Shown: one piece after another, positions 1 through 64,000 of the stretch | Layout of the letters: each line of letters starts with the position of its first letter | Numbering within the stretch: position 1 is the stretch's first letter | Source of the DNA: Candidatus Aenigmatarchaeota archaeon | GTDB taxonomy: Archaea > Aenigmatarchaeota > Aenigmatarchaeia > JACPZZ01 | Length of the DNA stretch: 64,000 nt | NCBI GenBank assembly: GCA_016195275.1 | Contig: JACPZZ010000019.1 | Span: 6,382 to 70,381, forward strand | Direction of reading: 5' to 3' | Translations under genes and position numbers: made by a program | Notes under the pieces: generated by a model | Database searches by the model: none | Seen by the model: the letters and a program-made list of their open reading frames with translations, nothing else | What the model was told of the DNA's origin: nothing

Positions 1-141
1 GCAGATTCTGTCAATGCGCTAGGCACGGGAACAGGCATACTGTTAACGGTAATGATAATTTACACCATGTACGAGCAGCTGGGCGCGCAGCAGATGGAGG
101 ACATGCACCCGGCCATAAGGAAGATGTTCGGGAAGGAATAA
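1..141 (+). CDS. secY: SecY preprotein translocase subunit, C-terminal fragment (gene begins upstream of window)
   Basis: Frame 1 reads ADSVNALGTGTGILLTVMIIYTMYEQLGAQQMEDMHPAIRKMFGKE-stop (stop at 139-141). This is a SecY-like C-terminus, followed by adk as in archaeal secY-adk clusters. Confidence 0.75.
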   Translation, partial: ADSVNALGTGTGILLTVMIIYTMYEQLGAQQMEDMHPAIRKMFGKE

Positions 142-202
142 GCTTAACCCTTTTCTTTTAAAAAAAGAAAAGCTTTAATGGAAAAGAAAATCAAGTGATC
201 TT

Positions 203-787
203 ATGCCACTAATAATCCTCGGGGGAGCGCCCGGCGTCGGAAAGAGCACGGTTCAAAATGTTGCGTTGGAACAGCTTCAGACAATAAAACCTGTCAAAGT
301 CGCGACATTCGGTGATTACATGTTTGAGATCGCTGTCCATGACCAACTGGTTAAAAACAGGGATGAGATGCGGACCAAAATTCCGCGCGAAAAATACAAG
401 GATCTGCAGGCAAAGGCAGCGGAACAGATATCGAAGGACGCCAAAGACCGCAATATTATCGTAAACACACACCTTTCGATGGTAACATCTTTTGGGTTGA
501 TACCCGGTTTGCCGTTGGACATATTAAAGATGCTTGCGCCGAAGATCATAGTTGTTATCGAGGCTGACCCGGACGAAATAACGCTGCGGCAAAAAGAGGA
601 CAAAGACCGCGAAAGATCGGATTTCGGCGATGCGGATAAACTTAGAGATTTCCAGAATTATTCACGATCCTGCGCCGCAGTTTACTCCGTGATACAGAAC
701 GTGCCTGTCAAGATAATCCTTAACAGGCAGGGCAAGATACGCGACGCGGCGAACGAATTAACAGAGGTTCTTAAGAATGTTTTTTGA
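203..787 (+). CDS. adkA: Adenylate kinase, archaeal type
   Basis: 194 aa with an N-terminal P-loop GAPGVGKST. Length and sequence are typical of archaeal AdkA, and the gene sits directly after secY. Confidence 0.85.
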   Translation: MPLIILGGAPGVGKSTVQNVALEQLQTIKPVKVATFGDYMFEIAVHDQLVKNRDEMRTKIPREKYKDLQAKAAEQISKDAKDRNIIVNTHLSMVTSFGLIPGLPLDILKMLAPKIIVVIEADPDEITLRQKEDKDRERSDFGDADKLRDFQNYSRSCAAVYSVIQNVPVKIILNRQGKIRDAANELTEVLKNVF

Positions 788-1244
788 GATCCAACTGAAT
801 GCAATTTTCGCACCTTTAATATCCGCCGGGATGTTTTTCGCCCTGACCATAATCTCTGTGTCGATGTCGTCGGTTACTACGATATTCTACAAAATTTTCG
901 TAGACCAGGTACAAATGAAGGAAGTCAGGAAAAATATGGAAACTTACCGCGACGCCGCGAATGCCGCGCAAAAGGAAAAGAACATAGAAAAGATGAACGA
1001 GGATGTAAGCAAGATGATGGAGCTTAACCGAAAATACTTTTTTCTTTCCATAAAACCGCTGCTTCTATCCCTGGTTGTTTTTGCCGTTGTTTTCCCGTGG
1101 ATGGGCAAGGAGTTTGTGGGCGTTTTGGTAAAACTGCCTTTCACGGTGCCGTTTGTCGGCAACGAGATGGGATGGTTCGGATGGTACTTTTTGCTCGCCG
1201 TACCGTCAAGCCTGATTATGAGAAAACTGCTGGATATACAATGA
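777..1244 (+). CDS. DUF106 / EMC3-like membrane protein (archaeal YidC/Oxa1-like family)
   Basis: 155 aa. Topology is TM, then a charged coiled-coil (KEVRKNMETYRDAANAAQKEKNIEKMNED), then two TMs. It overlaps adk by 11 nt and holds the conserved post-adk position seen in archaea. Confidence 0.65.
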   Translation: MFFEIQLNAIFAPLISAGMFFALTIISVSMSSVTTIFYKIFVDQVQMKEVRKNMETYRDAANAAQKEKNIEKMNEDVSKMMELNRKYFFLSIKPLLLSLVVFAVVFPWMGKEFVGVLVKLPFTVPFVGNEMGWFGWYFLLAVPSSLIMRKLLDIQ

Positions 1245-1323
1245 ACAGATTTTTAAATCCGGAGTTCTATTCGATAGAGCAGCCGGGAAAGGACTTAAGT
1301 CTTTGGGAGCCAGATTCTAGCTT

Positions 1324-2280
1324 ATGATAATCAGGGAAGATTCAAGCACAAACGAAAACCACGGAACATACCCGGGAAAAAGAACTATCGAGCAACTTCT
1401 GAACTACGGCGTTATCAACCTTAACAAGCCGCAAGGCCCGACGAGCCACCAAACGGTTGCGTGGATACGAGACATGCTTGCACTTAACAAAGTTGCGCAC
1501 ACAGGCACCATAGACCCGATGGTCAGCGGCGTTTTAGTCGTCATGTTAAACGAGTCTGTTAAAGCCACAGAATTAATCGGGCACGAAGAAAAAGAATACG
1601 TCGCGCTGATGCATGTTCACAAGCAACTGCCAAAAGAAACGATTGAAAAATCGGTCAGTAAGTTCGTAGGAAAAATCAAGCAAATTCCGCCCCTGAAATC
1701 CGCTGTAGCGCGCCGTGAGCGGGTTCGCGAGATAATGGACATAAAACTGCCGGAAATAAACGGGAAGGACGTTTTGTTAAAAGTCCGTTGTGAAGCGGGC
1801 ACATATATACGCCGTTTGGTTGACGATATTGGTAAAGATTTGAAATGCGGGGCGCACATGGCCGAGTTGCGAAGAACGCGGGCCGGTATTTTTCGCGAGA
1901 GCGGATCTTTCACTATGCACGAATTGAAAGACGCCTGGGAGATTTACAAGGAAACAGGCGACGAGAAGACATTAAGACAAATTATCAGACCTCTGGAAGA
2001 GATTTTGCAGACACTGAAAATAAAACGATTAATAGTCAAGGATTCCGCTGTTAACAAGATCTGCAACGGCGCGGCTGTCGGCGTGAACGGAATCGCACAG
2101 TTTGACGAAAACATAATGAAAGGTGAGAAGGTTGTTATATTGACGCTGAAAGGCGAGGTAATCGCAGCAGCAACGGCGTTGATGAATTCTTCGGAAATTA
2201 AAAAGGCCGAGCGAGGTCTGGCGGCCAAGACGGACAGGGTTTTGATGAGGTTGAATACATACCCTTATTATGTGAACTGA
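1324..2280 (+). CDS. cbf5: Pseudouridine synthase Cbf5 (H/ACA RNP catalytic subunit, TruB family with PUA domain)
   Basis: 318 aa with the catalytic-Asp motif HTGTIDPMVSGVL and a C-terminal PUA-like region (KRLIVKDSAVNKICNGAAV). Confidence 0.9.
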   Translation: MIIREDSSTNENHGTYPGKRTIEQLLNYGVINLNKPQGPTSHQTVAWIRDMLALNKVAHTGTIDPMVSGVLVVMLNESVKATELIGHEEKEYVALMHVHKQLPKETIEKSVSKFVGKIKQIPPLKSAVARRERVREIMDIKLPEINGKDVLLKVRCEAGTYIRRLVDDIGKDLKCGAHMAELRRTRAGIFRESGSFTMHELKDAWEIYKETGDEKTLRQIIRPLEEILQTLKIKRLIVKDSAVNKICNGAAVGVNGIAQFDENIMKGEKVVILTLKGEVIAAATALMNSSEIKKAERGLAAKTDRVLMRLNTYPYYVN

Positions 2281-2289
2281 AAAAAAGAA

Positions 2290-2323
2290 GCGCCGAGGAA
2301 GGGCGGATGACTAAAAGGCAATT
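2290..2323. repeat. 34-bp direct repeat, copy 1: GCGCCGAGGAAGGGCGGATGACTAAAAGGCAATT
   Basis: Identical to 3196-3229. The first 14 nt also occur at 4559-4572. In minus-strand sense it is followed by TTCTTTTTTT. Confidence 0.95.
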
Positions 2324-2390
2324 TATAATTGTGTGCAGGATTTTCTATTTTTTTACCCCAAGAAAGTGTTTACAGCATCAGATTCAGCGA

Positions 2391-2567
2391 TCATCTGTAA
2401 AAGGGCTTCGCATTTGCTTTAAAACTCTTAAAATCAGGAATACATCCACCTGTACCATGTTGCCAAATCGCCCATTCATAAGGTGCCTCTCCACGGTGCT
2501 CACATGGCAAATACCAAAATTGTGGCTGTAACGCTCCAGAACCATCGTTATGGTTCGCATGCTTCAT
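2391..2567 (-). CDS. Small hypothetical ORF (58 aa, below the ORF-track cutoff)
   Basis: Hand translation gives MKHANHNDGSGALQPQFWYLPCEHRGEAPYEWAIWQHGTGGCIPDFKSFKANAKPFYR-stop. It lies downstream of the RelE gene in the same cassette and may be a remnant of a larger gene. Confidence 0.3.
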   Translation of the reverse strand: MKHANHNDGSGALQPQFWYLPCEHRGEAPYEWAIWQHGTGGCIPDFKSFKANAKPFYR

Positions 2568-2606
2568 TTGACTTATATTAAACAGCCGACTATTAAAAAG
2601 ATAAGT

Positions 2607-2867
2607 TTATCTCTCGTAAACTTCTTTTCTGTGCTCGAATCTTAACAGGATAAGTTTATCGCCTTCAACTTTGTAAATAAGTCGGTATGGCTTAACATAA
2701 GTCGACCATTCTCCACTCAAGTCGTATCTCAAAGGTTTGCCAAAGTTGGGGTTTTCAGACACCTTAATTATCTGTTTTTGCAATTTTTCTTTTAGTCCTT
2801 TATCCTTGATTTTTTTTACATCATTTTCAAATTTTTCGGTAGGGACTATGAACTTTATTTCTACCAT
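2607..2867 (-). CDS. RelE/ParE-family type II toxin
   Basis: 86 aa with the pattern ...ENPNFGKPLRYDLSGEWSTYVKPYRLIYKVEGDKLILLRFEHRKEVYER typical of RelE/ParE. It overlaps the upstream antitoxin gene by 7 nt. Confidence 0.8.
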   Translation of the reverse strand: MVEIKFIVPTEKFENDVKKIKDKGLKEKLQKQIIKVSENPNFGKPLRYDLSGEWSTYVKPYRLIYKVEGDKLILLRFEHRKEVYER

Positions 2868-3142
2868 TTCTTAAACACTCTATAAAAAGCTTCTTTGGTA
2901 TAAACTTTGTACCTGTTTTTTGCAATGTCTTCCCATGCCTCTTCAATAAGTTTCAAGGTTCTCAAATCTTCAGCCTTGATTTTTGTATTCAATTTTCTTA
3001 ATACTATCATATCTTTTTTAGTGCTGATGGCAAACACGCTCCCTTCTTTGATCCCAAATTTTTTCCTTACATCAGCGGGTATAACCAACTGGCCCTTTGA
3101 GCTGACTTTTGTTAGTTCTGGAATTTCTATTTCTTTTCTCAT
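2861..3142 (-). CDS. AbrB/SpoVT (MazE-like) antitoxin
   Basis: 93 aa with the swapped-hairpin motif KVSSKGQLVIPADVRKKFGIKEGSVFAI. It is the first gene of a two-gene TA operon. A small inverted repeat (GTAAGA-tat-TCTTAC) and a TATA-like box lie at 3148-3175. Confidence 0.8.
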   Translation of the reverse strand: MRKEIEIPELTKVSSKGQLVIPADVRKKFGIKEGSVFAISTKKDMIVLRKLNTKIKAEDLRTLKLIEEAWEDIAKNRYKVYTKEAFYRVFKKW

Positions 3143-3195
3143 AAAGGTAAGATATTCTTACTTATATATAAATTTGACTGAGATGCAAAAATCAG

Positions 3196-3229
3196 GCGCC
3201 GAGGAAGGGCGGATGACTAAAAGGCAATT
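3196..3229. repeat. 34-bp direct repeat, copy 2
   Basis: Identical to 2290-2323. It ends 4 nt before the ATPase stop codon (3234-3236). In minus-strand sense it is followed by TGATTTTTG. Confidence 0.95.
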
Positions 3230-3233
3230 GATC

Positions 3234-4496
3234 TCAATCGAATCCCAACAGCCACTTGGAAACCGGAAGTACCCTTATTTTTTTGCCTTTAACCGTAATT
3301 TCCTCCTCCTGTTCCATCGTTAGTATAAGGCCTTTGTTTAGCCTGAATTTCTCCATTGCACCAATCAGCCCGCCAATCTCCCTTTCCCGATTATTCCTAT
3401 CCAAAGAGTAGCATACCTGAATCGCCGCGTTAATTTTTGAACCGTTCTTCAAGACAAAGTCACACTCGTTTTTATCCGAATAATAATACGGTTCCATATT
3501 TCGCCTCTTCAACTCTATAAAGACCAAATTTTCCAACACACGACCCTTGTTAGCGGAGAAATTGAACCCACCGAGCAGGCTGAATGCCGGATCCACAACA
3601 TATATCTTTTTTGGAAAATTCAACTGTCTTCTCATGGAAAAATCGAACCTTTGCAACTCAAAAAACAGGTAAGAGTTGCCCAGATAGGAGGCGTATTCTT
3701 TGACTGTTATTGCATTGGATACCCCCAGAACTTTCTTCAATGAATTGTAGGTGAATTGCGAAGATATGTTTGTTGCGAATATATTAAACAGTTCCTTAAT
3801 AACCTTTTGCATCTTTATCGAATATCTTGCGATAATGTCACGGTAAAGAATATTTTCATAAACGGTTCTTACATATTCTTTGTCCTTATTTTTCAGATAT
3901 TCCGGCAAACCGCCTTCTATCATATATTTCTCAAATGCTTTTAACAATATCACTTTTTTTCCAGTTAGATATAGCCAATCTTTAGATGGAGAGATATTTC
4001 TGAATCTGAGATATTCAGAAAAAGAGAACGGGTAAACTTCAAAAGATTTGTATCTTCCGGTGAGCCTCGTCCCTAATTCTTTGCTCAAAAGGGATGCGTT
4101 TGAGCCTGTTATGACGACCTTCTTTCCCTGATCCTGTAATCTTCTCACAAACGTTTCAAACTTATCAATATTTTGTATTTCGTCGAAGAAGTATATCCTC
4201 GAGTTTCCATAGATTTCGACTAGAGCCTCGTTCAGCATTTCGAAGTCCTGCGACCTGAATTCTATGAACCTTTCATCTTCAAAGTTGACATAGCACCAGC
4301 CCTTCTTTTCCTTCATTACCTGTTTTAGAAGGGTAGATTTTCCACTCCTCCTCAGACCGGTAAGAATTATTATCCTATTATCGTTGAACCATTTTAATAT
4401 TCCATCCAAAACGTTCCTTTTCACAGTCTCTTCGATAAGAGTATTTTCATGTTTCTGTTGGGTTACTACCTGCCTAAGGGTTTCCTTAATTATCAT
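3234..4496 (-). CDS. AAA+ ATPase of the COG1373 / DUF4143 family
   Basis: 420 aa with Walker A GLRRSGKST and Walker B-like YFFDEIQ. The overall pattern is that of archaeal 'ATPase (AAA+ superfamily)' proteins with a C-terminal DUF4143-type domain. Confidence 0.8.
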   Translation of the reverse strand: MIIKETLRQVVTQQKHENTLIEETVKRNVLDGILKWFNDNRIIILTGLRRSGKSTLLKQVMKEKKGWCYVNFEDERFIEFRSQDFEMLNEALVEIYGNSRIYFFDEIQNIDKFETFVRRLQDQGKKVVITGSNASLLSKELGTRLTGRYKSFEVYPFSFSEYLRFRNISPSKDWLYLTGKKVILLKAFEKYMIEGGLPEYLKNKDKEYVRTVYENILYRDIIARYSIKMQKVIKELFNIFATNISSQFTYNSLKKVLGVSNAITVKEYASYLGNSYLFFELQRFDFSMRRQLNFPKKIYVVDPAFSLLGGFNFSANKGRVLENLVFIELKRRNMEPYYYSDKNECDFVLKNGSKINAAIQVCYSLDRNNREREIGGLIGAMEKFRLNKGLILTMEQEEEITVKGKKIRVLPVSKWLLGFD

Positions 4497-4545
4497 ACTA
4501 ATTGTTGATTAGCACTAGTATATAAATATACTAATTGTTGATTAG
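4497..4545 (-). promoter_or_regulatory. Promoter of the ATPase gene with two 16-bp direct repeats flanking the TATA box
   Basis: ACTAATTGTTGATTAG occurs at 4497-4512 and 4530-4545. Each copy contains the dyad CTAAT-N5-ATTAG. The repeats bracket TATATAAATAT, about 25-30 nt upstream of the ATG at 4496. Confidence 0.45.
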
Positions 4546-4558
4546 TATAAAAAAACAG

Positions 4559-4789
4559 GCGCCGAGGAAGGGAATTTCAGAGCCTCTTTTAGTTTTTGGG
4601 CATTGAAGGCCTTTTTTCTAAAAAGGGCTTCATTTGAACCCTTACTGAGCTATAGCTGCTAGAAACAGGTGCTTTGCAGCTAGACGCATAATATGTATGC
4701 GTCAGTTTCCGATGCACCTGTTTCGGTCTAGCGTTCGCCCAACCGGATGTCTAAGGCTCCGAACTTAAAGGATTCCTCATCTCGCCGCC
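4559..4789 (-). ncRNA. Structured ~230-nt RNA candidate, class unknown (rod with two distal hairpins)
   Basis: The terminal helix is GGCGGCGAG/CUCGGCGCC, and a chain of further helices follows. Two G.U pairs exist only in the minus-strand reading. An oligo-U run (4549-4557) comes straight after the 3' helix strand. No credible ORF. Confidence 0.5.
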
Positions 4790-4833
4790 TTGATCAGAAT
4801 CAAGCCTTGTTGTCATAGCCTCTCAAGTATCGC

Positions 4834-5016
4834 CTATTTCATCAACTGGTTTGCCAGTCTCAAAATATCCGGCGCATCTGGTTGACCGAAATGGGCCTTG
4901 CCCATTTCAATCGTCATTAACCTGGTTCTGCCATCGATTTGTCTTAACAACAAAACCTCGGCTTTCCTCGGCATATTTAAATTAAGCTGAAAGGTTAATA
5001 AACCTCGGATTTTCAT
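4834..5016 (-). CDS. Hypothetical small protein (60 aa)
   Basis: ORF only, with no recognisable motif. It lies 44 nt upstream of the RNA candidate on the same strand. Confidence 0.3.
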   Translation of the reverse strand: MKIRGLLTFQLNLNMPRKAEVLLLRQIDGRTRLMTIEMGKAHFGQPDAPDILRLANQLMK

Positions 5017-5103
5017 TTCAAATGAGTCGATCGTTTCTTATTTGCAATTCTTTTGGGGTGGTTTAGATAAAATAGCTTTATACTCTGATTACAGAATTAA
5101 ATT

Positions 5104-5223
5104 ATGGGCTGGGATGAGGAAGGCCTGCGTATTGGAGGTTATGTAATAAACAAAAATCTTTTCCCGGCGTTGTTGATACTTACAGGAATAATAATTCTGA
5201 TTTTAGTATTTTTGCAGCTGTGA
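5104..5223 (+). CDS. Possible 39-aa single-TM micro-protein
   Basis: Hand translation gives MGWDEEGLRIGGYVINKNLFPALLILTGIIILILVFLQL-stop. It ends at the start of the rhodanese-MBL gene. Confidence 0.25.
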   Translation: MGWDEEGLRIGGYVINKNLFPALLILTGIIILILVFLQL

Positions 5224-6320
5224 TTTGTATGCAAGCACAAAATTCCGCCATAAAACCCGGCGAACTTAAATATAGAATTGAATCAGGGGAGAAACTATTA
5301 ATTCTGGACGTTAGAGAGCGCGAGGAGTATCGGGACTGGCACATCAAAGGAAGCGTTAACATACCTATGAAAAAGATTGTCGGCGGTTCAAATCTTAATA
5401 TCCCTAAAAAAGAGAAAATAGTTACCATATGCATGCATGGAATGCGCAGCGAGAAAGCCAGGCAAATTCTGGCGGATCGGGGCTATAACGCAAGTGTTAT
5501 GCAGGGCGGAATGATAGCATGGAATAGTGTTTACGATATATCTCATGTTAAGGAGGGGAATGTCAATGTTGTTCAATTCCGCAGGATAGGCAAAGGTTGC
5601 ATGAGTTACATGATTTGGAACGGTAAAGAAGCGCTTGCGATCGACCCTACCATAGACGTCAATGTTTACGCAGAATTTGCGGAAGCCAGAAAGCTTCGAA
5701 TAGTCGGGGTTTTTGATACACACGCACAAGCGGATCATGTCAGCGGTGGTTATGAGCTGTCAAAAATCGCAAATACCGGTTATTTTGGGCCAAAGGAGCT
5801 TGGAAATAAGATAAAATATAAAATCGTAAACGAAGATTCGAGAATAGCTTTCGGGGATGCAGAACTTCTGGCTATGGGTACGCCAGGACACACGCCATCA
5901 AGTACGACTTATTTAGTTGAGGATATCGCGTTTACAGGCGATACGTTATTTGTTGAAAGCGTAGGCCGTCCAGACCTGGGTCAGGATGCTAGTTCGAATG
6001 CAGCTATATTATGGGAAACGCTTCATGGAAAATTTCTTAACCTTTCTTCAGATATTCGAATATTTCCAACACATTATAGTGATAAGGTGGAAATTGTTCC
6101 GGGCATACCAGTATACGCTTCTATGGCCGAACTTAAGCAAAGATTAAGAGCGCTAAGCATGGGCAAAAACGAGTTTATCGAGTGGGTTGCCAAAAACACG
6201 CCGCTGAAGCCAAATAACTTTGGCCTGATCAAAAAAATAAACAAAGGTTTAATAAAGATCCAGGACGAGGGTGAGTTACGTGATTTAGAAGCAGGGCCTA
6301 ATCGCTGTGCTGTAAAATAA
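5220..6320 (+). CDS. Rhodanese domain fused to an MBL-fold hydrolase (persulfide-dioxygenase-like architecture)
   Basis: N-terminal rhodanese with active-site loop ICMHGMRSEKA. The C-terminal metallo-beta-lactamase fold carries DTHAQADHVSGG (the HxHxDH position) and GTPGHTP. The likely true start is the ATG at 5229. Confidence 0.8.
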   Translation: MICMQAQNSAIKPGELKYRIESGEKLLILDVREREEYRDWHIKGSVNIPMKKIVGGSNLNIPKKEKIVTICMHGMRSEKARQILADRGYNASVMQGGMIAWNSVYDISHVKEGNVNVVQFRRIGKGCMSYMIWNGKEALAIDPTIDVNVYAEFAEARKLRIVGVFDTHAQADHVSGGYELSKIANTGYFGPKELGNKIKYKIVNEDSRIAFGDAELLAMGTPGHTPSSTTYLVEDIAFTGDTLFVESVGRPDLGQDASSNAAILWETLHGKFLNLSSDIRIFPTHYSDKVEIVPGIPVYASMAELKQRLRALSMGKNEFIEWVAKNTPLKPNNFGLIKKINKGLIKIQDEGELRDLEAGPNRCAVK

Positions 6321-6330
6321 TTAAGTATAC

Positions 6331-6480
6331 TTAACCAAATTTTCCAGAGTTTTTTGTAAACGTTTGTTCGCAGCCCTTGCTGCAAAAATAGTAAAATCGT
6401 CCCCTGTAATCCTTATTGAATGCGCTTTTTTCATCAGCGTTCATTCCGCAAACAACATCTCTCGTAACGCATCTCCTAAA
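6331..6480 (-). pseudogene. TRASH/YHS-domain mini-ORF (CopM/CopZ-like) lacking a canonical start codon
   Basis: Hand translation after an in-frame TAG gives FRRCVTRDVVCGMNADEKSAFNKDYRGRFYYFCSKGCEQTFTKNSGKFG-stop. The VCGM...YYFCS..C motif is the TRASH signature. The only ATG lies after the first motif Cys. Confidence 0.45.
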
Positions 6481-6502
6481 CTAAAACTGATGTTATTTAC
6501 AG

Positions 6503-6772
6503 TTATTTCATGTTTTTTAGCGTCCAGTTATAAACCACAGCGAACAGCCAGCCGTAGAACGCGCCAAGAATGAACCCGCCCACCAAAACTACGGGATAAT
6601 TCATCATACTACCCCAGAAACCCGGATACATCAGGTTCATCATTGACGGTTGGCCGATCATACCGTGCCATAGTATGCCCGTAACCGCAACTACCGCACC
6701 GAACAAACCAGTCGCTACAGTTACGATTTTTTCATCGAGTTCGTGCATTAATTTAGCCTTTATTGCTGCCAA
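6503..6772 (-). CDS. Small Met-rich membrane protein
   Basis: 89 aa with 2-3 TM segments and a Met cluster (GQPSMMNLMYPGFWGSMMNY). It is divergent from copA. Confidence 0.5.
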   Translation of the reverse strand: MAAIKAKLMHELDEKIVTVATGLFGAVVAVTGILWHGMIGQPSMMNLMYPGFWGSMMNYPVVLVGGFILGAFYGWLFAVVYNWTLKNMK

Positions 6773-6809
6773 ACTTTATACACCATAACATTACTAAGTA
6801 AGTCTGGGG

Positions 6810-6820
6810 TATATAAAAAA
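6810..6820 (+). promoter_or_regulatory. TATA box of copA (leaderless-type spacing)
   Basis: TATATAAAAAA is centred about 25 nt upstream of the ATG at 6840. Confidence 0.5.
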
Positions 6821-6839
6821 GCTTGCCAAGTTATTAAAC

Positions 6840-8909
6840 ATGGCAATGGATCCTGTCTGCGGCATGCACGTGGACGAGAAAAACGCAGTTTACAAAAAGG
6901 AAAAAGACGGGCAAACATTTTATTTTTGCAGCGAACGCTGTTTGAAAGAGTTTGAACAGCCGGAAATTGAGTATAGGAATTTGAAACGGACAACTTTGTT
7001 CAGTTCTGTGCTCGCCGGCATGGCTTTGGTTCTTACATATTTTCCTGTTTTGCCTGTACTGCCAAATAACTTCTGGTTGTTCATCTTTGCAACGCCGGTG
7101 CAGTTTATCGGCGGCTGGAGATTCTACAAAGGCATGTGGGACGCGTTGAAAGCGAAATCAGCGAACATGGACACATTAATAGCGACTGGCACATCGGCGG
7201 CCTGGTTATACAGCGTGTTTGTTGTTTTCCTTCCGCAAATTTTCGTGGGCGAGGCTTACTTTGACACGTCCGCGGCAATAATCGCCTTGATACTTGTCGG
7301 CAAGTTGCTGGAAGAAATGGCAAAGGGCAAAGCGTCGGAATCGCTAAGAAAACTTCTGGACTTGAGGCCAAAGACCGCGGTTGTGATAAGAAAGGGAAAA
7401 GAAATTGAAATTCCGGCTGATACGATAGAGATCGGCGACATAATGGTAGTGAAACCGGGCCAATCAATTCCGACAGACGGGGTGATAGTGGAAGGGCACA
7501 CGGAAATAGATGAATCCGTGATAACCGGCGAAAGCCTGCCTGTCACGAGAAAAGAGAGCGACAAAGTTATCGGCGCAACGATAAATAAATCAGGCCTTCT
7601 GAAAATCAGGGCGACGAACGTGGGCGCAGATACCACGCTTGCCCAGATAATAAGCCTGGTCGAAAAGGCGCAGGTTTCCAAGGTGCCGATACAGAGGCTG
7701 GCTGACAGGATTTCCGCATATTTTGTTCCCGCAGTAATCGTAACAGCCCTGGTTTCTTCCGGTGTCTGGTATATTGTTACAGCCAACTTCATCTTTTCAC
7801 TGACAATTGCGATAATGGTACTGATAATAGCCTGCCCCTGCGCATTAGGGCTGGCGACGCCCACTGCGATACTCGTAGGGACAGGCAAGGCTGCTGAGAA
7901 CGGCATATTAATCAGGAACGGCGAGGCTCTTGAGACTGCGCACAAGGTGAACACAATCATTTTCGACAAAACCGGCACGCTTACAAAAGGAAAGCCTTCT
8001 GTTACGGATTTAATAGCGATTAACGGCGATACTAAGGAACTTTTGAAACTTGCAGCGATCGGGGAAAAAGGATCCGAACACCCGTTGGGCGAAGCTATAA
8101 TCAGGAAGGCCGAGGAAACTGGAATAAAGGTCGAGTATGCAAAGTCGTACCATACAATTTCCGGAAAGGGAATAAAATCCGAATACCTAAGACGCGATTT
8201 ATTGATGGGTAATGCGGCGTTAATGAAGGATAGCGATGTGGATGTTTCCCAGTTGGGCGCACAAACGGAAAGGCTTGAGACAGAGGGCAAAACCGCGATA
8301 CTAGTAGTTTATAACAACAAGCCGTTGGGCGTTGTCGGCATTGCGGACACGTTGCAGGATTATTCCAAAGACGCTATAGACGGGTTGAGCGCAAAAGGGA
8401 TAGAGGTGATAATGATCACCGGCGATAATGAGCGCACTGCGGCGAGTATTGCAAAACAAGCAGGAATAGAAAAAGTTTTTGCGAATGTGCTTCCCCAAAA
8501 CAAGGCAGACAAGGTTAAAGAGTTGCAGGCGGAAGGAAAGGTTGTTGCGTTTGTCGGCGACGGAATCAATGATGCGCCTGCACTGGCGCAGGCTGATGTG
8601 GGCATTGCAATCGGCTCAGGTACAGACGTCGCCAAGGAAACGGGAAGTATTGTCCTGATCAAACATGATTTGCGAGACGTTTTCATTGCGATAGATATCA
8701 GCAGGTACGCCATGAAGAAGATAAAACAAAACCTTTTCTGGGCCTTCTTTTATAATACAGCAGGCATACCTGTGGCAGCCGGTTTGCTTTATCCTTATTT
8801 CGGGCTGCTGCTGACACCTTTAATCGCAGCGGCAGCAATGGCTTTCAGCTCATTCTTTGTTGTGGGCAATTCGGTTTTGATGAAAGGCTACAGGCCAAAG
8901 TTTTACTAA
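6840..8909 (+). CDS. copA: Copper-translocating P1B-type ATPase with an N-terminal TRASH/YHS metal-binding domain
   Basis: 689 aa with N-terminal DPVCGMHV...YFCSERC. Core motifs present: CPC (IACPCALGLATP), DKTGTLT, GDGINDAP and TGES. Confidence 0.95.
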   Translation: MAMDPVCGMHVDEKNAVYKKEKDGQTFYFCSERCLKEFEQPEIEYRNLKRTTLFSSVLAGMALVLTYFPVLPVLPNNFWLFIFATPVQFIGGWRFYKGMWDALKAKSANMDTLIATGTSAAWLYSVFVVFLPQIFVGEAYFDTSAAIIALILVGKLLEEMAKGKASESLRKLLDLRPKTAVVIRKGKEIEIPADTIEIGDIMVVKPGQSIPTDGVIVEGHTEIDESVITGESLPVTRKESDKVIGATINKSGLLKIRATNVGADTTLAQIISLVEKAQVSKVPIQRLADRISAYFVPAVIVTALVSSGVWYIVTANFIFSLTIAIMVLIIACPCALGLATPTAILVGTGKAAENGILIRNGEALETAHKVNTIIFDKTGTLTKGKPSVTDLIAINGDTKELLKLAAIGEKGSEHPLGEAIIRKAEETGIKVEYAKSYHTISGKGIKSEYLRRDLLMGNAALMKDSDVDVSQLGAQTERLETEGKTAILVVYNNKPLGVVGIADTLQDYSKDAIDGLSAKGIEVIMITGDNERTAASIAKQAGIEKVFANVLPQNKADKVKELQAEGKVVAFVGDGINDAPALAQADVGIAIGSGTDVAKETGSIVLIKHDLRDVFIAIDISRYAMKKIKQNLFWAFFYNTAGIPVAAGLLYPYFGLLLTPLIAAAAMAFSSFFVVGNSVLMKGYRPKFY

Positions 8910-8987
8910 CAATATAAGAATAACCGATTATTCCCCTGCATTTGCGTGAACTTGGATAAGCTTTCTGGCATAAGCCAGATTAACAAA

Positions 8988-9013
8988 ACACCTAATAATA
9001 ACACCTAATAATC
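8988..9013. repeat. Tandem 13-bp repeat ACACCTAATAAT(A/C), two copies
   Basis: Seen directly in the intergenic region upstream of the 1202-aa surface-protein gene. Confidence 0.8.
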
Positions 9014-9077
9014 ATAGACCTTATTGAATCGTTTTTAAAGCCGCTTTTCATGGGCAGGTAAGTTTTGGGTTTTTACC

Positions 9078-9095
9078 AAGCTTTTGCAAAAGCTT
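9078..9095. promoter_or_regulatory. 18-bp perfect palindrome AAGCTTTTGCAAAAGCTT (candidate operator)
   Basis: Perfect dyad about 30 nt upstream of the ATG at 9123. Confidence 0.4.
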
Positions 9096-9122
9096 TTAAG
9101 TTTAACCCATGATTTAATTACT

Positions 9123-12100
9123 ATGAAATTTTTACACACAGGCTTTCTTATCGGTTTAGCAATTTCAATCTTGTTCGCTTCTGTTTATGCTGTTGCTGAT
9201 GCGAATCCGGACGCAGGACTTAGTTACAAGTCCATTAACGGGGTTGATGTAAAAGATGTTTATTTGGATTACAACCTGGGTTATGCAGACACAGAAGACG
9301 TAAAACTCGATCTGGGGGTTGATCTGACTAATCCAGACAGTCCCAAGTTTATTAGGGGTATAGAAGCAGATCCGGCAGGTCCTGGCTTAACAATAGGATC
9401 CGTAGAGTCTCCTGCTAAGGGTGACGGTCTCACAATAAATCCAATAACCTATGATTACAAAGGTGCCAAAAAGGAAAGGACAATAAATGCTGAAACGTCT
9501 GCTAAAATCACAACTCCCTTCTTTTCCACCACATATTGCACTGGCCAATGGAGCAAATGTTCGTGGGCATCGGAAGATGACGGATATCCGGCAAACGCCA
9601 CTGTGTCTACAGGCGTCAACAAAACCAGCGTGTGGTACAAGTTCGGCTTTGGCGTTAACTTTACTCCCGAGGGTTATACTGTCAAGGCAGTTTACCTGAA
9701 GTTAGATTTCTTTGTTAAGAACGATACAAGTGGTTTACTGGACCCGTCTTTCAAGAATCTGGACAACATTATGGACGGGTATATTGATGTCAGAGTCAGC
9801 GGAAACGGCGGAATAACATACGGGCTTTCTCATGTAATAAACGGAAGGATAAACGAGGCAACCTATATAGTTAATGTTACCGATGACTTGGCATGGACAC
9901 TGTACGGGCTGGGCGATTCACAATTTAAGGTAAATGTAACCTGTTTCAGGAAAGGCTTCGGAAATCCTGTGGATTGCAGGCTTGATTACTTGGGTATGAG
10001 CGCTGTGATAGATGGTGGAATCGGCGACATAGAATTTAATCTAATATCCCACTCCGTAACACCGAACAGCAGTTCTATTGTGCAAGGCGAAATTGCCGAA
10101 GCGAACGTTAGCGTGTTTAGTATGGTTTCGCCGATACAGGTTAACCTATCAGCAGAAGGTTGCCCGCCAGCAAGCTCTTGCATATTTCAGCCGCAAAACG
10201 GGACTACGCCTTTCAGTTCAACGTTCAGGGTAGTTACAATCGTAAATACGCCAAATGGAACTTACAGAATAAATACAACCGCCACAGCGGCAAGCAGCCG
10301 AAAATCCATAGCTGTTTACACGCTTACAGTTCTTCCGCGGCCCAGACCTTTGGTATGCGCATCAAAAATCGACTTATCATTTAACAACAGCCCTGAAACA
10401 GACTTGGGTAAAACAAGCAATGTGTATACTGTAGGTGAGCCGTATAACTTGACTGTAAAAATTTACAATACGAGCAACATGACAATGCCGGACAAGTTGT
10501 TCTTTGTAAATGTAACACAAAATGATACGAATCTAGGTATAACATCCTTAACAACAGGTTCTGATGGCGTATACTATGAAGAAGGCACGATACCAAATGA
10601 TGCAGTAGGCAAATGGCTTTTCGATGCGTTTGTTAACGATACAGGTTGTCCGTATATTTCTGACACTGAGAAATTAATAGTTTTAGGCCAAGGAGCTGTC
10701 ATCAGCAACTGGAACATAAGCACTGACAAGGATGTTTACAATACCAGCGAAACTGCGAAGATAACTGTAAGCGTTGAACATGACGGTGGCGGAATAATAC
10801 AAAATCCTTTCATAGACGTGATAGACCCTGTTAATCAGGTATGGACCGTGCCAATTAAGAGTGGTGCAACCGGATGTTCGGTAGCTGGAGGAACGCAACC
10901 AGCTTCAGCAGGATCCAACGGCATATTCAGGATAACCGGATCAACAAGTCCAGAAGCGGGCGAGCCATCGCCAACGCCCGGAGGCGGCGGCGGTGGAGGC
11001 GGGCCACCCATTGCGCATTGCACGACAACATTCAATGCTGAATTTGATAATACGCGTTTGACAGGAAGTTATACGATAAGGGTATCATCACACCAACTGG
11101 GCTCAAAGGAAAAGCATTTTGAAGTGTTTTCACATCTCCTTGCAGAGAAATTGATACAGCATGACATAGAAGAAATAAAATATATCACCTCCGCGACTGG
11201 TTCTGAAAGAATCGATGATACGGATGTGAATTTCTCCGCAGCGCTTTACAATTCCCATTCAAAGCAATACGTTGCTGCCATTTACGAATTTGGCTCCCGT
11301 GACAACGCTACAAAAATACTCGACGAGGCACTGGAATCTGGTTTGTACGAAGTAAGGCCGATAGGCGTTATAGTCAAAGGCGCAAGCGGTGTTGTGTACA
11401 TGGCAAAGAATAAAGGAAGCGAAGATCCTGTATTTTATGTCTGGGCCAACGGCAACCAGCTTGCATTAATTGTATCAAAGTTTGGAATTTCAGAATTGTC
11501 ATCGCCAAACAGCAAGCTTCTGCCAATACCGAAGATATTTTCAACAACCCCTTCAGTTTTAACACCTCCTGTAAGTTCTGGCGGTGGAGGCGGAGGCGGC
11601 GGTGGCGGCGGACTAATAGAACTGCCGCCGTTAGATGACTGGGGACTGGTCAGTGCATACGTTAAGAAATATCCTTCTGACCTTTATGCAATAACTTCGT
11701 TCACGCCGCCGAAAAGCTGCAGCGGCGAATGGAATAACTGTTCGTTTGTATTTGAAAACGATTCCAAGAGTTCAACAGCTATCCCGCAACTCAACAAAAA
11801 CAAAACCGGAAGGTGGTCAGGGTATAATTTCACATCGCTTCAATATGGGAGAATCAAAAGTGTAATTCTCAGGGCTGATTTTTCAGCAAGTAACAACACG
11901 CTGGACAGCCTGACAGCGGTCGATGTAAACCAGGACGGTGTGGTAGATATCTTTGACGCAGAAATAGTTGGCGAAAACTTTGGGAAGACTGCCAATGATG
12001 CCAATAATCCGAGGGCTGATGTCAACAGAGACGGCGTTGTGGACGACCAGGATATATCGTTAGTGTCTGATAGCTTCAGGAAATCTGTGCCAAGCCCGTT

Positions 12101-12692
12101 GCTGGACATGAACGGTTATCTCGATATCAGAATAAGCGGGGATGGCGGAAAAACATACGGGCCGTCACACATAATACGAGGAACGCTGGGAGAAAAAACC
12201 TATTTGATCAATGTAACAGATGATTTTGAATGGACGCCGGAAAAGCTTAACAGCACCAACTTCGTAATCAATGCAACATGTTTCAAGAATTCGTTCAGCG
12301 AAGTCGAATGCAGGCTTGATTGGATGCCTGTTCAAGTGTCGTTTGTTCCGGCATTTGCATTTATTATTGATCCCATAATCCATGTAACAGAGCCTCCTGT
12401 TCCTGCACCATCCGGCGGCGGTGGCGGCGGACCTCCATTTGGTAGCAGCTCGTCCGGCAGAGGAGGCGGCGGTGCGATAACGACGACTACGGCAACAACG
12501 ACAACCGCGGCTACAACAACTACTGTTGCGGCAGTATCAGTCTCAACACCGAGCAATGTTAAAACAGAAACAATACCAACAGCGACTACAGTGACAGCGG
12601 CTGTAAATAATGTTCAGCAATCCAGGAAATCAGCCATAGAAGTTTTTGTAGAGTCGATTATTTCATTGATTGCCAGGTTTCTGGGCCGGTAA
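9123..12692 (+). CDS. Large secreted surface protein with a duplicated beta-rich domain, a dockerin-like insert, and poly-Gly and poly-Thr tracts
   Basis: The track ORF starts at TTG 9084; the ATG at 9123 gives the signal-like MKFLHTGFLIGLAISILFASVYAVADA. The protein has many N-x-S/T sequons, G8-G13 runs, a T/A-rich tract and a hydrophobic C-terminus. Confidence 0.8.
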   Translation: MKFLHTGFLIGLAISILFASVYAVADANPDAGLSYKSINGVDVKDVYLDYNLGYADTEDVKLDLGVDLTNPDSPKFIRGIEADPAGPGLTIGSVESPAKGDGLTINPITYDYKGAKKERTINAETSAKITTPFFSTTYCTGQWSKCSWASEDDGYPANATVSTGVNKTSVWYKFGFGVNFTPEGYTVKAVYLKLDFFVKNDTSGLLDPSFKNLDNIMDGYIDVRVSGNGGITYGLSHVINGRINEATYIVNVTDDLAWTLYGLGDSQFKVNVTCFRKGFGNPVDCRLDYLGMSAVIDGGIGDIEFNLISHSVTPNSSSIVQGEIAEANVSVFSMVSPIQVNLSAEGCPPASSCIFQPQNGTTPFSSTFRVVTIVNTPNGTYRINTTATAASSRKSIAVYTLTVLPRPRPLVCASKIDLSFNNSPETDLGKTSNVYTVGEPYNLTVKIYNTSNMTMPDKLFFVNVTQNDTNLGITSLTTGSDGVYYEEGTIPNDAVGKWLFDAFVNDTGCPYISDTEKLIVLGQGAVISNWNISTDKDVYNTSETAKITVSVEHDGGGIIQNPFIDVIDPVNQVWTVPIKSGATGCSVAGGTQPASAGSNGIFRITGSTSPEAGEPSPTPGGGGGGGGPPIAHCTTTFNAEFDNTRLTGSYTIRVSSHQLGSKEKHFEVFSHLLAEKLIQHDIEEIKYITSATGSERIDDTDVNFSAALYNSHSKQYVAAIYEFGSRDNATKILDEALESGLYEVRPIGVIVKGASGVVYMAKNKGSEDPVFYVWANGNQLALIVSKFGISELSSPNSKLLPIPKIFSTTPSVLTPPVSSGGGGGGGGGGGLIELPPLDDWGLVSAYVKKYPSDLYAITSFTPPKSCSGEWNNCSFVFENDSKSSTAIPQLNKNKTGRWSGYNFTSLQYGRIKSVILRADFSASNNTLDSLTAVDVNQDGVVDIFDAEIVGENFGKTANDANNPRADVNRDGVVDDQDISLVSDSFRKSVPSPLLDMNGYLDIRISGDGGKTYGPSHIIRGTLGEKTYLINVTDDFEWTPEKLNSTNFVINATCFKNSFSEVECRLDWMPVQVSFVPAFAFIIDPIIHVTEPPVPAPSGGGGGGPPFGSSSSGRGGGGAITTTTATTTTAATTTTVAAVSVSTPSNVKTETIPTATTVTAAVNNVQQSRKSAIEVFVESIISLIARFLGR
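11917..12075 (+). other. Dockerin type I-like double Ca-binding repeat inside the surface protein
   Basis: DVNQDGVVDIFDAEIV...ADVNRDGVVDDQDISLV matches the duplicated DxNxDGxxD dockerin/EF-hand-like pattern. Confidence 0.65.
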
Positions 12693-12703
12693 ATATTGAA
12701 AAG

Positions 12704-13177
12704 TTAACATCCATACCTTTTAGCCCACCTTTTGTTTTTGAATTCGCTTTTTTCGCAGAAAGATGTGTAAATTTCTCCGAAACCCTTTTCTAGAAGCAGC
12801 TCGTTAAGGTTCTTGTTGTTACAATAAACGACGGCGACCATTCTTCCGTAACTGCCTTTTGTTTGGTAGTCATCTTCATCGACCAAAGCGCCGGAACCAA
12901 CAGGGCATGCGCCGGATGTGAAATTGTAAGCTTCTTTCCCGCCCGTTTCATAAATTTCAGGCGTACTAACTAATGCCAACCTAACTGTTATGTTGCCGAC
13001 AACAAGCGTGTCGCCATCAATGACCCTTTCTACCGGTCCGTTCACACAGAGTGCACTGCCCGTGCAGATAGGCGGGCCTGGAAGCGTCAAGTAGCCGGAA
13101 AATGTACCCGCAAAAAAGAAAACCATCAGGCCGGCAAATACAGCCGGTATAAGATATTTCCGTATTTCGGGCATCAT
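12704..13177 (-). CDS. Membrane-anchored thermonuclease (staphylococcal nuclease/SNase family)
   Basis: 157 aa with an N-terminal TM. SNase-like segments: VERVIDGDTLVV, VRLALVSTPE, YGRMVAVVY and NLNELLLEKGFG. Confidence 0.75.
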   Translation of the reverse strand: MMPEIRKYLIPAVFAGLMVFFFAGTFSGYLTLPGPPICTGSALCVNGPVERVIDGDTLVVGNITVRLALVSTPEIYETGGKEAYNFTSGACPVGSGALVDEDDYQTKGSYGRMVAVVYCNNKNLNELLLEKGFGEIYTSFCEKSEFKNKRWAKRYGC

Positions 13178-13214
13178 AATATATATTCCTTCAAAGAAAC
13201 GATATAAGCTGAAA

Positions 13215-14417
13215 ATGACAGGGATGAAAATCTACAATAGCCTGACCGGCAAAAAAGAGAAAGCAGGGAGACCAAGGCCGCTGGGAACCTATGTTTGTGG
13301 CGTAACGCCCTATGATGTCACGCACCTCGGCCATGCGTTTACATACATATTTTTCGATGTACTGATAAGATATCTAAAGTTTAAAAACTTCAAAATCACC
13401 TACGTGCAAAATGTCACAGACATAGACGACGACATAGTGAAAAGGTCTAAGCGGGACAACGTTAACTGGAAAAAACTAGGGAATATAAATCTGAAAAAAT
13501 ATTTGCGGGACATGAAGACGCTGAACAACGCACGGCCGGATATTATGCCAAGGGCGTCGGAGAACATCAAGGAGATCATAACCATAGTGAAAGCGCTTGT
13601 CACAAAAGGGCTGGCGTACGAAGGGGACGGAAATGTCTATTTTTCTGTAGACAGGTATAAAAAATTCGGCCAGCTAAGCAGGATTCCAAAAAATAAAATG
13701 CTGGCGATAGCGAACCAGCGTGGAAACTTTCCTGACGACCCGAATAAAAACGATCCGTTGGACTTTGTGCTGTGGCAGGCGAAAAAAGAGAAACATGAAC
13801 CATCATGGAATTCGCCGTGGGGTTATGGCAGGCCGGGCTGGCACATAGAGTGCAGTGCGATGTCTATGAAACACACCGGAAAAACCATCGACATCCATGG
13901 CGGCGGCAGCGACCTAATTTTCCCGCACCACGAGGCAGAGATAGCGCAATCAGAGAATTATACAGGTAAAAAATTTGTAAGATTGTGGATGCATGTTGCC
14001 ATGCTGAAATACAGGGGGGAAAAGATGAGCAAATCCAAAGGAAACCTTATTCTGGTATCAGATCTGTTGCGCAAGTACACGTCCAATGCCATAAGGATAA
14101 TGCTGCTTTCGAACCATTACAGGAAACAGTGGGAATATAAGGAAAACAGGTTAAAGGCTGCGTCAAAAACAGACAAATTGTTTTCAAAAGCACACGCTAC
14201 TTTATCGCGCGGCAAAAAGAATCTCAGCTTCGCATCTCATAGAAAAAGATTTTATGAAAGCCTGGATAATGACATTGGTACGCCTGCTGCTTTTGAGGCG
14301 TTAAAGAGGCTATGCAGGACAGTTATTAGAAGCAAAGGTACAGATATAGGAAAGGCTAAAGCTTTTCTGGGGGAAGCGTTTAACATTCTTGGGCTGGTGT
14401 ACCGATGGAAGAGATAG
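13215..14417 (+). CDS. Class I cysteine ligase of the CysRS/MshC family (short form, 400 aa)
   Basis: HIGH-type motif [11 protein letters not shown], then [32 protein letters not shown] and KMSKS. Only about 130 aa follow KMSKS. Confidence 0.85.
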
Positions 14418-15130
14418 ATTTGAAAAATAAAATAATAATGGTGATTGGCGCGCACCCCGATGATAACGACTTTGGCGTAGCCGCAACAGTTTCTAAGGCT
14501 TCTAAGCTTGGATCAAAGGTAATCTATGTAGTTGCAACAAAAGGCAACCGCGGCACGCATGACGAGAGCATGAACGAGGAAAAGCTTGCAGAAATGCGCG
14601 AAAAGGAGCAAAGAGATGCTGGCAGAATACTAGGCATTTCTGAATTTGAATTTCTGGGGTACAATGACGGAGAGCTTACCGTTAATATGGAGCTCAAAGA
14701 AAAAATAACAAGGCTCATCAGGAAACACAAACCTGGCATTGTATTTACAACGGATCCTAGCAAGTTCTATTATAAAGACCGCGGTTTTATAAACCATTCC
14801 GACCATCGCGCGATAGGCGAGGCTGTGATAGACGCTGTTTATCCGTTGGCGCGGGATTTTTTATTCTTCCCTCAACATGCGAAAGAAGGATTGAAATGGT
14901 TCCATGTCAAAGAAATATGTTTCTCGAGTTTTGACCCTGCTGACATAAACAGCTTTGTAGATGTAAGCGATGCAATTAATTTAAAGGTCAAGGCTCTTGA
15001 GGCGCATATAAGCCAGATATCGAATATAGACCGTTTAAAACAGAGAATGCTGGAACGGGCCGAAGCAATCGGGAAAGCGGCAGGCTGCAAGTATGCGGAA
15101 GGTTTCGTGAGAATCAAGCTGCCGCCATAA
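14405..15130 (+). CDS. PIG-L / LmbE-family N-acetylglucosaminyl deacetylase
   Basis: 241 aa with the zinc-site motifs GAHPDDNDFG and HSDHRAIG. It overlaps the ligase gene by 13 nt. Confidence 0.85.
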   Translation: MEEIDLKNKIIMVIGAHPDDNDFGVAATVSKASKLGSKVIYVVATKGNRGTHDESMNEEKLAEMREKEQRDAGRILGISEFEFLGYNDGELTVNMELKEKITRLIRKHKPGIVFTTDPSKFYYKDRGFINHSDHRAIGEAVIDAVYPLARDFLFFPQHAKEGLKWFHVKEICFSSFDPADINSFVDVSDAINLKVKALEAHISQISNIDRLKQRMLERAEAIGKAAGCKYAEGFVRIKLPP

Positions 15131-15163
15131 CCATTTTTAAATTTAACATACCATTATGGCTTA

Positions 15164-15700
15164 ATGGCATTAAATATCATGGAATGGCCGGGCATAGAGT
15201 ATTATAAGCTAGCCCGCGCAGAGGGGCCAAAGGGCAGAAACGTTTTTCTTGCAGAACTGGCTTCTGAGCTGGAAATTGCAGGCCTTCGTGTCGAGGAAGC
15301 TATGGTGATTTCCAGAGGACAAGAATCCAATCTTCACAGGGAGCTGAAAGAGATTACAAGGCGGTTGGGAGCTGTTTATTGTGATGGCTGTGTAGAGTGT
15401 TACACAGAGAATGGGGTGAATGTTGCAATTGTGGCAGTGGACAAGCCCGAACCTTTGAACAACTCGGGAAGGTATGCAATTTTCTCAACCTTTACGAAAC
15501 CTTACATAGGAGACCCTGTTGCCGAATACGTGACAGGTATGGAAAGGCTGTGGCGCACGCATAGGGACGGAATAAGGCAGGGAGACAGGCTGATTATATA
15601 TCAGTCTATGCTGGAAACAGAGCTTAGGGAAGTGTTTGACAAGCTTGGTGTAGGCTTTGCCAGCGTTGGCAGATATAACAGCATCCGTACCAAAATATGA
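15164..15700 (+). CDS. Hypothetical protein (178 aa)
   Basis: ORF with protein-like composition. No motif recognised. Confidence 0.45.
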   Translation: MALNIMEWPGIEYYKLARAEGPKGRNVFLAELASELEIAGLRVEEAMVISRGQESNLHRELKEITRRLGAVYCDGCVECYTENGVNVAIVAVDKPEPLNNSGRYAIFSTFTKPYIGDPVAEYVTGMERLWRTHRDGIRQGDRLIIYQSMLETELREVFDKLGVGFASVGRYNSIRTKI

Positions 15701-15708
15701 TTGATCCA

Positions 15709-15840
15709 ATGAAAAGAAGAAACAAATCCGGCATGAAGATATACGGACCGGCCTTATTGTTGGTGTTGGCCCTGCTTATTGTGTTATTTATTTACAATTT
15801 CGGCGTACGAATATCGGTTTCGACTGGGTGGAAAGCATAA
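15709..15840 (+). CDS. 43-aa signal-anchor ORF, probably the frameshifted N-terminus of the downstream dehydrogenase
   Basis: Hand translation gives MKRRNKSGMKIYGPALLLVLALLIVLFIYNFGVRISVSTGWKA-stop. It overlaps the next ORF (15828) in another frame. Confidence 0.4.
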   Translation: MKRRNKSGMKIYGPALLLVLALLIVLFIYNFGVRISVSTGWKA

Positions 15841-16886
15841 GCCTGCCCGATGGTTTCGGGATTTCTGTTTTCGCGGATTTCGGAGGTGAGGGATTGTCTT
15901 ACCCGGGCCCGAACAACGGTCCGCGTTTGATGGCGTTCAGAAACGGAACTTTGTTTGTCACAATGACAAAAGACGGCAAGGTTGTTGCCTTGCCCGACGA
16001 AAATAAGGACAGCAAGGCTGACAAGGTCGTTGTCTTTGCGGACAAGCTTAGAAATCCGCACGGAATCGCGCTGAATAAAGACTGGGTTTACATTGCCGAA
16101 GAGGACAAAGTTTCAAGGTTTAAAGATGCGAACTTTGACCTTGAGCCCGACAGCGAACCGGAGACAATGGTTTACAACATACCGACAGGCGGGCATTTCA
16201 CCAGAACTTTGCTGATACATAATAACAGCCTGTATATCAGCATAGGATCAAGTTGTAATGTCTGTTTCGAGGAAACGGGGATGAGGGGCGCCATAATACA
16301 ATGCGACCTTGAAGGCAACAACTGCTTGCTGTTTGCCTCGGGACTGAGGAATGCTGTCGGCATGGCGGTTAACGAAAAGACCCAGGAAATTTTCGCTACG
16401 GATAACGGGAGAGATTTGCTGGGCGATGACATTCCGCCGGAGGAGATAGACGTGCTTGTAAAGGGAAAAAATTACGGATGGCCTTTGTGCTACGGCAACA
16501 GGATACACGACACGGATTTTGACAAGAACATCTACATCAGGGACCCGTGCGCTGATACGGAACCGCCGGTCGTCGAAATGCAGGCGCATTCCGCGCCGCT
16601 CGGTTTAACTTTTTATCACGCTGACCAGTTCCCGGAAGAATACAGAGGAAACCTTTTTGTTGCATTCCACGGCTCATGGAACCGTAAAGAGCCGACGGGC
16701 TACAAGGTGGTACGCATAATAGTTGACGGCAACAAGACTGTTGTAAAGGATTTTGCAACAGGCTGGCTGTACGACGGAAAAGTGAGGGGAAGACCCGTTG
16801 ATGTCGTTGTTGCGCCGGACGGTTCGCTGTTTGTGTCCGATGACAATTCCGGCAGAATCTACAGGGTATACTATGAGGCGAATTGA
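15828..16886 (+). CDS. Soluble glucose/sorbosone dehydrogenase-family beta-propeller (PQQ-dependent family)
   Basis: 352 aa with family-like segments NPHGIAL, RNAVGMAVN, DNGRDLLGDDIPPEEI, KNYGWPLCYG, HSAPLGLTFY and PVDVVVAPDGSLFVSDD. The start is a GTG with no signal peptide in frame. Confidence 0.75.
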   Translation: MESISLPDGFGISVFADFGGEGLSYPGPNNGPRLMAFRNGTLFVTMTKDGKVVALPDENKDSKADKVVVFADKLRNPHGIALNKDWVYIAEEDKVSRFKDANFDLEPDSEPETMVYNIPTGGHFTRTLLIHNNSLYISIGSSCNVCFEETGMRGAIIQCDLEGNNCLLFASGLRNAVGMAVNEKTQEIFATDNGRDLLGDDIPPEEIDVLVKGKNYGWPLCYGNRIHDTDFDKNIYIRDPCADTEPPVVEMQAHSAPLGLTFYHADQFPEEYRGNLFVAFHGSWNRKEPTGYKVVRIIVDGNKTVVKDFATGWLYDGKVRGRPVDVVVAPDGSLFVSDDNSGRIYRVYYEAN

Positions 16887-16889
16887 CGA

Positions 16890-17588
16890 ATGGCGGAGAT
16901 AATCGAAGGCGGTGTCATAGAATCTTTTGAGGAAGTCCCTGATGTAAGGGTTGTCAGAATAAGGCCGGACAAATGGGTGGAATTCAAACCCGGCCAGTAT
17001 TTCCAGATATTCATACCAGAAGGCGAAGAAACCGTCAAGCCGTATTCAGTAGCCTCGCCGCCGTCCAACCGCAAATATCTGGAATTCTGCGTCAAAAGGG
17101 TTGAGGGCGGGCACGCATCCAATTTCATGTTTAATACTGAGCCGGGCGAGAGGTTAAAAATGCAGGGCCCGATGGGACGGTTCGTGCTACAGGAGCAAAT
17201 AACCAATGACATAATCTTCGCTGCAACAGGGACAGGCATATCTTCGATAAAGCCGATGATACGGACAATTTTTGAACGCGGAACAGACAGACAGATCTGG
17301 CTGTTTTTCGGCATCCGAACGGAAAATGACATAATTTATAAAAAAGATTTTGAAACGCTTGCTTCAAAACATAAAAACTTTCATTTTGTTCCTTCGCTTA
17401 GCAGGGCTTCCGAAGCGTGGAACGGCGAGCGCGGTTATGTTCAAGACGTGATGAAAAGGCTGATCAAGGACATAACAAACAAGGACATTTACCTGTGCGG
17501 CGTGGCTGAAATGGTGGAACAGATGCGAAAAATTGCTGAGCAACTGGGCTTTCCGAAGGAAAAGATACACTTTGAGAAATACGTTTGA
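16890..17588 (+). CDS. Ferredoxin-NADP reductase-like FAD/NAD(P)-binding oxidoreductase
   Basis: 232 aa with the FAD motif KPYSVAS, the segment GPMGRF, and the NAD-binding segment IIFAATGTGISS. Confidence 0.8.
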   Translation: MAEIIEGGVIESFEEVPDVRVVRIRPDKWVEFKPGQYFQIFIPEGEETVKPYSVASPPSNRKYLEFCVKRVEGGHASNFMFNTEPGERLKMQGPMGRFVLQEQITNDIIFAATGTGISSIKPMIRTIFERGTDRQIWLFFGIRTENDIIYKKDFETLASKHKNFHFVPSLSRASEAWNGERGYVQDVMKRLIKDITNKDIYLCGVAEMVEQMRKIAEQLGFPKEKIHFEKYV

Positions 17589-17664
17589 TTCGGTTTTAAT
17601 GGCAGTCTGACAGTTTTTTGCATATTTTTATGTCTGTTACGGGTATTATTATCGGTGATTATTG

Positions 17665-17721
17665 ATGTGCAGCACTTGTGGATGTGCCCCAATGGCCAAA
17701 TCTGCCAAGAAAAAGAAATGA
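17665..17721 (+). CDS. Possible 18-aa Cys-rich micro-ORF
   Basis: Hand translation gives MCSTCGCAPMAKSAKKKK-stop. An AT-rich box (ATATTTTTAT) lies about 35-45 nt upstream. Very speculative. Confidence 0.15.
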   Translation: MCSTCGCAPMAKSAKKKK

Positions 17722-17723
17722 TC

Positions 17724-17858
17724 TCAGGCCGCCTTCGGCTTTAACACAACATCGCAACTTCTGCACATGCCCGGTTTTTTGTACATTTTTTCGCATACGC
17801 GGCACGCAAAGACCAGCTTTGTCATGTTCTCTTCTTCATGCTCCTGTTCAGCAGCCAT
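17724..17858 (-). CDS. 44-aa zinc-ribbon protein (below the ORF-track cutoff)
   Basis: Hand translation gives MAAEQEHEEENMTKLVFACRVCEKMYKKPGMCRSCDVVLKPKAA-stop, with two CxxC pairs. It starts 5 nt after the glutaredoxin stop. Confidence 0.5.
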   Translation of the reverse strand: MAAEQEHEEENMTKLVFACRVCEKMYKKPGMCRSCDVVLKPKAA

Positions 17859-17862
17859 AAAA

Positions 17863-18150
17863 TCACTTCAGCTTCAAAAGCTTTTTCAGTGTGGGTACGT
17901 CGTAACCGATCACTATGTCACCGTCTATGTCCGTCACAGGAATGCCGGCCTGCCCGGACTTTTCAAACGCTTCCTCGGCCGCGCCCTTTACTTTTTCTAT
18001 GTCGCGATCCTCAAATTTGATTTTGTTCGCTTCCAGGAAGTCTTTAACCTTGTGGCACCAAGGGCACCATTCTGCAGTATACGATATAACCTTCAACGAA
18101 TCACCGATATTTCTTTTTGTAAACAGCAGGTTAAATAGGTTATCCAGCAT
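17863..18150 (-). CDS. Glutaredoxin-like protein (CPWC active site)
   Basis: ISYTAEWCPWCHKVKDFL...GIPVTDIDGDIVIGYD matches the Grx/NrdH fold pattern. The start chosen is Met18 of the track ORF (MLDNL...), which overlaps the upstream gene by 11 nt. Confidence 0.8.
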   Translation of the reverse strand: MLDNLFNLLFTKRNIGDSLKVISYTAEWCPWCHKVKDFLEANKIKFEDRDIEKVKGAAEEAFEKSGQAGIPVTDIDGDIVIGYDVPTLKKLLKLK

Positions 18151-18913
18151 CAACCCCGATCTCCGTTTCATTGAATATATCACCCAACCTTTTTGCCGCA
18201 TCCACGAGCCTTGGACCAGGCCTGTTCAGAAGCGAATCATCCATCACAACGACCTTATTATTTTTTACAGCATTCAGGTTTTGCCATCCGGGCCTTTGCA
18301 GTATAAATTTTTTGTCAGCCTTTTCGCCGAACCCGCACAAAGACATCAGGATAATCGCCGGATCAAATTCTGCCACTTCTTGCAGGGTGGTTTCACGGCT
18401 TATTTCCCCGCTCTTTATCATACTTTCCCCGCCGGCTATCCTGATTATATCGGGGACCCAGTTGCCTGACACTATGGGAGGGCGATGCCATTCCTCACAA
18501 TAAACTTTTTGACGGGATGCGCCCGCAGACCTCTTTATTTTATCAAGCCCGTTCATCATTTTGCGAACCAAAATCTCCGGTTCTTTTAATTTATTGCAGG
18601 CTTCGCCAACGGTTATTATGCTTTCGTAAACTTCGTCCAGATTTTTCGGATCCGTGTGAACGACATAAAAACCTTTTGCGCTCAGGGCCTTTGCAATCTT
18701 TTCCTGCAAAAACGTGGACGTGAATATCATATCAGGCTTAAGCGATTCTATTTTCCCGTATTCGGCGTCTATCCAGCCGCCAACTTTAGCTATTTTCTTA
18801 GCCTCTGCGGGATAATCGCAAAACCTTGTCACGCCCACTATTTGCGACCCCATACCAAGCGAAAAAAGTATCTCGGTGCTGCTTGGGGCCAAAGAAACTA
18901 TGCGAAAAGTCAT
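18140..18913 (-). CDS. Class III periplasmic-binding-protein fold (BtuF / cobalamin- or siderophore-binding-like), no signal peptide
   Basis: 257 aa. The opening MTFRIVSLAPSSTEILFSLGMGSQIVGVTRFCDYP is typical of the BtuF-like family. The domain starts at residue 1, with no leader or lipobox. Confidence 0.7.
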   Translation of the reverse strand: MTFRIVSLAPSSTEILFSLGMGSQIVGVTRFCDYPAEAKKIAKVGGWIDAEYGKIESLKPDMIFTSTFLQEKIAKALSAKGFYVVHTDPKNLDEVYESIITVGEACNKLKEPEILVRKMMNGLDKIKRSAGASRQKVYCEEWHRPPIVSGNWVPDIIRIAGGESMIKSGEISRETTLQEVAEFDPAIILMSLCGFGEKADKKFILQRPGWQNLNAVKNNKVVVMDDSLLNRPGPRLVDAAKRLGDIFNETEIGVDAG

Positions 18914-19443
18914 GGCGAACCCAGGAACTCCAGGATTTCCTTCGAATGCCCCACAGGATTTACTTTGTGGAATATTTTATCTATCACGCCTTTTTCGCTG
19001 ATTATGAAAGTCGTCCGTTCGACGCCCATGAATTCACGGCCCATGAAACTTTTCTTTTTCCAGACTCCGTACGATTTGCATATTTCCTTGCCCGGATCGC
19101 TTAGCAGCGAAAAATTCAGGCCGTGTTTTTTCTTGAATTTTCTGTGGGATTCGGTGCTGTCAGGGCTCACGCCAATCACAACCGCGCCTTTCGAGGCCAA
19201 CGTTCGGATGTCGTCCCTGAACGAGCAGGCTTCCTTGATACAACCGGGCGTGTCGTCTTTCGGATAAAAATACAGGATAACCTTCCTGTTTTTGAAATCG
19301 CTGAGGCGCACCTCCTTTCCAGAATCAATTTTAGCAGAAAAATTCGGCGCCCTGTCGCCTTCTTTGACAGTGCTTAAAATTTCGCCGGTCAACGCATCCG
19401 GTGCCATATTCTTAACTCTGCAGAATGTTATATATATTTTCAC
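18910..19443 (-). CDS. bcp: Peroxiredoxin, Bcp type
   Basis: The YFYPKDDTPGCIKEAC motif is present. The true start may be the internal Met (MAPDALTG...). It overlaps the next gene by 4 nt. Confidence 0.85.
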   Translation of the reverse strand: MKIYITFCRVKNMAPDALTGEILSTVKEGDRAPNFSAKIDSGKEVRLSDFKNRKVILYFYPKDDTPGCIKEACSFRDDIRTLASKGAVVIGVSPDSTESHRKFKKKHGLNFSLLSDPGKEICKSYGVWKKKSFMGREFMGVERTTFIISEKGVIDKIFHKVNPVGHSKEILEFLGSP

Positions 19444-19477
19444 CTGTCTAATATTCTAAGTTCAAGGTGCGTGTAAT

Positions 19478-19738
19478 TTGGCAAAGGTTTACAAGGTAGA
19501 ATACGACCGCAATAACTGCATAGGGGCGGGCATATGCGCTGCGTTAAATCCGGAAAATTTTAAGATCAATGACGACACGAAAGCGGATCTGATCGGCGCC
19601 ACATTTAATGAAAAAACCGGGATGTGGGAGAAAGAAATTACGGAAGAAGAATATGAAAAAATGATGGCTGCCGCAGGCGGCTGCCCTGTTCTTGTCATTC
19701 ATGTCATAGACAAAGAGACGGGCGAGAGGCTGGTTTAA
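19478..19738 (+). CDS. Small ferredoxin-like protein
   Basis: 86 aa with a TTG start. The Cys pattern is CIGAGICA ... GGCP, as in single-cluster ferredoxins. Confidence 0.6.
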   Translation: MAKVYKVEYDRNNCIGAGICAALNPENFKINDDTKADLIGATFNEKTGMWEKEITEEEYEKMMAAAGGCPVLVIHVIDKETGERLV

Positions 19739-19746
19739 CAGGCTTG

Positions 19747-20760
19747 TTATTTCCGGAGCAGGTTATACCACACGTTCAGGTCTTCGTAAGAGCCTTCTAC
19801 TTCAATGTCACTGGCCGCTTTTATCCTTACAGGCCGGTTTAGTCTTCCTGCGTAAATCCAGCCAAGGTTCGCGGACTGCTGGTTGACACCTCTGGATACA
19901 GCCCTGTTTTCCGCGTAAACCAGATGAACGCCGTCTCCGTAAAGTTTTAGAAGCTCTTCCGTTGCTGTATGCACGCAGGCCTGATTCAATCCGTTGCGTG
20001 TGTGATCCGGATGCGTAGCCTCGTCGCTGATCTCGCTGATCCTTAACAAGCCTCTGTCTGTAGGGATTTCCATGACTTCTGCGACAGCAACAGATGCGAT
20101 TTCGTCGTTCCCGTTTCTTGCAAGAACTGTTATGGAATTCGGATTTTGCACAAGCCCTGCCACATTTTGTTCTGTCAAAGGAAATACATATTCTTGATAG
20201 ACTGTGTTGTAAAGCTGGGTCAGGTTTCTTACATCCTGATCGCTTCTCACACCGCGGGCGGTTTCGATTCTGTAACCGTTTCGTCCGGCTTTTGAAGTCG
20301 GGTCCGTTTGTTTTGCGGTCCTTAAGGATTCGGCAATGATCGAATCTTCCTGGCGAAGAATGTTTTCGGGTTCAATTCTTTCCTTTTTGTTCTCTCCGAA
20401 ATATTGTACCCAAAAACCGTCCCACCCGCTGCCAGATAATGGGATAGGGTGCGTTTCAAAGCCGTTAAGATAAAATTCCGTATAAAATTCAGGCTGCGGT
20501 GCCCAAATGCCTGAAGGCCGTGCGGGTTCATAATCGATTTGTACCCTTTTTCGTGGCGTTGCTGTAAGCGGATAGTTAGTCACGAACCTAACGGATAATC
20601 TGGACGCATGGTTCGCATCTCTAAGCCTTCTGGCTTCTTCTATGAAGGTTGTCGCGGCATCCGGGTCTGCGATTACGGATCCGCAAAATCCTTTTACCCT
20701 GTCATTGTGCGCGTCGTACGTTGGCTCTACAGATCCGATTGAACTGGGCTGCATTGTCAT
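19747..20760 (-). CDS. Hypothetical protein with a possible C-terminal GNAT-like acetyltransferase fold
   Basis: 337 aa and visibly GC-richer than its neighbours. The C-terminal half (VLARNGNDEIASVAVAE...TRNGLNQA...) loosely fits GNAT motif A. Tentative. Confidence 0.4.
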   Translation of the reverse strand: MTMQPSSIGSVEPTYDAHNDRVKGFCGSVIADPDAATTFIEEARRLRDANHASRLSVRFVTNYPLTATPRKRVQIDYEPARPSGIWAPQPEFYTEFYLNGFETHPIPLSGSGWDGFWVQYFGENKKERIEPENILRQEDSIIAESLRTAKQTDPTSKAGRNGYRIETARGVRSDQDVRNLTQLYNTVYQEYVFPLTEQNVAGLVQNPNSITVLARNGNDEIASVAVAEVMEIPTDRGLLRISEISDEATHPDHTRNGLNQACVHTATEELLKLYGDGVHLVYAENRAVSRGVNQQSANLGWIYAGRLNRPVRIKAASDIEVEGSYEDLNVWYNLLRK

Positions 20761-20831
20761 AAGGACATAATAACGAGTTTATACTATATTAACTTAATGT
20801 TACTATAGTAACAAATATTAAGGGTGGTGTT

Positions 20832-21488
20832 ATGGTAACTGTAAGCCATATTGTGAAAAAGTTTGTCGACGATTCGTCCTGCCTTCACGAGTGCCTAGGC
20901 AAAAGCCTGTTAAATTATGCCTACACCGCGGAGTACCTGCGTCCGAAAGTCGAGGCTGAGCTGGGCAAGAAGATAAAATTATCAGCCATAATAATGGCTC
21001 TTAGGAGATACGGCGAAGGCCTTGAAAGAAAGTATGAAAGCAGGTTTCCTTTTGATTACAGGTCTGAAGTCACCCTTAAAGGCGGTATTGTGGATATAGC
21101 AATACAGAGGTCGCCGACGCTGTTCGCGAAACTAAGATTGCTTTACAATTCTACGGACTACGAAAGGGGCGACGTGCTTAATATCATACACGGAAACCAC
21201 GAGATAAGCCTGATAACAAATGAGAAAAACAGGGGAAAGGTTTTGAAGATTCTTGAGCATGAAAAAGTGCTCCATGTCGAGCCAAGGCTGGCTCAACTGT
21301 CTCTAAGGTTCCCGCGCGATTATATTTACACGCCCGGTGTCATATTGCAGATGGTGCGCGCATTAAACTGGGAGAACGTCAACATATTCGAGATCGTATC
21401 GACGTTAACAGAGGTTAATTTCATAGTCAGCGAAAAGGAGTCTGTAAAAGGCTACAGGGCGTTGCAGGAATTGGTTTCCAGAGGTTGA
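20832..21488 (+). CDS. Conserved hypothetical protein (218 aa)
   Basis: Protein-like ORF, possibly an ACT-like regulatory fold. No firm motif. Confidence 0.4.
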   Translation: MVTVSHIVKKFVDDSSCLHECLGKSLLNYAYTAEYLRPKVEAELGKKIKLSAIIMALRRYGEGLERKYESRFPFDYRSEVTLKGGIVDIAIQRSPTLFAKLRLLYNSTDYERGDVLNIIHGNHEISLITNEKNRGKVLKILEHEKVLHVEPRLAQLSLRFPRDYIYTPGVILQMVRALNWENVNIFEIVSTLTEVNFIVSEKESVKGYRALQELVSRG

Positions 21489-21866
21489 TTAGCGATCTTG
21501 CAGAGCTATCATCAGGGCGTACCAGGAAAGCAATGCGCATTTCAGCCTTGCAGGGCTTAACGAAATTCCAAGCGTTTTCAGAAACTGCTCCTTTGCCAGG
21601 GATTTAGCATCTTTAGAGGATTTGCCTCTTATTTCGTCAAGAAGCAAATCCGCGCTGGCCTGCGATATTGCGCAGCCAAAGCCGTTGAATTTGGCTTCCG
21701 ATATTTTCCCGTTCTCGATTTTCAGGTAGATGTCTACCGAATCGCCGCAAAGAGGGTTTGTTTCATGAACCTCGGCTGTAGCGTTTTTAATTTCGCCCCT
21801 GTTTACAGGGTCCTTGTACCGTTCCAAAATTTCTTCAGCATACATGTCAAGCATTTCAGACACCAA
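21489..21866 (-). CDS. sufU: SufU / IscU-like Fe-S scaffold
   Basis: 125 aa with NPLCGD, GFGCAIS and a C-terminal Cys (RLKCALL). Last gene of the suf operon. Confidence 0.85.
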   Translation of the reverse strand: MVSEMLDMYAEEILERYKDPVNRGEIKNATAEVHETNPLCGDSVDIYLKIENGKISEAKFNGFGCAISQASADLLLDEIRGKSSKDAKSLAKEQFLKTLGISLSPARLKCALLSWYALMIALQDR

Positions 21867-23079
21867 ATGTTTTCTTTACCTTGTTGATACCGTCAATCAG
21901 GCTATCGATATCGCCTTTATCGTTGTAGATATAGCCGCTTGCACGGGCAACCGCTTTAACGCCCAAACGCTTCATTAACGGCTGCGCACATGCATGACCG
22001 GAGCGTGTCGCTATTCCTTCCCTGTCGAGCAGGGATGCAACGTCGTGCGGATGGACGCCTTTGACGTTAAACGAAATAACACAGCCTTTCTTGTTTTCAT
22101 CCTGCGGGCCGTATGTTGATACATTATCAAGCTTTGAAAATTCGTTCAGGGCGTGTTTTGTTAACACGATTTCGTGTTTCCTTATTTTGTCAAGTCCAAT
22201 TTTTTTGAGGTAATTTACAGCTGCGTTAAGCCCTACAGCGCCTGCGACATTTGGAGTTCCGGCTTCGAATTTCCACGGAATGTCGTTGAAGTTTGTGTTT
22301 TCAAGAGTGACAGTTTTGATCATATCCCCGCCGTACATGAAAGGTTTCATGCTTTCCAGATGCTCTTCTTTTGCGTACAAAACGCCTATGCCCGTGGGGC
22401 CCAACATTTTGTGCCCCGAAAAGGCGAGAAAATCGCAGTCTAATTTTTGTACGTCGACGGGCATGTGAGGTACGGACTGCGCGGCGTCCACTAGAAATAA
22501 CGAACCGTTGTCGTGGGCAATTTTTGATATCTTATCCACTTCATTAATTGTCCCGAGCACGTTTGACGCGTGCGTAGTTGTTACAAGTTTTGTGCCTTTT
22601 GACACCATGCCGTTTAATTTTTTCAGGTTAATCCCGAAATTTTTTGTAATGTCCGCGAATTCCAGGTCCATTCCGTGGGAATTGATAAATTGCCATGGGA
22701 CTATGTTTGAATGATGTTCCATCACAGTCGATATTATCTTGCCGCCAGAAGGAGCGAGCGGTAAGAGGTACGAGTAGGCAACAAGGTTAATGCCTTCTGT
22801 TGCATTACGAACGAAAACAATCTCTTTTTCACTGTTTGCGTTTATCAGGCCCGCAACTGTTTTCCTTGCGTTCTCATACGCTTCCGTGGCCTCTTCGCCG
22901 AGCTTGTGGACGCTTCTTGATACGTTTGCGTTGCTGTTTTCGTAATAATCTTTTATCGCTTTAATTACCTGTACAGGTTTTTGCGAGGTTGCTGCCGAAT
23001 CAAGGTAAACAAGGTTTTTTCCGTTGATTTTCCTTTTCAGTATGGGAAAGTCCTTTTTTAATTTTTCAATGCCCTTCAT
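21856..23079 (-). CDS. sufS: Cysteine desulfurase, SufS type
   Basis: 407 aa with the PLP-Lys motif SGHKMLGPTGIG and the active-site segment RSGHACAQP. Confidence 0.9.
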   Translation of the reverse strand: MKGIEKLKKDFPILKRKINGKNLVYLDSAATSQKPVQVIKAIKDYYENSNANVSRSVHKLGEEATEAYENARKTVAGLINANSEKEIVFVRNATEGINLVAYSYLLPLAPSGGKIISTVMEHHSNIVPWQFINSHGMDLEFADITKNFGINLKKLNGMVSKGTKLVTTTHASNVLGTINEVDKISKIAHDNGSLFLVDAAQSVPHMPVDVQKLDCDFLAFSGHKMLGPTGIGVLYAKEEHLESMKPFMYGGDMIKTVTLENTNFNDIPWKFEAGTPNVAGAVGLNAAVNYLKKIGLDKIRKHEIVLTKHALNEFSKLDNVSTYGPQDENKKGCVISFNVKGVHPHDVASLLDREGIATRSGHACAQPLMKRLGVKAVARASGYIYNDKGDIDSLIDGINKVKKTFGV

Positions 23080-23081
23080 GG

Positions 23082-23399
23082 TCAGACCTCAACAGAGATT
23101 TTATTGTTTTCGATTTTTATTTTATACGTCCTGATCGGCCTTGTGGCAGGGGGATTTGTGGGGTGCCCGTCTGACAAATTGAACGCGGACAAATGCAAAG
23201 GGCACACAACGCTGTCCTCATTCAGAAATCCGTCTGACAAATCAGCTTCTGCGTGCGTGCATATGCGGTCAACTGCAAAAAATTTGCCGGAACGGTTGAC
23301 GATCATTATTTGTTTCCCTTCGATGTCAAATGGTTTCATTTCCCCTTCTTTCACGTCTTTTACATTGCACAATTCTATCGAATTTGTCATAGAAATCAT
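23082..23399 (-). CDS. Rieske [2Fe-2S] ferredoxin-like protein
   Basis: 105 aa with CTHAEADLSDG ... CPLHLSAF, the CxH...CxxH Rieske pattern. Confidence 0.8.
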   Translation of the reverse strand: MISMTNSIELCNVKDVKEGEMKPFDIEGKQIMIVNRSGKFFAVDRICTHAEADLSDGFLNEDSVVCPLHLSAFNLSDGHPTNPPATRPIRTYKIKIENNKISVEV

Positions 23400-24745
23400 C
23401 GGTACTTATAGTGGCCACTGAATATATCCTTTTCTTGGACGTCTTCGATGTGATCTTCCAAAGATGATAGGAATTCTTTTGAGGGTATGCTCATTTTTTC
23501 CCCTTTCCACTTTGAGTCTACTATGGATCTTGCTAATTTTCTTATGTGGCTAAGAGGTATTGTTTGTATCAAAGGCTCGAAAAAGCCGTAAACTAAAGTT
23601 TTTCTGGCATCGTTTTCGCTCAGGCCCCTGCTCATTAGGTAGAAAATTTGGTCTTCATTAACCTGGGATACGGATGCGGAGTGCGTTGCTTTAACGTCCT
23701 TATTTTTAATTTCCAGGCTAGGTATTGTATCGGCTTTTGCATCCTTGCTGAGAAGCATTGCGTATTCTGCCAGATAGGCATTCGAATTTTTGGCATTCTT
23801 GTTAATATCTATCATGCCTTTCATTACCGCATTAGCAGAATCTTTCATCACACCTTTTGATCTTGTCCTGCCTGTGGTTGATTCTCCTGTGTGAATGAGG
23901 TTGGACATTATATCAAATTTCTGAGTTTTATCCCCAAAAATTATTTGGTTGTCTATAGCTGTTGACCCATTTCCTTTTAGCACGCTGTCTACCTGAGATT
24001 TTGTGAATTTGCCGCCGAACATGCTTAGATTCCAGGATATTTGGCTATTGTTTTCACAGAAGCATTTTTTGATGTCCACGTCTGTTACATTGCTTCCTAA
24101 ATTTTGCAGTCCACCGAAGACGACTTGAGAGTTTTCACCCAAAAATATTTCTGTAAAGTTGGTAAACAACGATGGTTGTGGGTTATCTGTCAATGAATAG
24201 TTTTCTTCAATAAATGTGAAATAGCTTTGTGGATCTGCTATGATGATGTTTCTGGAAGATATGTTCTGCCTGTCTTCCAGTGATATGCTTCTAAAAGGAA
24301 TTTTTACATTTACATTTTTTGGAACATAAAGAAATATACCGTTGCTGAAGAAGGCTGAGTTAAAAGATTCTAATTTGTTCTCGCTTTTCATATTTTCCAG
24401 AAGATATCTTTTGATTAAGTTTGGACACTTTTCTATTGCGGTTATAATATCGGTGAATATAATTCCGTATTTTTTCAGTTCCGGATTAATTTCGGATATA
24501 AAAATATTGCTGCCGTTCCGGATTAATGTAATGCTATCGGAATCTTTCAAATATTCCGGTATCTCTCCTGACTTTTTTGAATTTTGGCTAAATTTTTCTA
24601 AGTTTAAGCAGTTTTCATCCGTATATTTTGTAAACAGGGAAGATTGTTCTAATGGAAGATTATTGAAAGACTCAAAAGATTTTTTTCTGAAACCTTTTAA
24701 CCATCCAGCTTCTTTATTGGTAGATTCTAAAATAAGGTTTTGCAT
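23396..24745 (-). CDS. sufD: Fe-S cluster assembly protein SufD
   Basis: 449 aa with a SufB/D-family beta-helix C-terminal region. It sits between sufB and sufS. Confidence 0.8.
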   Translation of the reverse strand: MQNLILESTNKEAGWLKGFRKKSFESFNNLPLEQSSLFTKYTDENCLNLEKFSQNSKKSGEIPEYLKDSDSITLIRNGSNIFISEINPELKKYGIIFTDIITAIEKCPNLIKRYLLENMKSENKLESFNSAFFSNGIFLYVPKNVNVKIPFRSISLEDRQNISSRNIIIADPQSYFTFIEENYSLTDNPQPSLFTNFTEIFLGENSQVVFGGLQNLGSNVTDVDIKKCFCENNSQISWNLSMFGGKFTKSQVDSVLKGNGSTAIDNQIIFGDKTQKFDIMSNLIHTGESTTGRTRSKGVMKDSANAVMKGMIDINKNAKNSNAYLAEYAMLLSKDAKADTIPSLEIKNKDVKATHSASVSQVNEDQIFYLMSRGLSENDARKTLVYGFFEPLIQTIPLSHIRKLARSIVDSKWKGEKMSIPSKEFLSSLEDHIEDVQEKDIFSGHYKYR

Positions 24746-24754
24746 GGAATCAGC

Positions 24755-26164
24755 CTAACCCACCGATCCGGCCATTTCCAGTTGGATGAGTCTGTTAAAT
24801 TCCAGGGCATATTCTAAAGGAATTTCTTTGGCGAAAGGTTCAAAAAAGCCCATTACTACCATGTTTAACGCTTGTTGTTCGCTTAATCCTCGCGACATGA
24901 GATAGAAAAGCATGTCTTCCCCTATCTTTCCCACCGTTGCCTCGTGGGTTATGGTTGCCGTGTCATCGTGTATTTCGTTATATGGGTATGTGTCTGTTCT
25001 TGATTCGTTGTTAATCAACAAGGCATCGCATCGCACGGTTGACTTGACATTCGAAGCTCCTTTTCCAACATACAACAATCCGCGGTATGTTGTGCGACCG
25101 CTGCCTTTGCTTACAGATTTTGCGGTGATACGCGAACTGGTATTCGGTGCCAGGTGAATTGCTTTTCCGCCCGTGTCCTGGTGTTGTCCATTACCTGCGA
25201 ATGCTACCGATAAGATATCTGCTTTTGAATTACGACCGCGCAGATAAACGGACGGGAATTTCGTCGTTATTTTTGATCCTAAATTAGCGTCAACCCATTC
25301 TACCGTTGCGTTTTCGTAGGCGTGCGCGCGCTTTGTAACTAAATTGTAAACATTGTTGCTCCAATTTTGTAGTGTCGTATAGCGTACATGGGAGTCGGGT
25401 AATGCGACAATTTCTACAACAGCCGCATGGAGGGAATCTTTTGAGTATATGGGAGCTGAGCAAGACTCAATATAGTGTAGCTTGCTTCCTTTATCCGCTA
25501 TTATTAAGGTTCTTTCAAACTGACCGAATCGTTGTGCATTAATTCTAAAATATGCCTGTAAAGGCTGTTGAACGTCAACTCCAGGGGGTATGTAAATAAA
25601 ACTCCCGCCCGAGTATACTGCCGAATTCAATGCTGAAAATTTATTGTCTTCCGGCGGAACAATAGTCCCGAAATATTTTTTGAATATATCCGGATATTTT
25701 TGCAATCCTGTGTCCGGGTCTGTGAATATTACACCTTTTTCTTCAAGAGGCTTCAAAATGCTGTGGTAGACGCTGTCAGAATCATATTGAGCCCCCAAAC
25801 CTGCTAAAAAAGACCTTTCAGCCTGCGGTATACCCAATTTATCAAAAGTTTCTTTTATTTCCTTTGGCACATCTTCCCATTTAGTTTCAGATTTTTCAGA
25901 AGATTTCATATAATATATTATTTCGTCGAAGTTGATTTTGCTAAAATCCGCACCCCACGTGGGCATTTTTTTCTTAAGAAAAGTATCAAGCGCGCGCAAT
26001 CTGAACTTATTTATCCAGTCGTTCTCGTTTTTTTCATTCTTAATTTCTGAAATTTCATTTACAACTTTTTTGGACAGGCCCGGCTCTGTTGAATGGACGG
26101 GCTTTTCAGGCATTTTGAAGCCGTATTTTTTTTCATAGTCCTTGTTAATGGTTATCTGCTTCAT
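24755..26164 (-). CDS. sufB: Fe-S cluster assembly protein SufB
   Basis: 469 aa with highly conserved SufB segments (YRGLLYVGKGA, THEATVGKIGEDMLFYLMSRGLSEQQA). Confidence 0.95.
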   Translation of the reverse strand: MKQITINKDYEKKYGFKMPEKPVHSTEPGLSKKVVNEISEIKNEKNENDWINKFRLRALDTFLKKKMPTWGADFSKINFDEIIYYMKSSEKSETKWEDVPKEIKETFDKLGIPQAERSFLAGLGAQYDSDSVYHSILKPLEEKGVIFTDPDTGLQKYPDIFKKYFGTIVPPEDNKFSALNSAVYSGGSFIYIPPGVDVQQPLQAYFRINAQRFGQFERTLIIADKGSKLHYIESCSAPIYSKDSLHAAVVEIVALPDSHVRYTTLQNWSNNVYNLVTKRAHAYENATVEWVDANLGSKITTKFPSVYLRGRNSKADILSVAFAGNGQHQDTGGKAIHLAPNTSSRITAKSVSKGSGRTTYRGLLYVGKGASNVKSTVRCDALLINNESRTDTYPYNEIHDDTATITHEATVGKIGEDMLFYLMSRGLSEQQALNMVVMGFFEPFAKEIPLEYALEFNRLIQLEMAGSVG

Positions 26165-26922
26165 GCGACCACCGCGAATTCGTTGTAACCGGAGCTTTCC
26201 ACACGGTCAGCGAGGGAGGCGTCCCCTGTTTTGACAATCCTGCCGTCGACCATTATGTGAACAAGGTCAGGCTTTACATTTTTCAGTATCCTGTTGTAAT
26301 GTGTTATCATAAGAATGCCTGTGTTGCTCTCTTTTTTCAGGTTGTTTATGCTGTCGGAAATTGTTTTCATTGCGTCGACATCCGTTCCGGAGTCGGTTTC
26401 GTCCAAAATCGCAATTTTTGGCCTAAGGATAGTGGCTTGAAGAACCTCGCTCTTCTTCTTCTCGCCGCCGGAAAGGCCTTCGTTAAGGTATCTTTTGGCA
26501 AAATCTTCATCAATACCCAACGAATTCATTTTTTCCTTCATAAGTTTCCTGAATTCGGACACGGAAGCAATGTTTTTTTCGTCCATGCCAGTGTTAATGT
26601 GCTTATAAGCGGTTCTAAGGAAATTTGCCAACGAAACGCCGGATATTTCCAAAGGATGCTGGAAGGCCATGAATAAGCCGAGCTTTGCGCGCCGGTCAGG
26701 CGTGAGCGCCAATATACTCTTGCCTTCGAAAATTATGTCACCCGAGGTTATTTTGTATTTGGGGTGGCCCATTATCACGTTTGCGAGCGTACTCTTCCCA
26801 GAGCCGTTCGGTCCCATTATGGCGTGCGTTTCGCCTTCATTTACAGTGAGGTCTAGCCCTTTCAGTATCTCTTTGTAGTCAATCACGACATGAAGGTTCT
26901 TAATTTCCAGTTTGGAAGCCAT
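26161..26922 (-). CDS. sufC: Fe-S cluster assembly ATPase SufC
   Basis: 253 aa with Walker A GPNGSGKST, the ABC signature LSGGEKKK, and Walker B ILDETDSG. Confidence 0.95.
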   Translation of the reverse strand: MASKLEIKNLHVVIDYKEILKGLDLTVNEGETHAIMGPNGSGKSTLANVIMGHPKYKITSGDIIFEGKSILALTPDRRAKLGLFMAFQHPLEISGVSLANFLRTAYKHINTGMDEKNIASVSEFRKLMKEKMNSLGIDEDFAKRYLNEGLSGGEKKKSEVLQATILRPKIAILDETDSGTDVDAMKTISDSINNLKKESNTGILMITHYNRILKNVKPDLVHIMVDGRIVKTGDASLADRVESSGYNEFAVVA

Positions 26923-27009
26923 TTTTGCGCCAACGACTTTTCAATAGTATATATTCTATAGTCAATAGAGGCACAATCTATATAAACCTTAAAAGGCGCA
27001 GTTGATTTA

Positions 27010-27348
27010 GTGAGTTGTGTGGAAAGAAAATCATTGCCCTGCGGGACGCATATGGGCGCATGCCCACTAAGTTCTCACATAGAACTGGTAAGCAAGAAAT
27101 GGTCTTTGCAGCTGTTAAAAATACTTGCGGCAGACTACAGCAAGCGGTTTAATGAAATGATAAAATCAATAGAAGGGATAACACCGAGAATACTCTCGCA
27201 AAGGCTTGCCGAAATGGAAAGAATGGGAATAATATCGAAGAAAAAATTAAACGAGGCCCCGCCGCGCGTTGAATATTCCCTTACCAAAAAGGGCAGGGAA
27301 CTGACGCAATGCTACAGGCCCGGCGTTACCCATATCATCAAAAGCTGA
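27010..27348 (+). CDS. HxlR-family winged-helix transcriptional regulator
   Basis: CPLSSHIELVSKKWSLQLLKIL...ITPRILSQRLAEMERMGII...VEYSLTKKG is the typical HxlR pattern. Divergent from the suf operon. Confidence 0.8.
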   Translation: MSCVERKSLPCGTHMGACPLSSHIELVSKKWSLQLLKILAADYSKRFNEMIKSIEGITPRILSQRLAEMERMGIISKKKLNEAPPRVEYSLTKKGRELTQCYRPGVTHIIKS

Positions 27349-27354
27349 TTTTGC

Positions 27355-28329
27355 ATGAGACTGGGTTTTGTGGCCGGACTGGTTGATACAGAAACAAGCT
27401 GGATTGCAAACACCGCAAAAAAATTTGCAGAGCTTACGGACCGTATTATAATTGAATTCCACCAGGAGCATAACTGGCTAAAAAAATTAAATTTCCAGTC
27501 CAGGAAAAAAAGGCTGGCCGAAGAAAGGCTTAAGGAATTCTGTGACGCCGCTTTCGGGCTTCATTTGCCGTGGGAGCCGAAAAAGAATTACCGTGCCGTG
27601 GAAAAAAATTTCAGCGATGAGGACATCATTTCATGGCTGCGCTTTTGCGCTGACAATGAAATAGAATTTTTCAACATGCACATCGAATGGGGCGACGGTG
27701 TTTCGGGGAAAGAGTGGAAAGACGACCCTTCGACAAGGGATGCATACGTTGAAAATGCGGCCGAAAACCTGAAGAATGTTTTTTCATTTGCAGAGTCCAA
27801 TGGCATCAAACTGTCTTTGGAAACGCTGCCTTCATGCCTGTTCGTCGAGGATAGAGGCGAGCATCTTGTGAGCTTTCCCGCATTTCCTGAAGACTATCTG
27901 GAACTGCGAAAGATTTCCGGCTTTAATTTCGGGATAAACCCTGACGTCTGCCACGCTGCCGTAACCTGGTGGAACATGCAGAATGGTGTCGGATACGGAA
28001 TTTATGGAAGCGATCTGCCATGGAAAGGATTAAGCCTTGAAAAATTCCTTGGGAAAAGCATACTTGAATCAAGGCCTGTCAAGCAGATACATATGGCCGA
28101 TTTTAAGGGCAACAAAAGCCCGTCGGAACACGCAGTAACTTTGGGCGGCGGGCTGTTAACCAGCGAAGCGATAAGCGCTGTGTTAAAAAATATCGAAAAG
28201 AAAACGGCCTTAATCCCGGAAATACAGGAGGATTGGAGGACAAGAAAAGCCATCAAAAACTGCGGTTATTTGCCTGAGACTGTTCGATCGCTGGACAAAT
28301 TAACAGGGTTTAGAAACTTATTTAAATAG
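27355..28329 (+). CDS. Xylose-isomerase-like TIM-barrel protein (sugar phosphate isomerase/epimerase family), tentative
   Basis: 324 aa. The segments GIKLSLETLP and GINPDVCHA resemble the family's metal-ligand strands. Confidence 0.5.
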   Translation: MRLGFVAGLVDTETSWIANTAKKFAELTDRIIIEFHQEHNWLKKLNFQSRKKRLAEERLKEFCDAAFGLHLPWEPKKNYRAVEKNFSDEDIISWLRFCADNEIEFFNMHIEWGDGVSGKEWKDDPSTRDAYVENAAENLKNVFSFAESNGIKLSLETLPSCLFVEDRGEHLVSFPAFPEDYLELRKISGFNFGINPDVCHAAVTWWNMQNGVGYGIYGSDLPWKGLSLEKFLGKSILESRPVKQIHMADFKGNKSPSEHAVTLGGGLLTSEAISAVLKNIEKKTALIPEIQEDWRTRKAIKNCGYLPETVRSLDKLTGFRNLFK

Positions 28330-28391
28330 TAGCCTCGAGAGTTATAGAGCGGAAAACCAAATATACCGACGGTATAAATTATTACAGTGAT

Positions 28392-29021
28392 TTGATGGTC
28401 GAGCAAAGATTTGAGGAAATAGTACGTCTGATGGACACAGACCTCGACGGTAACGAATCCTTGGAAATGTCTCTAAAGCGGATAAAGGGAATTGATTTTC
28501 GATTGAGCAGGGCTATACTGGTGGTTTCGGGCCTCGAACCAAAAAAGAAACTGAAAGAAATTTCCGAGGATCAGATAAGAAAACTAGAGGGCATTATCAA
28601 AAATCCGGTTCAGTCCGGGGTACCGTCGTGGATGATCAACCGAAGAAAGGATATTAATACGGGAGAGGATATGCATCTGGTTTCAAACGATCTTGATTTT
28701 GCAAGAAAATCCGATATCGACATGATGAAAAAGATAAGGACGTGGAAAGGCTTAAGACACACGTTAGGACAACCGGTACGCGGGCAGAGCACTCGCTCAT
28801 CGTTCCGGGTATCCGGAATGGTTATAGGCGTTTCCAGAAAGGCTGTGAAAGCCGCGGCAGCGCCTGCAGCTGCAGAAGCAGCAGGTCCAGCAGCAGGGGC
28901 AGCGCCAGCAACAGCTAAACCAGGAGTTGTTGCAGCGAAACCTTCAGCGGCAACGGCCAAGCCGGCAGCGGCACCAGGTAAACCGGCGGCGCCAGTTAAA
29001 CCTGAAGCGAAAAAGAAGTGA
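28392..29021 (+). CDS. rps13: 30S ribosomal protein S13 (uS13) with a ~55-aa Ala/Pro/Lys-rich C-terminal extension
   Basis: The S13 core is present (KRIKGIDFRLSRAIL...GLRHTLGQPVRGQSTRS). The tail is AAAPAAAEAAGPAAGAAPATAKPGVVAAKPSAATAKPAAAPGKPAAPVKPEAKKK. Confidence 0.9.
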   Translation: MMVEQRFEEIVRLMDTDLDGNESLEMSLKRIKGIDFRLSRAILVVSGLEPKKKLKEISEDQIRKLEGIIKNPVQSGVPSWMINRRKDINTGEDMHLVSNDLDFARKSDIDMMKKIRTWKGLRHTLGQPVRGQSTRSSFRVSGMVIGVSRKAVKAAAAPAAAEAAGPAAGAAPATAKPGVVAAKPSAATAKPAAAPGKPAAPVKPEAKKK

Positions 29022-29027
29022 TGACCA

Positions 29028-29495
29028 ATGAGAAAAATACGATCCAAAATTAAGCCTGTCATAGACCACTGGAACGAGGAAAGGATAGCGTCAGAAAGGG
29101 AATTAATGAACAAGTATGGGCTGAGGCGCAAAAAGGAGCTGCGAATAGCCGAAGCTATCCTACGAGGATTCAGAAACCAGGCAAAACAACTTTTGACCAA
29201 AGCCGATGAAAACAAAAAAAAGGTGCTTTTTGAGAAATTGCAGTCTTTAAACGTTTTGGGTGTTGACCAGAACCTTGACGATGTTTTATCGCTGGCACTG
29301 GAGGATATTTTGGAAAGGCGATTGCAGACCATAGTAAACAAGAAGGGATTTGCAAAAACAGTAAAACAATCCAGGCAGATGATAACCCACGGCAGGGTTT
29401 GCATAAATTCGCATAAAATAACGTTCCCGTCATATCTTGTCAGGAAAGCTGAAGAGGACGGTATAATGCTCAATGTAAAGGGTGCACAGAAATGA
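29028..29495 (+). CDS. rps4: 30S ribosomal protein S4 (uS4)
   Basis: 155 aa with an S4 domain ([42 protein letters not shown]). Confidence 0.9.
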
Positions 29496-29929
29496 TGATG
29501 CGCCGGCACCATGCGGTTGAAAGAGGGCAGAAATTCACAGGCCAATCCGGCCGCTGGGGCATAGCTTACATATTTGCTTCGCCGAACAACACGATTATCC
29601 ATGTTACCGATATCACAGGTTCCGAGACTGTTGCCAGATTTTCTGCCGGCATGATGACCGACAAGGACAGGGAAGGCGGATCACCGTTTCCCGCTATGTT
29701 GGCTGCGAGAAAGGCGGCTGAAGAGACCATGCAAAAAGGGATAGCCGGCATACACATCAAGGTTCGCGGCCAGGGAGGCAATAAATCGAAAATGCCGGGC
29801 GCCGGCGCCCAGCCTGCTATAAGGGCTTTGGCCCGCGCAGGTTTGCGGATAGGCAGGATAGAGGAAATAACGCCTATAAGCCATGACGGTGTAAAGAAGA
29901 AAGGCGGCAGGCGCGGCAGGAGAGTTTAG
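29492..29929 (+). CDS. rps11: 30S ribosomal protein S11 (uS11)
   Basis: [21 protein letters not shown]...IKVRGQGG...[29 protein letters not shown] matches S11. Confidence 0.9.
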
Positions 29930-29936
29930 ACAGCTA

Positions 29937-30011
29937 GAAACAGATCGGTCGAAGCCAGAAACATACCGATACACTATACGGTATGCTTCAGTTTACGTAA
30001 CGATCTGTTTC
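29937..30011 (+). promoter_or_regulatory. 75-nt nested stem-loop between rps11 and rpoD
   Basis: Outer 11-bp stem GAAACAGATCG (29937-47) / CGATCTGTTTC (30001-11), middle stem GAAG/CTTC, inner stem CATACCG/CGGTATG. It starts 8 nt after the S11 stop and ends 6 nt before the rpoD ORF. Confidence 0.4.
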
Positions 30012-30017
30012 AGGCGT

Positions 30018-30653
30018 TTGGGGAGGATTATTATGAAAATCAAAATCACGGAACAGGATGACAAGAAACTTGCGTTCACGCTTGAGGATGCGGATGTGAC
30101 ATTCGCAAATGCGATGCGCAGGATCATGATGGTCGAAGTGCCGACGCTGGCAGTCGAATTCGTGGATTTCCACGAAAACAATTCTGCCATGTACGATGAA
30201 GTTGTGGCACACAGGCTGGGGTTAATCCCATTGGTTTTCGATCCAAAAATGTATAATTTCACAGAGGAATGCGTGTGCGAAGGCAAGGGCTGTTCGCAAT
30301 GCCAGGTTTATCTTGTCGCTGACAAGAAAGGCCCGTGCGTAGTTTATTCCGGAGACCTGAAGTCAACGGATGAAAACGTCAAACCTGCCGATCCCGGGTT
30401 TCCGATTGTCGAGCTTCTGGAAGGCCAAAATTTAAAGCTGGACGCGATAGCGCAGCTTGGCAAAGGAGAAGCGCACATCAAGTGGCAGGCTGCGATCGCA
30501 GCTTACAAATATTCGAAAAATAACGACACAAAATTCGGCTTCATTGTGGAAAGCGTTTCCGGGCTTGAGCCAGCTTACATTGTGCAGAAAGCGGCCGAGA
30601 TAATCGAAACCAAGGCTGAACAATTCCGAGAACAGTTAAAGGAAGTCAAGTAA
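30018..30653 (+). CDS. rpoD: DNA-directed RNA polymerase subunit D (Rpo3)
   Basis: 211 aa. FANAMRRIMMVEVPTLAVEFVDFHENNSAMYDEVVAHRLGLIPL is the typical RpoD/Rpb3 pattern, and the CxC..C..C cluster region is present. Confidence 0.9.
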   Translation: MGRIIMKIKITEQDDKKLAFTLEDADVTFANAMRRIMMVEVPTLAVEFVDFHENNSAMYDEVVAHRLGLIPLVFDPKMYNFTEECVCEGKGCSQCQVYLVADKKGPCVVYSGDLKSTDENVKPADPGFPIVELLEGQNLKLDAIAQLGKGEAHIKWQAAIAAYKYSKNNDTKFGFIVESVSGLEPAYIVQKAAEIIETKAEQFREQLKEVK

Positions 30654-30698
30654 ACCCGAGAATTCTTTATATAGGGTCTGCGAAGATTAATAGTATAT

Positions 30699-31247
30699 AT
30701 GGCGCAGGCCGATTTGGACTCGATTCTGAAAGAGCTGCTCGATTTCGGCACAGTGAAATCCGACATCACTGACATATCAAACAATGCGAAGCTTATTTCC
30801 GCCAAAATTCTGGACATAGAGAAACAATTGAATTATATGGCCCAGCAAATGCTCGAGCAAAATAATAAAATAGACCTGATAGCTCAATATACGACCGAGC
30901 AGATAGAAGCTTTTTCCGAGCAAATTAAAACTAAAAGTGAGATAAATCCTGTTAAAACCGAGCAACCGAGCGGCGAACAACCGCAAAAACAGAGCGAAAA
31001 AACACCAGTCCTTTTATCCAATGCAACAGGCAGGTACAGGGAGATACTTTCCCTGCTCATCAACGAAGGATTTTTCACATACTCAAAGCTTGCTGACAGG
31101 TTAAATATTTCCCAATCCCGTGTGCGGGCTTACATAGCAGACCTGAAAAGATACTACTCTGTTCCCATTACATCTGTAAAGGACACCGAAGGCGTCAAGG
31201 TGGGCATAAGCCCGGAATTTGTCAACCAGATACTCGGCGTGCGCTAA
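30699..31247 (+). CDS. Coiled-coil protein with a C-terminal helix-turn-helix
   Basis: 182 aa. The N-terminal half is heptad-like. The C-terminal segment YSKLADRLNISQSRVRAYIADLKR is HTH-like. Confidence 0.5.
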   Translation: MAQADLDSILKELLDFGTVKSDITDISNNAKLISAKILDIEKQLNYMAQQMLEQNNKIDLIAQYTTEQIEAFSEQIKTKSEINPVKTEQPSGEQPQKQSEKTPVLLSNATGRYREILSLLINEGFFTYSKLADRLNISQSRVRAYIADLKRYYSVPITSVKDTEGVKVGISPEFVNQILGVR

Positions 31248-31280
31248 ACCCTTTAGAAAAAGTGTTTACGGGAAAGTTCC

Positions 31281-31384
31281 TTCTCGATAACGCTCGGTAA
31301 CTGCTCGGTAAATTTGCTCGAATATTGCTCGGTTTTTACCCGAATACAATGTGAGCTATATCGAGCGCTCGGTTGCGTGCTCGG
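31281..31384. promoter_or_regulatory. Array of about 8 GCTCGGT/GCTCGA(A/T) iterons spaced 11-13 bp
   Basis: GCTCGGT occurs at 31292, 31303, 31327, 31366 and 31378. GCTCGAA occurs at 31316, and a CTCGAT variant at 31283. One inverted copy forms the palindrome CGAGCGCTCG at 31361-31370. Confidence 0.6.
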
Positions 31385-31510
31385 TCATGTTCAACATCGA
31401 TTTGCATTGTTATGCCTTATTGAAAACATGGTAGTATAACGTCATACCGTACAATATAGCGTACTATACATACATTTATATACTATACTGTTACATTTAT
31501 ATTATTCTAC

Positions 31511-31708
31511 ATGGTTTCGGATAAGAGCGATATAGTCAGGAGAATAATCAGTGAATTGAAAAAGAAACCCATGTCCGTGGCTAGGCTATCGGCGGAATTA
31601 AATATGCGCCGCGAGTTCCTTGGAGGCTACCTTGAGGCGTTGAGGAGTATTGGAAAATTAGAAATGATACAAGTGGGAAAGGCTAAAGTTTATAAGCCAA
31701 AAAATTGA
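31511..31708 (+). CDS. Small winged-helix DNA-binding protein (65 aa)
   Basis: The segment MSVARLSAELNMRREFLGGYLEALRSIGKLEMIQVGKAKVYKP is wHTH-like. The gene ends 5 nt before the giant ORF. Confidence 0.55.
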   Translation: MVSDKSDIVRRIISELKKKPMSVARLSAELNMRREFLGGYLEALRSIGKLEMIQVGKAKVYKPKN

Positions 31709-31713
31709 GGTAA

Positions 31714-34700
31714 TTGTTAATGAATTTAAAGGCTTTTGCCGGCTTTGCGGCGTGGGGATTAGTTGCGGCATCAGTTTCCTTAATTCTTGTTTTTGCCGCA
31801 ACGATATTTTTCGGAGCTGCAGAGGGTGTTCAAATAAACGGCATTAACGCATCCACATCGCTGGCAAACGGTGGCAGTACAAATCTTGGCGACCATGTTT
31901 CCAAAAACGACACAGCGGAGTTATTCAACTTTACACTCAATGTGACAGGCAATGTATCGTACATTAATATTACAGTTCCTTCCTGGACCGTAAGCGGTGC
32001 GTATGCAAATATTTCTGTCAGCAACACAACAACCGTACAGCTTGGCGGCACGTTCGCCGGCACATGGACTACTAGAATCATTGAAAACTTTTCTACATCA
32101 GGTGATCCTAAGACAATACAATTAAACGGTACATTGCCTGGTGGTTCGTTCGGCGGATTGTCTAATATTTTATGGTTTGCATTTAATGGAACGCCAAAAA
32201 TACCGGGAGCGCCCGCAGGAAATCTTTCTGATAACCACACAATGACATGGGATGTGTATATCGCTAATGCCACGGCTTCTGCGCTGCTGAAAGCAACAAC
32301 ACTTGTAGATAACAACCCGCCGAGAATATTGGCGACAATACCTTCGGTCAACGCGTCTGGAAATACATACATCGGCGGGCTTGCTGCGGAAAAATTCCAG
32401 GTAAACGTTACCGAAAGAGAATTGAATATTTCGACAAGCACGGCCCTGCAGAACGGCTCCAGCAATGTTACTTTGTGGTATAAAAAATCTTCAGCTTCGA
32501 TTTGGAATGCAAAAACGTTATTGTGTTATAATGAAACAGGCAGTTTGGGCGTGAATTATCCGGACTCTGCGAATAGCATGTACACATGCAATACCACAAT
32601 TGATTTGTCTGCGGGTGGTTCCCTCGCTGTGGGAGAAAATAACATTATCCAATACTTCTTCAACGCTTCGGATATGGTTTTGAACGCAGGATTCAACGGC
32701 ACGCAGGATGTTCCCAGGCAGGCCCAGGTTGATCGCACACCACCAACGTCTTCGAGTGTTGCGACGAATGTAACTTATGTTAATTCCGGCAAGGCTGCGA
32801 GCTTGAATGCAAACTTTTCCGATAATTTCCAACTGATTAATGCGACTCTTGCGACGAATGAAACCAATTCAGGCGCGGCTGTGTTTTTCAATTACACAGC
32901 TAACGTTACGTATAATATTACTAATGCGACCCTCGGCGGGTTAAACCAAACAGCGCGCGGCCCGATAGCGATGACGGGAAGTTCATACACAGTCAACTTT
33001 ACATGGTCAAACTCCTCGGTCGCTTCGGGGGCGATAGTGGCTTGGCAGATAATTGCGACGGATGCTGCGGGCAATGCGCACGCGACCGCGCTGAGAACGT
33101 TTGTTGCAGACAATGACGGCCCGTTGGCAGGATTCATAACACCGGTTAATGAAGCGAACGTTTCCAACATGTTTACTGTGAACGTATCGGTCAATGATTC
33201 GTTGTCCGGTGTGACGGTTGTTTATCTTAACATTTCATACGAGGCGCCCACCGGACCCATTTCAGGCATAAGTAACATCACATTAAGCCAAGGAGTGAGC
33301 GGTTTCTTCAGCGCATCGGTAAATTCGACGTTAAACCTGCCGGGCGTTGTGGCTGACGGCAATTACACATTCAGGATAGTTGCGAATGATTCGTTGAATA
33401 ATGTTAACAACACGCAGACAATACGCGTCTGGATAGACAACAATCCGCCGGCTATTGTGAACAACACGCCCGTGTTCGGCACTGTTGTAACAGGATTATT
33501 TACGATAAACGCCACGGTTACGGACGCGGTCCGAGTTTCAAATGTCCAATACCAGATAAGCAACTCGACTTTCGCCGGCGGATATTTCAACATGCTCGCG
33601 AGCAATGCGTTGCAGATGAACAACAGCGGTTTGTACAATTCGACGAACCAGACAAACGCCATTATCTTCCAGGATGGAACTTACAACGTGACTATACGGG
33701 CGAATGACAGCGCCAACAACTTTACGTATGTGAACGTGACGATAACCATAGACAATGTGCAGAATGCTACGGTTATAGACTGGCAGGCTGTTAATAATTC
33801 GTACACCAACGGAACTGTTGTCAAGTCTGGCGCTTCAATATCGTTTAATATAACTACAATAGGAAACCAATACGGCAACTTCCCTTCAGGTTACGGTTAC
33901 AACATTTCCGTTTACATAGTTAATTCCTCTGGAACTTCAATATTTGCCGGCAACATATCCAATGTGTCGCAGTTCTGGGCAAATGGTTCTATCACGATAC
34001 CGACGAACAGCGCAACGAATGTTATTGACGACGGCAATCGTACGTTCTTGTTCAGGACATTCGATAATCGCAGCAACTTAATGGTTAATGGCTCGTCCAA
34101 TTTAACAGTCAGCATAGACAATACTGTTGCCAACTATTCCAACTCGATACCGACAAATAACAGCTTTAACGGTGGAACTGCGACACAATTATTCCAGATC
34201 AGTTTGACCGAGGTTAACCTAAACTCAAGTAAGAACGTTACACTCTACTGGGACTTCAACTCGCCGACGCTTGCGAGCATCAAATCAAAGACATTGTTAT
34301 GTACAGGCTTGGGAGCAATAAGCCCGTATAACGGAACCGGCCCGAACTGGGTTTGTAACACCACATTGGACTTATCAGGTTTGGGAGAAGGCGACAGCGT
34401 GTATTACTTCTTCAACAACTCTAATGTTACTCATCCTAACGGAGACCTTGCAGGCAATGGCGCAAACTTCGGAACGGTTACAATCCCGTTGAACACAACA
34501 GTGAACAGGGAGGCGCCTGCTGTTGGCGTGTTATCACCGTTGGGACGAGCGAACGTGACAACGTCATTCACGCTGAACATAAGCGCTAACAATTCCGCGT
34601 CAGGCGTTTTAGCAGTTTCGTACAGGATAACAAACAACACATTCCAGTCGGACAGCATCGCGCTTACAAGAGGAATCGGCAGCACGTACAACGGTTATTG

Positions 34701-37428
34701 GAACGGGACCAACACAACGCAACCGCCTGGGCTTGTCGATGGTTTGTACAGGGTGAACATCAACGCAACATCTGCCGCAGGCGTTTCCAACACAACAGTC
34801 AATGTGACAGTCATCATAGACAACACGAAGCCCAACGTAACCATAACACTGCCGACTACGAGCCAAAATTTCTCAACCTCTATAACAATAAACGCGACAG
34901 TCCGTGATTCAGGTATAGGCTCTGTGGTAGCTGCGGGCGACATACGATCCATACAATATTATTTATCCAATGGCACCTGGACAGGCACATCATTCACGAT
35001 GACCAACACGTCAGCGAACGGTTTGGCATTCGATTACTACAACGCAACAAACTTCACCAGTGCGAACCTAGCGGACGGCAAATATAACATAACAATCAAC
35101 GCAACAGACTACGCAGGAAACTCGAACATAACACAATTTGTTCAGGTAGGGATAGACCGGACAGCACCTGCAGTGAACATAATAGCCCCGACTTCAAGCC
35201 AGTCTGTGAAGGGCAATTTGAATATCACGGCCGAGATCAATGATGCGGTGTGGGTTAAAACTGTATTTTACAGGATAAGCAACGGAACAAACGCGCTTGA
35301 TGTTTTGGGCAGCGCGTACCTTGCCATGACAAATGCGAGCGGTTCAAATACCACAGGCGGCGGCTATTACAATGCCACAAACGCAACAGCTTTTGCGATA
35401 TTCGCTGACGGTTCATACAATGTGACCGTGGCTGCGAACGACACTGTAAACCAGGTCACTTACGCAAACGTGACAATAACCATAGACAACAATGCGCCGA
35501 CATCCGGATCCGGGCTCGCTATTTTCAACACGTCCGAGCCTGCAGGCGGGATACAATATTTCCCAGAAAGGTTCTACAGGTTCAACAAGACGTTCAACGA
35601 CACTGTTGGCGTATCCAGCGTGATATTGCAGATTGATTTACCACGCTACTCCACTAATTACACGGCATTCAGGTATGAAGGCACGAGCGCGCTGGGCAAC
35701 TGGTCCGCGAATGTAACAGATCTGGCTGCTAACACAACCGGCTACAATCTCACATGGTATGCAAGTGACTCAGCCGGTAACGTACTGAAAACAACCGGAT
35801 GGCTTTATACTGTTGCGCTGAATACTTCTGCGATAGCGACACTGTCCGTGAATTCGACAACATGGGAGCGCGGGACGGCTTTGAACGTAACAGCATTTTC
35901 GTCGATCGACAGAAAAATTAACACATCGATATACGGCAACATAACGCAATTCGCGCTGTCCGCACTGACCTATGTTCCATATCCGGCAGGCAACCAGAAC
36001 GTAACTATATCCAATTCCAATATGGCACTCGGTAAATACAATATCACAGCGAACACGTCGGCCAATGAGAATTATACGGCAAACGGGACTGTCACAATGC
36101 TGACAGTAACGCTGCAGGATTCGTTCCCGCTGATCACATTCTTATCGCCGTTTAACAACTCCAATGTGTCAGGAACAATGCTGGTAAACGTGTCTGTTAT
36201 TGATGCGAGCGGTGTGGCAAACGTATCGTATTACCTGCATAACACGACTGACCAGGTGGCGCAGTCCGGATTTATGAACAGCACTGGAAATATTAACGGC
36301 AATCATTATAACGTTTCCATAACCACAACATCCTTGCCCGAAGGAAGATATAAGCTGAATATATCGTCATATGACACTACAGGCAACTTCAACAGCTCTT
36401 ATTACTTCAACATAACCATAGACAACACAGCGCCCACAATAATATTTAGCTACCAGGTGGAAGGAACAAGACTCGCCGGATACACACCGGTCAACAATTC
36501 CTACAGATCGGGAATAATTTCGATAAACGTGACAGTAATAGATAGTGTGTCCAATGTAAGCAACACCAGTGCGGTATTTGCAAGGATAGGAAACGCCACG
36601 CACTGGATGGGGCCACTGTTTGGCATGAACAACCTGACATATTCGCAGTTCAATTACTCCAACCTTACAACAATACTTGCGGACGGGTCCTACAACATAA
36701 CCGTCACTGCAAATGATACAGCAGGCAATGTAGTGAGCAATACGACGTACTTCAAGGCGGACAATACGGCGCCTACAGTTATAGCGTTGTCGAACAGCAC
36801 AAAGGGGGCGTACAGGCCGAACACTACAGAGCAGATAAGAATCCAGGTTATCGACGCTTCACAAACCAATGCTAGTATAGATATCTATACCAGATGGCCG
36901 AACGGCACGACAAACCTGTACAACGCAAGCTGGGCTGCGGTTGGAACAACGGCTGTATATTCATGGACAATAGACACCTCAGACTTAGTCACGGACCAGA
37001 TGGTGAAATTCTATATTGTTGGTACGGACAACGCGAGCAATGCTGCGACAGGCGCGGGAACATTGGCATCGCCGCTCGCGAACATAACGATCAACACCAA
37101 CTGCGGGCATGTTGGCGCAGCGCTTAAATGGTGCTCTGACAGTGCTCTGAAGACTACAGCGAACGGCTGGGCTACTGTGAACATGCCAACAAAGGGAATA
37201 ATCGAACAGTTTAGCTCGCTACAAGGAAACTATTCGGTGCACAATGCGACAACTAGGTCTGGCATATGGGCAAAGTTCAATTACACTTACCATTACACAG
37301 GCTCTTCTTGGCTGTCCTTTGACCCGAACAGCGCTGCGTCGGAGAACTCGTTGAAGGAGTTTAACCAGACCAATACGGAATACTGGTTTAACATTAACAC
37401 ATCCAACGTGGTGTTCAGAATAGAGTAA
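31714..37428 (+). CDS. Giant (1904-aa) secreted, sequon-saturated protein built of repeated Ig-like modules (S-layer or adhesin candidate)
   Basis: N-terminal signal/TM (AAWGLVAASVSLILVFAATIFFGAAEG). At least 12 module boundaries have the form D-[NR]-[NTD]-x-P (VDNNPPRI, VDRTPPTS, IDNNPPAI, IDNTKPNV, IDRTAPAV, IDNTAPTI, ADNTAPTV and others). N-x-S/T occurs every few residues. Confidence 0.85.
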   Translation: MLMNLKAFAGFAAWGLVAASVSLILVFAATIFFGAAEGVQINGINASTSLANGGSTNLGDHVSKNDTAELFNFTLNVTGNVSYINITVPSWTVSGAYANISVSNTTTVQLGGTFAGTWTTRIIENFSTSGDPKTIQLNGTLPGGSFGGLSNILWFAFNGTPKIPGAPAGNLSDNHTMTWDVYIANATASALLKATTLVDNNPPRILATIPSVNASGNTYIGGLAAEKFQVNVTERELNISTSTALQNGSSNVTLWYKKSSASIWNAKTLLCYNETGSLGVNYPDSANSMYTCNTTIDLSAGGSLAVGENNIIQYFFNASDMVLNAGFNGTQDVPRQAQVDRTPPTSSSVATNVTYVNSGKAASLNANFSDNFQLINATLATNETNSGAAVFFNYTANVTYNITNATLGGLNQTARGPIAMTGSSYTVNFTWSNSSVASGAIVAWQIIATDAAGNAHATALRTFVADNDGPLAGFITPVNEANVSNMFTVNVSVNDSLSGVTVVYLNISYEAPTGPISGISNITLSQGVSGFFSASVNSTLNLPGVVADGNYTFRIVANDSLNNVNNTQTIRVWIDNNPPAIVNNTPVFGTVVTGLFTINATVTDAVRVSNVQYQISNSTFAGGYFNMLASNALQMNNSGLYNSTNQTNAIIFQDGTYNVTIRANDSANNFTYVNVTITIDNVQNATVIDWQAVNNSYTNGTVVKSGASISFNITTIGNQYGNFPSGYGYNISVYIVNSSGTSIFAGNISNVSQFWANGSITIPTNSATNVIDDGNRTFLFRTFDNRSNLMVNGSSNLTVSIDNTVANYSNSIPTNNSFNGGTATQLFQISLTEVNLNSSKNVTLYWDFNSPTLASIKSKTLLCTGLGAISPYNGTGPNWVCNTTLDLSGLGEGDSVYYFFNNSNVTHPNGDLAGNGANFGTVTIPLNTTVNREAPAVGVLSPLGRANVTTSFTLNISANNSASGVLAVSYRITNNTFQSDSIALTRGIGSTYNGYWNGTNTTQPPGLVDGLYRVNINATSAAGVSNTTVNVTVIIDNTKPNVTITLPTTSQNFSTSITINATVRDSGIGSVVAAGDIRSIQYYLSNGTWTGTSFTMTNTSANGLAFDYYNATNFTSANLADGKYNITINATDYAGNSNITQFVQVGIDRTAPAVNIIAPTSSQSVKGNLNITAEINDAVWVKTVFYRISNGTNALDVLGSAYLAMTNASGSNTTGGGYYNATNATAFAIFADGSYNVTVAANDTVNQVTYANVTITIDNNAPTSGSGLAIFNTSEPAGGIQYFPERFYRFNKTFNDTVGVSSVILQIDLPRYSTNYTAFRYEGTSALGNWSANVTDLAANTTGYNLTWYASDSAGNVLKTTGWLYTVALNTSAIATLSVNSTTWERGTALNVTAFSSIDRKINTSIYGNITQFALSALTYVPYPAGNQNVTISNSNMALGKYNITANTSANENYTANGTVTMLTVTLQDSFPLITFLSPFNNSNVSGTMLVNVSVIDASGVANVSYYLHNTTDQVAQSGFMNSTGNINGNHYNVSITTTSLPEGRYKLNISSYDTTGNFNSSYYFNITIDNTAPTIIFSYQVEGTRLAGYTPVNNSYRSGIISINVTVIDSVSNVSNTSAVFARIGNATHWMGPLFGMNNLTYSQFNYSNLTTILADGSYNITVTANDTAGNVVSNTTYFKADNTAPTVIALSNSTKGAYRPNTTEQIRIQVIDASQTNASIDIYTRWPNGTTNLYNASWAAVGTTAVYSWTIDTSDLVTDQMVKFYIVGTDNASNAATGAGTLASPLANITINTNCGHVGAALKWCSDSALKTTANGWATVNMPTKGIIEQFSSLQGNYSVHNATTRSGIWAKFNYTYHYTGSSWLSFDPNSAASENSLKEFNQTNTEYWFNINTSNVVFRIE

Positions 37429-37463
37429 TGACTTAGACACCACAATAAAACAAGGATGACAAA

Positions 37464-38678
37464 ATGAGTGTGCAAAGGAATTTTGGCATATTTTTGATTT
37501 CATTAGTTTTTGTTTCATTATTTTCATTTGCAGGTTTGGCAGTGCCGGGCACATGGAAAGGCTATGCGTATGCGAACACGACGCTGGCCGAGAATGGCTT
37601 GCCGGTTTCCGCTTACATACTAGGATCGTTAAAGTCTAACACAAGCACGACCGACGCACAAAGCAGGGGTTTCTTTATACTTGAAGTCGAAGGCGCATCA
37701 GGCGATAAGGTCGGCTTCCAGATATGCGGCGTGAACGTCAACCAGGAAAACCAGTCGTGGTCTTCGGGGCCGCATTACAACGGGACTGAACCGCGTTTCA
37801 ATTTATCATTCAGCAGGCAGGCCGACAGCACGGCTTGCACGTATGCATGCGGATGCACGGGCGGATTTTGTAATTCCGGCTCGTGCGCAAGCAGCGCGCC
37901 TTCAACAGGCGGCGGCTCGACCGACAAAGGAGGCGGCGGCGGTGGCGGAACGACAACGACTACTACGACAACAACTACAACAGCAGCTACGACTACTACA
38001 ACTACAACAACAACGACTACAACAACCACGATAGTCACGCAGACCGTCAGTAAAATACCCGCAAATACGAACACAGAGATCAAGCTTCCTGCTTCAGAAT
38101 CAACAGCCGTAGAGTCGATAACAGTTCGGACAACAGCAGCTTCCAGCAATGTGCAGGTGACGGTACAAACAACATCAGCGCCTTCCAGCGCGTCAACAAT
38201 CATTTCGTCGTCAGTAGGCGCGGTTTACAGATATCTTGACATCAAAACAGTAAACGTCGAATCGTCTTCGGTGGCGAGCGCGAAATTCAAGTTCAAAGTC
38301 GAAAGGTCGTGGTTTACGGCGAATGAAATAGACCAGACCACGGTTAACTTAAACAGGCTTGTCAGTGGCAGCTGGGTTAAATTGTTGACGGACATAGTCG
38401 GCGGCGACAACAACTATGTTTTCTATGAATCCGAGTCGCCTGGCTTTTCAATATTTGCTATAACAGGCGAAAAGGTGAAGGTGGGCGCAACCACGACAAC
38501 TGTGCCTATTTCTACAACTACACAGCCTACGACAACCGCAGCAACGACAACAACAGCGCCTGTCGCCCAGCCGGGCACGGGAATTATCGTGGTAATAATC
38601 GTAATCATAGTTCTGATGGCGGGCTATTTCTACATGAAAAGCAAGCAGAACAGCAGGTTCGCGTTCCCGAAGTTATAA
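37464..38678 (+). CDS. Secreted protein with poly-Thr linkers, a PGF-pre-PGF domain and a C-terminal TM anchor
   Basis: Signal peptide present, Cys-rich patch CTYACGCTGGFCNSGSC, and a G7 + T/A(~40) tract. The PGF-pre-PGF hallmark is AKFKFKVERSWFTANEID...YESESPGFSIFAITG. The C-terminus is QPGTGIIVVIIVIIVLMAGYFYMKSK. Confidence 0.8.
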   Translation: MSVQRNFGIFLISLVFVSLFSFAGLAVPGTWKGYAYANTTLAENGLPVSAYILGSLKSNTSTTDAQSRGFFILEVEGASGDKVGFQICGVNVNQENQSWSSGPHYNGTEPRFNLSFSRQADSTACTYACGCTGGFCNSGSCASSAPSTGGGSTDKGGGGGGGTTTTTTTTTTTAATTTTTTTTTTTTTTIVTQTVSKIPANTNTEIKLPASESTAVESITVRTTAASSNVQVTVQTTSAPSSASTIISSSVGAVYRYLDIKTVNVESSSVASAKFKFKVERSWFTANEIDQTTVNLNRLVSGSWVKLLTDIVGGDNNYVFYESESPGFSIFAITGEKVKVGATTTTVPISTTTQPTTTAATTTTAPVAQPGTGIIVVIIVIIVLMAGYFYMKSKQNSRFAFPKL

Positions 38679-38744
38679 GCCAAACTTGGAACAGTTAAAC
38701 AGGCTGGAACAAACCTTAAATCTTTAACTGTTATAACTTAACGA

Positions 38745-39452
38745 GTGAAATTCATGCCGACCCAGACCCAAATACTTGTACCAGCGTTGATGGACGGCGG
38801 CAGGGTAGTCGTTCCACAAGTATGGTTAGGCCGTAATGTGGATTACAGAACAGCAAACGGCCACCCATTCACAGCAGCCGATTACCAAAAATTCAACCCG
38901 CCCACGCTGGCAGAATTAAGGCGCGCATATTTTGACAAAAACCCCGACGGATCGTGGATAAGTCCTGAATACAGGCATAGCCTCCCTTCGCAAGGAGTAT
39001 ACGGTGAATGGACATCGACGTTTTTGCGCGATGGGAACGAAATCGTGGAAAGGCCTGAAAAAATCTACTTCGATGAGGTGGGTGGGTTATGGATAGCCGA
39101 GGGCGGCAAAACATCGCCCATCAAGCTTCCGAATGACGGCTGGACGCTGGAATATGACGAGCGGACTGGATTCCCGAGCAGAACCGGGAGCAGGAAAGAC
39201 GCTAAAAAACTTTTTGGCGATGATGCGTCATATTTCTGCTCAACAAAGAACGATTTGAGGGCTGTGTTGCGGGTCTTCAGCCTCGGCGACGAGGGGCTGT
39301 TCTACGTCTACGCGGGCTACGACCCCGACGACTGGGACTCGGCTGTGGGCGTTCGTTCGGCCCGTCCTGCGACGCCGACATATTATGATCATGATGATGT
39401 GATGAGCCAGGAGGAACGCAACATATTAATAAGGAGGAATATGACGAATTAA
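38745..39452 (+). CDS. Hypothetical protein (235 aa), GC-rich
   Basis: ORF with protein-like composition. No motif recognised. Confidence 0.45.
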   Translation: MKFMPTQTQILVPALMDGGRVVVPQVWLGRNVDYRTANGHPFTAADYQKFNPPTLAELRRAYFDKNPDGSWISPEYRHSLPSQGVYGEWTSTFLRDGNEIVERPEKIYFDEVGGLWIAEGGKTSPIKLPNDGWTLEYDERTGFPSRTGSRKDAKKLFGDDASYFCSTKNDLRAVLRVFSLGDEGLFYVYAGYDPDDWDSAVGVRSARPATPTYYDHDDVMSQEERNILIRRNMTN

Positions 39453-39570
39453 AGAGGGAATATGACAGATTAAACCAGTTATCCAAAAGGAACGAGAAAA
39501 ATCGGCGAACTTCTTTCAAGAATTAAGGCACAATAATAAGTATAAGACCTGTTTTTACGAATTCTCATAG

Positions 39571-39666
39571 GAAACCGAAGGTTTCAACGAAAACCGAAGG
39601 TTTTCGTGCACAGAAAAGCCTGTTGGTTTTCTGTGTCGTGCATAGGAAATTTAATGATTTCCTATG
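39571..39666. repeat. Hairpin cluster A: four consecutive perfect hairpins
   Basis: GAAACC-GAA-GGTTTC at 39571-85. (A)CGAAAACC-GAA-GGTTTTCG(T) at 39587-607. CACAGAAAA-N9-TTTTCTGTG at 39609-35. CATAGGAAAT-TTAATG-ATTTCCTATG at 39641-66. Confidence 0.9.
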
Positions 39667-39778
39667 TATTGGCCTTGGCCGGCTGTTGCACGGGTTGCAT
39701 AGCAAGCCGTTGACTTGGGGCAGTCTCGCCGGTGTCCATCCACCCGTGGTGTTTAAATATCCGTGATGACATATCTGA

Positions 39779-40069
39779 TTGTGGATATCGTTGGTCGAAT
39801 ATCACATTTACCCGCTCTACAAAGGGAAGCCTCTCATCCCGTCGGTGGCGGCACAGCGGGAGATAGACCAGTTGTGTGCTGACCTATGGTTGGTGAAAAG
39901 GGTGCTGGAGGAAGGGCACGACTGCGCGAGGAGCAGAAGAAAGACCAATATTGTCGAGAAATGCCTGATCAGGAAGGGAAAGGAGATCAGGGCCGTCGTC
40001 GCTCTTGTGGAGTGGGAGGACAAAGGCTTTTGGAGGGTGGTCCATGTCGGTAGTACAGGTAGACATTAG
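39779..40069 (+). CDS. Small DUF4258-like putative toxin (start codon uncertain, TTG)
   Basis: 96 aa. The pattern ...REIDQLCADLWLVKRVLEEGHDCARSRRKTNIVEKCLIRKGKEIRAVVALVEWEDKGFWRVVHVG resembles DUF4258-type toxins. It overlaps the downstream antitoxin-like gene. Confidence 0.4.
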   Translation: MWISLVEYHIYPLYKGKPLIPSVAAQREIDQLCADLWLVKRVLEEGHDCARSRRKTNIVEKCLIRKGKEIRAVVALVEWEDKGFWRVVHVGSTGRH

Positions 40070-40373
40070 CGGTTGGAAATCAATTCCCTGTGAGTGCGGG
40101 AAGAAAGCCAGGCAAGCTGCTATAAAATACAAAGGGTATGAGGTCAGAGGTTGGAAGTGTAGCTGTGGGAATGACTATATTCACCCCGAGGATTCGTTGA
40201 AGGTCAGCAAGCTGGAAAAGTCGAAAGGCGTGGAAGTCAAGGTGGGATTGCTGGGCGACAGCGTTATCATCCGAATACCCAAAGAGCTTTCTGAAATTTA
40301 TGGAATTCGCAAAGGGTCTACGCTTAAGCTTGTTCCGGAAGGTTTGAGCAGAATTGAAATCAGGAAGAAGTAG
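40044..40373 (+). CDS. Zinc-ribbon + AbrB/SpoVT-domain putative antitoxin
   Basis: MSVVQVDISGWKSIPCECGK...WKCSCGNDYIHP (C-x-C...C-x-C), followed by VKVGLLGDSVIIRIPKELSEIYGIRKGSTLKL (AbrB-like). Confidence 0.6.
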   Translation: MSVVQVDISGWKSIPCECGKKARQAAIKYKGYEVRGWKCSCGNDYIHPEDSLKVSKLEKSKGVEVKVGLLGDSVIIRIPKELSEIYGIRKGSTLKLVPEGLSRIEIRKK

Positions 40374-40688
40374 GGAAGCATTGCTACCTACAGCCTGGTT
40401 GGGCGTGAGTTTGCGCGTTGAGCTTGACACTGTCCTGGACGATGCAATCAGGGAAATCCACCAGGCCTATGAGAAGGCCAAGGAGATTGCGGAGGTGCAG
40501 GCGAAGATGGCGGTGGAGGCTAGCCGTTGACTTGCGCAGGGTATGCCTGAACTACACGCTTGGCCATAGTGAACCGGATATTGAAATTCCGGTAATGACA
40601 TGAAATTCAGCAGCAATAGCTGATAGACGTGACATGGAAACGAACGATTTCTATGCACTTAAAACTAAGATCGATGAGAGAAAATAAT

Positions 40689-41606
40689 ATGGACAATATC
40701 AAAGGCTTGGATATATCAAAGGATATTACCGTAGGCGAATTTCTAAACAGCGTTAAACACACGGGATTTCAAGCCACGAACTTGGGCAAAGCCGCCGAAA
40801 TAATCGAAAAGATGAAACGCGACAAGGCCACGATATTTTTAGCTTTCACTTCTAACATGGCTTCGTCCGGATTGCGCGATGTTTTCTCATACATTGCAAA
40901 AAACAAACTTGTCGACGTTATAATAACATCGATAGGGTCTGTCGAGGAAGATTTAATAAAATCCCAAAAGCCTTTTCTTCTTGGAAGCTTTGACATGGAC
41001 GATGCCGAGCTGCATAAAAAGGGCATTAACAGGATAGGGAATATTTTAGTTCCGAATGACCGATACGAACATCTGGAAAAAATTCTGCAGCCGTTCTTCA
41101 AGAAAATCCACGACCAGCAGAAAAAAACAGGCAAAATGGTTTCACCCAGCGGGCTGATCAGCGAACTTGGCGCGCTTGCGCATGAAGATTCTTTCATTTA
41201 CTGGGCTGCCAAAAACAAGATACCGATATTTTGCCCTGCAGTCACGGACGGAGCCTTTGGTTTGCAGACGTTTTTCTACAAGCAGGATCATAAGGATTTT
41301 GGCATTGACGTTACCGCCGACATGCAACGGCTTGCTGAAATTGTCTTGCAATCGAAAAAAACCGGCGCGATAATTTTGGGCGGGGGCGTTGCGAAACACC
41401 ATACCATCGGGGTGAACATACTGCGTGACGGCCTGGATTACGCGGTTTACGTGACAACTGCGGGCGAGGGCGACGGTTCTGTTGCGGGCGCGCGGCCGCG
41501 CGAGGCGAAATCGTGGTCGAAACTGAAGGAAGAATCGCATTCAGTGTGCGTCGAAGGCGACGCGACGATAATTTTCAGTTTGCTGGCGTTTGCTTTAAGG
41601 AATTGA
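40689..41606 (+). CDS. dhs: Deoxyhypusine synthase
   Basis: The segment FLAFTSNMASSGLRDVFSYIAKNKLVDVIITSIGSVEEDL...GGGVAKHHTIG is typical of DHS. The start is placed at the MDNIKG Met of the track ORF (40629). Confidence 0.9.
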   Translation: MDNIKGLDISKDITVGEFLNSVKHTGFQATNLGKAAEIIEKMKRDKATIFLAFTSNMASSGLRDVFSYIAKNKLVDVIITSIGSVEEDLIKSQKPFLLGSFDMDDAELHKKGINRIGNILVPNDRYEHLEKILQPFFKKIHDQQKKTGKMVSPSGLISELGALAHEDSFIYWAAKNKIPIFCPAVTDGAFGLQTFFYKQDHKDFGIDVTADMQRLAEIVLQSKKTGAIILGGGVAKHHTIGVNILRDGLDYAVYVTTAGEGDGSVAGARPREAKSWSKLKEESHSVCVEGDATIIFSLLAFALRN

Positions 41607-41611
41607 TTTTT

Positions 41612-42145
41612 ATGGCCTCGGATATTTTGGCAGCTGCGTTCGTTACAGGAATAATAGTGAAGTTAACAGACCAGATGGAAGACAAGAATAAAAAAAGCAA
41701 CAGTATGAAAAATATTCCTGCATTTTTGGGAACAGTTTACGGCGTTCTTATTTCGTACGTGATGCTGAAATCGCCTGTAGTTGCGAATTTATGGATGGCT
41801 GCTGTGCTGGGCAATATACTTGCAGGCAACATGGATGTTAAAGGCCACAGGATCGGGATCTTCACGATGCTTTCGGTACTGGCAGTTTTCGGATTCCCCA
41901 AATTCGAGAGTTACTTGCTATTGGTATTCACAGTTGCGGCATACTTCGACGAATTCCTGAAGGATCTGGGGGAAAGCGGAAAAATAAAGAGCACAATATT
42001 CAACAGGATCGTAGAGTACAGGCTTATTCTCGAAGCAACAGCGTTTGCGGTTTCCTTGTACACCGCGCAATGGATACTTTTCGCTTCGATATTCCTTTTC
42101 GATCTTGGTTATATCATAGTCAACGAGCTGACTAAAAGACATTAA
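41612..42145 (+). CDS. Integral membrane protein, unknown function
   Basis: About 177 aa from MASDILAAAFVTGIIV, with 5-6 predicted TM segments. The upstream part of the track ORF overlaps dhs and is unlikely to be coding. Confidence 0.55.
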   Translation: MASDILAAAFVTGIIVKLTDQMEDKNKKSNSMKNIPAFLGTVYGVLISYVMLKSPVVANLWMAAVLGNILAGNMDVKGHRIGIFTMLSVLAVFGFPKFESYLLLVFTVAAYFDEFLKDLGESGKIKSTIFNRIVEYRLILEATAFAVSLYTAQWILFASIFLFDLGYIIVNELTKRH

Positions 42146-42181
42146 TAAACCAAAAAATTTATTATTTTATTTGATACTGCT

Positions 42182-42652
42182 ATGACCAGGACTCTTTTGT
42201 TACCGGTATTATTGGCATTGGCTATAATTGTCAGCGGCTGCACTTCGACGACAACTACTACAACGACCACAACCATGGCCGCAAAGGAGACCACGACTAC
42301 GACGACCACGACAGCCGCAACAACGACCACAAGCGCTGCGACTACGACAACCATAGGCACGACAACGACGACGCAGGCTGTCAAGGAAATTCAAATGACA
42401 GCCAGCCAGTGGAAATTTGAGCCTAACACAATCACAGTAAACCAAGGCGACACCGTGAGACTGCAGATAAAGAACATTGATGTGACGCACGGTTTTTCGC
42501 TGCCGGCGTTCGGCGTCAACAAGCAGCTGGACGCGGGCAAAACCACCACAGTTGAGTTTGTTGCGGACAAGAAAGGGACGTTCACTTTTGCCTGTTCGGT
42601 TTTCTGCGGCGCAGGCCACAGCTCCATGACCGGCAAAATGGTTGTTGAGTAG
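42182..42652 (+). CDS. Cupredoxin-domain lipoprotein with a CuA-type (COX2-like) copper site
   Basis: Lipobox-like IVSGC, then a poly-Thr linker. The metal site is THGFS...CSVFCGAGHSSM, i.e. H...CxxxCxxxHxxM. Confidence 0.8.
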   Translation: MTRTLLLPVLLALAIIVSGCTSTTTTTTTTTMAAKETTTTTTTTAATTTTSAATTTTIGTTTTTQAVKEIQMTASQWKFEPNTITVNQGDTVRLQIKNIDVTHGFSLPAFGVNKQLDAGKTTTVEFVADKKGTFTFACSVFCGAGHSSMTGKMVVE

Positions 42653-43118
42653 GAGCGAAATGAAAAATTTACTTTTCCTGCTGTTTATAGTTTTGTTTTC
42701 CCAATCAGGGTTGGCGCATCTTGGCGGCGGGGAAGACAGGGTTGTGGGCGGTTATTTGGTCGAGTTTGGCTACGCTCCTGGTACGCCTGTGCAGAACGAG
42801 GAGACGTTTATTGCGTTAAGCTTGGCGAATAATACTACACTGCAGCCAATAGATGTGGAAAAGGTTTTGATAAGAATTTCCGACCCTGACAAACTGGTTT
42901 TCGCCGGCTCGTTTTTGCCTGAAAACCGCAATGTGGGTTTTACGTATGTTTTCCAGGCCGGGGGCGAGCACGAGATAGAGGCTGCTTTTTATAAAAACGA
43001 TGTTATCCTGACATCAACAAAGTTCAAGTTAGCGGTTGAGGGGATGATAAACCCGTTTATCCTGGCCGGCGCAGCCATAGCTGCGATATTCCTGTACTTA
43101 AGGTTCAGGAGCAAGTAA
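42642..43118 (+). CDS. Secreted protein with predicted N-terminal His after signal cleavage and a C-terminal TM anchor
   Basis: The signal ends ...SQSGLA/HLGGGE. The body is beta-rich and the C-terminus has a TM (FILAGAAIAAIFLYL). It overlaps the cupredoxin gene by 11 nt. Confidence 0.5.
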   Translation: MLSRSEMKNLLFLLFIVLFSQSGLAHLGGGEDRVVGGYLVEFGYAPGTPVQNEETFIALSLANNTTLQPIDVEKVLIRISDPDKLVFAGSFLPENRNVGFTYVFQAGGEHEIEAAFYKNDVILTSTKFKLAVEGMINPFILAGAAIAAIFLYLRFRSK

Positions 43119-43320
43119 GCTGTTAAACGCCCCTGAATACTTGGAAGGGCTGAGTTTTAGTTCAACGTTCGGCGAAGCCGAAAAACTCAAAGTTGAGTTC
43201 TCGCATGTAAACTTCTGTGAAGCAGACTATAATTCGTTAGGGAAGGGGGCGTCCGTTTTTTTGCTTCTTTTATTTCCTACGTTCTTTTAAACTCTTCAGT
43301 TACAGGATTAAAAGAAATAA

Positions 43321-43687
43321 CTACTTTTCTATCTTATGGTTCTCATCTTTCACAAATTTATCTCTAAACACCGGATATAATGCTGTTAATCTTTGCTGTC
43401 CACCAATTGATCGGTAGATTCGGTTCGGTGTGTTCTTTTTTCCCCAACACCTATGTGATGTGATTTAGCATTTAAACTGCCGTTTCTCCATAAAAGATAC
43501 GAACCAATAGGGTATCCTCTGTAGATGGAATCAAAAAGGCTCTTACTTTAGAGTTACTCCATACAAAAGGTCTTTGTAAATCAGGTAAGCCTAAATCAAT
43601 ATACCCAAATAATTGTTCAAGATGGCCACTTAATGGATTAAACAAAGCAGTTTTATCTGAATATTTGCCGTCATGTTGATACATCAT
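43321..43687 (-). pseudogene. DUF262 (GmrSD/ParB-like nuclease family) N-terminal remnant, frameshifted and truncated
   Basis: The 71-aa ORF carries the DUF262 motif LPDLQRPFVW. A second frame downstream reads IGGQQRLTALYPVFRDKFVKDENHKIEK-stop, which contains the family's DGQQR motif. Confidence 0.6.
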
Positions 43688-44157
43688 TTAACAACATTCT
43701 TAAATTCCATTCTGATTTCATTTATCTTTTTCTCATTGAGTTTAAGTAAGATTGACTTGCATTTTACTAAAAACTCAGGAGCATTCTTTACCATTTTATT
43801 ATATTGTTCATCTGGAACTGTTCTGTCAATGTAATATTGAGAATCTATCCTTGCTTTCAAAGAATCTTCTATGAAATCAAAATCTTCTTCGCTAAGAAAT
43901 TCTCTGAGAAATCTCTTTGCGAACGCTATTGTGCAAGAATGAATTTCACATTTTATGCCTATTTTTGTCAAAACTGAGTAAAGCGAAAAATAGAGAGTAT
44001 AATATGCGGTTGAGATTTTCCAATCTTTTATTACATTTACCCTCATCGACTCCAAAGCTTCTTCAGCCTTCTTGCTATACGCTTCTGCGAGATTTGAATT
44101 AGGTTCAATTAAACTCAAGCCTTCTCTCTTTCCCACACACCATTTTATCTTATCCAC
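43684..44157 (-). CDS. HEPN-domain protein (toxin of a HEPN/MNT pair)
   Basis: 157 aa and all-helical. The segment ...AEAYSKKAEEALESMR...KISTAYYTLYFSLYS...KARIDSQYY is HEPN-like. It overlaps the MNT gene by 8 nt. Confidence 0.75.
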   Translation of the reverse strand: MDKIKWCVGKREGLSLIEPNSNLAEAYSKKAEEALESMRVNVIKDWKISTAYYTLYFSLYSVLTKIGIKCEIHSCTIAFAKRFLREFLSEEDFDFIEDSLKARIDSQYYIDRTVPDEQYNKMVKNAPEFLVKCKSILLKLNEKKINEIRMEFKNVVK

Positions 44158-44740
44158 ATTTCAGCACCTTTTGGATAAACAGCTCCGTATTTTTAAAAAC
44201 TATGTGGTTCTTTAATACTTCTTTTATTAGGATATCTTGGTTTACATTCTTCTCAAATGTTTTTAATGGATAACACTTTATGTTTATTTCAATCCCTAAA
44301 TTTCTTGAAACTTTCTTGATTTCTTCTTTTTTATAGTCTCCAACTACAAAAATGTCTAAATCAGATTCTTTGTTATACATTCCTTTTGCATAACTTCCAA
44401 AAATAATACCAATTCCATTAATAAACGGGCTTATTTTTTCCATAACCTCTTTCACTAGAAGATTTTTCTCCATAAATGCAATTGATTTGTATTGCTCGAC
44501 AAATGTAAGATATCTATTGCTTAATTCGTTTATTTTTAGCTTATAAGACTTGATTTTACCCTTTACTTTTGATTCTATGATTCCTTTATTTTCTAAATCT
44601 TCAAGAATTAGCTGTGCTGTTCGCGGGCTTATTTTAAGCAATTTCTCAACTTCTCTTATATAATATTCCTTATCAAATCCATCCGTAAATAAAGAAATGA
44701 TTCGTAAGCCATTCTCAGTTATGTTTATTTTATTATACAT
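44150..44740 (-). CDS. Nucleotidyltransferase (MNT) with an N-terminal winged-helix domain
   Basis: IIFGSYAKGMYNKESDLDIFVVGD is the GS...DxD minimal-NTase motif. The N-terminal wHTH is ISPRTAQLILEDLENKGIIES. Confidence 0.8.
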   Translation of the reverse strand: MYNKINITENGLRIISLFTDGFDKEYYIREVEKLLKISPRTAQLILEDLENKGIIESKVKGKIKSYKLKINELSNRYLTFVEQYKSIAFMEKNLLVKEVMEKISPFINGIGIIFGSYAKGMYNKESDLDIFVVGDYKKEEIKKVSRNLGIEINIKCYPLKTFEKNVNQDILIKEVLKNHIVFKNTELFIQKVLKCG

Positions 44741-45149
44741 ATGTATTATTTAGAATACAGCTACTATTTATATCTTCCGACCCCGATCGTATAGTTTCGT
44801 GACGCCCCCCTTCCCGTTTCCTCAATTTAGCGAGAGTGCAACGTGCCGACCGAACGAAGTGAGGGAGAGTTCAGGCGACGAGCCTATTTTTTAACCTTTG
44901 TGAGCAAGAAATCCCACACCTTTTAAGAATGGGAGTATGTCACTAACGTCCCTATATGCATCAAATGCAAAAACTATCGGATAGAGATTAGGTGTCGCTA
45001 ACTTTACAGCTTAGAAGCAAATTCCCTTATAAACCCAGGAACAAGCTTATAAGTCTGTGACATTATTCTAGTCTAGACATTGGGAAAGGAGTTTCTCGTT
45101 CTGAGGAATTTTTTGCCGTGTCATATAGGAGAAAAAGGTGAATATAGGA

Positions 45150-45305
45150 ATGGCATTTGGTGGACGCAATTTCGGCGGACCCAGAGAGATGCACAAGGTC
45201 ACTTGTGCTGACTGTGGTAACGAAGCTGAAGTTCCCTTCAAACCGGACGGCAAGAGGCCTGTCTATTGTAGGGATTGTTTCAACAAGAAACGCAACGCTG
45301 CTTAA
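45150..45305 (+). CDS. 51-aa CxxC-x17-CxxC zinc-ribbon protein (below the ORF-track cutoff)
   Basis: Hand translation gives MAFGGRNFGGPREMHKVTCADCGNEAEVPFKPDGKRPVYCRDCFNKKRNAA-stop. This is the conserved C..C-x17-C..CF domain pattern. Confidence 0.65.
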   Translation: MAFGGRNFGGPREMHKVTCADCGNEAEVPFKPDGKRPVYCRDCFNKKRNAA

Positions 45306-45398
45306 GTAGGATCTTAAGTAACGGGTTTCTTAGATAGGACAGTAGTTTAATTTTTTTGGCTTTATTGCCTATTTCCAAGTTTGCATACTTGCAAATTG

Positions 45399-45509
45399 AT
45401 GGTGCGTGCGTTTGAGAACGCAGCGTTCACCCTGGAAAAAGGGCAAGTCTCCCAACCGGTTAAAACAGAGTTTGGATGGCATCTGATAAAAGTGACGGAC
45501 AAAAAATGA
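45399..45509 (+). pseudogene. C-terminal remnant of a parvulin-type (PpiC) peptidyl-prolyl isomerase
   Basis: Hand translation gives [36 protein letters not shown]-stop. This matches only the last ~35 residues of PpiC domains (F..aaF.l..G..S.pv.t.fGwHiIkv). Confidence 0.55.
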
Positions 45510-45514
45510 AATTT

Positions 45515-46306
45515 CTATTTGACAATTTTCTCTATCGGCTGTACCAATAAGTTGCACAGCAACAGCCCGCCGGTTATTGCGTATTTGGGCATTGCCAAAC
45601 TAAGCGCGAAAATTATTACTGCACTGATTATGCCATAAGCTGTGCGTGCGTTCGGCCTTATCGGAGTTGTTTTCGGCTCTAACAGCATGAAGAACGCGAG
45701 GAAGTAGATCAGGCCGCCGAACACGTCTTGGTATACAGGATGCATGTTGTAGTAGAACCTGTGCGCAACGGAAAGCGCAGTGTGCGTCAGTATGAACGGG
45801 ATCACAAGATGCAATCGCCTGTATTTTTGCGCGATTAACAAACCAAACACCAGAACAGGCAAAAGCTGCGATGCGCCGAGCCAAGAATCCGAAGAGTTTG
45901 TCAGCAATACAGCCGCGAATATGCCGGACATTGCAGGATTTACCACATGCCTGTTGTTGAATTTAATCCGTTTTGACAGGACCGCAACCAGAGAAGCGAA
46001 GGCTAAAGCGTAAAGCTCGCCCGGCATCAGGATAAGCGCGATCAACAGGCCTGTTATTGTAACAGACTCGTACGATATCTGTTCTTTTTTCCTAAGCTTG
46101 CTGATAACGTAATGAAAAACAAAAACGCTTGCAAGCGTGACTGTCGTATTAACCAGCAATTGTGAGCCTAAATTCGCGGAATTTATCAGGACCAGCAACG
46201 AAAGCAATATTATCATCTGCTGGTAGATTGTGATGCGCGCATAACGGGTTTTCAGCGATGTTAACAGGTTCGGCTTCGGAGGCGCGTTTGCAGGCTGCAG
46301 ATCCAT
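45515..46306 (-). CDS. RnfD/NqrB-like polytopic membrane protein (tentative)
   Basis: 263 aa and multi-TM. The segments VVNPAM and LLEPKTTP resemble FNPA / DPxTSP segments of the RnfD-NqrB family. Confidence 0.5.
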   Translation of the reverse strand: MDLQPANAPPKPNLLTSLKTRYARITIYQQMIILLSLLVLINSANLGSQLLVNTTVTLASVFVFHYVISKLRKKEQISYESVTITGLLIALILMPGELYALAFASLVAVLSKRIKFNNRHVVNPAMSGIFAAVLLTNSSDSWLGASQLLPVLVFGLLIAQKYRRLHLVIPFILTHTALSVAHRFYYNMHPVYQDVFGGLIYFLAFFMLLEPKTTPIRPNARTAYGIISAVIIFALSLAMPKYAITGGLLLCNLLVQPIEKIVK

Positions 46307-46511
46307 AAGATGTATTCGTTCCCATTATTTATTATTTCAAATCGTTATACCGGCAATTGATGGATTTGCTGCCAACGCCGGCGCATAATGCAAGGCAGGC
46401 AAGAGGTTATCTTAGAACAGGTAAAACCCCAGATTACAGAAACGTCAGAGTTGCCAGTTACTGAGTTTGTTTTTAGCTGATTATTTAAGCCTGAGGATGT
46501 CTAATTAGGTC

Positions 46512-48068
46512 TTGGTAAACATGTCAGGCATAGTTGCACACAACAAGGAGAACAAGGCCATAATAATGCTAAGCGTTTTATCGGGTTTATTTTTAGCCGC
46601 GTTGGACCAGACAATCATATCCACCGCATTGCCGAAGATCGCTGCGTCGCTGGGCGGGATAGAACTATTAAGCTGGATCGTTTCGGCTTATTTGCTGTCG
46701 TCGACTGTTACAGTCATTATCTATGGCAAGCTTTCCGACATATACGGCCGCAAAAAACTTTTCATCGCGGGCATAATAATTTTCCTTTTAGGTTCCGTGT
46801 TGTGCGGCCTTTCCAACAGCATAATTCATCTGATACTGTTCCGGTTTCTGCAAGGCGTGGGCGGCGGCGCGATTTTTGCCAATTCGATGGCTGTGATAGG
46901 TGATTTATTCCCGCCTGCTGAAAGAGGAAAATGGCAGGGCCTGATAGGGGCGACGTTCGGGTTTGCGTCGATAATCGGCCCGCTGCTGGGCGGTTTCTTG
47001 ACAGACGCGGTCAGCTGGCACTGGATATTTTTCATCAATGTGCCGATAGGTATTGCATCGATAGCTGTACTTTACAGGTTTTTGCCGTACACGCAAATGC
47101 ACGCCAACAGGACGATAGATTACAAAGGATCGTTTTTGTTGATGGCTGGTATAAGTGCGTTAATGGTTGGCCTTCTGACCGATGGTGTTTTCAACCACAC
47201 GAGAACAATAACGCTCTTTGCGTTTTCTATTATTATGTTTGCATCTTTCATAAAAACGGAAAGGAAGGCGAGAGAACCTATAATGCCATTGGAAATTTTC
47301 CGCAACAGGATATTTTTAGTTTCAATTTTGGTAATATTCATAACGACGATGGGATTTTTCGGTACAGTAACGTACATACCGCTTTTTGTGCAGGGTGTTT
47401 TGGGCGAGACTGCAACGAATTCCGGATTAATCATGACGCCGATGGTCGTGGCCATGGTTTTTTCAAATATAATTTCGGGCCAGATAATTTCGCGCACCGG
47501 TAAATACAGGTTTATTGCGATTTTCGGCATGGGCATGCTGACAGCTGGAATATTCCTGCTTTCGTCCATAGGGATGTCAACTACAGACTCAGAGTTGTTC
47601 CGCAACATGATGCTGGTCGGTGCAGGATTGGGAACAACATTCCCGACAATAATGATCGCGGCGCAAAATGCTTTTGACCATTCGAAGATAGGCGTTGTCA
47701 CGGCGTCGCTGCAGTTTTTCAGGAGCATCGGCGGCCTTATCGGTGTCACGGCTTTCGGTTCAATAATGATATCTTCGTTGAATGTGAATCTGGCCGGCCA
47801 GACGGTTACAGACCCTTCCGCGCTTATCGAGGGCGGTTTATCCCAATTAACCGCCGAACAGCTAACGCAATTAAAATCCGCCCTGTCTTTGTCGATAAGC
47901 AACATCTACTCGATAGCGTCTTTGACAGCTATTCTGGGAATGTTGGTTTCGCTTTTCCTAAAAGAGATACCATTGCGAAAAACGCACAAGCCAGCTGTCG
48001 AAGAGGCCGGTATAGAACTTGCGGAAAATGAAGGTTTGTTTGACGCAAAGAACGAGCCGAATAGATGA
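46512..48068 (+). CDS. MFS transporter, DHA2 (EmrB/QacA-like, 14-TM) drug-efflux family
   Basis: 518 aa with [27 protein letters not shown] and [10 protein letters not shown] motifs. The likely ATG is at 46521. Confidence 0.9.
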
Positions 48069-48199
48069 TTTTTGAAATTGGGGAAACCGCGTTGGAATTC
48101 CACTATAACCTTTTTTTGGGTTGTTTGGTGGTTTTAACCGATCTTTTGATGCTGGTAACTTTCCGAATCTTTATAAGTAAGAAAATTCTTACAATAGAT

Positions 48200-48466
48200 A
48201 TGCCAGAAGATGAAATAAAATTCAAAACGATCCGGGTTTCCGAGAAAGGGCAGATAGCCATCCCTTCTGACATTAGAAAGGAAATGGGAATAAAGAGTGG
48301 CGAGGAGTTGATCGTAATAAGAAAAGGCGACAGGCTGTTGATCGAAAAATCCAGCAAAGCTTCTAAAAGATTCTCCAAAGAGTTTGATTATATGATCAAA
48401 CACTCGGAAAAAGCAGCCAAAAAATTGTGGGGTAATAAAGAAGATGACATCTGGGATAAATTTTGA
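48200..48466 (+). CDS. AbrB/SpoVT (MazE-like) antitoxin
   Basis: MPEDEIKFKTIRVSEKGQIAIPSDIRKEMGIKSGEELIVI. The upstream part of the track ORF (48065-) is hydrophobic read-through of the MFS 3' region. Confidence 0.75.
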   Translation: MPEDEIKFKTIRVSEKGQIAIPSDIRKEMGIKSGEELIVIRKGDRLLIEKSSKASKRFSKEFDYMIKHSEKAAKKLWGNKEDDIWDKF

Positions 48467-48791
48467 ACAGGGAGAAATACTCCTTGTGCCGTTTCCTTTT
48501 ACCAATTTGCAGACGATCAAACAAAGACCTGTGCTGGTACTGTCTAAAACAGAAATAAACAAATTTTCGGTCGATTTCGTTTGTTGCGGCATAACTTCCA
48601 ATATTCAGAATATTGACCATTCGGTTTTAATGGACAACAAAAACCTTGAGTATGGCTACCTGCCAAAACCAAGCCGAATAAAAGTAAGCGTGATATTTAC
48701 TCTCGAAAAATCTTCAGTGATAAAAGGCATCGGAAAAATAAAGGAAGAAACTTTTAATAAAGTTAAAGAAGAATTCTTGAAATTGTTCTGA
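48444..48791 (+). CDS. MazF/PemK-family type II toxin
   Basis: 115 aa. The segment FEQGEILLVPFPFTNLQTIKQRPVLVLS...GITSN...PKPSRIKVSVIFTLEKS fits PemK/MazF. It overlaps the antitoxin gene by 23 nt. Confidence 0.8.
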   Translation: MTSGINFEQGEILLVPFPFTNLQTIKQRPVLVLSKTEINKFSVDFVCCGITSNIQNIDHSVLMDNKNLEYGYLPKPSRIKVSVIFTLEKSSVIKGIGKIKEETFNKVKEEFLKLF

Positions 48792-48995
48792 AGTCATACA
48801 TTTTCTTGAACGATTCAAAGATAAAAGATAAGTTAAAGGAAAATCCAGAATAGGGAAAGCCGTTGCGATCTAGGTTACACGGGATATGGCAAATCTGTAG
48901 TAACTTCTTGCCATCCTGCCCAGATAAATTGTGGTTTTTGACATTCTATCGCCTAATTAATAATATAGTTGTTTGTTAAAAGGTTGTAAATAATT

Positions 48996-49319
48996 TCAGT
49001 TCCTTACAGGTATCGTCGCCAGTATAGGCACATTTGTCTGGATTTTTTCTCCGGTCTTCATGACGGCTGAGAATATGATGACCGTGTACTCTTTTGCGTA
49101 TCTTACTTCGAACGAGCAGTCGGCAAATTCTATATCTTTTGGCAGATCTCTGAAGTTTTTAGAAAGGTTGAGTATCTCCAGACCCGCTATTTTTCCGTCA
49201 GGTGTGAAATCTATGATATAATCTCCGATATCCACGCTGCCTTTGATTTTGGCATCTTTTGTTTTGATGAATACGGAATCAGATTCATCGTCATAGTCGA
49301 AAACGAATTGTTTCGTCAT
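48996..49319 (-). CDS. DUF2283-family protein (putative antitoxin)
   Basis: 107 aa. The segment FDYDDESDSVFIKTK...IIDFTPDGKIAGLEILNLS is the typical DUF2283 pattern. Confidence 0.7.
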   Translation of the reverse strand: MTKQFVFDYDDESDSVFIKTKDAKIKGSVDIGDYIIDFTPDGKIAGLEILNLSKNFRDLPKDIEFADCSFEVRYAKEYTVIIFSAVMKTGEKIQTNVPILATIPVRN

Positions 49320-49357
49320 TTCGCATCACTTAATAATATTACACCTAATTGCGGGTA

Positions 49358-49714
49358 TTAAAGCCTTCCGAAAAGGCTTTTCTGACGGTCTTTGATTACT
49401 TTGTGCCACTTTCGCATCCTGTGTATTACCGTGGGAATCTTGATTTTGTGGCTAGGCTTTAATACTACTATCACAATAAGGGACGATGTGTTGCTCTTTT
49501 CAAAGATAAGCTTGAATTTCCTTTCCCCTTCGCGCTTCGCGGGTTGTTCTTCGAGGTCTATCAGCTTGTCAGGGTTCAGGAGGTTCTTAATGATTTCTTC
49601 CTCTTGCAGCTCCCTTTCCGTCATGCGGATACTGGAATGCGGGCCGAATTCGATCTCGTGCCGTTTGTAGCCTTTCAGAAGATCTTTCATTTCGGAAAGT
49701 TCCATGATATTCAC
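49358..49714 (-). CDS. DUF4258-family protein (putative toxin)
   Basis: 118 aa. The segment IEFGPHSSIRMTERELQEEEIIKNLLNP fits the H..RM.eR.i..eei signature. Confidence 0.65.
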   Translation of the reverse strand: MNIMELSEMKDLLKGYKRHEIEFGPHSSIRMTERELQEEEIIKNLLNPDKLIDLEEQPAKREGERKFKLIFEKSNTSSLIVIVVLKPSHKIKIPTVIHRMRKWHKVIKDRQKSLFGRL

Positions 49715-49855
49715 TCTATTCCGGCATCCTTAAAATCTTTTGCAGTTTCAACTGTTTTATACAAGCCGCCGAAGACAGGTTCGAATGGAATTATAACGTG
49801 GGGAAACCGTGATTTGAACACGGGTCACCGACTTTTCCTAAAAGTTTCTTTTGCT

Positions 49856-49934
49856 GTAGGAAACTTTAAGTTTCCTACACACGAAAATCTAACGATTTTC
49901 GTTGTTAAGGTTTTCTTTACAAAAGAAAACCTTA
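49856..49934. repeat. Hairpin cluster B: three consecutive perfect hairpins, related to cluster A
   Basis: GTAGGAAAC-TTTAA-GTTTCCTAC at 49856-78. (A)CGAAAATC-TAAC-GATTTTCG(T) at 49881-902. (T)AAGGTTTTCTTT-ACA-AAAGAAAACCTT(A) at 49906-34. Confidence 0.9.
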
Positions 49935-50093
49935 CCCGAAGCCGGTATCTTAGACCAGGCTGGACCATTTCCCCTGTTGCAGACTGGCGCACATCTCCAA
50001 TATGCGTCAATAGGCTAAACTACCTTTTCCCTATTTACGGTTTTGCGAATTTAAAGAAAAAAGCGTGGCCTTTATTTACAAACTTGCCGTGGA

Positions 50094-51200
50094 TTACAAT
50101 TTCAGCTCGTCGTATCTAATTTTCAACGATTCCGCAACGCCTTTGTTTGTTAGCATCCCGCGGTATGTGTTTATCCCTTTCGATATTGAGGGGTCCTTTT
50201 TCGCAGCGTTTTCGAGGCCCTGGTTTGCGATTTTTAACAGGTAAGGCAGCGTCGCATTTGCCAGCGCAAGCGTCGACGTGTTCGGGACAGCTCCGGGCAT
50301 GTTTGTGACGCAGTAATGTGTGACGCCTTCCTCGACGTAAATCGGGTTCTGGTGCGAGGTTGGTTTTGAAGTTTCGATACAGCCGCCTTGGTCTATGGCC
50401 ACGTCAACTATCACAGAACCGGTGCGCATTTTCTTGACCATTGCTCTCGTAACAAGCTTGGGCGCGCTTTCGCCTGTGAGATAAACGGCGCCGACCAGCA
50501 GATCGGATTCAGAAACCGCTTTTTCAATGTTGTAGGCATTTGAAAAAAGCGTTTTTATTCGGCCGCCGAACGTGTCGTCGATCATCCTTAACTGCGCCGG
50601 ATTCCGCCCGATGATCGTGACATCAGCACCAATGCCCATCGCGGTTTTAGCCGCATTTATACCAACGACACCCGTTCCTATTATTGTAACTTTCGCGGGC
50701 AGAACACCGGGCACTCCGGATAATAATTTGCCAAAGCCACCGTTTGTTTTTTCCAGATAATGCATACCTATCTGTATCGACATGCGCCCGGCGACTTCGC
50801 TCATTGGAGCAAGCAAAGGCGTTGAACCGTCGACGAGTTCGATTGTTTCGTACGCCACACCTGTTATTTTCCTTTCAAGAAGCATTTTTGCCACTTCCGG
50901 CTCGGCTGCAAGGTGAAGGTAAGTGAATAAAATCTGGTTTTCCATCAGAAGGTTAAACTCGGATTTTTGCGGCTCCTTTACCTTTACGACAATGTCGGAT
51001 TCGGCGTAGACTTCTTGCGCACGTTCGACTATAGTAGCGCCTTCTTTTCTGTATTCGTCGTCAGAAAATCCGGAATTCCTTCCAGCGTTCGCTTCGACCA
51101 AAACTTTGTGGCCCGCCTTGACGAGCGCGTTCACGCCTTGTGGGGTTAAACCGACGCGGTTTTCGCCGATTTTTATTTCTTTTACTGTACCGGTTATCAT
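50094..51200 (-). CDS. ald: Alanine dehydrogenase
   Basis: 368 aa. The segments MITGTVKEIKIGENRVGLTPQGV and VTIIGTGVVGINAA (Rossmann) plus GAVPNTST are typical of Ald. Confidence 0.9.
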   Translation of the reverse strand: MITGTVKEIKIGENRVGLTPQGVNALVKAGHKVLVEANAGRNSGFSDDEYRKEGATIVERAQEVYAESDIVVKVKEPQKSEFNLLMENQILFTYLHLAAEPEVAKMLLERKITGVAYETIELVDGSTPLLAPMSEVAGRMSIQIGMHYLEKTNGGFGKLLSGVPGVLPAKVTIIGTGVVGINAAKTAMGIGADVTIIGRNPAQLRMIDDTFGGRIKTLFSNAYNIEKAVSESDLLVGAVYLTGESAPKLVTRAMVKKMRTGSVIVDVAIDQGGCIETSKPTSHQNPIYVEEGVTHYCVTNMPGAVPNTSTLALANATLPYLLKIANQGLENAAKKDPSISKGINTYRGMLTNKGVAESLKIRYDELKL

Positions 51201-51333
51201 GATCTATGATATTTTTGGTTTTGTAAAATTAAATAGTTGTTCTTCAAACTTGATTTAAAGCATACCTGCACAAATAGAGCGGATACGGGACTCGCATCTA
51301 ATATTAATACTACAGGCGGACATTCTATGTTCG

Positions 51334-52257
51334 ATGAATTTATTTAAACTCTTTGAAAGCAGGAGAAACAGGGAAAGCAGGGGATTCCTGTACTCTTTTG
51401 TTTCCGTATTTTTCGTGGCGCCTGTGTTCATTGTGGCGAGCATAGTGATGAAAAGCATGCCTGCGGAAACAGCAAGCACCATGTTTTTCGGCGCCGGATT
51501 CCTGATAACTTCGGTTATATCCACGTTAAGAAAAAGGAACCGCGAAGTTTTGCCGATGGTCAGGAAATATTTCCGCCCGCTTCTTCTGCTGGGAATTTTC
51601 AACACCTCTGCTGCGATATTATTTTTTACGGGCATAAAATCCATAGGGCCGTCTTCGGCTGCGTTCATATCCAGGTTTGAAACGATCTTCGTGATACTTC
51701 TGGGGGTGTTGCTGCTGAAAGAAAAGCTGGGGAAAATGGACATGTTGGGCATGGCTATCACAGTTTCAGGGGTAATTATGGTCACTTATTCCAATGTTTC
51801 CATGGTGATAGGGTCTTTTTTCATATTCGCCAGCTCCGCGCTTATTTCGTTTCAACGGATCCTGCTGAAGAAATACGTTTCGAAGATACAGCCGATGGAC
51901 CTTAACCAGCTGAGGCTTTTTTTCAGCTTCGTTTTGCTCCTGTCTTACGTCGTTCTCTCATCCAGGTTAGTAATGCCCTCTGCCGGCAACCTTTTGCTTA
52001 TCGGAATTGTCAGTCTATCCGCGCCGGTCATAGGGTTTTACCTGAGGCTTAAGGCCATGGAATTGATCGATGTATCAAAAGTCATGACCGTGGAGTCGCT
52101 GGAGCCCTTTATTGTAGTTTTAATGTCAATTTTCCTGCTGGGCTCCATAACATCGCCTCGCCAGATTCTTGGAGGGGGCGTGATGATCGTCGGAATAACA
52201 ATGCTCCTCATGTCGCATAGGATGAAGGGTAAGGAAAAATCCATGCCAGTCAATTAA
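51334..52257 (+). CDS. EamA/DMT-family transporter
   Basis: 307 aa with about 10 TM segments in two EamA-like halves. Confidence 0.75.
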   Translation: MNLFKLFESRRNRESRGFLYSFVSVFFVAPVFIVASIVMKSMPAETASTMFFGAGFLITSVISTLRKRNREVLPMVRKYFRPLLLLGIFNTSAAILFFTGIKSIGPSSAAFISRFETIFVILLGVLLLKEKLGKMDMLGMAITVSGVIMVTYSNVSMVIGSFFIFASSALISFQRILLKKYVSKIQPMDLNQLRLFFSFVLLLSYVVLSSRLVMPSAGNLLLIGIVSLSAPVIGFYLRLKAMELIDVSKVMTVESLEPFIVVLMSIFLLGSITSPRQILGGGVMIVGITMLLMSHRMKGKEKSMPVN

Positions 52258-52298
52258 GGCATCGAAGCAATTTTATATACGCTTTACGAAAATTTATT

Positions 52299-52637
52299 AT
52301 GCCAGCAGAAAAAAAACGGCCCAAGCACGATTTAAAATTAGTTTTGCTGGCTTTTATCGCTGTCGCGGCGGTCTGGGCTGTGCTGACTTTTTCAGGCGGC
52401 AAGAATGAAAACGTATATCTCTGCAATTACGATTCGGACTGCATTTCCGCGGGGCAGGGGTGCTGCGACTGCAATATGGGAGGGAAAGCGACTGCCATAA
52501 ACAAAAATTATGAATCTTTATGGAACAGCAAGATCTCATCGGAATGCGGGCAGCGCGCATGCCGAGCTGTGATAAGCAACGACCCGAGCTGTTATGCAAA
52601 ACCGAAGTGCGTTTCGGGATTATGCAAACTTGCCTGA
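52299..52637 (+). CDS. Membrane-anchored Cys-rich small protein
   Basis: 112 aa with a TM anchor and then 12 Cys (CNYDSDCISAGQGCCDCNMGG...). Confidence 0.45.
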   Translation: MPAEKKRPKHDLKLVLLAFIAVAAVWAVLTFSGGKNENVYLCNYDSDCISAGQGCCDCNMGGKATAINKNYESLWNSKISSECGQRACRAVISNDPSCYAKPKCVSGLCKLA

Positions 52638-52642
52638 TAAAA

Positions 52643-53071
52643 TTATAACAGCTGCAGTTCCAGTTCCACGAGGCTCCTGATACGCCTTATTATTTCCGCT
52701 GCTTCGTGGTCTTCGTCCACAATCAAGGGAAGGTCTTCCCGGTAATCAAACCTTCGCGCGCCGCCGACTTTGCGGGCGCTGAACACCTGGGTTGGCGTGA
52801 AAAGGTAGCGCGGCTCCCAGCCCAGCATTTGGTCGGTCCTGTCAAACATGTCCAAGTCTTGCGGGGAGAAACCCGCGTCGACCGTATGTGTGTGGAACTG
52901 GACTGGAACAAACCCATTGCCTTTATTCCGTTCCCTGAATTCATCCAATTCTTTGATCCAATCTGCGTAATCCCTTACCATGCTTTTATTTCCGAGGCCT
53001 GTCCGGTATGCTCCGACAAAAAGCATGTCGTCGGCCAACGGATAGCCGGCAGGCTGCCTGCTGCCGATCAA
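52643..53071 (-). CDS. Hypothetical protein (142 aa), GC-rich
   Basis: ORF only. It contains the FHTHTVDAGFSPQD motif (see rejected notes). Confidence 0.4.
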   Translation of the reverse strand: MIGSRQPAGYPLADDMLFVGAYRTGLGNKSMVRDYADWIKELDEFRERNKGNGFVPVQFHTHTVDAGFSPQDLDMFDRTDQMLGWEPRYLFTPTQVFSARKVGGARRFDYREDLPLIVDEDHEAAEIIRRIRSLVELELQLL

Positions 53072-53096
53072 GATACATTTAAATTAATTTTTCTAT

Positions 53097-53351
53097 ATGC
53101 CAAATGTTTATAAACAGCCGGTATTAAAGATAACTATGCCTGTAGAAGTAAACCCAAAAATTTGTCATGGGAAGCCTGTAATCAAGGGCACCCGAATAAT
53201 GGTAGCCAACATACTAAGCCTTTTTGCCGGCGGTTATGACACCAAACGGATTTTGGAATATTATCCAGAATTAAAGGAAGAGGATGTCAAAGAGGCAGTC
53301 CAATATGCGACGACAGTGATACAAGAAGAGGAAATAACGCTATTGCCATGA
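53097..53351 (+). CDS. DUF433-family protein (antitoxin-like)
   Basis: The segment VNPKICHGKPVIKGTRIMVANILSLFAGGYDTKRILEYYPELKEEDVKEAVQYA is the typical DUF433 pattern. Confidence 0.75.
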   Translation: MPNVYKQPVLKITMPVEVNPKICHGKPVIKGTRIMVANILSLFAGGYDTKRILEYYPELKEEDVKEAVQYATTVIQEEEITLLP

Positions 53352-53425
53352 AATTTTTACTTGACCAGAACATCTCGACGAAAACTGCGAAGTTTCTAAA
53401 ATCCAATTTTCAGGATATATCCCTG
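53348..53425 (+). pseudogene. N-terminal remnant of a DUF5615 (PIN-like) partner of DUF433
   Basis: MKFLLDQNISTKTAKFLKSNFQD matches the DUF5615 N-terminus. The rest of the track ORF is antisense to the ATP-cone gene and not protein-like. Confidence 0.4.
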
Positions 53426-53685
53426 TGCGTTTCATACATGAAAGCCGCGGGCTTGTGCACTTTTTTCAATACGGATGCAACTTTCCTGAAAATCTGCAAC
53501 GACGTGACGCGCTTTTCCTTGCGAACCCATTTTTTGATTTCCGCAGATATTTTTGTTGCGACCATTTCGCATTCGCGTTCTTTCATGCCGCATGTCATGC
53601 ACGCCGAATAACACGACGCATACACCTTTCGCTCATCGAATTTTTCCGTACGACCTTTTCTTTTTACCACATCCACAAATACCAC
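53410..53685 (-). CDS. Stand-alone ATP-cone domain protein
   Basis: 91 aa. The segment VVKRKGRTEKFDERKVYASCYSAC...ATKISAEIKKWV fits the ATP-cone pattern. Confidence 0.65.
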   Translation of the reverse strand: MVFVDVVKRKGRTEKFDERKVYASCYSACMTCGMKERECEMVATKISAEIKKWVRKEKRVTSLQIFRKVASVLKKVHKPAAFMYETHRDIS

Positions 53686-54387
53686 CTACGCGAAATTAAT
53701 CGTTCCGTTAGCTATCAGTATAAGCAGCCAGCCTAAAAACACAAGCAGTAAGCCCATTGTTAATCTCATGTAAGCGCGGTTCTTATGCTTCCATTCCTTT
53801 ATGGGATGTATGCTTGTGCCGAAATATACCATCGAAAGTATAGCCAATAACGGCAAGACGAATATTATGTTATACAGGACCAGCAGCAGAAACGCGGTCA
53901 TGTTGAAATTTTGCGCGAGCAGTAATGTGACTGCCAGATAAGGCCCGCCTGTGCACGGCAATTCAACGGCTGCAACAAAGGCGCCCAGCATTACTATGCC
54001 CGGCGTGTTTATGTTCTTCGTGTATTCGTGGATCTGCTTGACGCGTTCCTGCGGAATCACCAACGACAGGCCGCGGCCGTACCAGAAGAAATCCTTTATC
54101 TCGATTATGCCGCCGAAAACTATCAACGTACCGACGACGATTGAAATATATTCTGCGACAAAAACAGGTATGCGCTGCAGAAACGCTATCAAGCCCAAAC
54201 CGGCCAGCAGGTATGTTGAAAAGATCGCGAATATGTAGATAAGGCCAACGTTAAACATTTTCTTTTTCTGCGTGACCGTAAGCGACATCAGGAGTATGAA
54301 CACGCCTATCGCACACGGATTTATGGAGTCTATTATTGCGGCTCCGAGAATGGTTCCTATTGCCGGCAGCGAAGCTTCGACGGCCAT
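53686..54387 (-). CDS. CcdA/DsbD-family thiol-disulfide electron-transfer membrane protein
   Basis: 233 aa with 6 TM segments and the paired Cys motifs DSINPCAIG and ELPCTGGPYL. Confidence 0.7.
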   Translation of the reverse strand: MAVEASLPAIGTILGAAIIDSINPCAIGVFILLMSLTVTQKKKMFNVGLIYIFAIFSTYLLAGLGLIAFLQRIPVFVAEYISIVVGTLIVFGGIIEIKDFFWYGRGLSLVIPQERVKQIHEYTKNINTPGIVMLGAFVAAVELPCTGGPYLAVTLLLAQNFNMTAFLLLVLYNIIFVLPLLAILSMVYFGTSIHPIKEWKHKNRAYMRLTMGLLLVFLGWLLILIANGTINFA

Positions 54388-55142
54388 TAAGGTTCGACTC
54401 CAAAGTTCGGATTTATTTTATCCACAGGTTTTTCCGAAAAAACTATCTTTATCCTGTCGCCCGGCGGAACGTTGGTGTAAGGGCTTATGATGTACTCGTC
54501 CATCTTTGGTTCCAAACGGTCGTTGACGAACATGTAAAGCCAAGCGCTTTTGCCGTTGCATAAATCGTTATTAGACCATTTTTTGACCCCCGTCGTAGTT
54601 GGCATTGTTATTGATTCGGGCGTGAAAGATCCGCCGACAGCGCGGAAGAATCCGCCCAATTCTATGTCCTGCATTTTGACCACAACGCCTTCGATGTGCA
54701 GGCGGTCGTCATTGTGCAGGTGCATCAAAGGCTCGCCCACCTTATTGTCCCAGCCTGTTGAATGGACGAAGTGATAAAGCTGTCCGCAGGCCCACACCTC
54801 GATGTCGGCGTGCCAGTGCACAGGCCCTCCGGTTGCGGAGTTGAAGTTAAGCAAAAGCGTGACACCGACAAGGTATAATGTTGCGGCCGCTATCGGAACT
54901 GCTATGAGGCCGAATATGATTTTTTTGTGCCTTTCGCGCAAACTCTTTTTGAAAGCCAGCGACAGCACAACAAAAAACGCCACGATTGTGGACGAGACTA
55001 AAATCACTTTTAAAGGGTCCGGCACACCCAAGACGCTTTCTATTGTGCTTTGTTTCGCCGCTTCCGCAACGCCGTGGGCAAGCGCCGAGGTTAGTAGCAG
55101 TATTTCTACAAATATCGCAGCCAAAGATGCAATCAACTTCAT
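54387..55142 (-). CDS. Extracytoplasmic His-rich protein, unknown function
   Basis: 251 aa with a signal/TM. Contains GGPVHWHADIEVWACG and LMHLHNDDRLHIEG. It abuts the CcdA gene with a 1-nt overlap. Confidence 0.5.
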   Translation of the reverse strand: MKLIASLAAIFVEILLLTSALAHGVAEAAKQSTIESVLGVPDPLKVILVSSTIVAFFVVLSLAFKKSLRERHKKIIFGLIAVPIAAATLYLVGVTLLLNFNSATGGPVHWHADIEVWACGQLYHFVHSTGWDNKVGEPLMHLHNDDRLHIEGVVVKMQDIELGGFFRAVGGSFTPESITMPTTTGVKKWSNNDLCNGKSAWLYMFVNDRLEPKMDEYIISPYTNVPPGDRIKIVFSEKPVDKINPNFGVEP

Positions 55143-55268
55143 TTAGTACATCCTTCAGCAGAATTCGCAAGCGTTCTTGCTCTTGTAGACTTTTCCCTTG
55201 TGTTTGTGCGGCTTTGCAGCCATAACTTACACCTTATTTATTACTTGTCCGCGATCACTTTTATTATT

Positions 55269-56135
55269 ATGCCAGTTAACGCAGGCTACGAGTATTTCGC
55301 TGCACAGAAGAAGTACGAGGCCGCAAAGACAACAGAGGAGAAGATAATCGCCCTTGAGGAAATGATACAAAAATTGCCAAAACACAAAGGTGCCGAAAAC
55401 GTACTAGCGCAACTTAAGGCAAAGCTTTCCAAATTGAAATCCCAGAAAATGGCGGCAAAAAAAAGGTCTGGCGGGCGCGTCACTACAGTGCCTAAAACGG
55501 GCGCTGGCCAGGTCTGCATCGTCGGTTTTGCGAATTCGGGCAAATCCGAACTTTTGAAAACGCTGACGGGGGTCGGCGAGCCTTCTACTACGCCTTACTC
55601 AACGAAAACGCCGCGCGTCGGCATGATGCTTTACGAAGATGTCCAAATCCAGGTTGTCGAAATTCCATCCAGTATGTCGCCGGAATTCCTGTCCATTGCG
55701 CATAATGCGGAGCTTGTTATTTTCCTGTACGACGCGGCGAAAACAGAAGACGTGGAGCGGTTGACGAAGGTAGCAGAAAGCGAAAATTTGGGGAACATAT
55801 TATGGGCCGCTAACGTAATCTCGGAAAAAAAGGCGGTCGGCTTTGCCATAAACGCGGCATCCGGCGACAATGTCGATGAGTTGAAAAGAATGATATGGCA
55901 CAGGCTGGGGCTTGTGCGTGTCTACACAAAAATCGTCGGAAAGAAAGCGGAATCAAAGCCGATGACGCTGCCCAAAAGGTCAACCGTCCGCGACGTTGCC
56001 ATGGACGTGCATAAAGACTTTCTTAAAAACTTTAAGTTCGCCCGCGTATGGGGTTCTGCGAAATTCCCGGGCGCGCAAGTTGGGTTAGGCCATGTTGTCA
56101 AGGACAAGGACATCATAGAAATCCATGCGGGCTGA
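55269..56135 (+). CDS. DRG/Obg-family GTPase with a C-terminal TGS domain
   Basis: N-terminal KHKGAENVLAQLKAKLSKLK (DRG-type), G1 motif GFANSGKSELL, and a TGS-like end VYTK...VWGSAKFPGAQVGLGHVVKDKDIIEIH. Confidence 0.8.
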   Translation: MPVNAGYEYFAAQKKYEAAKTTEEKIIALEEMIQKLPKHKGAENVLAQLKAKLSKLKSQKMAAKKRSGGRVTTVPKTGAGQVCIVGFANSGKSELLKTLTGVGEPSTTPYSTKTPRVGMMLYEDVQIQVVEIPSSMSPEFLSIAHNAELVIFLYDAAKTEDVERLTKVAESENLGNILWAANVISEKKAVGFAINAASGDNVDELKRMIWHRLGLVRVYTKIVGKKAESKPMTLPKRSTVRDVAMDVHKDFLKNFKFARVWGSAKFPGAQVGLGHVVKDKDIIEIHAG

Positions 56136-56595
56136 TTTATTGAAGCGCAAATCCATTGTTGCAGCGGCATTCCCGCTAATAATGATCCTGTTTTTATCTT
56201 ATTATGAAAAACCGACGGACGAAAAAATTATTTATTTTTCTTCTGGCGTTAGCAACACAACCCTGCTTGTAAAAATCGCTGATACCGAAGAATCGAGAAA
56301 TAAGGGCTTAATGTTTGTTGAAAAGCTGGGCCGGAACGAAGGTATGCTGTTCGTCTTTTCCGATGAGCGACAACGCGCGTTCTGGATGAAGGACACGCTG
56401 GTACACCTGGACATGATTTTTGTTGCTTCAAACGGCACGGTTGTTGGCGTTGTCGAAAACGCGGAGCCGTGCAGACAGGAGCTGTGCAGAACTTATTCCG
56501 TAAACGCGCTGTCGCAGTATGTTGTCGAGGTTAACGCCGGGTTTGCGAGGAAAAATAATATTTCGCCAGGCAGTGTGGCGGTAAGCAACTTATAA
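56125..56595 (+). CDS. DUF192-family protein
   Basis: The segment EESRNKGLMFVEKLGRNEGMLFVF...FWMKDTLVHLDMIFV matches DUF192. Confidence 0.7.
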   Translation: MRADLLKRKSIVAAAFPLIMILFLSYYEKPTDEKIIYFSSGVSNTTLLVKIADTEESRNKGLMFVEKLGRNEGMLFVFSDERQRAFWMKDTLVHLDMIFVASNGTVVGVVENAEPCRQELCRTYSVNALSQYVVEVNAGFARKNNISPGSVAVSNL

Positions 56596-56617
56596 AACAG
56601 GCGGGTAAAAGAACTTT

Positions 56618-57223
56618 ATGGAAAACGTCACTGTAAGAAGCGTAATGACCAGGAGGGTCGCAACCATCGGCATGGACGAGACGATCATGGACGCCTCGCG
56701 GGTCATGGGTATGGAAAAGGTTAACTGTCTTGTTGTAATGGGCGGGCGAAGCGCGGTAGGCATGATAACAGACTCGGACATAACAAGGCACGTTGTCGGC
56801 AGAGGTCTGAACCCGAAGGAAACAAAAGTCAGCGAGATAATGTCGTCGCCGCTTATTTTCGTAAGCCCGGACGACAGAGTTGAAAAAGCCAAAGAGACGC
56901 TTTCCAGCCGCAAGGTAAACAGGTTGGCTGTGGTTGAAAACGGAAATCTTGAAGGGATAATTACAGACGCGGACATTTCCAAAGCAGGCACGATCAAAGA
57001 AAACCAAGCCCCAACTTCTATTGACAGCCATTTCTTTGAAGGTATGACTAAAAAGCCTGACTGGGATCGCGGTTCCGGGTTCTGCGATTTTTGCGGAAAC
57101 CACGAAGACAATCTTGTAACATCCGGCGATGAAAAGCTTTGCAGAAACTGCCTGGAAAAGAAAAGGTCGTCCGGACACAACTGGGTGAGCAGGAAAAAAT
57201 CAGGTCAGTCATTCACCGGCTGA
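56618..57223 (+). CDS. CBS-domain pair protein with a C-terminal zinc ribbon
   Basis: Two CBS repeats (VMTRRVATI..., IMSSPLIFVSPD...) followed by CDFCGN...CRNC. Confidence 0.8.
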   Translation: MENVTVRSVMTRRVATIGMDETIMDASRVMGMEKVNCLVVMGGRSAVGMITDSDITRHVVGRGLNPKETKVSEIMSSPLIFVSPDDRVEKAKETLSSRKVNRLAVVENGNLEGIITDADISKAGTIKENQAPTSIDSHFFEGMTKKPDWDRGSGFCDFCGNHEDNLVTSGDEKLCRNCLEKKRSSGHNWVSRKKSGQSFTG

Positions 57224-57264
57224 TTGATGCCCTGATTTATATAATTTTCCCGGGGATAAATTTT

Positions 57265-58230
57265 ATGCGGTTATCAAGCGAGCGTGATCTTGGTTTTTTC
57301 GTTTTCCGTGGGCTGGATTCACTTTCCGGGCCGTTGCAGCTTTTCAGAGGCGGTGAAATTTACAGGGTAAGAAAAGTTTTAGGATACCGCGGAATAGGGG
57401 CTGATGTAAGAAGCAATTTGCCTGCCGGAATTGATTATGGGGTTGAGGACGGATTTTCCGGGCAGGGTTATGACGGCCTTGAACCGAGGACAAGACGGTT
57501 TTTGGATGGGTGGCACGAAAAATACAGAAGTACAGCAAACCACTCCAACAAAGACGTACAAGAGGATGTCGAGTACGGCGCACTCGCTTCGGGTTTTATG
57601 TATAGCGGCGTTCTTGGTGGTTCGACTGCCGTGCCTTTGGACACGCTTGCGAATGCCAGGGACAACGCCGTGGCCGACGGAATCACGAGATTCGCAGTCG
57701 GAGCCGGAGAATTTGTTTCTTATGCCGTGCCTTTTATCACCAGAAGGGACAAGGCGGCAGCGTCAAGGGCGCTTGAATTTATCAAGGATTCCGGTGCCGG
57801 CCTTTTTATCGGACCTGCGATGCAGGTTGCGGGCCATTTCACAGGCTTGAACGAAAGCGACTGGTACAGGGGCCTCACTGTTTCTATGTACAGCAACGGC
57901 AACAACTGGGCTGCGATTGCCGGAAGGTTTGCTAGGGATGTCATGCACGAAGGTATGGTAAAAGGGGTCAAAACCTGTTTTAATGATATATTTTTTGTGT
58001 CGAACCTTGTCGTGATGATAGGCGACAGTGTGTGGGGCGGGGTTATCAGGCCTGCTATTGGGTTCGAAACAACGTCCAATACGGGCGCGATGGCCGAGTC
58101 TATGGTACTTAGCACCGATTGCACAAGAGCGGCTGCCTTGGCAATGGGGATAAAGCGAATCGTGGACAGGAAACTTAATGCGCTGGTAAGCAGAAAGTTT
58201 CTCGACAAGCTTTATGCGGATACAGAATGA
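57265..58230 (+). CDS. Hypothetical protein (321 aa), GC-rich
   Basis: Start placed at the first ATG after the CBS gene stop. No recognisable motif. Confidence 0.4.
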   Translation: MRLSSERDLGFFVFRGLDSLSGPLQLFRGGEIYRVRKVLGYRGIGADVRSNLPAGIDYGVEDGFSGQGYDGLEPRTRRFLDGWHEKYRSTANHSNKDVQEDVEYGALASGFMYSGVLGGSTAVPLDTLANARDNAVADGITRFAVGAGEFVSYAVPFITRRDKAAASRALEFIKDSGAGLFIGPAMQVAGHFTGLNESDWYRGLTVSMYSNGNNWAAIAGRFARDVMHEGMVKGVKTCFNDIFFVSNLVVMIGDSVWGGVIRPAIGFETTSNTGAMAESMVLSTDCTRAAALAMGIKRIVDRKLNALVSRKFLDKLYADTE

Positions 58231-58239
58231 TTTTTGCGT

Positions 58240-58509
58240 CTAACTTAACGAAGGCACGAGCGTTTTGCCCTGTCTATACTTGGCTATTGTTAATTCCGCT
58301 TCTTTCCTTTCTCCGATAGAACAAAGCTCTTGGTAAAGGCCGAACACGGCGCGACCTAACAACCTTCTTCCCAATTTGCTTTTGAAACCAATTACTTCGG
58401 GCGGGTCTATGCCTGATATGTGCTGTTCATACTCAAGCATCTTTCCCAGAGAATCTAGGTATGTTATTTTCATGCCTATGCGGATTTTTTCGTCGACAGA
58501 TTCCACCAT
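58240..58509 (-). CDS. Hypothetical small protein (89 aa)
   Basis: ORF only. Confidence 0.3.
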   Translation of the reverse strand: MVESVDEKIRIGMKITYLDSLGKMLEYEQHISGIDPPEVIGFKSKLGRRLLGRAVFGLYQELCSIGERKEAELTIAKYRQGKTLVPSLS

Positions 58510-58644
58510 ATTTGTTATTTGTTTAATTCGTATTTATTTAGCGTGGTCAACGCCCTCCGAAGTTACTTATCGGGCAAAAACGACTTTTAAGGCAAAACCC
58601 CGCGCACCGGCGTCTTTATATACAAGGTATGATATAGTAGTATA

Positions 58645-58975
58645 CAGTGGTATGATGTCATATTGTACTGTGTTAATTCAATTGCCTGTTGCTGACCGAA
58701 GCGGACATGCTTCAGTTAGCCCAACGACGGGGGCGGGATGTATTGCGTTGCGCGTAAACTCGCCCTCGTTTTTGCGCTCACTGCCAGCCATAGTGAGAAA
58801 GCTGGTTCCCCGACAAGTAGAATCTATTTCTACGCCAGCCAATGTCCGGGTACCGGCCAGAAATACAGTGTACCAAGAGGGTGGGCAACGTGTGAAATGA
58901 ATCGGGTCATCACCAGCAGGGCTGTCGGCAAGCGAATTGCCGGCAGTCCGACAAACCGAAACAAAAATCAACTTT
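58645..58975 (+). ncRNA. Structured ~330-nt RNA candidate, class unknown
   Basis: A TATA-like CTTTATATAC sits at 58614-23. Several long helices contain G.U pairs valid only on the plus strand (58727-37/58759-69, and the 58919-49 hairpin). A T-rich run lies at 58971-83. Only implausible low-complexity ORFs overlap the region. Confidence 0.4.
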
Positions 58976-59834
58976 TCCTTTCTGAAGATAACCTGTAAGA
59001 TGCATACAATATTATTGCCGCACCGGCCAATTGGATAAGGTTCAGAGATTCTCCGAGCCAGAAAAACGATAACATCCCCCCGGCTATCGGAGTTATTGAC
59101 AATAAAGCAGCGACTTTCCAGGCTTCCGTGTTTTTGAGAGCCGCAAACCACAAAGACAGGCCAACTACGTAAAACGTGATAATGCTGCCCATTGTGAGAA
59201 CTAACGCGTTAACGGGCATTATCAAGTTATCAAGCACAATTGCTGACAACAAAAGCAGGACGATTCCGCCAAAGAGGTTGCTGTAGGCTGTAAGAACCAA
59301 CGGGTCTGTTTTCTTCATAATTCTTCTGGAAGGTATGTAGGAATATCCTAGGAATAACAACGACGAAAACACCAGAAGATCGCCGATCTGCGCAGGCCCG
59401 AATGACAGGTTACCCGATGTGGATATTAAAACTGCGCCGATTATAGTGGCGATTACGAATAAAATTTCTTTTTGTTTCAAAGTTTCGCGCAAGAGCGCAT
59501 ACCCGAACAATATTACAAAGGCCGGCTCCAGGCGCAGGATAACCAGCGAATTTATCGAGGTCGTCATGCTCATGCCGTAAAGCAATAGAAAAGTTCCGAA
59601 AACGTTGCGCGACATTGTTATTTTCCAAAAGTCTGCGTTGTTTTTGAGTTCTTTGACTGCGGATAACTTTTTGTTTAGCACTTTGGATATGGCGAGAAGT
59701 ATGACCGAAGAAATCAGCAGGGCGTAAGTTGCTACTAAAACCGGCTGCGCCAGTTTTGACGCCTGCGATTGGAAGACTATTGAGATTCCTATGAGTATTG
59801 CCGAAAATATCGCAAGTTTTGACCCGCGGTTCAT
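58968..59834 (-). CDS. EamA/DMT-family transporter
   Basis: 288 aa with 10 TM segments and duplicated EamA halves. Confidence 0.75.
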   Translation of the reverse strand: MNRGSKLAIFSAILIGISIVFQSQASKLAQPVLVATYALLISSVILLAISKVLNKKLSAVKELKNNADFWKITMSRNVFGTFLLLYGMSMTTSINSLVILRLEPAFVILFGYALLRETLKQKEILFVIATIIGAVLISTSGNLSFGPAQIGDLLVFSSLLFLGYSYIPSRRIMKKTDPLVLTAYSNLFGGIVLLLLSAIVLDNLIMPVNALVLTMGSIITFYVVGLSLWFAALKNTEAWKVAALLSITPIAGGMLSFFWLGESLNLIQLAGAAIILYASYRLSSERKS

Positions 59835-60433
59835 GCTCCGACACCGGATTTTTTAAGTTGCCTTGCTACCTGCGTTGCGGAAACAAATCTTATCGTCCTT
59901 ATTCCCATTGACCGCGATCTCATTACGTATTTGGGATTGTCGTCGATGAAAATTATTTCATCCGGTTTTGCGCCGGCCTTTTTTAGCAGAATGCGGAATA
60001 TTTTTTTCTTGGGCTTTCTGGTTTTTGCTGTGTGCGAGTAAAGCCCGAAGTCGAAAAGTTTTGATATTTTGTACCTATTTTCCAGATAAGACACGATTTC
60101 CTTTACACTGTTTGAAAGGAAACCTACCTTATAGCCTTTTTTGCGGAGTTTTATTATGAGTTTCCTGGTGTCTTTTTTTATTTCGTAATATCCGTTAAGC
60201 CTCTTTTCCAGTATTCTGGGGTCTGTGGTCACTCCAAACTTTCTGCTGAATTTTTTCCAGAAGGCAAGCTCTGTGTGGCCGCCTTCGAACATGTGATTGA
60301 ATTCCTTTATCACGAATTTTCTGACTTCCTTGTAATCCAGGAAAAATTCTTCCGTAAGGTGTTTTATCATGGGATAGACGCCATCGACTACGAGAACGCC
60401 GCCGAGGTCGAAAACTATGATTTTTCTTTTCAT
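59831..60433 (-). CDS. HAD-superfamily hydrolase
   Basis: Motif I is IVFDLGGVL, motif II is FLSNS, and motif IV is IFIDDN. Confidence 0.85.
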   Translation of the reverse strand: MKRKIIVFDLGGVLVVDGVYPMIKHLTEEFFLDYKEVRKFVIKEFNHMFEGGHTELAFWKKFSRKFGVTTDPRILEKRLNGYYEIKKDTRKLIIKLRKKGYKVGFLSNSVKEIVSYLENRYKISKLFDFGLYSHTAKTRKPKKKIFRILLKKAGAKPDEIIFIDDNPKYVMRSRSMGIRTIRFVSATQVARQLKKSGVGA

Positions 60434-60456
60434 TTTTTATTTTCCTTTCTGTAAGT

Positions 60457-62649
60457 TTATTCTTCCTTTGTTTTTTTGGACCTGCGTTTTCTTTTTATAG
60501 CCTTTACAGGAGCTTCAGTTTTTTCCTCCGCCACCACTTCGTTTTGTTTCTGTGTTCCTTTATTTTCCGCAGCGGTTTTTGCCGCTTCCTGGGCTTTCGC
60601 GGCCTCGGCCGCGATCCTTGCAGGGGATTTGCACTCCATGTCTATGCAATTGCGAAACACACGGCCGACCCTGCGGACAACGATCATCGGCTTTCCACAG
60701 CGCGCGCAATTTTGCTTTAACGGCTCTATCAAGCCGGTCTGCGGTAAAGGAAAACCGGTTTTACAGTCAGGATACGACGAACATCCGATAAAGCGCTTTC
60801 CCGATTTCATCGACCGAATTATCTTCAGTTCCCCTTTTTCGCAGTTGGGACATTTACCTACCAATTTCGCGGCGCGGCGCATTGTTATGAACGCTTCCAG
60901 AAGGGTTTCTCCGACAGCCTTTTCGTTGTTCTTGAAATTGGTCAGGGTTTTTTCGAGTATTTGCTCCGCTTCTTTGATAACCGTCTCCTTTTTAATCTCT
61001 CCAGATCCTATCTTTTCCATTTTAGTCTCGAAACCCCTTGTTAATTCCTCGGAAAGAATTTCAGGGGAATATTTTTCAAGCGTGTTCGCGACCGTCAAAC
61101 CAAGGTCGGAAACTTCTATTGATTTTCCCAGAACGTAGCCGCGCGAGAATAAAGTGCGTACTATGTTTGCGCGGGTGGCCTTCGTTCCTAACGAGCGCGA
61201 CTCCAGTTCTTTAACCAGAGACGCTTCGTTAAACCTTTTTGGAGGCTGTGTTTCTTTGTTTAACATTGATACGACCCCGGCAAACGAATCCCCTTTCTTG
61301 AAATCCGGCAAAGAAAGGTCTTCGGCAGATGTGTACGGTTTATAGAATCTTAACCAGCCTTCTTCCGAAGTCGTTTTTCCGGTAACGGTGAAGTTGTTGT
61401 TCTCTATGGTGAACGTGTACTTTATTGATTCGCGCGTCGCTTCTTCTGCGAAGACCGCTAAAAACCTCTTGACTATCAAATCGTAAAGTTTTTCCTGCTG
61501 GGCTGTCAGTTTTTGCGGGACTTCGCCCGTGGGGTAAATGGACGGGTGGGCAGGATCGGATTTTTCGCCTTCGTTCGGTTTTAGTTCAGACTTGGCCAAA
61601 AGCTCTTTTGCAAGCTTTGAGTAGGGCTTTATTTTCGCCAGCTGTCCGATTATTTTTCGGTGCCCTAATTGTTCAGGCAGCTTTTGCGAGGACGTGCGCG
61701 GATAAGAAATTAAGCCGGACTCATAAAGCGATTGCGATATGTTTTGCGTCTGAACGGGCGTATAGCCGAACCAGCGGTAGGCCTCGCTTTGCAGCGTTGT
61801 CAAATCAAAAGGCACCGGCGGCTTTTGTTTGTAGCTTTTTTTTTCGATTTCGGATACGGCCGCCTTTTCGCCTTTGCAATCCGCGACAATTTTTTCGGCC
61901 CCCTTCTTTTCCCAGAATCTTTCGGTCTCGTGCCGGGCTATTATTTCCGCACCTTCAACCTTGAGGTGCAGTTCTATCTCCCAGAAGGGCGTTGCTACGA
62001 ACGCGCGTATCTCCTTTTCGCGTTCCGCTAGAAGCTGCAGGGAAGGGCCTTGCACGCGGCCTGTTGACAGTACGAAGAAGCGGCCGGCCGCTTTCATTGC
62101 TAAGCTCAGGGCACGGCTTGTGTTGATGCCGTAATACCAGTCCAGGACATGACGGGCTAAACCGGCGTTGACCTGGCCGGCGTCCATGTTAGCGGACACT
62201 TTTTCGTAGGATTCTTCAAGTTCTGATTTTACAAGGGTTGAGAATTTCATTCTTTTAGCGTCGTGCACATTGCAAATGTATTCTAAGATGTTTTTTGCGA
62301 TAACGTCGCCTTCGGTGTCGTAGTCCGTGGCTACGATAAAATCGGACGCGTTTTTCGCCAGCATGGCTATGTTGTCAAAGTATTTCTTTGTGTAAGCGCT
62401 GCGCTTGTTTTCGTAGATCGGTTTCCAGACAACGTCAAAAACAGGATAACGCCAGCCTTTGGAGGCCTGTTTTAGCCCGAACAAATGGCCGACAGCAGGG
62501 ACGACGACAAGCCTTTTGCCGTTTCTGGTGATCTCGTAATAACTTGCGCCTTCGTCGTTTTTCTGGGTCTCAACCCGGCCTTCGGCAAGCGACTGCGCAA
62601 TGCGGAAAGCGGCTTTTGGTTTCTCGGAGATGATTAGCGTGTAAGACAT
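60457..62649 (-). CDS. topA: Type IA DNA topoisomerase (TopA) with C-terminal zinc ribbons and a Lys/Ala/Glu-rich tail
   Basis: Toprim domain present (MSYTLIISEKPKAA, ATDYDTEGD). The active-site region is GLISYPRTSS. The C-terminus has CPNC...C..C and CARCG...C..C. The start is placed at the internal Met of the track ORF. Confidence 0.9.
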   Translation of the reverse strand: MSYTLIISEKPKAAFRIAQSLAEGRVETQKNDEGASYYEITRNGKRLVVVPAVGHLFGLKQASKGWRYPVFDVVWKPIYENKRSAYTKKYFDNIAMLAKNASDFIVATDYDTEGDVIAKNILEYICNVHDAKRMKFSTLVKSELEESYEKVSANMDAGQVNAGLARHVLDWYYGINTSRALSLAMKAAGRFFVLSTGRVQGPSLQLLAEREKEIRAFVATPFWEIELHLKVEGAEIIARHETERFWEKKGAEKIVADCKGEKAAVSEIEKKSYKQKPPVPFDLTTLQSEAYRWFGYTPVQTQNISQSLYESGLISYPRTSSQKLPEQLGHRKIIGQLAKIKPYSKLAKELLAKSELKPNEGEKSDPAHPSIYPTGEVPQKLTAQQEKLYDLIVKRFLAVFAEEATRESIKYTFTIENNNFTVTGKTTSEEGWLRFYKPYTSAEDLSLPDFKKGDSFAGVVSMLNKETQPPKRFNEASLVKELESRSLGTKATRANIVRTLFSRGYVLGKSIEVSDLGLTVANTLEKYSPEILSEELTRGFETKMEKIGSGEIKKETVIKEAEQILEKTLTNFKNNEKAVGETLLEAFITMRRAAKLVGKCPNCEKGELKIIRSMKSGKRFIGCSSYPDCKTGFPLPQTGLIEPLKQNCARCGKPMIVVRRVGRVFRNCIDMECKSPARIAAEAAKAQEAAKTAAENKGTQKQNEVVAEEKTEAPVKAIKRKRRSKKTKEE

Positions 62650-62867
62650 GCAACCCCAACTTATCAATAAAATCAGTTTTAGCGTTTGGCTAACCATATA
62701 TAATATGGGAAATTTAAATAGGTTTCTTCTTGATTGAAGCGCGTCGCGTTGTTTGAATGACTAATTTCTAGAAGTTTTGGTCGTTTTTAGGCTTAAGTAT
62801 GTCATTTTAATGCTGTTTTTTCAGCAAGGTTTATATGTCTGGCACGTGATATTGAGGCGCGGTTCTC

Positions 62868-63023
62868 GTGAAAATCTGCGGCTACTGTGGTCTGGAGTAT
62901 GCAGAGTCGGGGAGCCAATGCCTGCGCTGCGGAAATTTGCTTAGAAGCATTGATCCGCGCGCGCCCATTGAGATAGGATCAGGCGGTTCTGCTGAAAAGC
63001 ATGCCAATTACAGGCAGTGGTAA
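62868..63023 (+). CDS. 51-aa zinc-ribbon protein (GTG start, below the ORF-track cutoff)
   Basis: Hand translation gives (M)KICGYCGLEYAESGSQCLRCGNLLRSIDPRAPIEIGSGGSAEKHANYRQW-stop. A TATA-like TTTATATG lies about 30 nt upstream. Confidence 0.4.
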   Translation: MKICGYCGLEYAESGSQCLRCGNLLRSIDPRAPIEIGSGGSAEKHANYRQW

Positions 63024-63473
63024 TTATTTCTGCACTATGATCCTTTCGCCGAACGGGATTTTCTTTGGCTCGAATCCCAGTCGTTTCGCTTTCTCCCAGA
63101 AGCTTTTGAATACGTCCTCGGAAACGCGGTTGTACTCAATGCCTTTTTCACCCTTTGTTTTTACTATAAAACTTTTGATATCCTCAAGCTTTGTGTATGA
63201 GAATTCTGTTACAGGCGAACCCAGATAGTTGAGTATATCCTCTACGCGCTCCTTGATTACGCCTTTCCTTTTCAGCAGGTCTGTCCACATCTTGCGCTCT
63301 GCCACGCTTAACGACTTTAGAAAACATTTTACGCACGTTGTTTCGTTGCTCTTTGATATGGAGCACTTGTCGCACGCGAACTCCCTGCATGAAAAACAAA
63401 CAACGGGACGTGCCGCGATTTCGCCGCAGTGAACGCAGTTTACCATATTGATTAATTGTAGTCGAAGGTTCAA
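63024..63473 (-). CDS. Cys-rich (zinc-finger-like N-terminus) hypothetical protein
   Basis: 149 aa with CVHCG...CFSC...CDKC...CVKC in the N-terminus. Confidence 0.5.
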   Translation of the reverse strand: MNLRLQLINMVNCVHCGEIAARPVVCFSCREFACDKCSISKSNETTCVKCFLKSLSVAERKMWTDLLKRKGVIKERVEDILNYLGSPVTEFSYTKLEDIKSFIVKTKGEKGIEYNRVSEDVFKSFWEKAKRLGFEPKKIPFGERIIVQK

Positions 63474-63505
63474 ATTGATTTATAACATGCAGAGCGATAA
63501 TAAAA

Positions 63506-64000
63506 TTATGGACTTTTTAATACCAGCGAGCGGACAGTATCGCGAACCGTTTCCTCGGAACTTCGTTTCGGTTTCCAGCCGAGGTTTTTTGCCAGAGTTA
63601 TGTCTGGCTGGAATATTTTGACGTCGCCTTTCCAGCCCTTGGGTTCTTTGGCAGTGAATTTTAATTTTGCCTTAAGTTTCATCTCTTCGATCACGATCTC
63701 AGCTATCCGTTTTATGGTGATAACATCCTCGGCGCCCAGGTTGATTATGTTGACAGGACTGTCCGCGTTTTCGATGACGCGGGCGATGCCGTCCACACAG
63801 TCTGCGACGTGCAGGTAACATCTCTCCTGGCTGCCGTCGCCTAGGACTTCTAACTCCGACGGGTTGTTGCGCAATTTGGTTATAAAATCGTGCGCCGGTC
63901 CATGCCGAAGCCGCGGGCCGCCCACGTTGGCAAAACGGAACACCCAGGATTTCATGTTAAAGGTGTGACAATACGCCGAAATTAACGCTTCACAGGCAAG
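63506..64000 (-). CDS. NAD-dependent epimerase/dehydratase (SDR family), C-terminal part; gene continues past window end
   Basis: The segment FRFANVGGPR...DFI...LEVLGDGSQERCYLHVADCVDG...NLG is typical of UDP-sugar 4-epimerase-like SDRs. The reading frame stays open to position 64000. Confidence 0.8.
   Translation of the reverse strand, partial: LACEALISAYCHTFNMKSWVFRFANVGGPRLRHGPAHDFITKLRNNPSELEVLGDGSQERCYLHVADCVDGIARVIENADSPVNIINLGAEDVITIKRIAEIVIEEMKLKAKLKFTAKEPKGWKGDVKIFQPDITLAKNLGWKPKRSSEETVRDTVRSLVLKSP

Follow-up and report, generated by a model that had tools for sequence, protein, structure and literature searches.

A probable tandem array of integrase-less mini-elements at the 3' end of a tRNA-Ser-like gene in an aenigmarchaeal genome

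Region 2290-4572 of the 64-kb stretch of Candidatus Aenigmatarchaeota DNA analysed here (hereafter the window) is probably a tandem array of two integrated mini-elements lacking an integrase, located at the attachment (att) site of a tRNA-Ser-like gene. The two units, an AbrB-RelE toxin-antitoxin (TA) operon and an AAA+ ATPase gene, are 0.9 and 1.3 kb long, lie in tandem at the 3' end of the RNA gene, between it and cbf5, point the same way as the RNA gene, and carry no recombinase. Directly observed are the repeats that bound the units, empty and variant sites in related genomes, a conserved arm beside the repeats, and junctions of a like type at other tRNA genes. The initial annotation had proposed serial site-specific integration at an RNA-gene att site; the empty and variant sites, together with repeats limited to a single locus, support that proposal, the recombination itself being deduced from them.

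Repeats bounding the units and the corresponding sites in relatives

A 34-nt sequence, GCGCCGAGGAAGGGCGGATGACTAAAAGGCAATT, has two exact matches in the window, at 2290-2323 and 3196-3229 (minus strand), and its first 14 nt, the core GCGCCGAGGAAGGG, match exactly at 2290, 3196, and 4559 only. An exact search of the 64 kb thus reproduced the two full copies and the third, partial copy first reported. No further match to the 34-mer occurs in the window at up to three mismatches, and none was found in 100 shuffled sequences; shuffles contained on average 0.37 matches to the core at up to two mismatches, and no shuffle reached three. Copy 1 consists of a core (2290-2303), which is a displaced copy of tRNA positions 61-73 plus one base, and an element-side arm of 20 nt (2304-2323), forming an attR-type junction. 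Copy 2 (core, 3196-3209; arm, 3210-3229) is a hybrid junction between the second unit and the first. The third core, at 4559-4572, is the working 3' end of the anchor RNA gene. Also as originally described, copies 2 and 3 have a CAG prefix in common, and each of the three copies leads into an oligo-T run on the minus strand. Unitigs of the Logan collection, built from raw read sets, break exactly within the 34-mer (one ends at window position 2319 and another begins at 3200), and the repeat is therefore present in independent raw-read assemblies.

Copy 1 is identical at 31 of 34 positions to its orthologue in genome L011 (positions 11504-11537), where the surrounding DNA is about 73% identical. 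In some 278 kb of related loci, the 20-nt arm was found beside core copies only. The 34-mer and its core being confined to one locus of the 64 kb, and the arm to core copies across those related loci, the repeat is not a generic terminator motif; had it been one, integration would have been refuted by the terms of the initial annotation. A G-rich likeness to the inverted repeats around a HEPN/MNT pair (HEPN, a nuclease-type toxin domain; MNT, a minimal nucleotidyltransferase antitoxin), which had also been pointed out, goes no further than a common G-rich heptamer.

The left flank of the array is conserved. It contains cbf5 (1324-2280, plus strand; Pfam DKCLD, TruB_N, TruB_C_2, and PUA domains), whose orthologues are 73-85% identical, followed by the ancestral trailer of the RNA gene, or B' arm (2281-2289, minus strand), an oligo-T on the RNA strand that runs into the cbf5 stop codon. 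The flank of copy 1, TTCTTTTTTTCAGTTCACATA, matches the trailer TTATTTTTTTTCAGCTCATATA of the empty site of genome L014. On the other side, a 39-aa membrane ORF and a rhodanese-MBL gene adjoin the anchor, and no recombinase is found there. GC content is 35.1 and 37.5% in the two units, compared with 45.0% for the window and 46.8% for cbf5, and these values bear out the earlier remark that the units are AT-richer than their surroundings.

Seven related Aenigmarchaeota genomes were compared at this locus. In three of them (L007, L014, and L017) the RNA gene directly adjoins cbf5, its 3' end lying 10-37 nt past the cbf5 stop codon with the trailer intact, and the integration site is therefore empty. 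In L011 the same TA unit lies beside the RNA gene and is followed by a conserved 34-mer, by another unit, of 147 aa, and by a decayed third core; L020 has the TA unit alone. The TA unit abuts the RNA gene directly in both L011 and L020, whereas in the window the ATPase unit intervenes. L017, a sister of L011 (90% amino acid identity), has an empty site with a trailer orthologous to the sequence that flanks the outermost, decayed core of L011, a pattern that fits gain or loss of DNA exactly between core copies. The search for empty or variant sites that had been suggested thus returned both kinds, and identical content in all relatives, the second outcome named as contrary to integration, was not what was found. 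Repeats of like kind, derived from the 3' ends of other tRNA genes, also surround small islets in relatives.

The repeats might alternatively be a functional 3'-end module, in which a tRNA-like 3' fragment followed by oligo-U would serve as a terminator or processing signal, and not as a record of recombination. The oligo-T after each copy on the coding strand and the better conservation of the 34-mer relative to its surroundings are in line with such a role. Against it, the motif occurs at one locus only; its hairpin has just 4 bp and is not significant, the three contexts folding no better than shuffles (z-scores of -1.65, -1.39, and +0.45); and the L011 copy has lost its oligo-T and runs straight into the next ORF. 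Such a role would also leave unexplained the empty sites and why the repeat is identical to the 3' end of the RNA itself, and this reading is thus very improbable.

The tRNA-Ser-like anchor gene

The RNA gene that serves as anchor is tRNA-Ser-like and spans 414 nt (4559-4972, minus strand), as delimited by an alignment of eight orthologues and a table of bulge-helix-bulge (BHB) sites. An RNA candidate of 230 nt had first been placed at 4559-4789; the core does form its 3' end as then proposed, whereas the extent was too short, the gene running to 4972. Nor does the core form a terminal helix with 4775-4789. It pairs with GCCGAGG at 4966-4972, the acceptor 5' strand, and with AAGGG at 4641-4645 in the T stem, and is made up of the T-stem 3' strand CCCUU, the acceptor 3' strand CCUCGGC, G73, and one additional C. 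The RNA thus has an acceptor stem of 7 bp (GCCGAGG/CCUCGGC) followed by G73, a T arm (AAGGG-UUCAAAU-CCCUU), a long variable arm, and an anticodon-like arm at 4751-4768. The alignment alternates invariant blocks with variable hairpins; the core is identical in all eight orthologues, the variable stem covaries (GC, AU, UA, and GU pairs), and the 3' part of the RNA folds with a z-score of -5.5. A TATA-like box, TTTATTAA, read by eye at 4995-5002 (minus strand), precedes the RNA 5' end by about 23-30 nt, and a comparable box is present in both orthologues read there (L007 and L008).

Two BHB introns interrupt the gene, at 4574-4632 (tRNA position 59/60) and at 4878-4916. The 59/60 motif occurs in the window, L018, and L020, where its inner helix covaries. 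The second site (S2/S3) is clean in the window and L008, and in L028 a 76-nt insertion at this site fits loosely only, with three of four pairs in the central helix. The spliced product is exactly the sequence of the intron-less orthologues. In addition, the 24 nt that extend from the T arm to the 3' end, GGGTTCAAATCCCTTCCTCGGCGC, are identical in a class II (long-variable-arm) tRNA-Ser-like gene of L022, whose GGA anticodon was read by eye and which ARAGORN labels as tRNA-Thr. That gene is directly followed by a tyrosine-recombinase ORF that reads straight through the tRNA-Ser 3' sequence.

Other features depart from those of a tRNA. The best anticodon arm, UUAAG/CUUAG, leaves a loop of 8 nt, UU(Y)(G/U)GAGC, instead of 7 nt. 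After intron removal the RNA keeps invariant blocks not known from tRNAs, namely at least some 110 nt in the region of the D loop and a hairpin with K-turn-like motifs (a kinked helix bound by L7Ae-type proteins); a search for BHB motifs flanking the conserved D-loop insert found none. The anchor gene receives no tRNA call from either ARAGORN or Rfam, and a call was obtained only on an arbitrary in-silico splice. The gene thus has the acceptor, T, and variable arms and the BHB splicing of a class II tRNA-Ser, and lacks its 7-nt anticodon loop, an uninterrupted D arm after splicing, and detection by tRNA models, and it is named here tRNA-Ser-like. RNase P RNA was rejected as a candidate: 306-561 nt of the locus gave no Rfam match even at E<=10, and when aligned locally with the M1 RNA of E. 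coli the gene scored no better than 11 of 300 shuffles.

Archaeal pre-tRNAs with several introns include some with non-canonical BHB introns, such as the position 59/60 intron in pre-tRNA-Cys of ARMAN-2 (PMC5829648). The anchor resembles them in its canonical helix-bulge-helix-bulge-helix motifs at 59/60 and at the second site, and differs in retaining the D-loop-region blocks, the K-turn-like hairpin, and the 8-nt anticodon loop.

Content and promoters of the two units

The unit nearest cbf5 encodes a RelE/ParE-family toxin (2607-2867, minus strand; PF05016, 6.4e-12, 46.3 bits for a cut-off of 23; TIGR02385, 2.1e-07) and, upstream of it, an AbrB/MazE-family antitoxin (2861-3142, minus strand; PF04014, 6.7e-11, 42.4 bits for a cut-off of 24.7; TIGR01439, 1.6e-13) that overlaps the toxin start by 7 nt. 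Domain scores, gene order, overlap, and a promoter palindrome all agree with a predicted type II toxin-antitoxin system. These Pfam and NCBIfam matches uphold the first assignment of the pair, whereas the 58-aa ORF then counted as a third gene is without family support in any library searched (Pfam/NCBIfam and others); it is one of two overlapping ORFs of that size in the spacer at 2324-2606 (minus strand), which has no counterpart in L011 or L020. The block at 3143-3195 (minus strand) combines the TA promoter/operator with the P' arm of the unit: a palindrome, GTAAGATATTCTTAC, at 3147-3161, a TATA-like stretch, TTATATATAA, at 3162-3171, and the sequence CTGATTTTTGCA, which adjoins the core. 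In L011 this block directly adjoins the 3' end of the RNA, as part of it does in L020. In divergence from L011, the TA unit (72.6%, vs 76% for cbf5) has kept to the rate of the host genes; it has therefore long been inherited vertically and may no longer be mobile.

The RNA-proximal unit encodes an ATPase (3234-4496, minus strand) with AAA_14 (PF13173, 7e-37) and DUF4143 (PF13635, 2e-21) domains, in agreement with the initial COG1373/DUF4143 assignment. Among the defence-system protein models of the PADLOC library, that of the candidate anti-phage gene PDC-S01 matches it in full length at 9.1e-114 (PDLC04787, residues 20-417), and the ATPase is thus a member of that putative defence family. 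Homologues at about 70% identity number in the thousands in DPANN archaea and Thermoplasmata; one copy is 92% identical, whereas the housekeeping proteins of the genome that carries it show about 79% identity, a difference that favours integration. Its promoter and short P' arm (4497-4558, minus strand) include two 18-nt direct repeats with a palindrome in each (4495-4512 and 4528-4545), a TATA-like stretch around 4519-4530, and the sequence CTGTTTTTTTA, which adjoins the core.

A TATA-like box and a palindromic operator are thus seen in each minus-strand unit, as had been noted for the promoters, and because the units also end at the oligo-T after a core, each is a self-contained transcription unit.

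The ATPase unit also occurs elsewhere. In L023, L024, and L031 it has the promoter block and the ORF in common with the window, without the 20-nt arm, and the ATPase may therefore travel by another route and merely land in such islets. In two of these genomes a repeat of another tRNA's 3' end borders the unit on one side or both. That of L031 comes after 13 nt repeated from the 3' end of tRNA-Glu, again starting at the T-stem 3' strand, with an arm that differs from the one in the window; in L023 an MNT-ATPase pair lies between a tRNA 3' end and its partial copy (24 of 26 nt).

As previously reported, no integrase or recombinase was found in the window: among 50 window ORFs screened, comprising most of the large ones, there was no integrase, resolvase, or transposase. 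No homologue of the L022 integrase was found either, and the units hold no detectable integrase fragment. Scans of viral, genome, and metagenome sequences returned no free attP, circle junction, or integrase-bearing relative of the units. The repeats could also be viewed as target-site duplications that a transposon- or casposon-like element left behind. The duplications made by casposons measure 14-15 bp and some casposons target tRNA 3' ends, and the 14-nt core and the tRNA 3'-end target would suit family-2 casposons as generally known. Terminal inverted repeats inside the duplication are absent from the flanks of the units, no Cas1, PolB, or transposase gene is present among the screened ORFs, and the units measure merely 0.9-1.3 kb; this origin is hardly credible.

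Assembly of the array and comparison with known systems

Accretion of integrase-less mini-elements is the best explanation of the array. The 3' end of the RNA gene would act as attB, with a shared core O, CCCUUCCUCGGCGC, that corresponds to tRNA positions 61-73 plus one base, which places the probable crossover at or just 5' of the T loop/T stem junction. A circular unit carrying O between two arms (arm-O-arm') would integrate and rebuild an intact RNA 3' end beside the gene. Each integration would push the previous O outward, and the displaced O would then be preceded by the 20-nt arm of the unit, AAUUGCCUUUUAGUCAUCCG. The resulting layout on the RNA strand would read RNA - O - P'2 [ATPase] P - O - P'1 [AbrB-RelE] P - O - original trailer - cbf5. 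The TA unit would have arrived first, in an ancestor common to L011 and L020, and the ATPase unit later, at the RNA-proximal site. The recombinase, presumably a tyrosine integrase, would act in trans, encoded at another place in the genome or by a virus or plasmid, unless it has been lost. Recombinase catalysis, circular intermediates, and the order of events are thus what we infer from the arrangement. Like elements at the 3' ends of tRNA and tmRNA genes, the array has direct repeats, a regenerated RNA gene, and unoccupied and variant sites; a cognate recombinase is absent from the units and from the screened window ORFs.

Local duplication without a site-specific recombinase was also considered. 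An ancestral segment RNA-O-[TA]-P-O would have been duplicated by unequal or slipped recombination between cores, and the RNA-proximal TA copy later replaced by the ATPase through illegitimate recombination, the repeats being passive scars. The two 34-mers show 100% identity to each other in the window, even though three positions are different in the L011 orthologue, and this identity could equally result from local duplication or gene conversion; the arm missing from ATPase units elsewhere and the lack of a recombinase in the screened ORFs point the same way. Such a history, however, requires two extra illegitimate junctions, no farther than about 10 nt from the core and 4 nt from the arm, and leaves unexplained the clean empty sites, the core copy that ends the outermost 147-aa unit of L011, and the like repeats around islets at other tRNA genes of the relatives. 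It is therefore an unlikely alternative to accretion by integration.

Close parallels to the accretion of mini-elements are known from bacteria. Dehalococcoides carries tandem genomic islands at ssrA (ssrA-GIs) with a 20-bp direct repeat, a conserved 15-bp element-side motif, and an insertion point at the T loop; most span many kilobases and have a six-gene integration module with the serine recombinase DsiB, and some lack an integrase and were proposed to be cis-mobilizable (PMC3146451). As in the window, these islands are stacked downstream of one small-RNA gene, carry accessory genes, and are each bounded by a direct repeat of the gene's 3' end (20 bp in Dehalococcoides, 14 nt in the window) with a conserved element-side motif (15 bp and 20 nt, respectively), and the deduced insertion point is also at the T loop. 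The window differs in its small units of 0.9 and 1.3 kb without a recombinase, its DPANN host, and its tRNA-Ser-like anchor. The mini-elements thus resemble bacterial cis-mobilizable elements. In streptococci, ICEs, IMEs, and CIMEs include att-flanked DNA without an integrase that is stacked at one site in tandem with other units. The window has in common with them tandem, att-flanked units that lack an integrase and whose mobilisation, if any, would depend on a recombinase in trans; the streptococcal cases, in contrast, are bacterial and usually remnants of larger elements beside an intact ICE or IME, whereas no intact partner element is present in the 64 kb here.

For archaeal elements at tRNA genes, tandem integration and loss of the integrase gene have been described, as have the "suicidal" integrases of SSV type (PMC8371274; She et al., 2001, cited there). 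The tRNA 3'-end target and the location of inserted DNA between direct repeats of part of a tRNA are found in the window as well, and the L022 recombinase ORF that runs through the identical tRNA-Ser 3' sequence is a further likeness. Known archaeal cases, unlike the units described here, are proviruses or plasmids that measure at least several kilobases and are bordered by integrase fragments.

An integron-like platform was the other mobilisation scheme suggested at the outset. Integron cassettes mostly lack promoters, and their attC sites are imperfect palindromes that fold as hairpins. In such a scheme the RNA 3' end would be attI-like and the 34-mer attC-like, and a host integrase encoded elsewhere would shuffle single circular cassettes. 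Ordered, co-oriented, very small units (one with a single gene, the other a two-gene TA operon), a conserved 34-nt site common to their 3' ends, and the newest unit closest to the anchor are all reminiscent of integrons. No integrase gene (intI) with a cassette promoter lies beside the anchor, however, which is an RNA gene; the units have promoters and operators of their own; the 34-mer is not an attC-like imperfect palindrome and, by the z-scores given above, forms no significant hairpin; arrays comprise 2-3 units only; and the arm at the tRNA-Glu array is a different one. The pure integron alternative is thus not supported, and a platform of this type is improbable.

Accretion of integrase-less mini-elements at the tRNA-Ser-like gene accounts best for these observations. 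The anchor RNA is a more unusual object than the array, which would represent a small archaeal variant of a known phenomenon, repeated site-specific integration in miniature.

Repeats and cargo of the array

The 34-mer GCGCCGAGGAAGGGCGGATGACTAAAAGGCAATT is present as two exact copies in the 64-kb window, at 2290-2323 and 3196-3229, and its first 14 nt, termed the core, recur at 4559-4572, as the initial annotation had described. No further match to the 34-mer was found in the window at up to three mismatches, nor any in 100 shuffles; for the core, with two mismatches allowed, shuffled sequences averaged 0.37 matches and never reached three. The second and third copies share a CAG prefix, and every core copy is followed by an oligo-T run on the minus strand, again as first noted. 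A generic terminator motif, which would place the repeat downstream of many genes, is excluded within the sequence available, since the 34-mer and core are confined to this locus in the window and the remaining 20 nt of the 34-mer, the element-side arm, never occur away from a core copy in related loci totalling about 278 kb. When genome contigs were scanned for the first 20 nt of the 34-mer, just four chance matches turned up, in high-GC bacteria, and viral scans with arm plus core, or with a block of the adjoining RNA gene, gave no match.

An assembly artefact is an unlikely source of the repeats, because the cbf5-repeat and ATPase-RNA joins are each present in independent Logan unitigs. These two unitigs, with the exact Cbf5 and ATPase proteins of the window, break within the 34-mer, one ending at 2319 and the other starting at 3200, which is the behaviour of a k=31 assembly graph at a true repeat. 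The joins of the toxin-antitoxin (TA) unit are known from the MAG assembly; the other resolution of the graph would be the excised-circle state.

The first unit encodes a RelE/ParE toxin (2607-2867) and an AbrB/MazE antitoxin (2861-3142), both confirmed by Pfam and NCBIfam; the 58-aa ORF that had been assigned to the same unit belongs to no family in Pfam, NCBIfam or PADLOC. The second unit encodes, in line with its initial assignment, an AAA_14+DUF4143 ATPase (3234-4496; Pfam and NCBIfam), which matches PDC-S01, a candidate defence family of PADLOC, at 9.1e-114. Thousands of homologues share about 70% identity with this ATPase; they come from DPANN archaea and Thermoplasmata, and many lie on contigs 1.3-3 kb long. 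The impression that the units are AT-rich is borne out by GC contents of 35.1% and 37.5%, compared with 45.0% for the window and 46.8% for cbf5. Each unit has its own TATA-like box and palindromic operator, and ends at the oligo-T run after the core.

A tRNA-Ser-like gene at the anchor

The window comes from a MAG of Candidatus Aenigmarchaeota, a DPANN archaeon; its Cbf5 has a 100% identical best match at NCBI. The cbf5 neighbourhoods of seven relatives (Cbf5 identity 73-85%) were compared and the intergenic RNA was aligned. The anchor RNA runs on the minus strand from GCCGAGG (4966-4972) to the core, occupying 4559-4972 and thus far exceeding the 4559-4789 first proposed. It consists of invariant blocks with variable hairpins between them, and a TATA-like box (TTTATTAA, 4995-5002) lies some 23-30 nt upstream of its 5' end. 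A 7-bp acceptor stem, GCCGAGG/CCUCGGC, is followed by G73; the orthologue sequence ahead of the core, GUAAGGGUUCAAAU-CCCUU, forms a canonical T arm, and 5' of this arm lies a long variable arm with a covarying stem. The best anticodon arm, UUAAG/CUUAG, departs from a tRNA in its 8-nt loop, UU(Y)(G/U)GAGC; a GGA or UGA triplet in this loop would read serine codons. We therefore call the anchor a tRNA-Ser-like gene. Since the core is the 3' end of such a gene, it comprises tRNA positions 61-73 and one further base, and att sites of this type are classical. A scan of viral contigs yielded a further locus, L022, identical over the 24 nt that run from the T arm to the 3' end. Its gene is a 5'-truncated class-II tRNA, labelled tRNA-Thr by ARAGORN; its D arm, variable arm and anticodon loop let it be read as tRNA-Ser (GGA). 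The ORF directly after it extends through the 3' end of the tRNA; its match is to archaeal XerA-type tyrosine recombinases, at 1.5e-17.

Rfam and ARAGORN made no tRNA call on the anchor gene. Rfam gave no match to the RNA at gathering thresholds; at E<=10 a weak tRNA-Sec alignment (17.7 bits) was all that the RNase P, SRP, group I intron and tRNA families produced. After an arbitrary in-silico splice ARAGORN calls a class-II tRNA, which indicates cloverleaf potential only. An RNase P identity is not supported, as an apparent co-linear motif likeness failed the shuffle test and Rfam gave no match; C/D-box and H/ACA readings were dropped because their candidate boxes lie in variable hairpins. 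A metagenome scan with a 19-nt invariant block of the RNA recovered one true orthologue, L028, and five chance matches.

Two introns with bulge-helix-bulge (BHB) motifs interrupt the gene. The first, at 4574-4632, lies in the T loop at tRNA position 59/60, a non-canonical site described earlier for a DPANN pre-tRNA (PMC5829648). Its BHB reads AAGGG UUCA AAU GAAGCC ... GGCUC UGAA AUU CCCUU in the window; in the relatives L018 and L020 the outer and central helices are the same, and the inner helices differ yet pair (GAAC/GUUC and AACC/GGUU). The second, at 4878-4916, separates two invariant blocks in the window and in the relative L008 (ACCA GGUU AAU GAC ... GUC AACC AGA UG). Cutting after the second bulge nucleotide yields exactly the intron-less orthologue sequences, UUCAAAU and GGUUAAAUGCGCC. 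The BHB intron between invariant blocks suggests that these blocks are part of a functional mature RNA. The gene keeps invariant blocks foreign to any tRNA (e.g., GGCAGAACCAGGUUAA|AUGCGCCGGAUAU and AUAGGCGAUACUUGAGAGGCUAUGACAACAAGGCUUGAUUCUGA), and two hairpins carry K-turn-like CUGA / (R)AUGAGG motifs. No recognisable BHB accounts for the K-turn-like hairpin or for the invariant D-loop sequence of at least about 110 nt, and a general BHB scan is too permissive to set the boundaries of the large D-loop insert. This conserved, BHB-spliced, tRNA-Ser-like RNA with its unexplained invariant domains is the part of the locus most likely to be new.

Three other readings of the 3' region were set aside. 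The 59-nt stretch before the core, considered as an element scar, is the BHB intron. The distal 34-mers cannot serve as alternative 3' exons, since a BHB needs a UGAA helix and bulge, which the 7 nt ahead of these cores are unable to provide. The likeness of the arm's reverse complement to the end of the T-loop intron (ACTAAAAG..GC..AATT), estimated as about a 1-in-50 chance, was not relied on.

A 60-aa ORF within the RNA gene and its promoter (4834-5016, minus strand) is almost certainly no gene. Just upstream of the promoter, at 5104-5222 on the plus strand, a 39-aa hydrophobic ORF (MGWDEEGLRIGGYVINK...) is conserved in the relatives L011, L014 and L020 and has no Pfam family. In L008 (10999-11355) and L028 the RNA gene is inverted relative to cbf5, with another TATA-containing upstream region, the inversion comprising essentially the RNA gene alone. 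RVT_1 reverse-transcriptase genes of L008 (3801-4985) and L014 (1146-2228) are inserted in the ribosomal-protein/secY cluster a few kb upstream of cbf5.

Empty and variant sites and islets at other tRNA genes

The cbf5/RNA site differs in content among relatives. It is empty in three of them, L007, L014 and L017, where only a short oligo-T trailer separates the RNA core from the cbf5 stop codon, 10-37 nt away. In the window, copy 1 has a flank, TTCTTTTTTTCAGTTCACATA, that agrees with the trailer of L014, TTATTTTTTTTCAGCTCATATA, and is thus the displaced original end of the RNA gene. A different array is found in L011, where after the RNA core come the TA promoter block known from the window, AbrB, RelE, AATAGCCTTTTAGTCACCCG and CCCTTCCTCGGCAC, a 31/34 copy of the 34-mer, and further on a 147-aa ORF, a decayed core (CGCTTCTCGGCGC; one mismatch and one deletion), the trailer and cbf5. 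The empty L017 is the sister of L011 (90% amino acid identity; tree of concatenated Adk, EMC3 and Cbf5) and its trailer is orthologous to the flank of the outermost L011 core, so the two genomes differ exactly between core copies. In L020 the TA unit alone adjoins the RNA, with no distal copy. The window's TA unit is 72.6% identical to that of L011 (cbf5, 76%) and 71.2% to that of L020 (69.8%), a divergence like that of host genes, indicating that the unit is old; the 34-mer is conserved far better than its surroundings.

The closest copy of the ATPase, 92% identical, lies at another locus, L023, of the same MAG as L014. There an MNT nucleotidyltransferase and the ATPase (7265-9346; GCA_016202815.1, JACQNZ010000008.1) lie between the 3' end of a tRNA with an intron (9333-9346, minus strand) and a partial copy of its T arm and acceptor strand (7265-7290; 24/26). 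The two mismatches of this partial copy agree with the L031 version of that tRNA. L031 (2412-5058; GCA_053529875.1, JAIYFF010000054.1) has a second array of this type, in which a tRNA-Glu with a D-loop insertion is followed by a 60-aa ORF, a methyltransferase, a 13-nt repeat and an ATPase unit. The repeat, CCCGTTGGGAGCA, is the last 13 nt of the tRNA-Glu 1.1 kb upstream and recurs exactly at 3625-3637; it likewise starts at the T-stem 3' strand. The 60-aa ORF and methyltransferase lie between its two copies, and the ATPase, 86% identical to that of the window, sits after the second. The D-loop insertions of the L023 and L031 tRNA-Glu genes are unequal in length, and ARAGORN mis-calls or misses these genes. 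Between two tRNA genes of L023 an ORF with a LAGLIDADG_3 domain (9573-10406; 2.5e-07) runs into the tRNA-Glu gene.

The ATPase units have in common only the ORF and a promoter with two 18-nt repeats, each carrying the palindrome CTAATTGTTGATTAG; the rest outside the ORF differs, including the 20-nt arm. The repeats are kept in four genomes (window 4495-4545; L023 7945-8000; L024 4765-4832; L031 3740-3792), are likely an operator, and likely mark the true edge of the mobile ATPase unit. The repeat-bounded islets in L023 and L031 indicate that integrase-less islets are recurrent in this clade, with the ATPase as a frequent passenger. Local duplication followed by gene replacement would account for the 100% identity of the window's two 34-mers; however, it explains neither the third core in L011, nor the clean empty sites, nor these parallel islets at other tRNAs.

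A HEPN-MNT gene pair at 43684-44740 (GC 32% and 28%) is probably another small foreign islet. It is flanked by a 14-nt inverted repeat, 86% complementary (43240-43253 / 44801-44814; GGGAAGGGGGCGTC / GACGCCCCCCTTCC), whose suggested likeness to the core was not sustained, the two being unrelated.

Proposed serial integration and its implications

The empty and variant sites, the conserved arm and the islets at other tRNAs support the proposal of serial integration at an RNA-gene att site, with the extent of the RNA corrected, as a reading of the sequence. The layout, RNA - O - P'2 [ATPase] P - O - P'1 [TA] P - O - B' (O, core; P, 20-nt arm; P', arm on the other side of the core; B', original RNA trailer), would be left by two successive integrations of arm-O-arm' circles, each at the RNA-proximal att site, with the TA unit as the first to enter and the ATPase unit as the second. 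Two observations support this order: the TA promoter block adjoins the RNA directly in L011 and L020, and the ATPase shares 92% identity with a copy from a genome in which housekeeping proteins reach about 79%. A junction of the RNA core with CTGATTTTTGCATCTCAG would mark the state without the ATPase unit, and one with TTCTTTTTTTCAGTTCAC the empty-site state; AATTGCCTTTTAGTCATCCG plus core plus CTGTTTTTTTATAC, or plus CTGATTTTTGCA, would mark excised circles.

As initially reported, no recombinase was found in the window: none of the 50 ORFs screened has an integrase, resolvase or transposase domain, and tblastn found no relative of the L022 integrase there. The enzyme may act in trans or may have been lost. 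A true integron, raised earlier as an integron-like cassette array, is not supported, since an integrase is missing beside the anchor, each cassette brings its own promoter, and shuffled sequences fold as well as the 34-mer context does. Nor is a structured terminator hairpin present. With neither terminal inverted repeats nor Cas1 present, target duplication of the casposon type is excluded. The closest published parallel to an array left by serial integration is that of the tandem ssrA islands of Dehalococcoides, where the direct repeat measures 20 bp and the conserved element-side motif 15 bp, and the insertion point lies in the T loop; their integrase-less members were proposed to be cis-mobilizable (PMC3146451). 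Tandem integration and integrase loss have also been described for archaeal elements (PMC8371274). We regard the array as a small archaeal version, lacking an integrase, of this known phenomenon.

A bolder joint reading, which we consider improbable, would make the anchor a stable tRNA-Ser-derived RNA of a new class, restricted to one Aenigmarchaeota clade. Its core of about 250 nt would comprise acceptor stem, T arm, variable arm and the invariant extra domains with K-turn-like motifs, kept by BHB splicing. The TA and defence units at this and other tRNA 3' ends would then be handled by a dedicated recombinase in trans, an archaeal tRNA-anchored counterpart of the integron for defence cassettes.

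The conserved RNA of 290-420 nt, missed by standard tRNA and Rfam tools, is re-annotated here as a gene with clear BHB introns and unexplained invariant domains. If serial integration is the right reading, defence and addiction genes are maintained and exchanged among DPANN archaea with tiny genomes as kb-sized, integrase-less units parked at tRNA-type att sites, three of which are seen in three related genomes. The repeat of tRNA positions 61-73 with a conserved arm would then provide a signature for accessory genes and recombinases in uncultivated archaea.

Follow-up and report, generated by a model that had tools for sequence, protein, structure and literature searches.

Mycothiol and bacillithiol have a Cys-GlcN core in common. 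According to published surveys, only Actinobacteria have the mycothiol (MSH) genes (PMC6282198), and neither MSH genes nor MSH itself are found in Archaea (PMC7278568). MshC, whose contacts with cysteine, zinc and the adenylate have been described (PMC9736012), is a protein of about 400 aa whose class-I fold derives from CysRS, and it has no anticodon-binding domain. Two other described systems are relevant here. Diacetylchitobiose deacetylase (Dac) of Thermococcales (PDB 8BGN, 3WE7, 3WL4), like BshB and MshB, has the PIG-L/LmbE fold with its AHPDD and HxDH motifs, and acts with a glucosaminidase in chitin catabolism. The CysRS* enzymes of Desulfobacterales are defined by linkage to a SelB paralog and by an opal-reading tRNA-Cys (selC*-selB*-cysS*; PMC5389517).

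Here we examine a pair of overlapping genes that encode a short CysRS-family ligase and a PIG-L-family deacetylase in a DPANN archaeon, Candidatus Aenigmatarchaeota archaeon (64,000 nt of contig JACPZZ010000019.1, hereafter the window). We consider it fairly probable that these genes constitute a horizontally spread, two-enzyme module that makes a cysteinyl-aminosugar. If its product were a new Cys-aminosugar, the mycothiol and bacillithiol family would be extended, and an aminoacyl-tRNA synthetase paralog would have been recruited a single time, with later spread across domains.

The first gene (13215-14417, forward strand) encodes a 400 aa protein that is predicted to be a tRNA-independent L-cysteine:aminosugar ligase of the MshC-containing clade. 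An alternative start, the ATG at 13224, would yield the 397 aa form present in the database. The second gene (14405-15130, forward strand) encodes a 241 aa zinc de-N-acetylase of the PIG-L/LmbE family, the predicted supplier of a free-amine, GlcN-type acceptor. Inspection of the sequence confirms both reading frames at the positions given in an earlier note on this DNA, as well as their 13 nt out-of-frame overlap (14405-14417, forward strand), wherein the PIG-L ATG begins at 14405 and the ligase TAG stop occupies 14415-14417. This arrangement indicates translational coupling.

Upstream of the ligase start is a 37 bp divergent intergenic region (13178-13214, forward strand) with AT-rich, TATA-like elements (ATAATATATATT; GATATAAG), which may serve the two-gene unit as an archaeal promoter. 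Beyond the PIG-L stop codon, a 33 nt T/A-rich spacer (15131-15163, forward strand; CCATTTTTAAATTTAA...) is, judging by its sequence, a possible terminator and/or promoter that would separate the pair from ORF178. The latter is an orphan, with no homolog among 5.8 billion proteins, and is missing from all related loci. The GC content, GC3 and codon usage of the pair are typical of the genome, and this native composition rules out contamination or recent transfer.

A paralog separate from the cell's own CysRS

The ligase carries a CysRS catalytic domain (PF01406, 366 bits, residues 20-317) with HLGH (H37-L-G-H40) and KMSKS (270-274) motifs and a TPYD-THLGHA-TY signature. Its match to the cysS model TIGR00435 (398 bits; cutoff 340) is confined to model positions 1-375 of 466, and the C-terminal anticodon-binding part is therefore absent. 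Similarly, an AF2 model of the protein (pLDDT 94.9) ends at residue 392 with a helical bundle, has no additional domain and leaves the anticodon-binding domain of 1u0b uncovered (TMt 0.79). These results bear out the view of the earlier note that the enzyme has the class-I CysRS catalytic motifs, about 130 residues after KMSKS (126 are present) and no distal anticodon-binding part. In its Rossmann, CP, stem-contact and helical-bundle domains the ligase resembles canonical CysS (TIGR00435; E. coli 1LI5/1U0B), to which it is 41-42% identical.

The same genome encodes a second, full-length cysS of the kind that the earlier note had proposed to look for. This gene resides on a separate contig (G000:C34:31205-32575), encodes 459 aa that match cysS model positions 1-465 with 486 bits, and is 38% identical to the short ligase. 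The sole tRNA-Cys(GCA) detected, an intron-containing gene at C34:30526-30640, lies about 560 nt upstream of it. The short ligase is a paralog, separate from the cell's CysRS. Moreover, canonical CysRS proteins in 50 relatives are 441-534 aa long, so that the short C-terminus is abnormal for this lineage and cannot be explained as its norm.

The presence of two copies raises the alternative that the ligase still acts on tRNA, as an additional CysRS that does not depend on the anticodon and charges tRNA-Cys or some special tRNA, perhaps under stress or in the manner of CysRS*, and that its adjacency to PIG-L is unrelated. We judge this alternative to be quite unlikely. CysRS variants that lack the anticodon-binding domain do charge tRNA (PMC5389517), and the ligase passes the cysS equivalog cutoff, yet a complete canonical cysS and its tRNA-Cys are already present. 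A search of the genome with ARAGORN (introns allowed) revealed no second tRNA-Cys, no tRNA-Sec and no UCA/opal-suppressor tRNA, and the window holds no tRNA gene. In contrast to the loci that define CysRS*, the ligase locus has no selC*-selB* context, and the neighbors of the ligase gene are a nuclease gene and PIG-L.

Comparisons of structure and residues bear on the same question. The AF2 model exhibits its lowest rmsd against MshC (1.9-2.2 Å, versus 2.7-3.0 Å for CysRS), whereas the overall fold matches that of CysRS just as closely (TM 0.86-0.91), as the tRNA-charging alternative would have it. Like MshC, the ligase has a Zn(Cys,Cys,His) cysteine site, a GxTPY loop, and HIGH and KMSKS motifs. 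The zinc ligands C28, C213 and H238 are kept along with T31, T68, Y33, H40 and KMSKS 270-274, and C28/C213/H238, T31, T68 and Y33 align to MshC C43/C231/H256, T46, T83 and Y48. Indeed, every cysteine, zinc and adenylate contact of MshC is kept in the alignment (contacts from PMC9736012). The zinc and cysteine-site positions are invariant or nearly so in 120 family members. The cysteine-adenylation site of the ligase is intact, which would also be expected of a second CysRS.

The region that would contact tRNA is different. [quoted passage not shown] The insertion, P32 and P173 are common to MshC and are missing from 89-100% of canonical CysRS proteins. Furthermore, three basic residues conserved in canonical enzymes (E. 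coli R42, K73 and K185) are replaced by F42, D73 and Q188. The CP1 loop has been remodelled in the style of MshC, and both the broken motif and the lost basic residues argue against a role in charging tRNA. The ligase and MshC also have in common the TPYD/THLGHA, YVQNVTD, W-xx-LG and GNLxLVS motifs and an ERGxxPDxPxK insertion, although their overall identity is only 35-37%.

Placement in the MshC-containing clade

Phylogenetic analysis separates canonical CysRS (32-35 sequences from bacteria and archaea) from the short enzymes and true MshC with an SH-aLRT value of 99. The same split was recovered in a further tree (UFBoot/SH-aLRT 100/100) and in all of its 200 bootstrap trees. The ligase falls on the MshC side, in a clade composed of enzymes of about 400 aa without an anticodon domain and bona fide MshC. 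Within this clade, bona fide MshC proteins form a subclade that groups with short forms of Actinomycetota, and the ligase lies outside that subclade. The tree is unrooted, with poor resolution at the base of the short clade.

AU tests rejected the grouping of the ligase with its own lineage's cysS (p = 3e-5) and with all archaeal CysRS (p about 1e-51), which answers in the negative the question posed by the earlier note of whether the ligase clusters with archaeal CysRS. The former result, together with the pairing of the canonical copy with its same-genus ortholog, rules out a recent duplication of the lineage's cysS. When the ligase alone was moved across the central branch to join the canonical side, the placement was not rejected (delta lnL 23.8, p = 0.157), and a position beside canonical CysRS, as a second tRNA-charging enzyme might occupy, is to this extent permitted.

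Scores against the MshC model TIGR03447 are graded in a similar manner. True MshC proteins score 662-676 bits, short forms 366-422 bits, the window ligase 359.2 bits and canonical CysRS proteins 215-316 bits, with the genome's own canonical CysRS at 258 bits. Two comparisons count against reading the ligase as MshC. It falls below the TIGR03447 equivalog cutoff (359.2 versus 485.1) while exceeding that for cysS (398 versus 340), and its pairwise score is higher for E. coli CysRS (326 bits) than for M. smegmatis MshC (278 bits). The resemblance to MshC in size and signature that the earlier note had pointed out stands and extends to the clade, but not to membership of the bona fide subclade or to the equivalog cutoff. 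The ligase belongs to the MshC-containing clade.

The family is very large: the ligase has matches to at least 8000 database proteins, and the best 120 of these are 50-58% identical to it and about 400 aa in length. Annotation is in conflict: NCBI-type rules would call the ligase gene 'cysteine--tRNA ligase', JGI calls its relatives 'MshC', and neither name is established.

Linkage of the ligase to a PIG-L deacetylase

The deacetylase matches PF02585 with 108 bits. Its AHPDD and HxDH (H131-x-D133-H134) motifs are intact, and H17, D19, D20, H131, D133 and H134 are invariant in eight ligase-linked orthologs. The active site of this enzyme is intact. Assignment to the PIG-L/LmbE family, as made in the earlier note, is upheld by these data; its likeness to MshB and BshB is not, since Dac is closer. 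Specifically, the nearest solved structures are diacetylchitobiose deacetylases (101-114 bits), and no curated NCBIfam subfamily cutoff is reached. The best NCBIfam matches are BshB1 (96.6 bits; cutoff 182.5) and BshB2 (90.5; 195), followed by Mca (49.8; 277) and MshB (35.5; 224). Dac serves chitin catabolism, whereas the window deacetylase gene is overlapped by, and elsewhere fused to, that for a cysteine ligase. As with MshC, the ligase is thus paired with a PIG-L-family enzyme as the predicted prior step, although the partner is not MshB-like.

Conservation of the pair, another point raised by the earlier note, is evident from its recurrence in distant bacteria. A PIG-L gene adjoins the ligase gene in 6 of 11 metagenomic relatives (downstream in five; upstream, with a 4 nt overlap, in one), and junction overlaps of 4-20 nt occur in L013, L015, L186, L187 and L189. 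Two natural fusions of ligase and PIG-L were also found (P0123, 634 aa; P0272, 648 aa). Their mutual identity is 50%, and the existence of the second argues against the fusion being an assembly artefact. In addition, among 60 relatives only G060 has the ligase, and a close ortholog of the PIG-L gene (141 bits; 56 bits or less in the remaining relatives) is likewise confined to that genome. Synteny, co-occurrence and fusion link the ligase to the deacetylase, and the alternative of a second CysRS offers no rationale for any of the three.

Other observations count against a strict coupling. Ten of 16 other contexts examined have no adjacent PIG-L gene, and in G060 the two genes are unlinked. A scan of genome contigs with the ligase recovered mostly canonical CysRS, with short forms only in L045-L047 and L066, because the pattern WHIECSAM is common to both; it carries little synteny information.

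The distribution of the module is sporadic, with 2 of 61 genomes in the class carrying it, and it also occurs in CPR bacteria (e.g. G062). As a conserved and sometimes fused module of reduced genomes, the pair represents a testable two-gene candidate pathway that would be easy to express.

Absent pathway steps and the candidate product

The module would operate in three steps. The PIG-L zinc deacetylase would de-N-acetylate a GlcNAc-containing small molecule to expose a free 2-amino group. The short CysRS paralog would use L-cysteine and ATP to form Cys-AMP, with zinc selecting the thiol as in CysRS and MshC. The ligase would then move the cysteine onto the amino group, rather than onto a tRNA, to give Cys-GlcN-X. 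This cysteinyl-aminosugar chemistry is an inference, and the product may serve as a low-molecular-weight redox thiol.

The earlier note had suggested a pathway like that of mycothiol or bacillithiol, and had drawn attention to thiol-redox genes nearby. Pfam confirms the identities of the FNR-like (PF00970 and PF00175), CPWC glutaredoxin and AhpC/TSA (Bcp-like) neighbors. Their membership of a common system did not hold up: tblastn searches with ORF178 and the GSDH-like, FNR-like, Grx, GNAT-like and nuclease genes against all related loci revealed no conserved neighbor, and none lies next to a relative's module. A redox neighborhood that forms part of the system is thereby not supported. Likewise, the proposal that the 337 aa GNAT-like protein (19747-20760) might be MshD was not sustained. 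It matches Acetyltransf_9 weakly (E = 0.0066) and GNAT_ablB at 63 bits (cutoff 205), matches no MshD model in NCBIfam, and is not conserved alongside the module.

Genes for the remaining steps were sought in a genome that is 83% complete. The window lacks a GT4 gene, as previously noted, and the six GT4 genes of the genome are all on contigs C17 and C28. None is of the MshA or BshA type, as the best scores (128 bits versus a cutoff of 462 for MshA, and 116 versus 274 for BshA) are far below the cutoffs. Similarly, there was no match to BshC (TIGR03998) in this 83%-complete genome. The mycothiol context of MshA, MshB and MshD is lacking, where for MshD this refers only to the NCBIfam scan of the GNAT-like neighbor, and unlike MshC the ligase resides in a DPANN host without recognizable MshA or MshD. 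What survives of the suggested pathway is an MshC-clade ligase linked to a deacetylase; MshA/BshA and BshC were not found, and the deacetylase is not MshB/BshB-like. Given a Dac-like deacetylase and the absence of a first-step glycosyltransferase, BshC and a thiol-dependent transferase, it is unlikely that the product is mycothiol or bacillithiol proper.

DinB-type S-transferases are absent from this genome (G000), from G060 and from the CPR genome G062, and DinB_2 is consequently uninformative as an independent thiol marker. Elsewhere, a PIG-L protein of the window deacetylase type is fused to DinB_2, of the thiol S-transferase superfamily, and an MshA-like GT4 (357 bits, full length) adjoins a deltaproteobacterial member of the ligase family.

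The lack of an MshA/BshA-type glycosyltransferase, coupled with the Dac-like deacetylase, suggests that, instead of self-made inositol or malate, X may be nothing (free GlcN), a second GlcNAc derived from chitobiose, or a glycoside obtained by scavenging. The pair hints at a small, undescribed thiol in ultra-small microbes. A more specific version, which we put forward tentatively and regard as rather unlikely, is that DPANN archaea and CPR bacteria use the two enzymes to make a minimal thiol, Cys-GlcN or Cys-GlcN-GlcNAc, from salvaged GlcNAc or chitobiose. Such a compound would represent the Cys-GlcN core of mycothiol and bacillithiol in an ancestral or pared-down state, and would be the first thiol of this kind in Archaea. 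It would require no dedicated glycosyltransferase or acetyltransferase, and its enzymes would sometimes be joined in one chain.

The acceptor might instead be the GlcN of a surface or membrane glycoconjugate, such as a GlcN-archaetidylinositol/GPI-like lipid, a lipid-linked glycan or an envelope polymer. The family name PIG-L denotes GlcNAc-PI de-N-acetylase, and inositol-1-phosphate synthase (Ino1), an enzyme for inositol-lipid precursors, is encoded in each of the two DPANN genomes that carry the module; yet the module is also present in CPR bacteria without Ino1 (G062). A glycoconjugate would fit the failure to find any soluble-thiol-using enzyme and the location of the six generic GT4 genes in glycan clusters. 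On the other hand, neither protein sequence shows an evident signal or membrane segment, and each protein is predicted to be soluble. Considering also that the closest characterised relatives (MshC, Dac and BshB) use small soluble substrates and that the fusion of PIG-L to DinB_2 is suggestive of chemistry on conjugates of small thiols, we hold a glycoconjugate acceptor to be unlikely.

Finally, it is very improbable that the pair, rather than forming a cysteinyl-aminosugar module, is part of a specialised-metabolite pathway (for an aminosugar antibiotic or a lincosamide-like compound) or a decaying, functionless remnant. PIG-L domains do turn up in natural-product settings: LnmX ranks fifth among the PDB matches of the deacetylase, and a PIG-L/lantibiotic-dehydratase fusion was found (P0238). 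No biosynthetic cluster surrounds the pair, either in the window or in the contexts of the 11 relatives. Sporadic occurrence would be consistent with decay, but both reading frames are intact, with conserved catalytic residues and native codon usage, and the large family persists in reduced genomes, which shed dispensable genes rapidly.

Genomic setting of a short CysRS-family ligase

The ligase and deacetylase genes of this window are a real feature: a predicted tRNA-independent cysteine ligase of the MshC clade whose gene is coupled to that of a Dac/BshB-like deacetylase. Their archaeal host carries a normal cysteinyl-tRNA synthetase (CysRS) as well. The ligase (400 aa; 13215-14417, + strand) matches PF01406 at residues 20-317 (366 bits, Pfam), and the PIG-L/LmbE deacetylase (241 aa; 14405-15130, + strand) matches PF02585 (108 bits). 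The two reading frames overlap by 13 nt, counted from the PIG-L ATG to the end of the ligase TAG stop codon, and both ORFs, their coordinates and the overlap are confirmed as described in the earlier note. The NCBIfam cysS model (TIGR00435, 398 bits) covers the ligase at model positions 1-375 of 466 only, and with KMSKS at residues 270-274, 126 residues lie C-terminal of this motif.

The short ligase is a paralog that is distinct from the CysRS of the cell. The genome, G000, is that of a DPANN archaeon (1.07 Mb, 34 contigs, ~83% complete, archaeal SSU rRNA), and the second, full-length cysS whose presence was worth checking was found on contig C34 (31205-32575; 459 aa; TIGR00435 486 bits, model positions 1-465). 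Its product is 38% identical to the short ligase. ARAGORN, with introns allowed, detects a single tRNA-Cys(GCA) in G000, an intron-bearing gene (C34, 30526-30640) that precedes the canonical cysS by ~560 nt; tRNA gene and synthetase gene are thus paired. The same search yields neither tRNA-Sec nor an opal-suppressor tRNA in G000, and no tRNA gene lies within the window. Finally, canonical CysRSs from 50 relatives of the same class measure 441-534 aa, and the short C-terminus is therefore not characteristic of the lineage.

Regarding the surroundings of the pair, the gene assignments of the FNR-like, glutaredoxin (CPWC) and AhpC/TSA (Bcp) neighbours hold in Pfam. The GNAT fold proposed for a 337 aa protein is matched in Pfam and NCBIfam, only weakly. 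Neither these redox genes nor the GNAT-like gene belongs to the module. Directly 3′ of the PIG-L gene, a 178 aa ORF (15164-15700, + strand) has no Pfam or NCBIfam match and retrieves only itself from 5.8 billion proteins; it is either an orphan gene or no gene. The sole other thiol-redox gene near a module among the contexts examined is a small glutaredoxin gene (3607-3840 of metagenomic locus L186, MAG GCA_043814215.1), which precedes the ligase/PIG-L pair by ~1.2 kb.

Relationship of the ligase to MshC and CysRS

MshC is a known CysRS paralog (PMC2922099, PMC9437257), and msh genes have been reported from Actinobacteria only (PMC6282198). A 2020 review found neither MSH nor its genes in Archaea (PMC7278568), and our full-text searches returned no description of the short-ligase/PIG-L module outside Actinobacteria.

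A family search with the ligase matched at least 8000 database proteins. The best 120 of these are ~400 aa long and 50-58% identical to it, with 'bacterium', Parcubacteria/Patescibacteria and Deltaproteobacteria MAGs as their named sources. NCBI labels the relatives cysteine--tRNA ligase; JGI labels many of them MshC. MshC-model scores in a sample of 41 Actinomycetota plus Levybacteria (CPR), Dehalococcoidia and Chloroflexia genomes split into three classes, comprising bona fide MshC (662-676 bits), short forms lacking the anticodon-binding domain (366-422 bits) and canonical CysRS (215-316 bits). The window ligase scores 359 bits and the canonical CysRS of G000 258 bits. One Acidimicrobiales MAG (G061) carries two short MshC-like paralogs (411 and 407 bits; C1, 2166979-2169284 and 1452269-1453345), one of which directly adjoins canonical cysS; neither reaches the MshC cutoff.

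The residues by which MshC makes its contacts (Zn ligands C43/C231/H256, T46, T83, Y48, H55 and the KMSKS loop; PMC9736012) correspond to C28/C213/H238, T31, T68, Y33, H40 and K270-S274 of the window ligase. These are invariant or nearly so among 120 family members, and cysteine adenylation should therefore be intact. Several features are common to the ligase and MshC and absent from canonical CysRS: TPYD..THLGHA, YVQNVTD, the Trp of NW(K/R)xLG, GNLxLVS after KMSKS, and P32 and P173. Both also carry a two-residue insertion (R169-G170 in the ligase) at the CP1 'QAGA/MSGA' motif, which in CysRS reads the first acceptor-stem base pair (PMC5389517); 89-100% of canonical sequences have a gap at these positions. 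Moreover, the basic E. coli CysRS residues R42, K73 and K185, conserved in 89-94% of canonical sequences, are replaced in the ligase by F, D and Q, respectively. A confident AF2 model (pLDDT 94.9) gives its lowest rmsd on MshC (1.9-2.2 Å, vs 2.7-3.0 Å for CysRS), and nothing in it overlies the anticodon-binding domain seen in tRNA-bound CysRS.

The phylogeny that had been proposed places the ligase on the MshC side. In both IQ-TREE analyses, a quick one (LG+C20, 81 sequences) and a careful one (66 sequences), one branch parts all canonical CysRSs, bacterial and archaeal, from the short enzymes and true MshC (SH-aLRT 99; UFBoot/SH-aLRT 100/100, respectively; 100% of 200 bootstrap trees). True MshC is nested among Actinomycetota short forms. 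The window ligase falls in a well-supported subclade (97, then 99/97) together with the copy from a second DPANN genome (G060), a Dehalococcoidia copy and the metagenomic family. The canonical cysS of G000 clusters with the ortholog from its own genus. By AU tests, trees in which the short ligase joins the cysS of its own lineage are rejected (delta lnL 134, p = 3e-5), as are trees that unite the two DPANN short copies with archaeal CysRS (p about 1e-51). A tree that shifts only the window ligase to a position beside the canonical sequences is not rejected (p = 0.157, delta lnL 23.8); resolution at the base of the short clade is poor, and the trees are unrooted.

The module is sporadic (2 of 61 genomes of the class) and the nearest ligase relatives are bacterial. 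One of these, P0002 (58% identical), shares its contig with bacterial-type genes, a sigma-54 activator among them. In GC, GC3 and codon usage, both genes of the pair match the norm of G000. Together with the sporadic distribution and the bacterial relatives, this fits an old horizontal acquisition rather than contamination.

Coupling of ligase and deacetylase

The coupling rests on three independent lines: synteny, co-occurrence and fusion. Conservation of the pair in relatives, a point raised in the earlier note, is borne out by metagenomic family members on contigs with flanks, six of 11 of which have an adjoining PIG-L gene (downstream in five, with a 4-20 nt overlap or a 43 nt gap; upstream in one, with a 4 nt overlap). 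An MshA-like GT4 (357 bits, full length) adjoins the ligase in one further member. Adjacency is found in none of five named genomes, G060 among them. Across 60 relatives, six in the same genus, only G060 has a short ligase (52% identity), and again only G060 has a close ortholog of the window PIG-L (43% identity, 141 bits; others at most 56 bits); within that genome the pair is not linked.

With the window PIG-L as query, a search of 1.84 billion representatives revealed a ligase-PIG-L fusion, P0123 (634 aa), in which Pfam detects both domains; it shows 46% identity to the window ligase in its N-terminal part and 54% identity to the window PIG-L in its C-terminal part. Another such fusion, P0272 (648 aa), shares only 50% identity with P0123, which argues against an assembly artefact. 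The AHPDD and HxDH deacetylase motifs are invariant in eight ligase-linked PIG-L orthologs.

Candidate acceptor and product

The window PIG-L is nearest to diacetylchitobiose deacetylases of Thermococcales (101-114 bits), followed by BC1534 (61 bits) and BshB (43 bits), and has no match to MshB in the same comparison. Its leading NCBIfam models are BshB1/B2 (97 and 91 bits, both under cutoff). A second PIG-L-domain protein of G000 (C29, 9195-9926; 243 aa; PF02585 46 bits) has no NCBIfam match at E <= 1e-10 and is unrelated to the ligase-linked subfamily.

We consider it fairly likely that the module is a cysteinyl-aminosugar (possible thiol) synthase. Its product would be Cys-GlcN-X; X probably differs between lineages, and a salvaged GlcNAc-type sugar is its possible source in this archaeon. 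The pair is a new form of the MshB/MshC logic, which likewise joins a deacetylase to a CysRS-derived ligase; here, however, the deacetylase is Dac/BshB-like and the host an archaeon. The window lacks GT4 genes, as the earlier note had stated, and the six GT4 proteins of G000, encoded on contigs C17 and C28, fall far short of MshA/BshA (best 128 vs cutoff 462, and 116 vs 274). BshC is absent from this ~83% complete genome. No MshA-like GT4 occurs in G060 or a CPR genome; such proteins (316-504 bits) are present in Dehalococcoidia, in all six Actinomycetota with short ligases and likewise in three Actinomycetota without one. Inositol-1-phosphate synthase is encoded in both module-bearing DPANN genomes and not in the CPR genome, and inositol may be part of the acceptor in these two genomes, but is not general to the family. 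In a Parcubacteria locus (L013, GCA_016203945.1), an NADP-malic-enzyme-type gene (7913-9067) overlaps the ligase-linked PIG-L gene by 4 nt at the 3′ end of the latter; this ligase/PIG-L/malic-enzyme operon is a hint of a malate-type aglycone in the lineage concerned.

DinB_2 is the superfamily of bacillithiol and mycothiol S-transferases; none is found in G000, G060 or the CPR genome. PIG-L is fused to a DinB_2 domain in P0152 (455 aa) and to a lantibiotic-dehydratase N-terminal domain in P0238 (1214 aa), the PIG-L domains being 37-38% identical to that of the window.

Two genes of G000 appear to contain inserts. The inositol-1-phosphate synthase gene is an 844 aa ORF (C14, 15973-18507) whose PF01658 match is split in frame by ~1.4 kb; with LAGLIDADG-type motifs (LADGNF, LSGDGG) and the end '...LVHN|T', the insert resembles an intein that carries a homing endonuclease. 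On contig C2 (760-4093), the 1478 positions of the archaeal SSU rRNA model are spread over 3334 bases, and the 16S gene therefore appears to contain ~1.8 kb of insertions or introns.

Follow-up and report, generated by a model that had tools for sequence, protein, structure and literature searches.

A predicted tRNA-Pro(CGG) intron built of hairpin modules that also occur in a few gene spacers of Candidatus Aenigmatarchaeota

Why do two runs of perfect hairpins occur in the DNA of a Candidatus Aenigmatarchaeota archaeon, each a short distance upstream of a putative toxin gene? The window considered here is the whole stretch of 64,000 nucleotides GCA_016195275.1 JACPZZ010000019.1:6382-70381. 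Its initial annotation described four abutting perfect hairpins at 39571-39666 with stems of 6, 9, 9 and 10 bp (cluster A), a homologous cluster B, and a connection of both with operons of a "DUF4258-type" toxin. The four hairpins are present as described (Table 1), and the homology is borne out: the alignment of A with B scores 31-41 versus approximately 18 +/- 3 for shuffles, the two clusters share one family of modules, and the second hairpin of A matches its counterpart in B (A2 and B2) with a single compensatory pair change, C-G to T-A.

The window contains 10 perfect hairpins with a stem of at least 9 bp versus 2.1 +/- 1.5 in first-order Markov simulations, and 6 of the 10 belong to clusters A and B. 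Hairpin coverage per 100 nt reaches 88 nt in A and 87 nt in B, the runner-up having 42. Considering these counts and the coverage, the clusters are real, non-random and not generic to this DNA. The loops of A1 and A2 are indeed GAA triloops closed by C-G; they have no GC-GAA-GC core. The GCGAAGC at 43172, previously thought noteworthy, is a chance occurrence, since no enrichment was found (11 in the window versus 10.05 +/- 3.7 expected).

Table 1. Positions of the hairpin clusters, the predicted tRNA gene and neighbouring features in the window
Feature	Position	Strand	Description and basis
tRNA-Pro(CGG) gene (predicted)	49798-49974	minus	101-nt intron; ARAGORN with intron search
5' exon	49935-49974	minus
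Intron	49834-49934	minus
3' exon	49798-49833	minus
Cluster B (predicted intron hairpins)	49855-49934	minus	perfect stems of 11, 9 and 13 bp
Cluster B, hp1	49906-49934	minus	13 bp
Cluster B, H2	49881-49902	minus	9 bp
Cluster B, H4b	49855-49879	minus	11 bp
Intron tail GCAAAAGAAACTTTTAGGAAA	49834-49854	minus	contains the 3' strand of the bulge-helix-bulge
Cluster A (four tandem palindromic modules)	39566-39667	minus, order A4, A3, A2, A1	BLAST against L079, alignment, covariance model
A1, GAAACC-GAA-GGTTTC	39571-39585	no strand	6-bp perfect stem; truncated GGAAAC-type (H4b) module
A2, ACGAAAACC-GAA-GGTTTTCGT	39587-39607	no strand	9-bp perfect stem; H2 type
A3, CACAGAAAA-GCCTGTTGG-TTTTCTGTG	39609-39635	no strand	9-bp perfect stem
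A4, CATAGGAAAT-TTAATG-ATTTCCTATG	39641-39666	no strand	10-bp perfect stem; H4a type
Imperfect H4a-like hairpin CATGGAAAC-GAAC-GATTTCTATG	40633-40655	no strand	33 nt ahead of the start codon of DHS (40689)
Lineage-specific insertion	38679-39565	plus	one side of cluster A; context, outside the element
Lineage-specific insertion	39668-40646	plus	other side of cluster A; context, outside the element
Third family member: T-rich palindrome CCCTTTTCTTTT-AAA-AAAAGAAAAG with purine tail TGGAAAAGAAAATC	146-196	plus	nhmmer E=1.6e-11, the sequence itself being part of the profile

A predicted tRNA-Pro(CGG) gene around cluster B

On the minus strand, cluster B is followed just downstream by a T-arm and an acceptor end and preceded just upstream by GGGGAAATGG; this tRNA location is absent from the initial annotation. 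ARAGORN with the -i option locates a tRNA at c[49798,49974] but misplaces the splice point and labels it Leu(CAA); when the exons are joined at 37/38, ARAGORN calls tRNA-Pro(cgg), with a 7-bp acceptor stem and A73. Neither default ARAGORN nor Rfam (at the gathering threshold and at E<=10) detected the gene, and it is unannotated.

The 3' exon is present unchanged in Candidatus Aenigmatarchaeota MAGs. Eight distinct orthologues from this group share the 37/38 intron, whose length ranges over 49-139 nt, and ARAGORN calls the orthologous genes tRNA-Pro(cgg) with introns of 49, 51, 98 and 139 nt. The junction in the window consists of the pairs U32:A, U33:G and C34:G, the mismatch G35xA, a 5' bulge GGU, a helix h' AAGG/UUUU and a 3' bulge AAA. 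All eight orthologues have U32:A/G, U33:A/G, C34:G and G35xA with a 5' bulge of GG plus one base: U32, U33 and C34 pair with intron positions -3 to -5, G35 stands opposite A-6, the 5' bulge is composed of G36-G37 and intron base 1, and the 3' bulge of intron positions -2 and -1 and A38. Helix h', which lies inside the intron and is 3-9 pairs long, covaries (AAGC/GCUU, GACU/GGUC, AACC/GGUU, GAGCC/GGCUC). The bulge-helix-bulge (BHB) geometry is found in 8/8 orthologues, where the central helix is formed by three standard pairs and the conserved G35xA.

Judged by this architecture, cluster B is the intron of tRNA-Pro(CGG), with a slightly relaxed, near-canonical BHB. Since the site is canonical and the BHB nearly so, we presume that the intron is removed by the tRNA splicing endonuclease. 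DPANN splicing endonucleases have been reported with a relaxed BHB motif (PMC5829648), which the G-A mismatch fits.

In these MAGs, only tRNA-Pro(CGG) has the modular intron. Other tRNA genes (L004 700-771, L008 6240-6362, L005 440-650) have introns of 13-25 nt without hairpin modules; these include Pro isoacceptors with the same T-arm and acceptor stem. A C/D-box sRNA in the intron or near cluster A was also considered and rejected, as inspection revealed no proper box spacing and Rfam gave no match.

Origin of cluster A and of its toxin-like neighbours

All related loci were fetched via the deoxyhypusine synthase (DHS) gene or via the tRNA itself; the DHS homologues from Candidatus Aenigmatarchaeota show 82-88% identity. 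In eight of these loci (L029, L031, L032, L034, L038, L041, L042 and L079) the gene order is a giant surface protein, a PGF-pre-PGF protein of ~410 aa and DHS, and these genes are direct neighbours. The window has ~1.95 kb of extra DNA between the 404-aa gene (end at 38678) and DHS (start at 40689), and cluster A lies within it.

BLAST against L079 resolves this region into three segments: L079 3-280 corresponds to window 38385-38671 on the plus strand, L079 288-420 to window 39667-39566 on the minus strand (79-85%), and L079 436-689 to window 40647-40900 on the plus strand. The middle segment of L079 comprises five hairpins in tandem, which occupy the whole spacer between the DHS promoter and the stop codon of the preceding PGF-pre-PGF surface-protein gene, and the alignment of this segment with the minus strand of cluster A scores 89 versus 16 +/- 2.3 for shuffles. 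Individual hairpins also find their counterparts. CACAGAAAACC-TGTC-GGTTTTCTGTG of L079 is the orthologue of A3; A4 has near-identical copies in L079 (289-314, 96%), L029 (9850-9873) and L009/L031; and the last hairpin of L079, TGAAACCTTCGGGTTTCCT, is almost the same sequence as A1. The arm of A1, TAGGAAACC/GGTTTCCTA, is found on one side only (39566-39585), and we attribute the shortness of this hairpin to the loss of part of one arm from a GGAAAC-type module. The BLAST segments show cluster A to be the inverted orthologue of an array that already existed upstream of DHS; comparison with the relatives (L079, L029) shows it, at the level of aligned sequence, as both inverted and rearranged.

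The relative orientation of A and B deserves a comment. The alignment of these two clusters alone gives 41 versus 33 for the two orientations; the covariance model described below places A on the plus strand, and synteny with L079 places it on the minus strand. The ambiguity is intrinsic, since the units are palindromes. An identical hairpin order in gene orientation, as stated earlier, is probably wrong, as synteny with L079 makes A colinear on the minus strand.

Cluster A is flanked by two insertions. The first carries a 235-aa ORF (38745-39452) without a family match, and none of the eight related loci has this insertion between DHS and the PGF-pre-PGF gene. The second holds a 96-aa ORF and a Zn-ribbon/AbrB ORF (39779-40373), the putative toxin-antitoxin (TA) pair. 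A 16-nt direct repeat, GC[A/T]AGCCGTTGACTTG, brackets this pair at 39702-39717 and 40519-40534. Just outside the repeats lie the H4a-like hairpins 39641-39666 and 40633-40655, the latter being an inverted repeat with an arm of A4. The repeats and the flanking hairpins may be traces of the cassette insertion.

The connection with toxins proposed initially would make the arrays a conserved element (RNA, insulator or recombination site) travelling with DUF4258-type TA cassettes. Both clusters do lie upstream of small two-gene cassettes, at the 113 and 141 nt given for the distances to the downstream ORFs, and the repeats and hairpins bracketing the cassette at A agree with such a connection. We nevertheless consider it hardly credible. 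Cluster B is the predicted tRNA intron; in ten other genomes or strains the related arrays adjoin DHS or lie within the tRNA gene, and TA genes are absent from their surroundings, as for those of L029, L034, L036, L040, L041 and L079; and synteny shows that the array at A is older than the TA insertion next to it. The toxin ORFs themselves have no detectable similarity to each other (BLASTP). The gene after A (39779-40069), described as DUF4258-type, has no Pfam or NCBIfam match even at E<=1, and the gene after B does match DUF4258, although below the curated cut-off (21.6 bits versus 25). By these comparisons the TA cassettes beside A and B appear as independent, later insertions rather than partners of the hairpins, and the apparent toxin-linked signal is coincidental.

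No tRNA or Rfam family was found at 39300-39900 (ARAGORN including the intron search, Rfam). A BHB scan around cluster A gave 9 and 8 matches per strand versus 11.4 and 4.2 in shuffles, none of which brackets the array convincingly. The interpretation of the cluster A flanks as decayed tRNA exons was dropped: their global alignment scores 56.5, which is above the average of the shuffles (38.9 +/- 7.0) but below the best of them (65.5). The genes that precede the hairpin arrays in the window and L009 are not homologous.

Two further observations concern other parts of the window. A HEPN/nucleotidyltransferase pair (43684-44740, minus strand) lies within 43300-44800, where the G+C content is 27-35% versus ~45% for the window, which suggests recent acquisition. 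The intergenic region 4497-4833, upstream of an AAA_14/DUF4143 ATPase gene, contains two copies of ACTAATTGTTGATTAG and an inverted repeat with 29-nt arms (4662-4724, 76% complementary) unrelated to the hairpin family.

The module family, its copies and its variation

The shared set consists of modules of 20-30 nt: hp1 (TAAGCC-T-rich / A-rich-GGCTTA), H2 (ACGAAAAYC / GRTTTTCGT) and H4 (TAGGAAAY / RTTTCCTA). Clusters A and B are both built from this set and are members of one family of modular palindromes. In L029, the same DHS spacer has six or more hairpins. Its element aligns with the tRNA intron of the window over 88 columns (local alignment, 122 versus 18 +/- 2.5 for shuffles), and the core is 96% identical over 53 nt; the tRNA-Pro intron on the contig of L029 itself (L003) is short and has no such modules. 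A covariance model (R1) built from four H2+H4 copies matches cluster A at 39579-39649 with 25 bits (E ~0.003).

In 8/11 genomes or strains, copies lie no more than 250 nt from DHS, before or after the gene. In L034 the copy is just downstream of DHS, and in L036 and L041 it separates the promoter-like GGCTTTTATTTCTTT from the start codon of DHS; L040 has a partial copy. Another copy lies between two other genes in L032 (15919-15986), and one more in the tRNA leader of L036. The concentration at DHS is partly a sampling effect, as the loci were fetched via DHS or the tRNA. Most of the related 20-kb loci have one or two sites, and none was detected in L042. A two-hairpin cluster common to L009 (7400-7444) and L031 (20840-20885) is composed of CATGGGAAAT-CAATA-ATTTCCTATG and ACGAGTTGT-TAT-ACAACTCGT; it is located downstream of a 181-aa gene, ~1.8 kb from tRNA-Pro, and its first hairpin is almost identical to A4.

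The window contains three sites of the family: A, B and the element 146-196. This agrees with the initial view that the hairpins are not a generic intergenic feature. The third element begins from the stop codon of an ORF running off the window start and precedes an AAA_17 kinase-like gene (203-787). It belongs to the "hp1 plus purine tail" units, which form the minimal tRNA introns and also follow the DHS stop codon in L079, L034 and L035, as well as the stop codon 139-141 in the window.

The position of hp1 raises the question of transcription termination. Could the arrays be termination or insulator structures, i.e., T-rich palindromes placed after stops that block read-through by oligo-T on both strands, with the copy in the intron as a by-product? 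Archaeal termination uses oligo-T, the hp1 arms hold runs of T4-T6 on both strands, and hp1 starts at a stop codon at window 139-141, L029 9758-9760, L034 9888-9890 and 10928-10930, and after DHS in L079. We regard this reading as improbable, because the same T-rich hairpin is found within a tRNA gene, and termination there would do damage. Moreover, H2 and H4 are not T-rich, the window has ~60 genes and just three such sites, and the same spacer in L031, L038 and L042 manages without arrays. As for cluster A, no T-run follows its stems, which are A+T-rich, and a scan for terminator-like sites (a G+C-rich stem, then a T-run) in 39300-39900 gave 0; the initial annotation was right not to take it for a classical terminator.

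The modules vary as units. L034 and L035 have the same DHS protein and 100% identical flanks, and differ by an exact 50-nt H2+H4 pair (L034 10955-11010, L035 1751). The empty site, CCTTA|AGGGAA, is the junction of the minimal tRNA introns; no target-site duplication accompanies the pair, only a 1-nt ambiguity (A). This single case is possibly a presence/absence polymorphism, and equally possibly a hairpin-mediated deletion or a difference in assembly between a MAG and a Logan contig. In L029, L036 and L041, hairpins are nested inside the hp1 loop. A 26-nt hairpin, AGGAAAAACCTGGGTTTTTCCTGCGG, is identical in the intron of L032 (19730-19790, minus strand) and in the tRNA 5' leader of L036 (14554-14830, minus strand), so that intron and leader appear to exchange modules. 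The tRNA-Pro(CGG) 5' leader of L036 has four to five hairpins.

Pairing is well preserved. In nine copies, 95.5% of cells are paired, 10/19 pairs have double changes, and 0/500 shuffles reach the observed score, although the alignment was fitted to the model and these statistics therefore lean toward structure. The same copies have 23 double changes versus 3 single-sided (G-U type) cells. All seven stems of clusters A and B are perfect (67 bp). At third codon positions of DHS, the window and L029 are 54% identical; the module is 96% identical. Between species with saturated synonymous sites such a value is, by this comparison, far above the neutral expectation.

Such conservation invites an explanation in terms of function: a structured-RNA module common to the tRNA-Pro(CGG) intron and to the UTRs of neighbouring mRNAs, mainly that of DHS. 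Its role could be to offer a shared protein a binding platform or to stabilise both the mRNA ends and the excised intron; in one variant, the hypusine/aIF5A pathway might through it be linked to the processing of proline tRNA. The degree of conservation relative to synonymous sites, the covarying stems, the presence of copies near DHS in most of the genomes or strains, the copies of L036 and L041 between promoter-like motif and start codon, and the sense orientation with DHS of every DHS-linked copy outside the window are all in its favour. Nonetheless, we find this explanation unlikely. The DHS element is missing in L031, L038 and L042, and hence dispensable; where it is present, it may precede the promoter, lie in the leader or follow the gene, and in the window the array is inverted. 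The near absence of G-U intermediates and the perfect stems are more typical of DNA palindromes than of RNA helices under evolution. A relaxed BHB scan of the intergenic copies gave matches at the chance rate, and the sampling was centred on DHS.

A bolder proposal would unite the intron and the DHS-flanking elements into one RNA module coupling proline-tRNA processing to DHS expression; its weaker version is that the intron was born from a dispersed palindromic element or seeded it. DHS hypusinates aIF5A, the factor needed for translating proline runs. We give it little credence, below that of the structured-RNA explanation; if the weaker version were true, it would offer a direct view of BHB intron gain.

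Proposed mechanism, significance and known systems

We consider it rather probable that the arrays are small palindromic modules which propagate as DNA and are tolerated where they lie, in gene spacers and in an intron that is spliced, and that the TA cassettes are not their partners. The description of the modules is firm; the mechanism is what we infer. The modules would propagate and decay as discrete DNA units, through insertion and deletion, nesting of one module within the loop of another, and copying from one to another of their sites (tRNA intron, tRNA leader, a few spacers). Two routes seem likely: a trans-acting enzyme acting on the hairpins (similar to MITE or REP elements), or hairpin-mediated template switching or gene conversion. 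The modules would persist where they are harmless, i.e., in the spliced-out intron and in non-coding spacers. Once transcribed, they would fold into very stable stem-loops, and the T-rich arm of hp1 right after stop codons may incidentally aid 3'-end formation. Among the three alternatives named initially, the MITE-like and the single-stranded DNA hairpin readings are still viable, and the RNA or insulator travelling with TA cassettes is not supported. Counting against spreading modules are the low copy number, two to three per sampled genome region, and the missing target-site duplication at the one clean indel; and the high sequence conservation could equally be a sign of function.

Also counting against it, a search of the window ORFs of at least 90 aa revealed no transposase, integrase or HUH domain, and the Pfam tables of the related loci list none. 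Exact-pattern scans gave one chance match of the H2 pattern in viral contigs, located in coding DNA; only chance matches of two junction patterns in viral contigs; and 19 chance matches of TCGTGYRTAGGAAAYTTAA in metagenome contigs, none followed by the complementary arm. A literature search found no published description of such elements in Aenigmatarchaeota.

The observation has a practical side. Default ARAGORN and Rfam are blind to tRNA-Pro(CGG) in this lineage; claims of "missing tRNAs" in DPANN archaea based on MAGs can thus be artefacts. It also has a general one. Within one orthologous tRNA, whole hairpin modules distinguish one intron from another, and the same modules occur almost unchanged in protein-gene spacers of other species. 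We believe that this is rare sequence-level evidence for exchange of archaeal tRNA-intron sequence with non-tRNA DNA, which bears on the gain and spread of BHB introns.

Two known systems were rejected by architecture. Integron attC sites resemble the arrays as hairpin-forming DNA beside small cassette genes, including TA genes; an attC site, however, is a single long imperfect hairpin with R''/R' (R''/L''-L'/R') boxes, extrahelical bases and an adjoining integrase, whereas the window arrays comprise several short perfect hairpins, the window has no integrase domain, and the arrays of relatives have no cassettes. Replication-origin ORB elements were rejected likewise, with no cdc6/orc genes present.

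Closer likenesses are found among dispersed palindromes. REP/BIME elements with RAYT, and the hairpin-ended MITEs (PATEs) of IS200/IS605, are short extragenic palindromes occurring in tandem clusters. The window family shares with them the tandem palindromes, compensatory stem changes, one insertion/deletion without target duplication (L034/L035) and a GTAG motif at the foot of the H4b stem. It differs in that no HUH transposase was seen in the places searched, the copy number is low, the hairpins are perfect rather than bulged, and one of their homes is a predicted tRNA intron. With respect to MITEs in general, presence/absence with identical flanks was found in one case and a target-site duplication was not. 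Very small dispersed palindromic repeats of cyanobacteria nest within each other and are high-copy. The likeness is in units of 20-30 nt inserted into one another and varying between orthologous spacers of close relatives; these repeats belong to another domain of life, and have a high copy number and no link to tRNA introns.

By its architecture, cluster B belongs among the archaeal BHB tRNA introns, with which it shares the 37/38 site, two 3-nt bulges, a central helix, covarying outer helices and conservation. It differs from them in the fourth pair of the central helix, which is a conserved G-A mismatch, in its length (49-139 nt in orthologues) and in being built of interchangeable perfect hairpins that are also found outside tRNA genes. 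What is new here is a tRNA intron assembled from hairpin modules, the same modules being present in a few gene spacers as well. The dispersal resembles the transposition of tRNA introns among Thermoproteales (Fujishima et al. 2010, as presented in PMC4090602), where near-identical intron sequences at non-orthologous loci imply spread at the DNA level. The copies described in that account are all in tRNA genes and all have a BHB; the family reported here has additional copies in protein-gene spacers and in a tRNA leader, with BHB motifs not above chance, and its moving unit is the hairpin module, not the whole intron.
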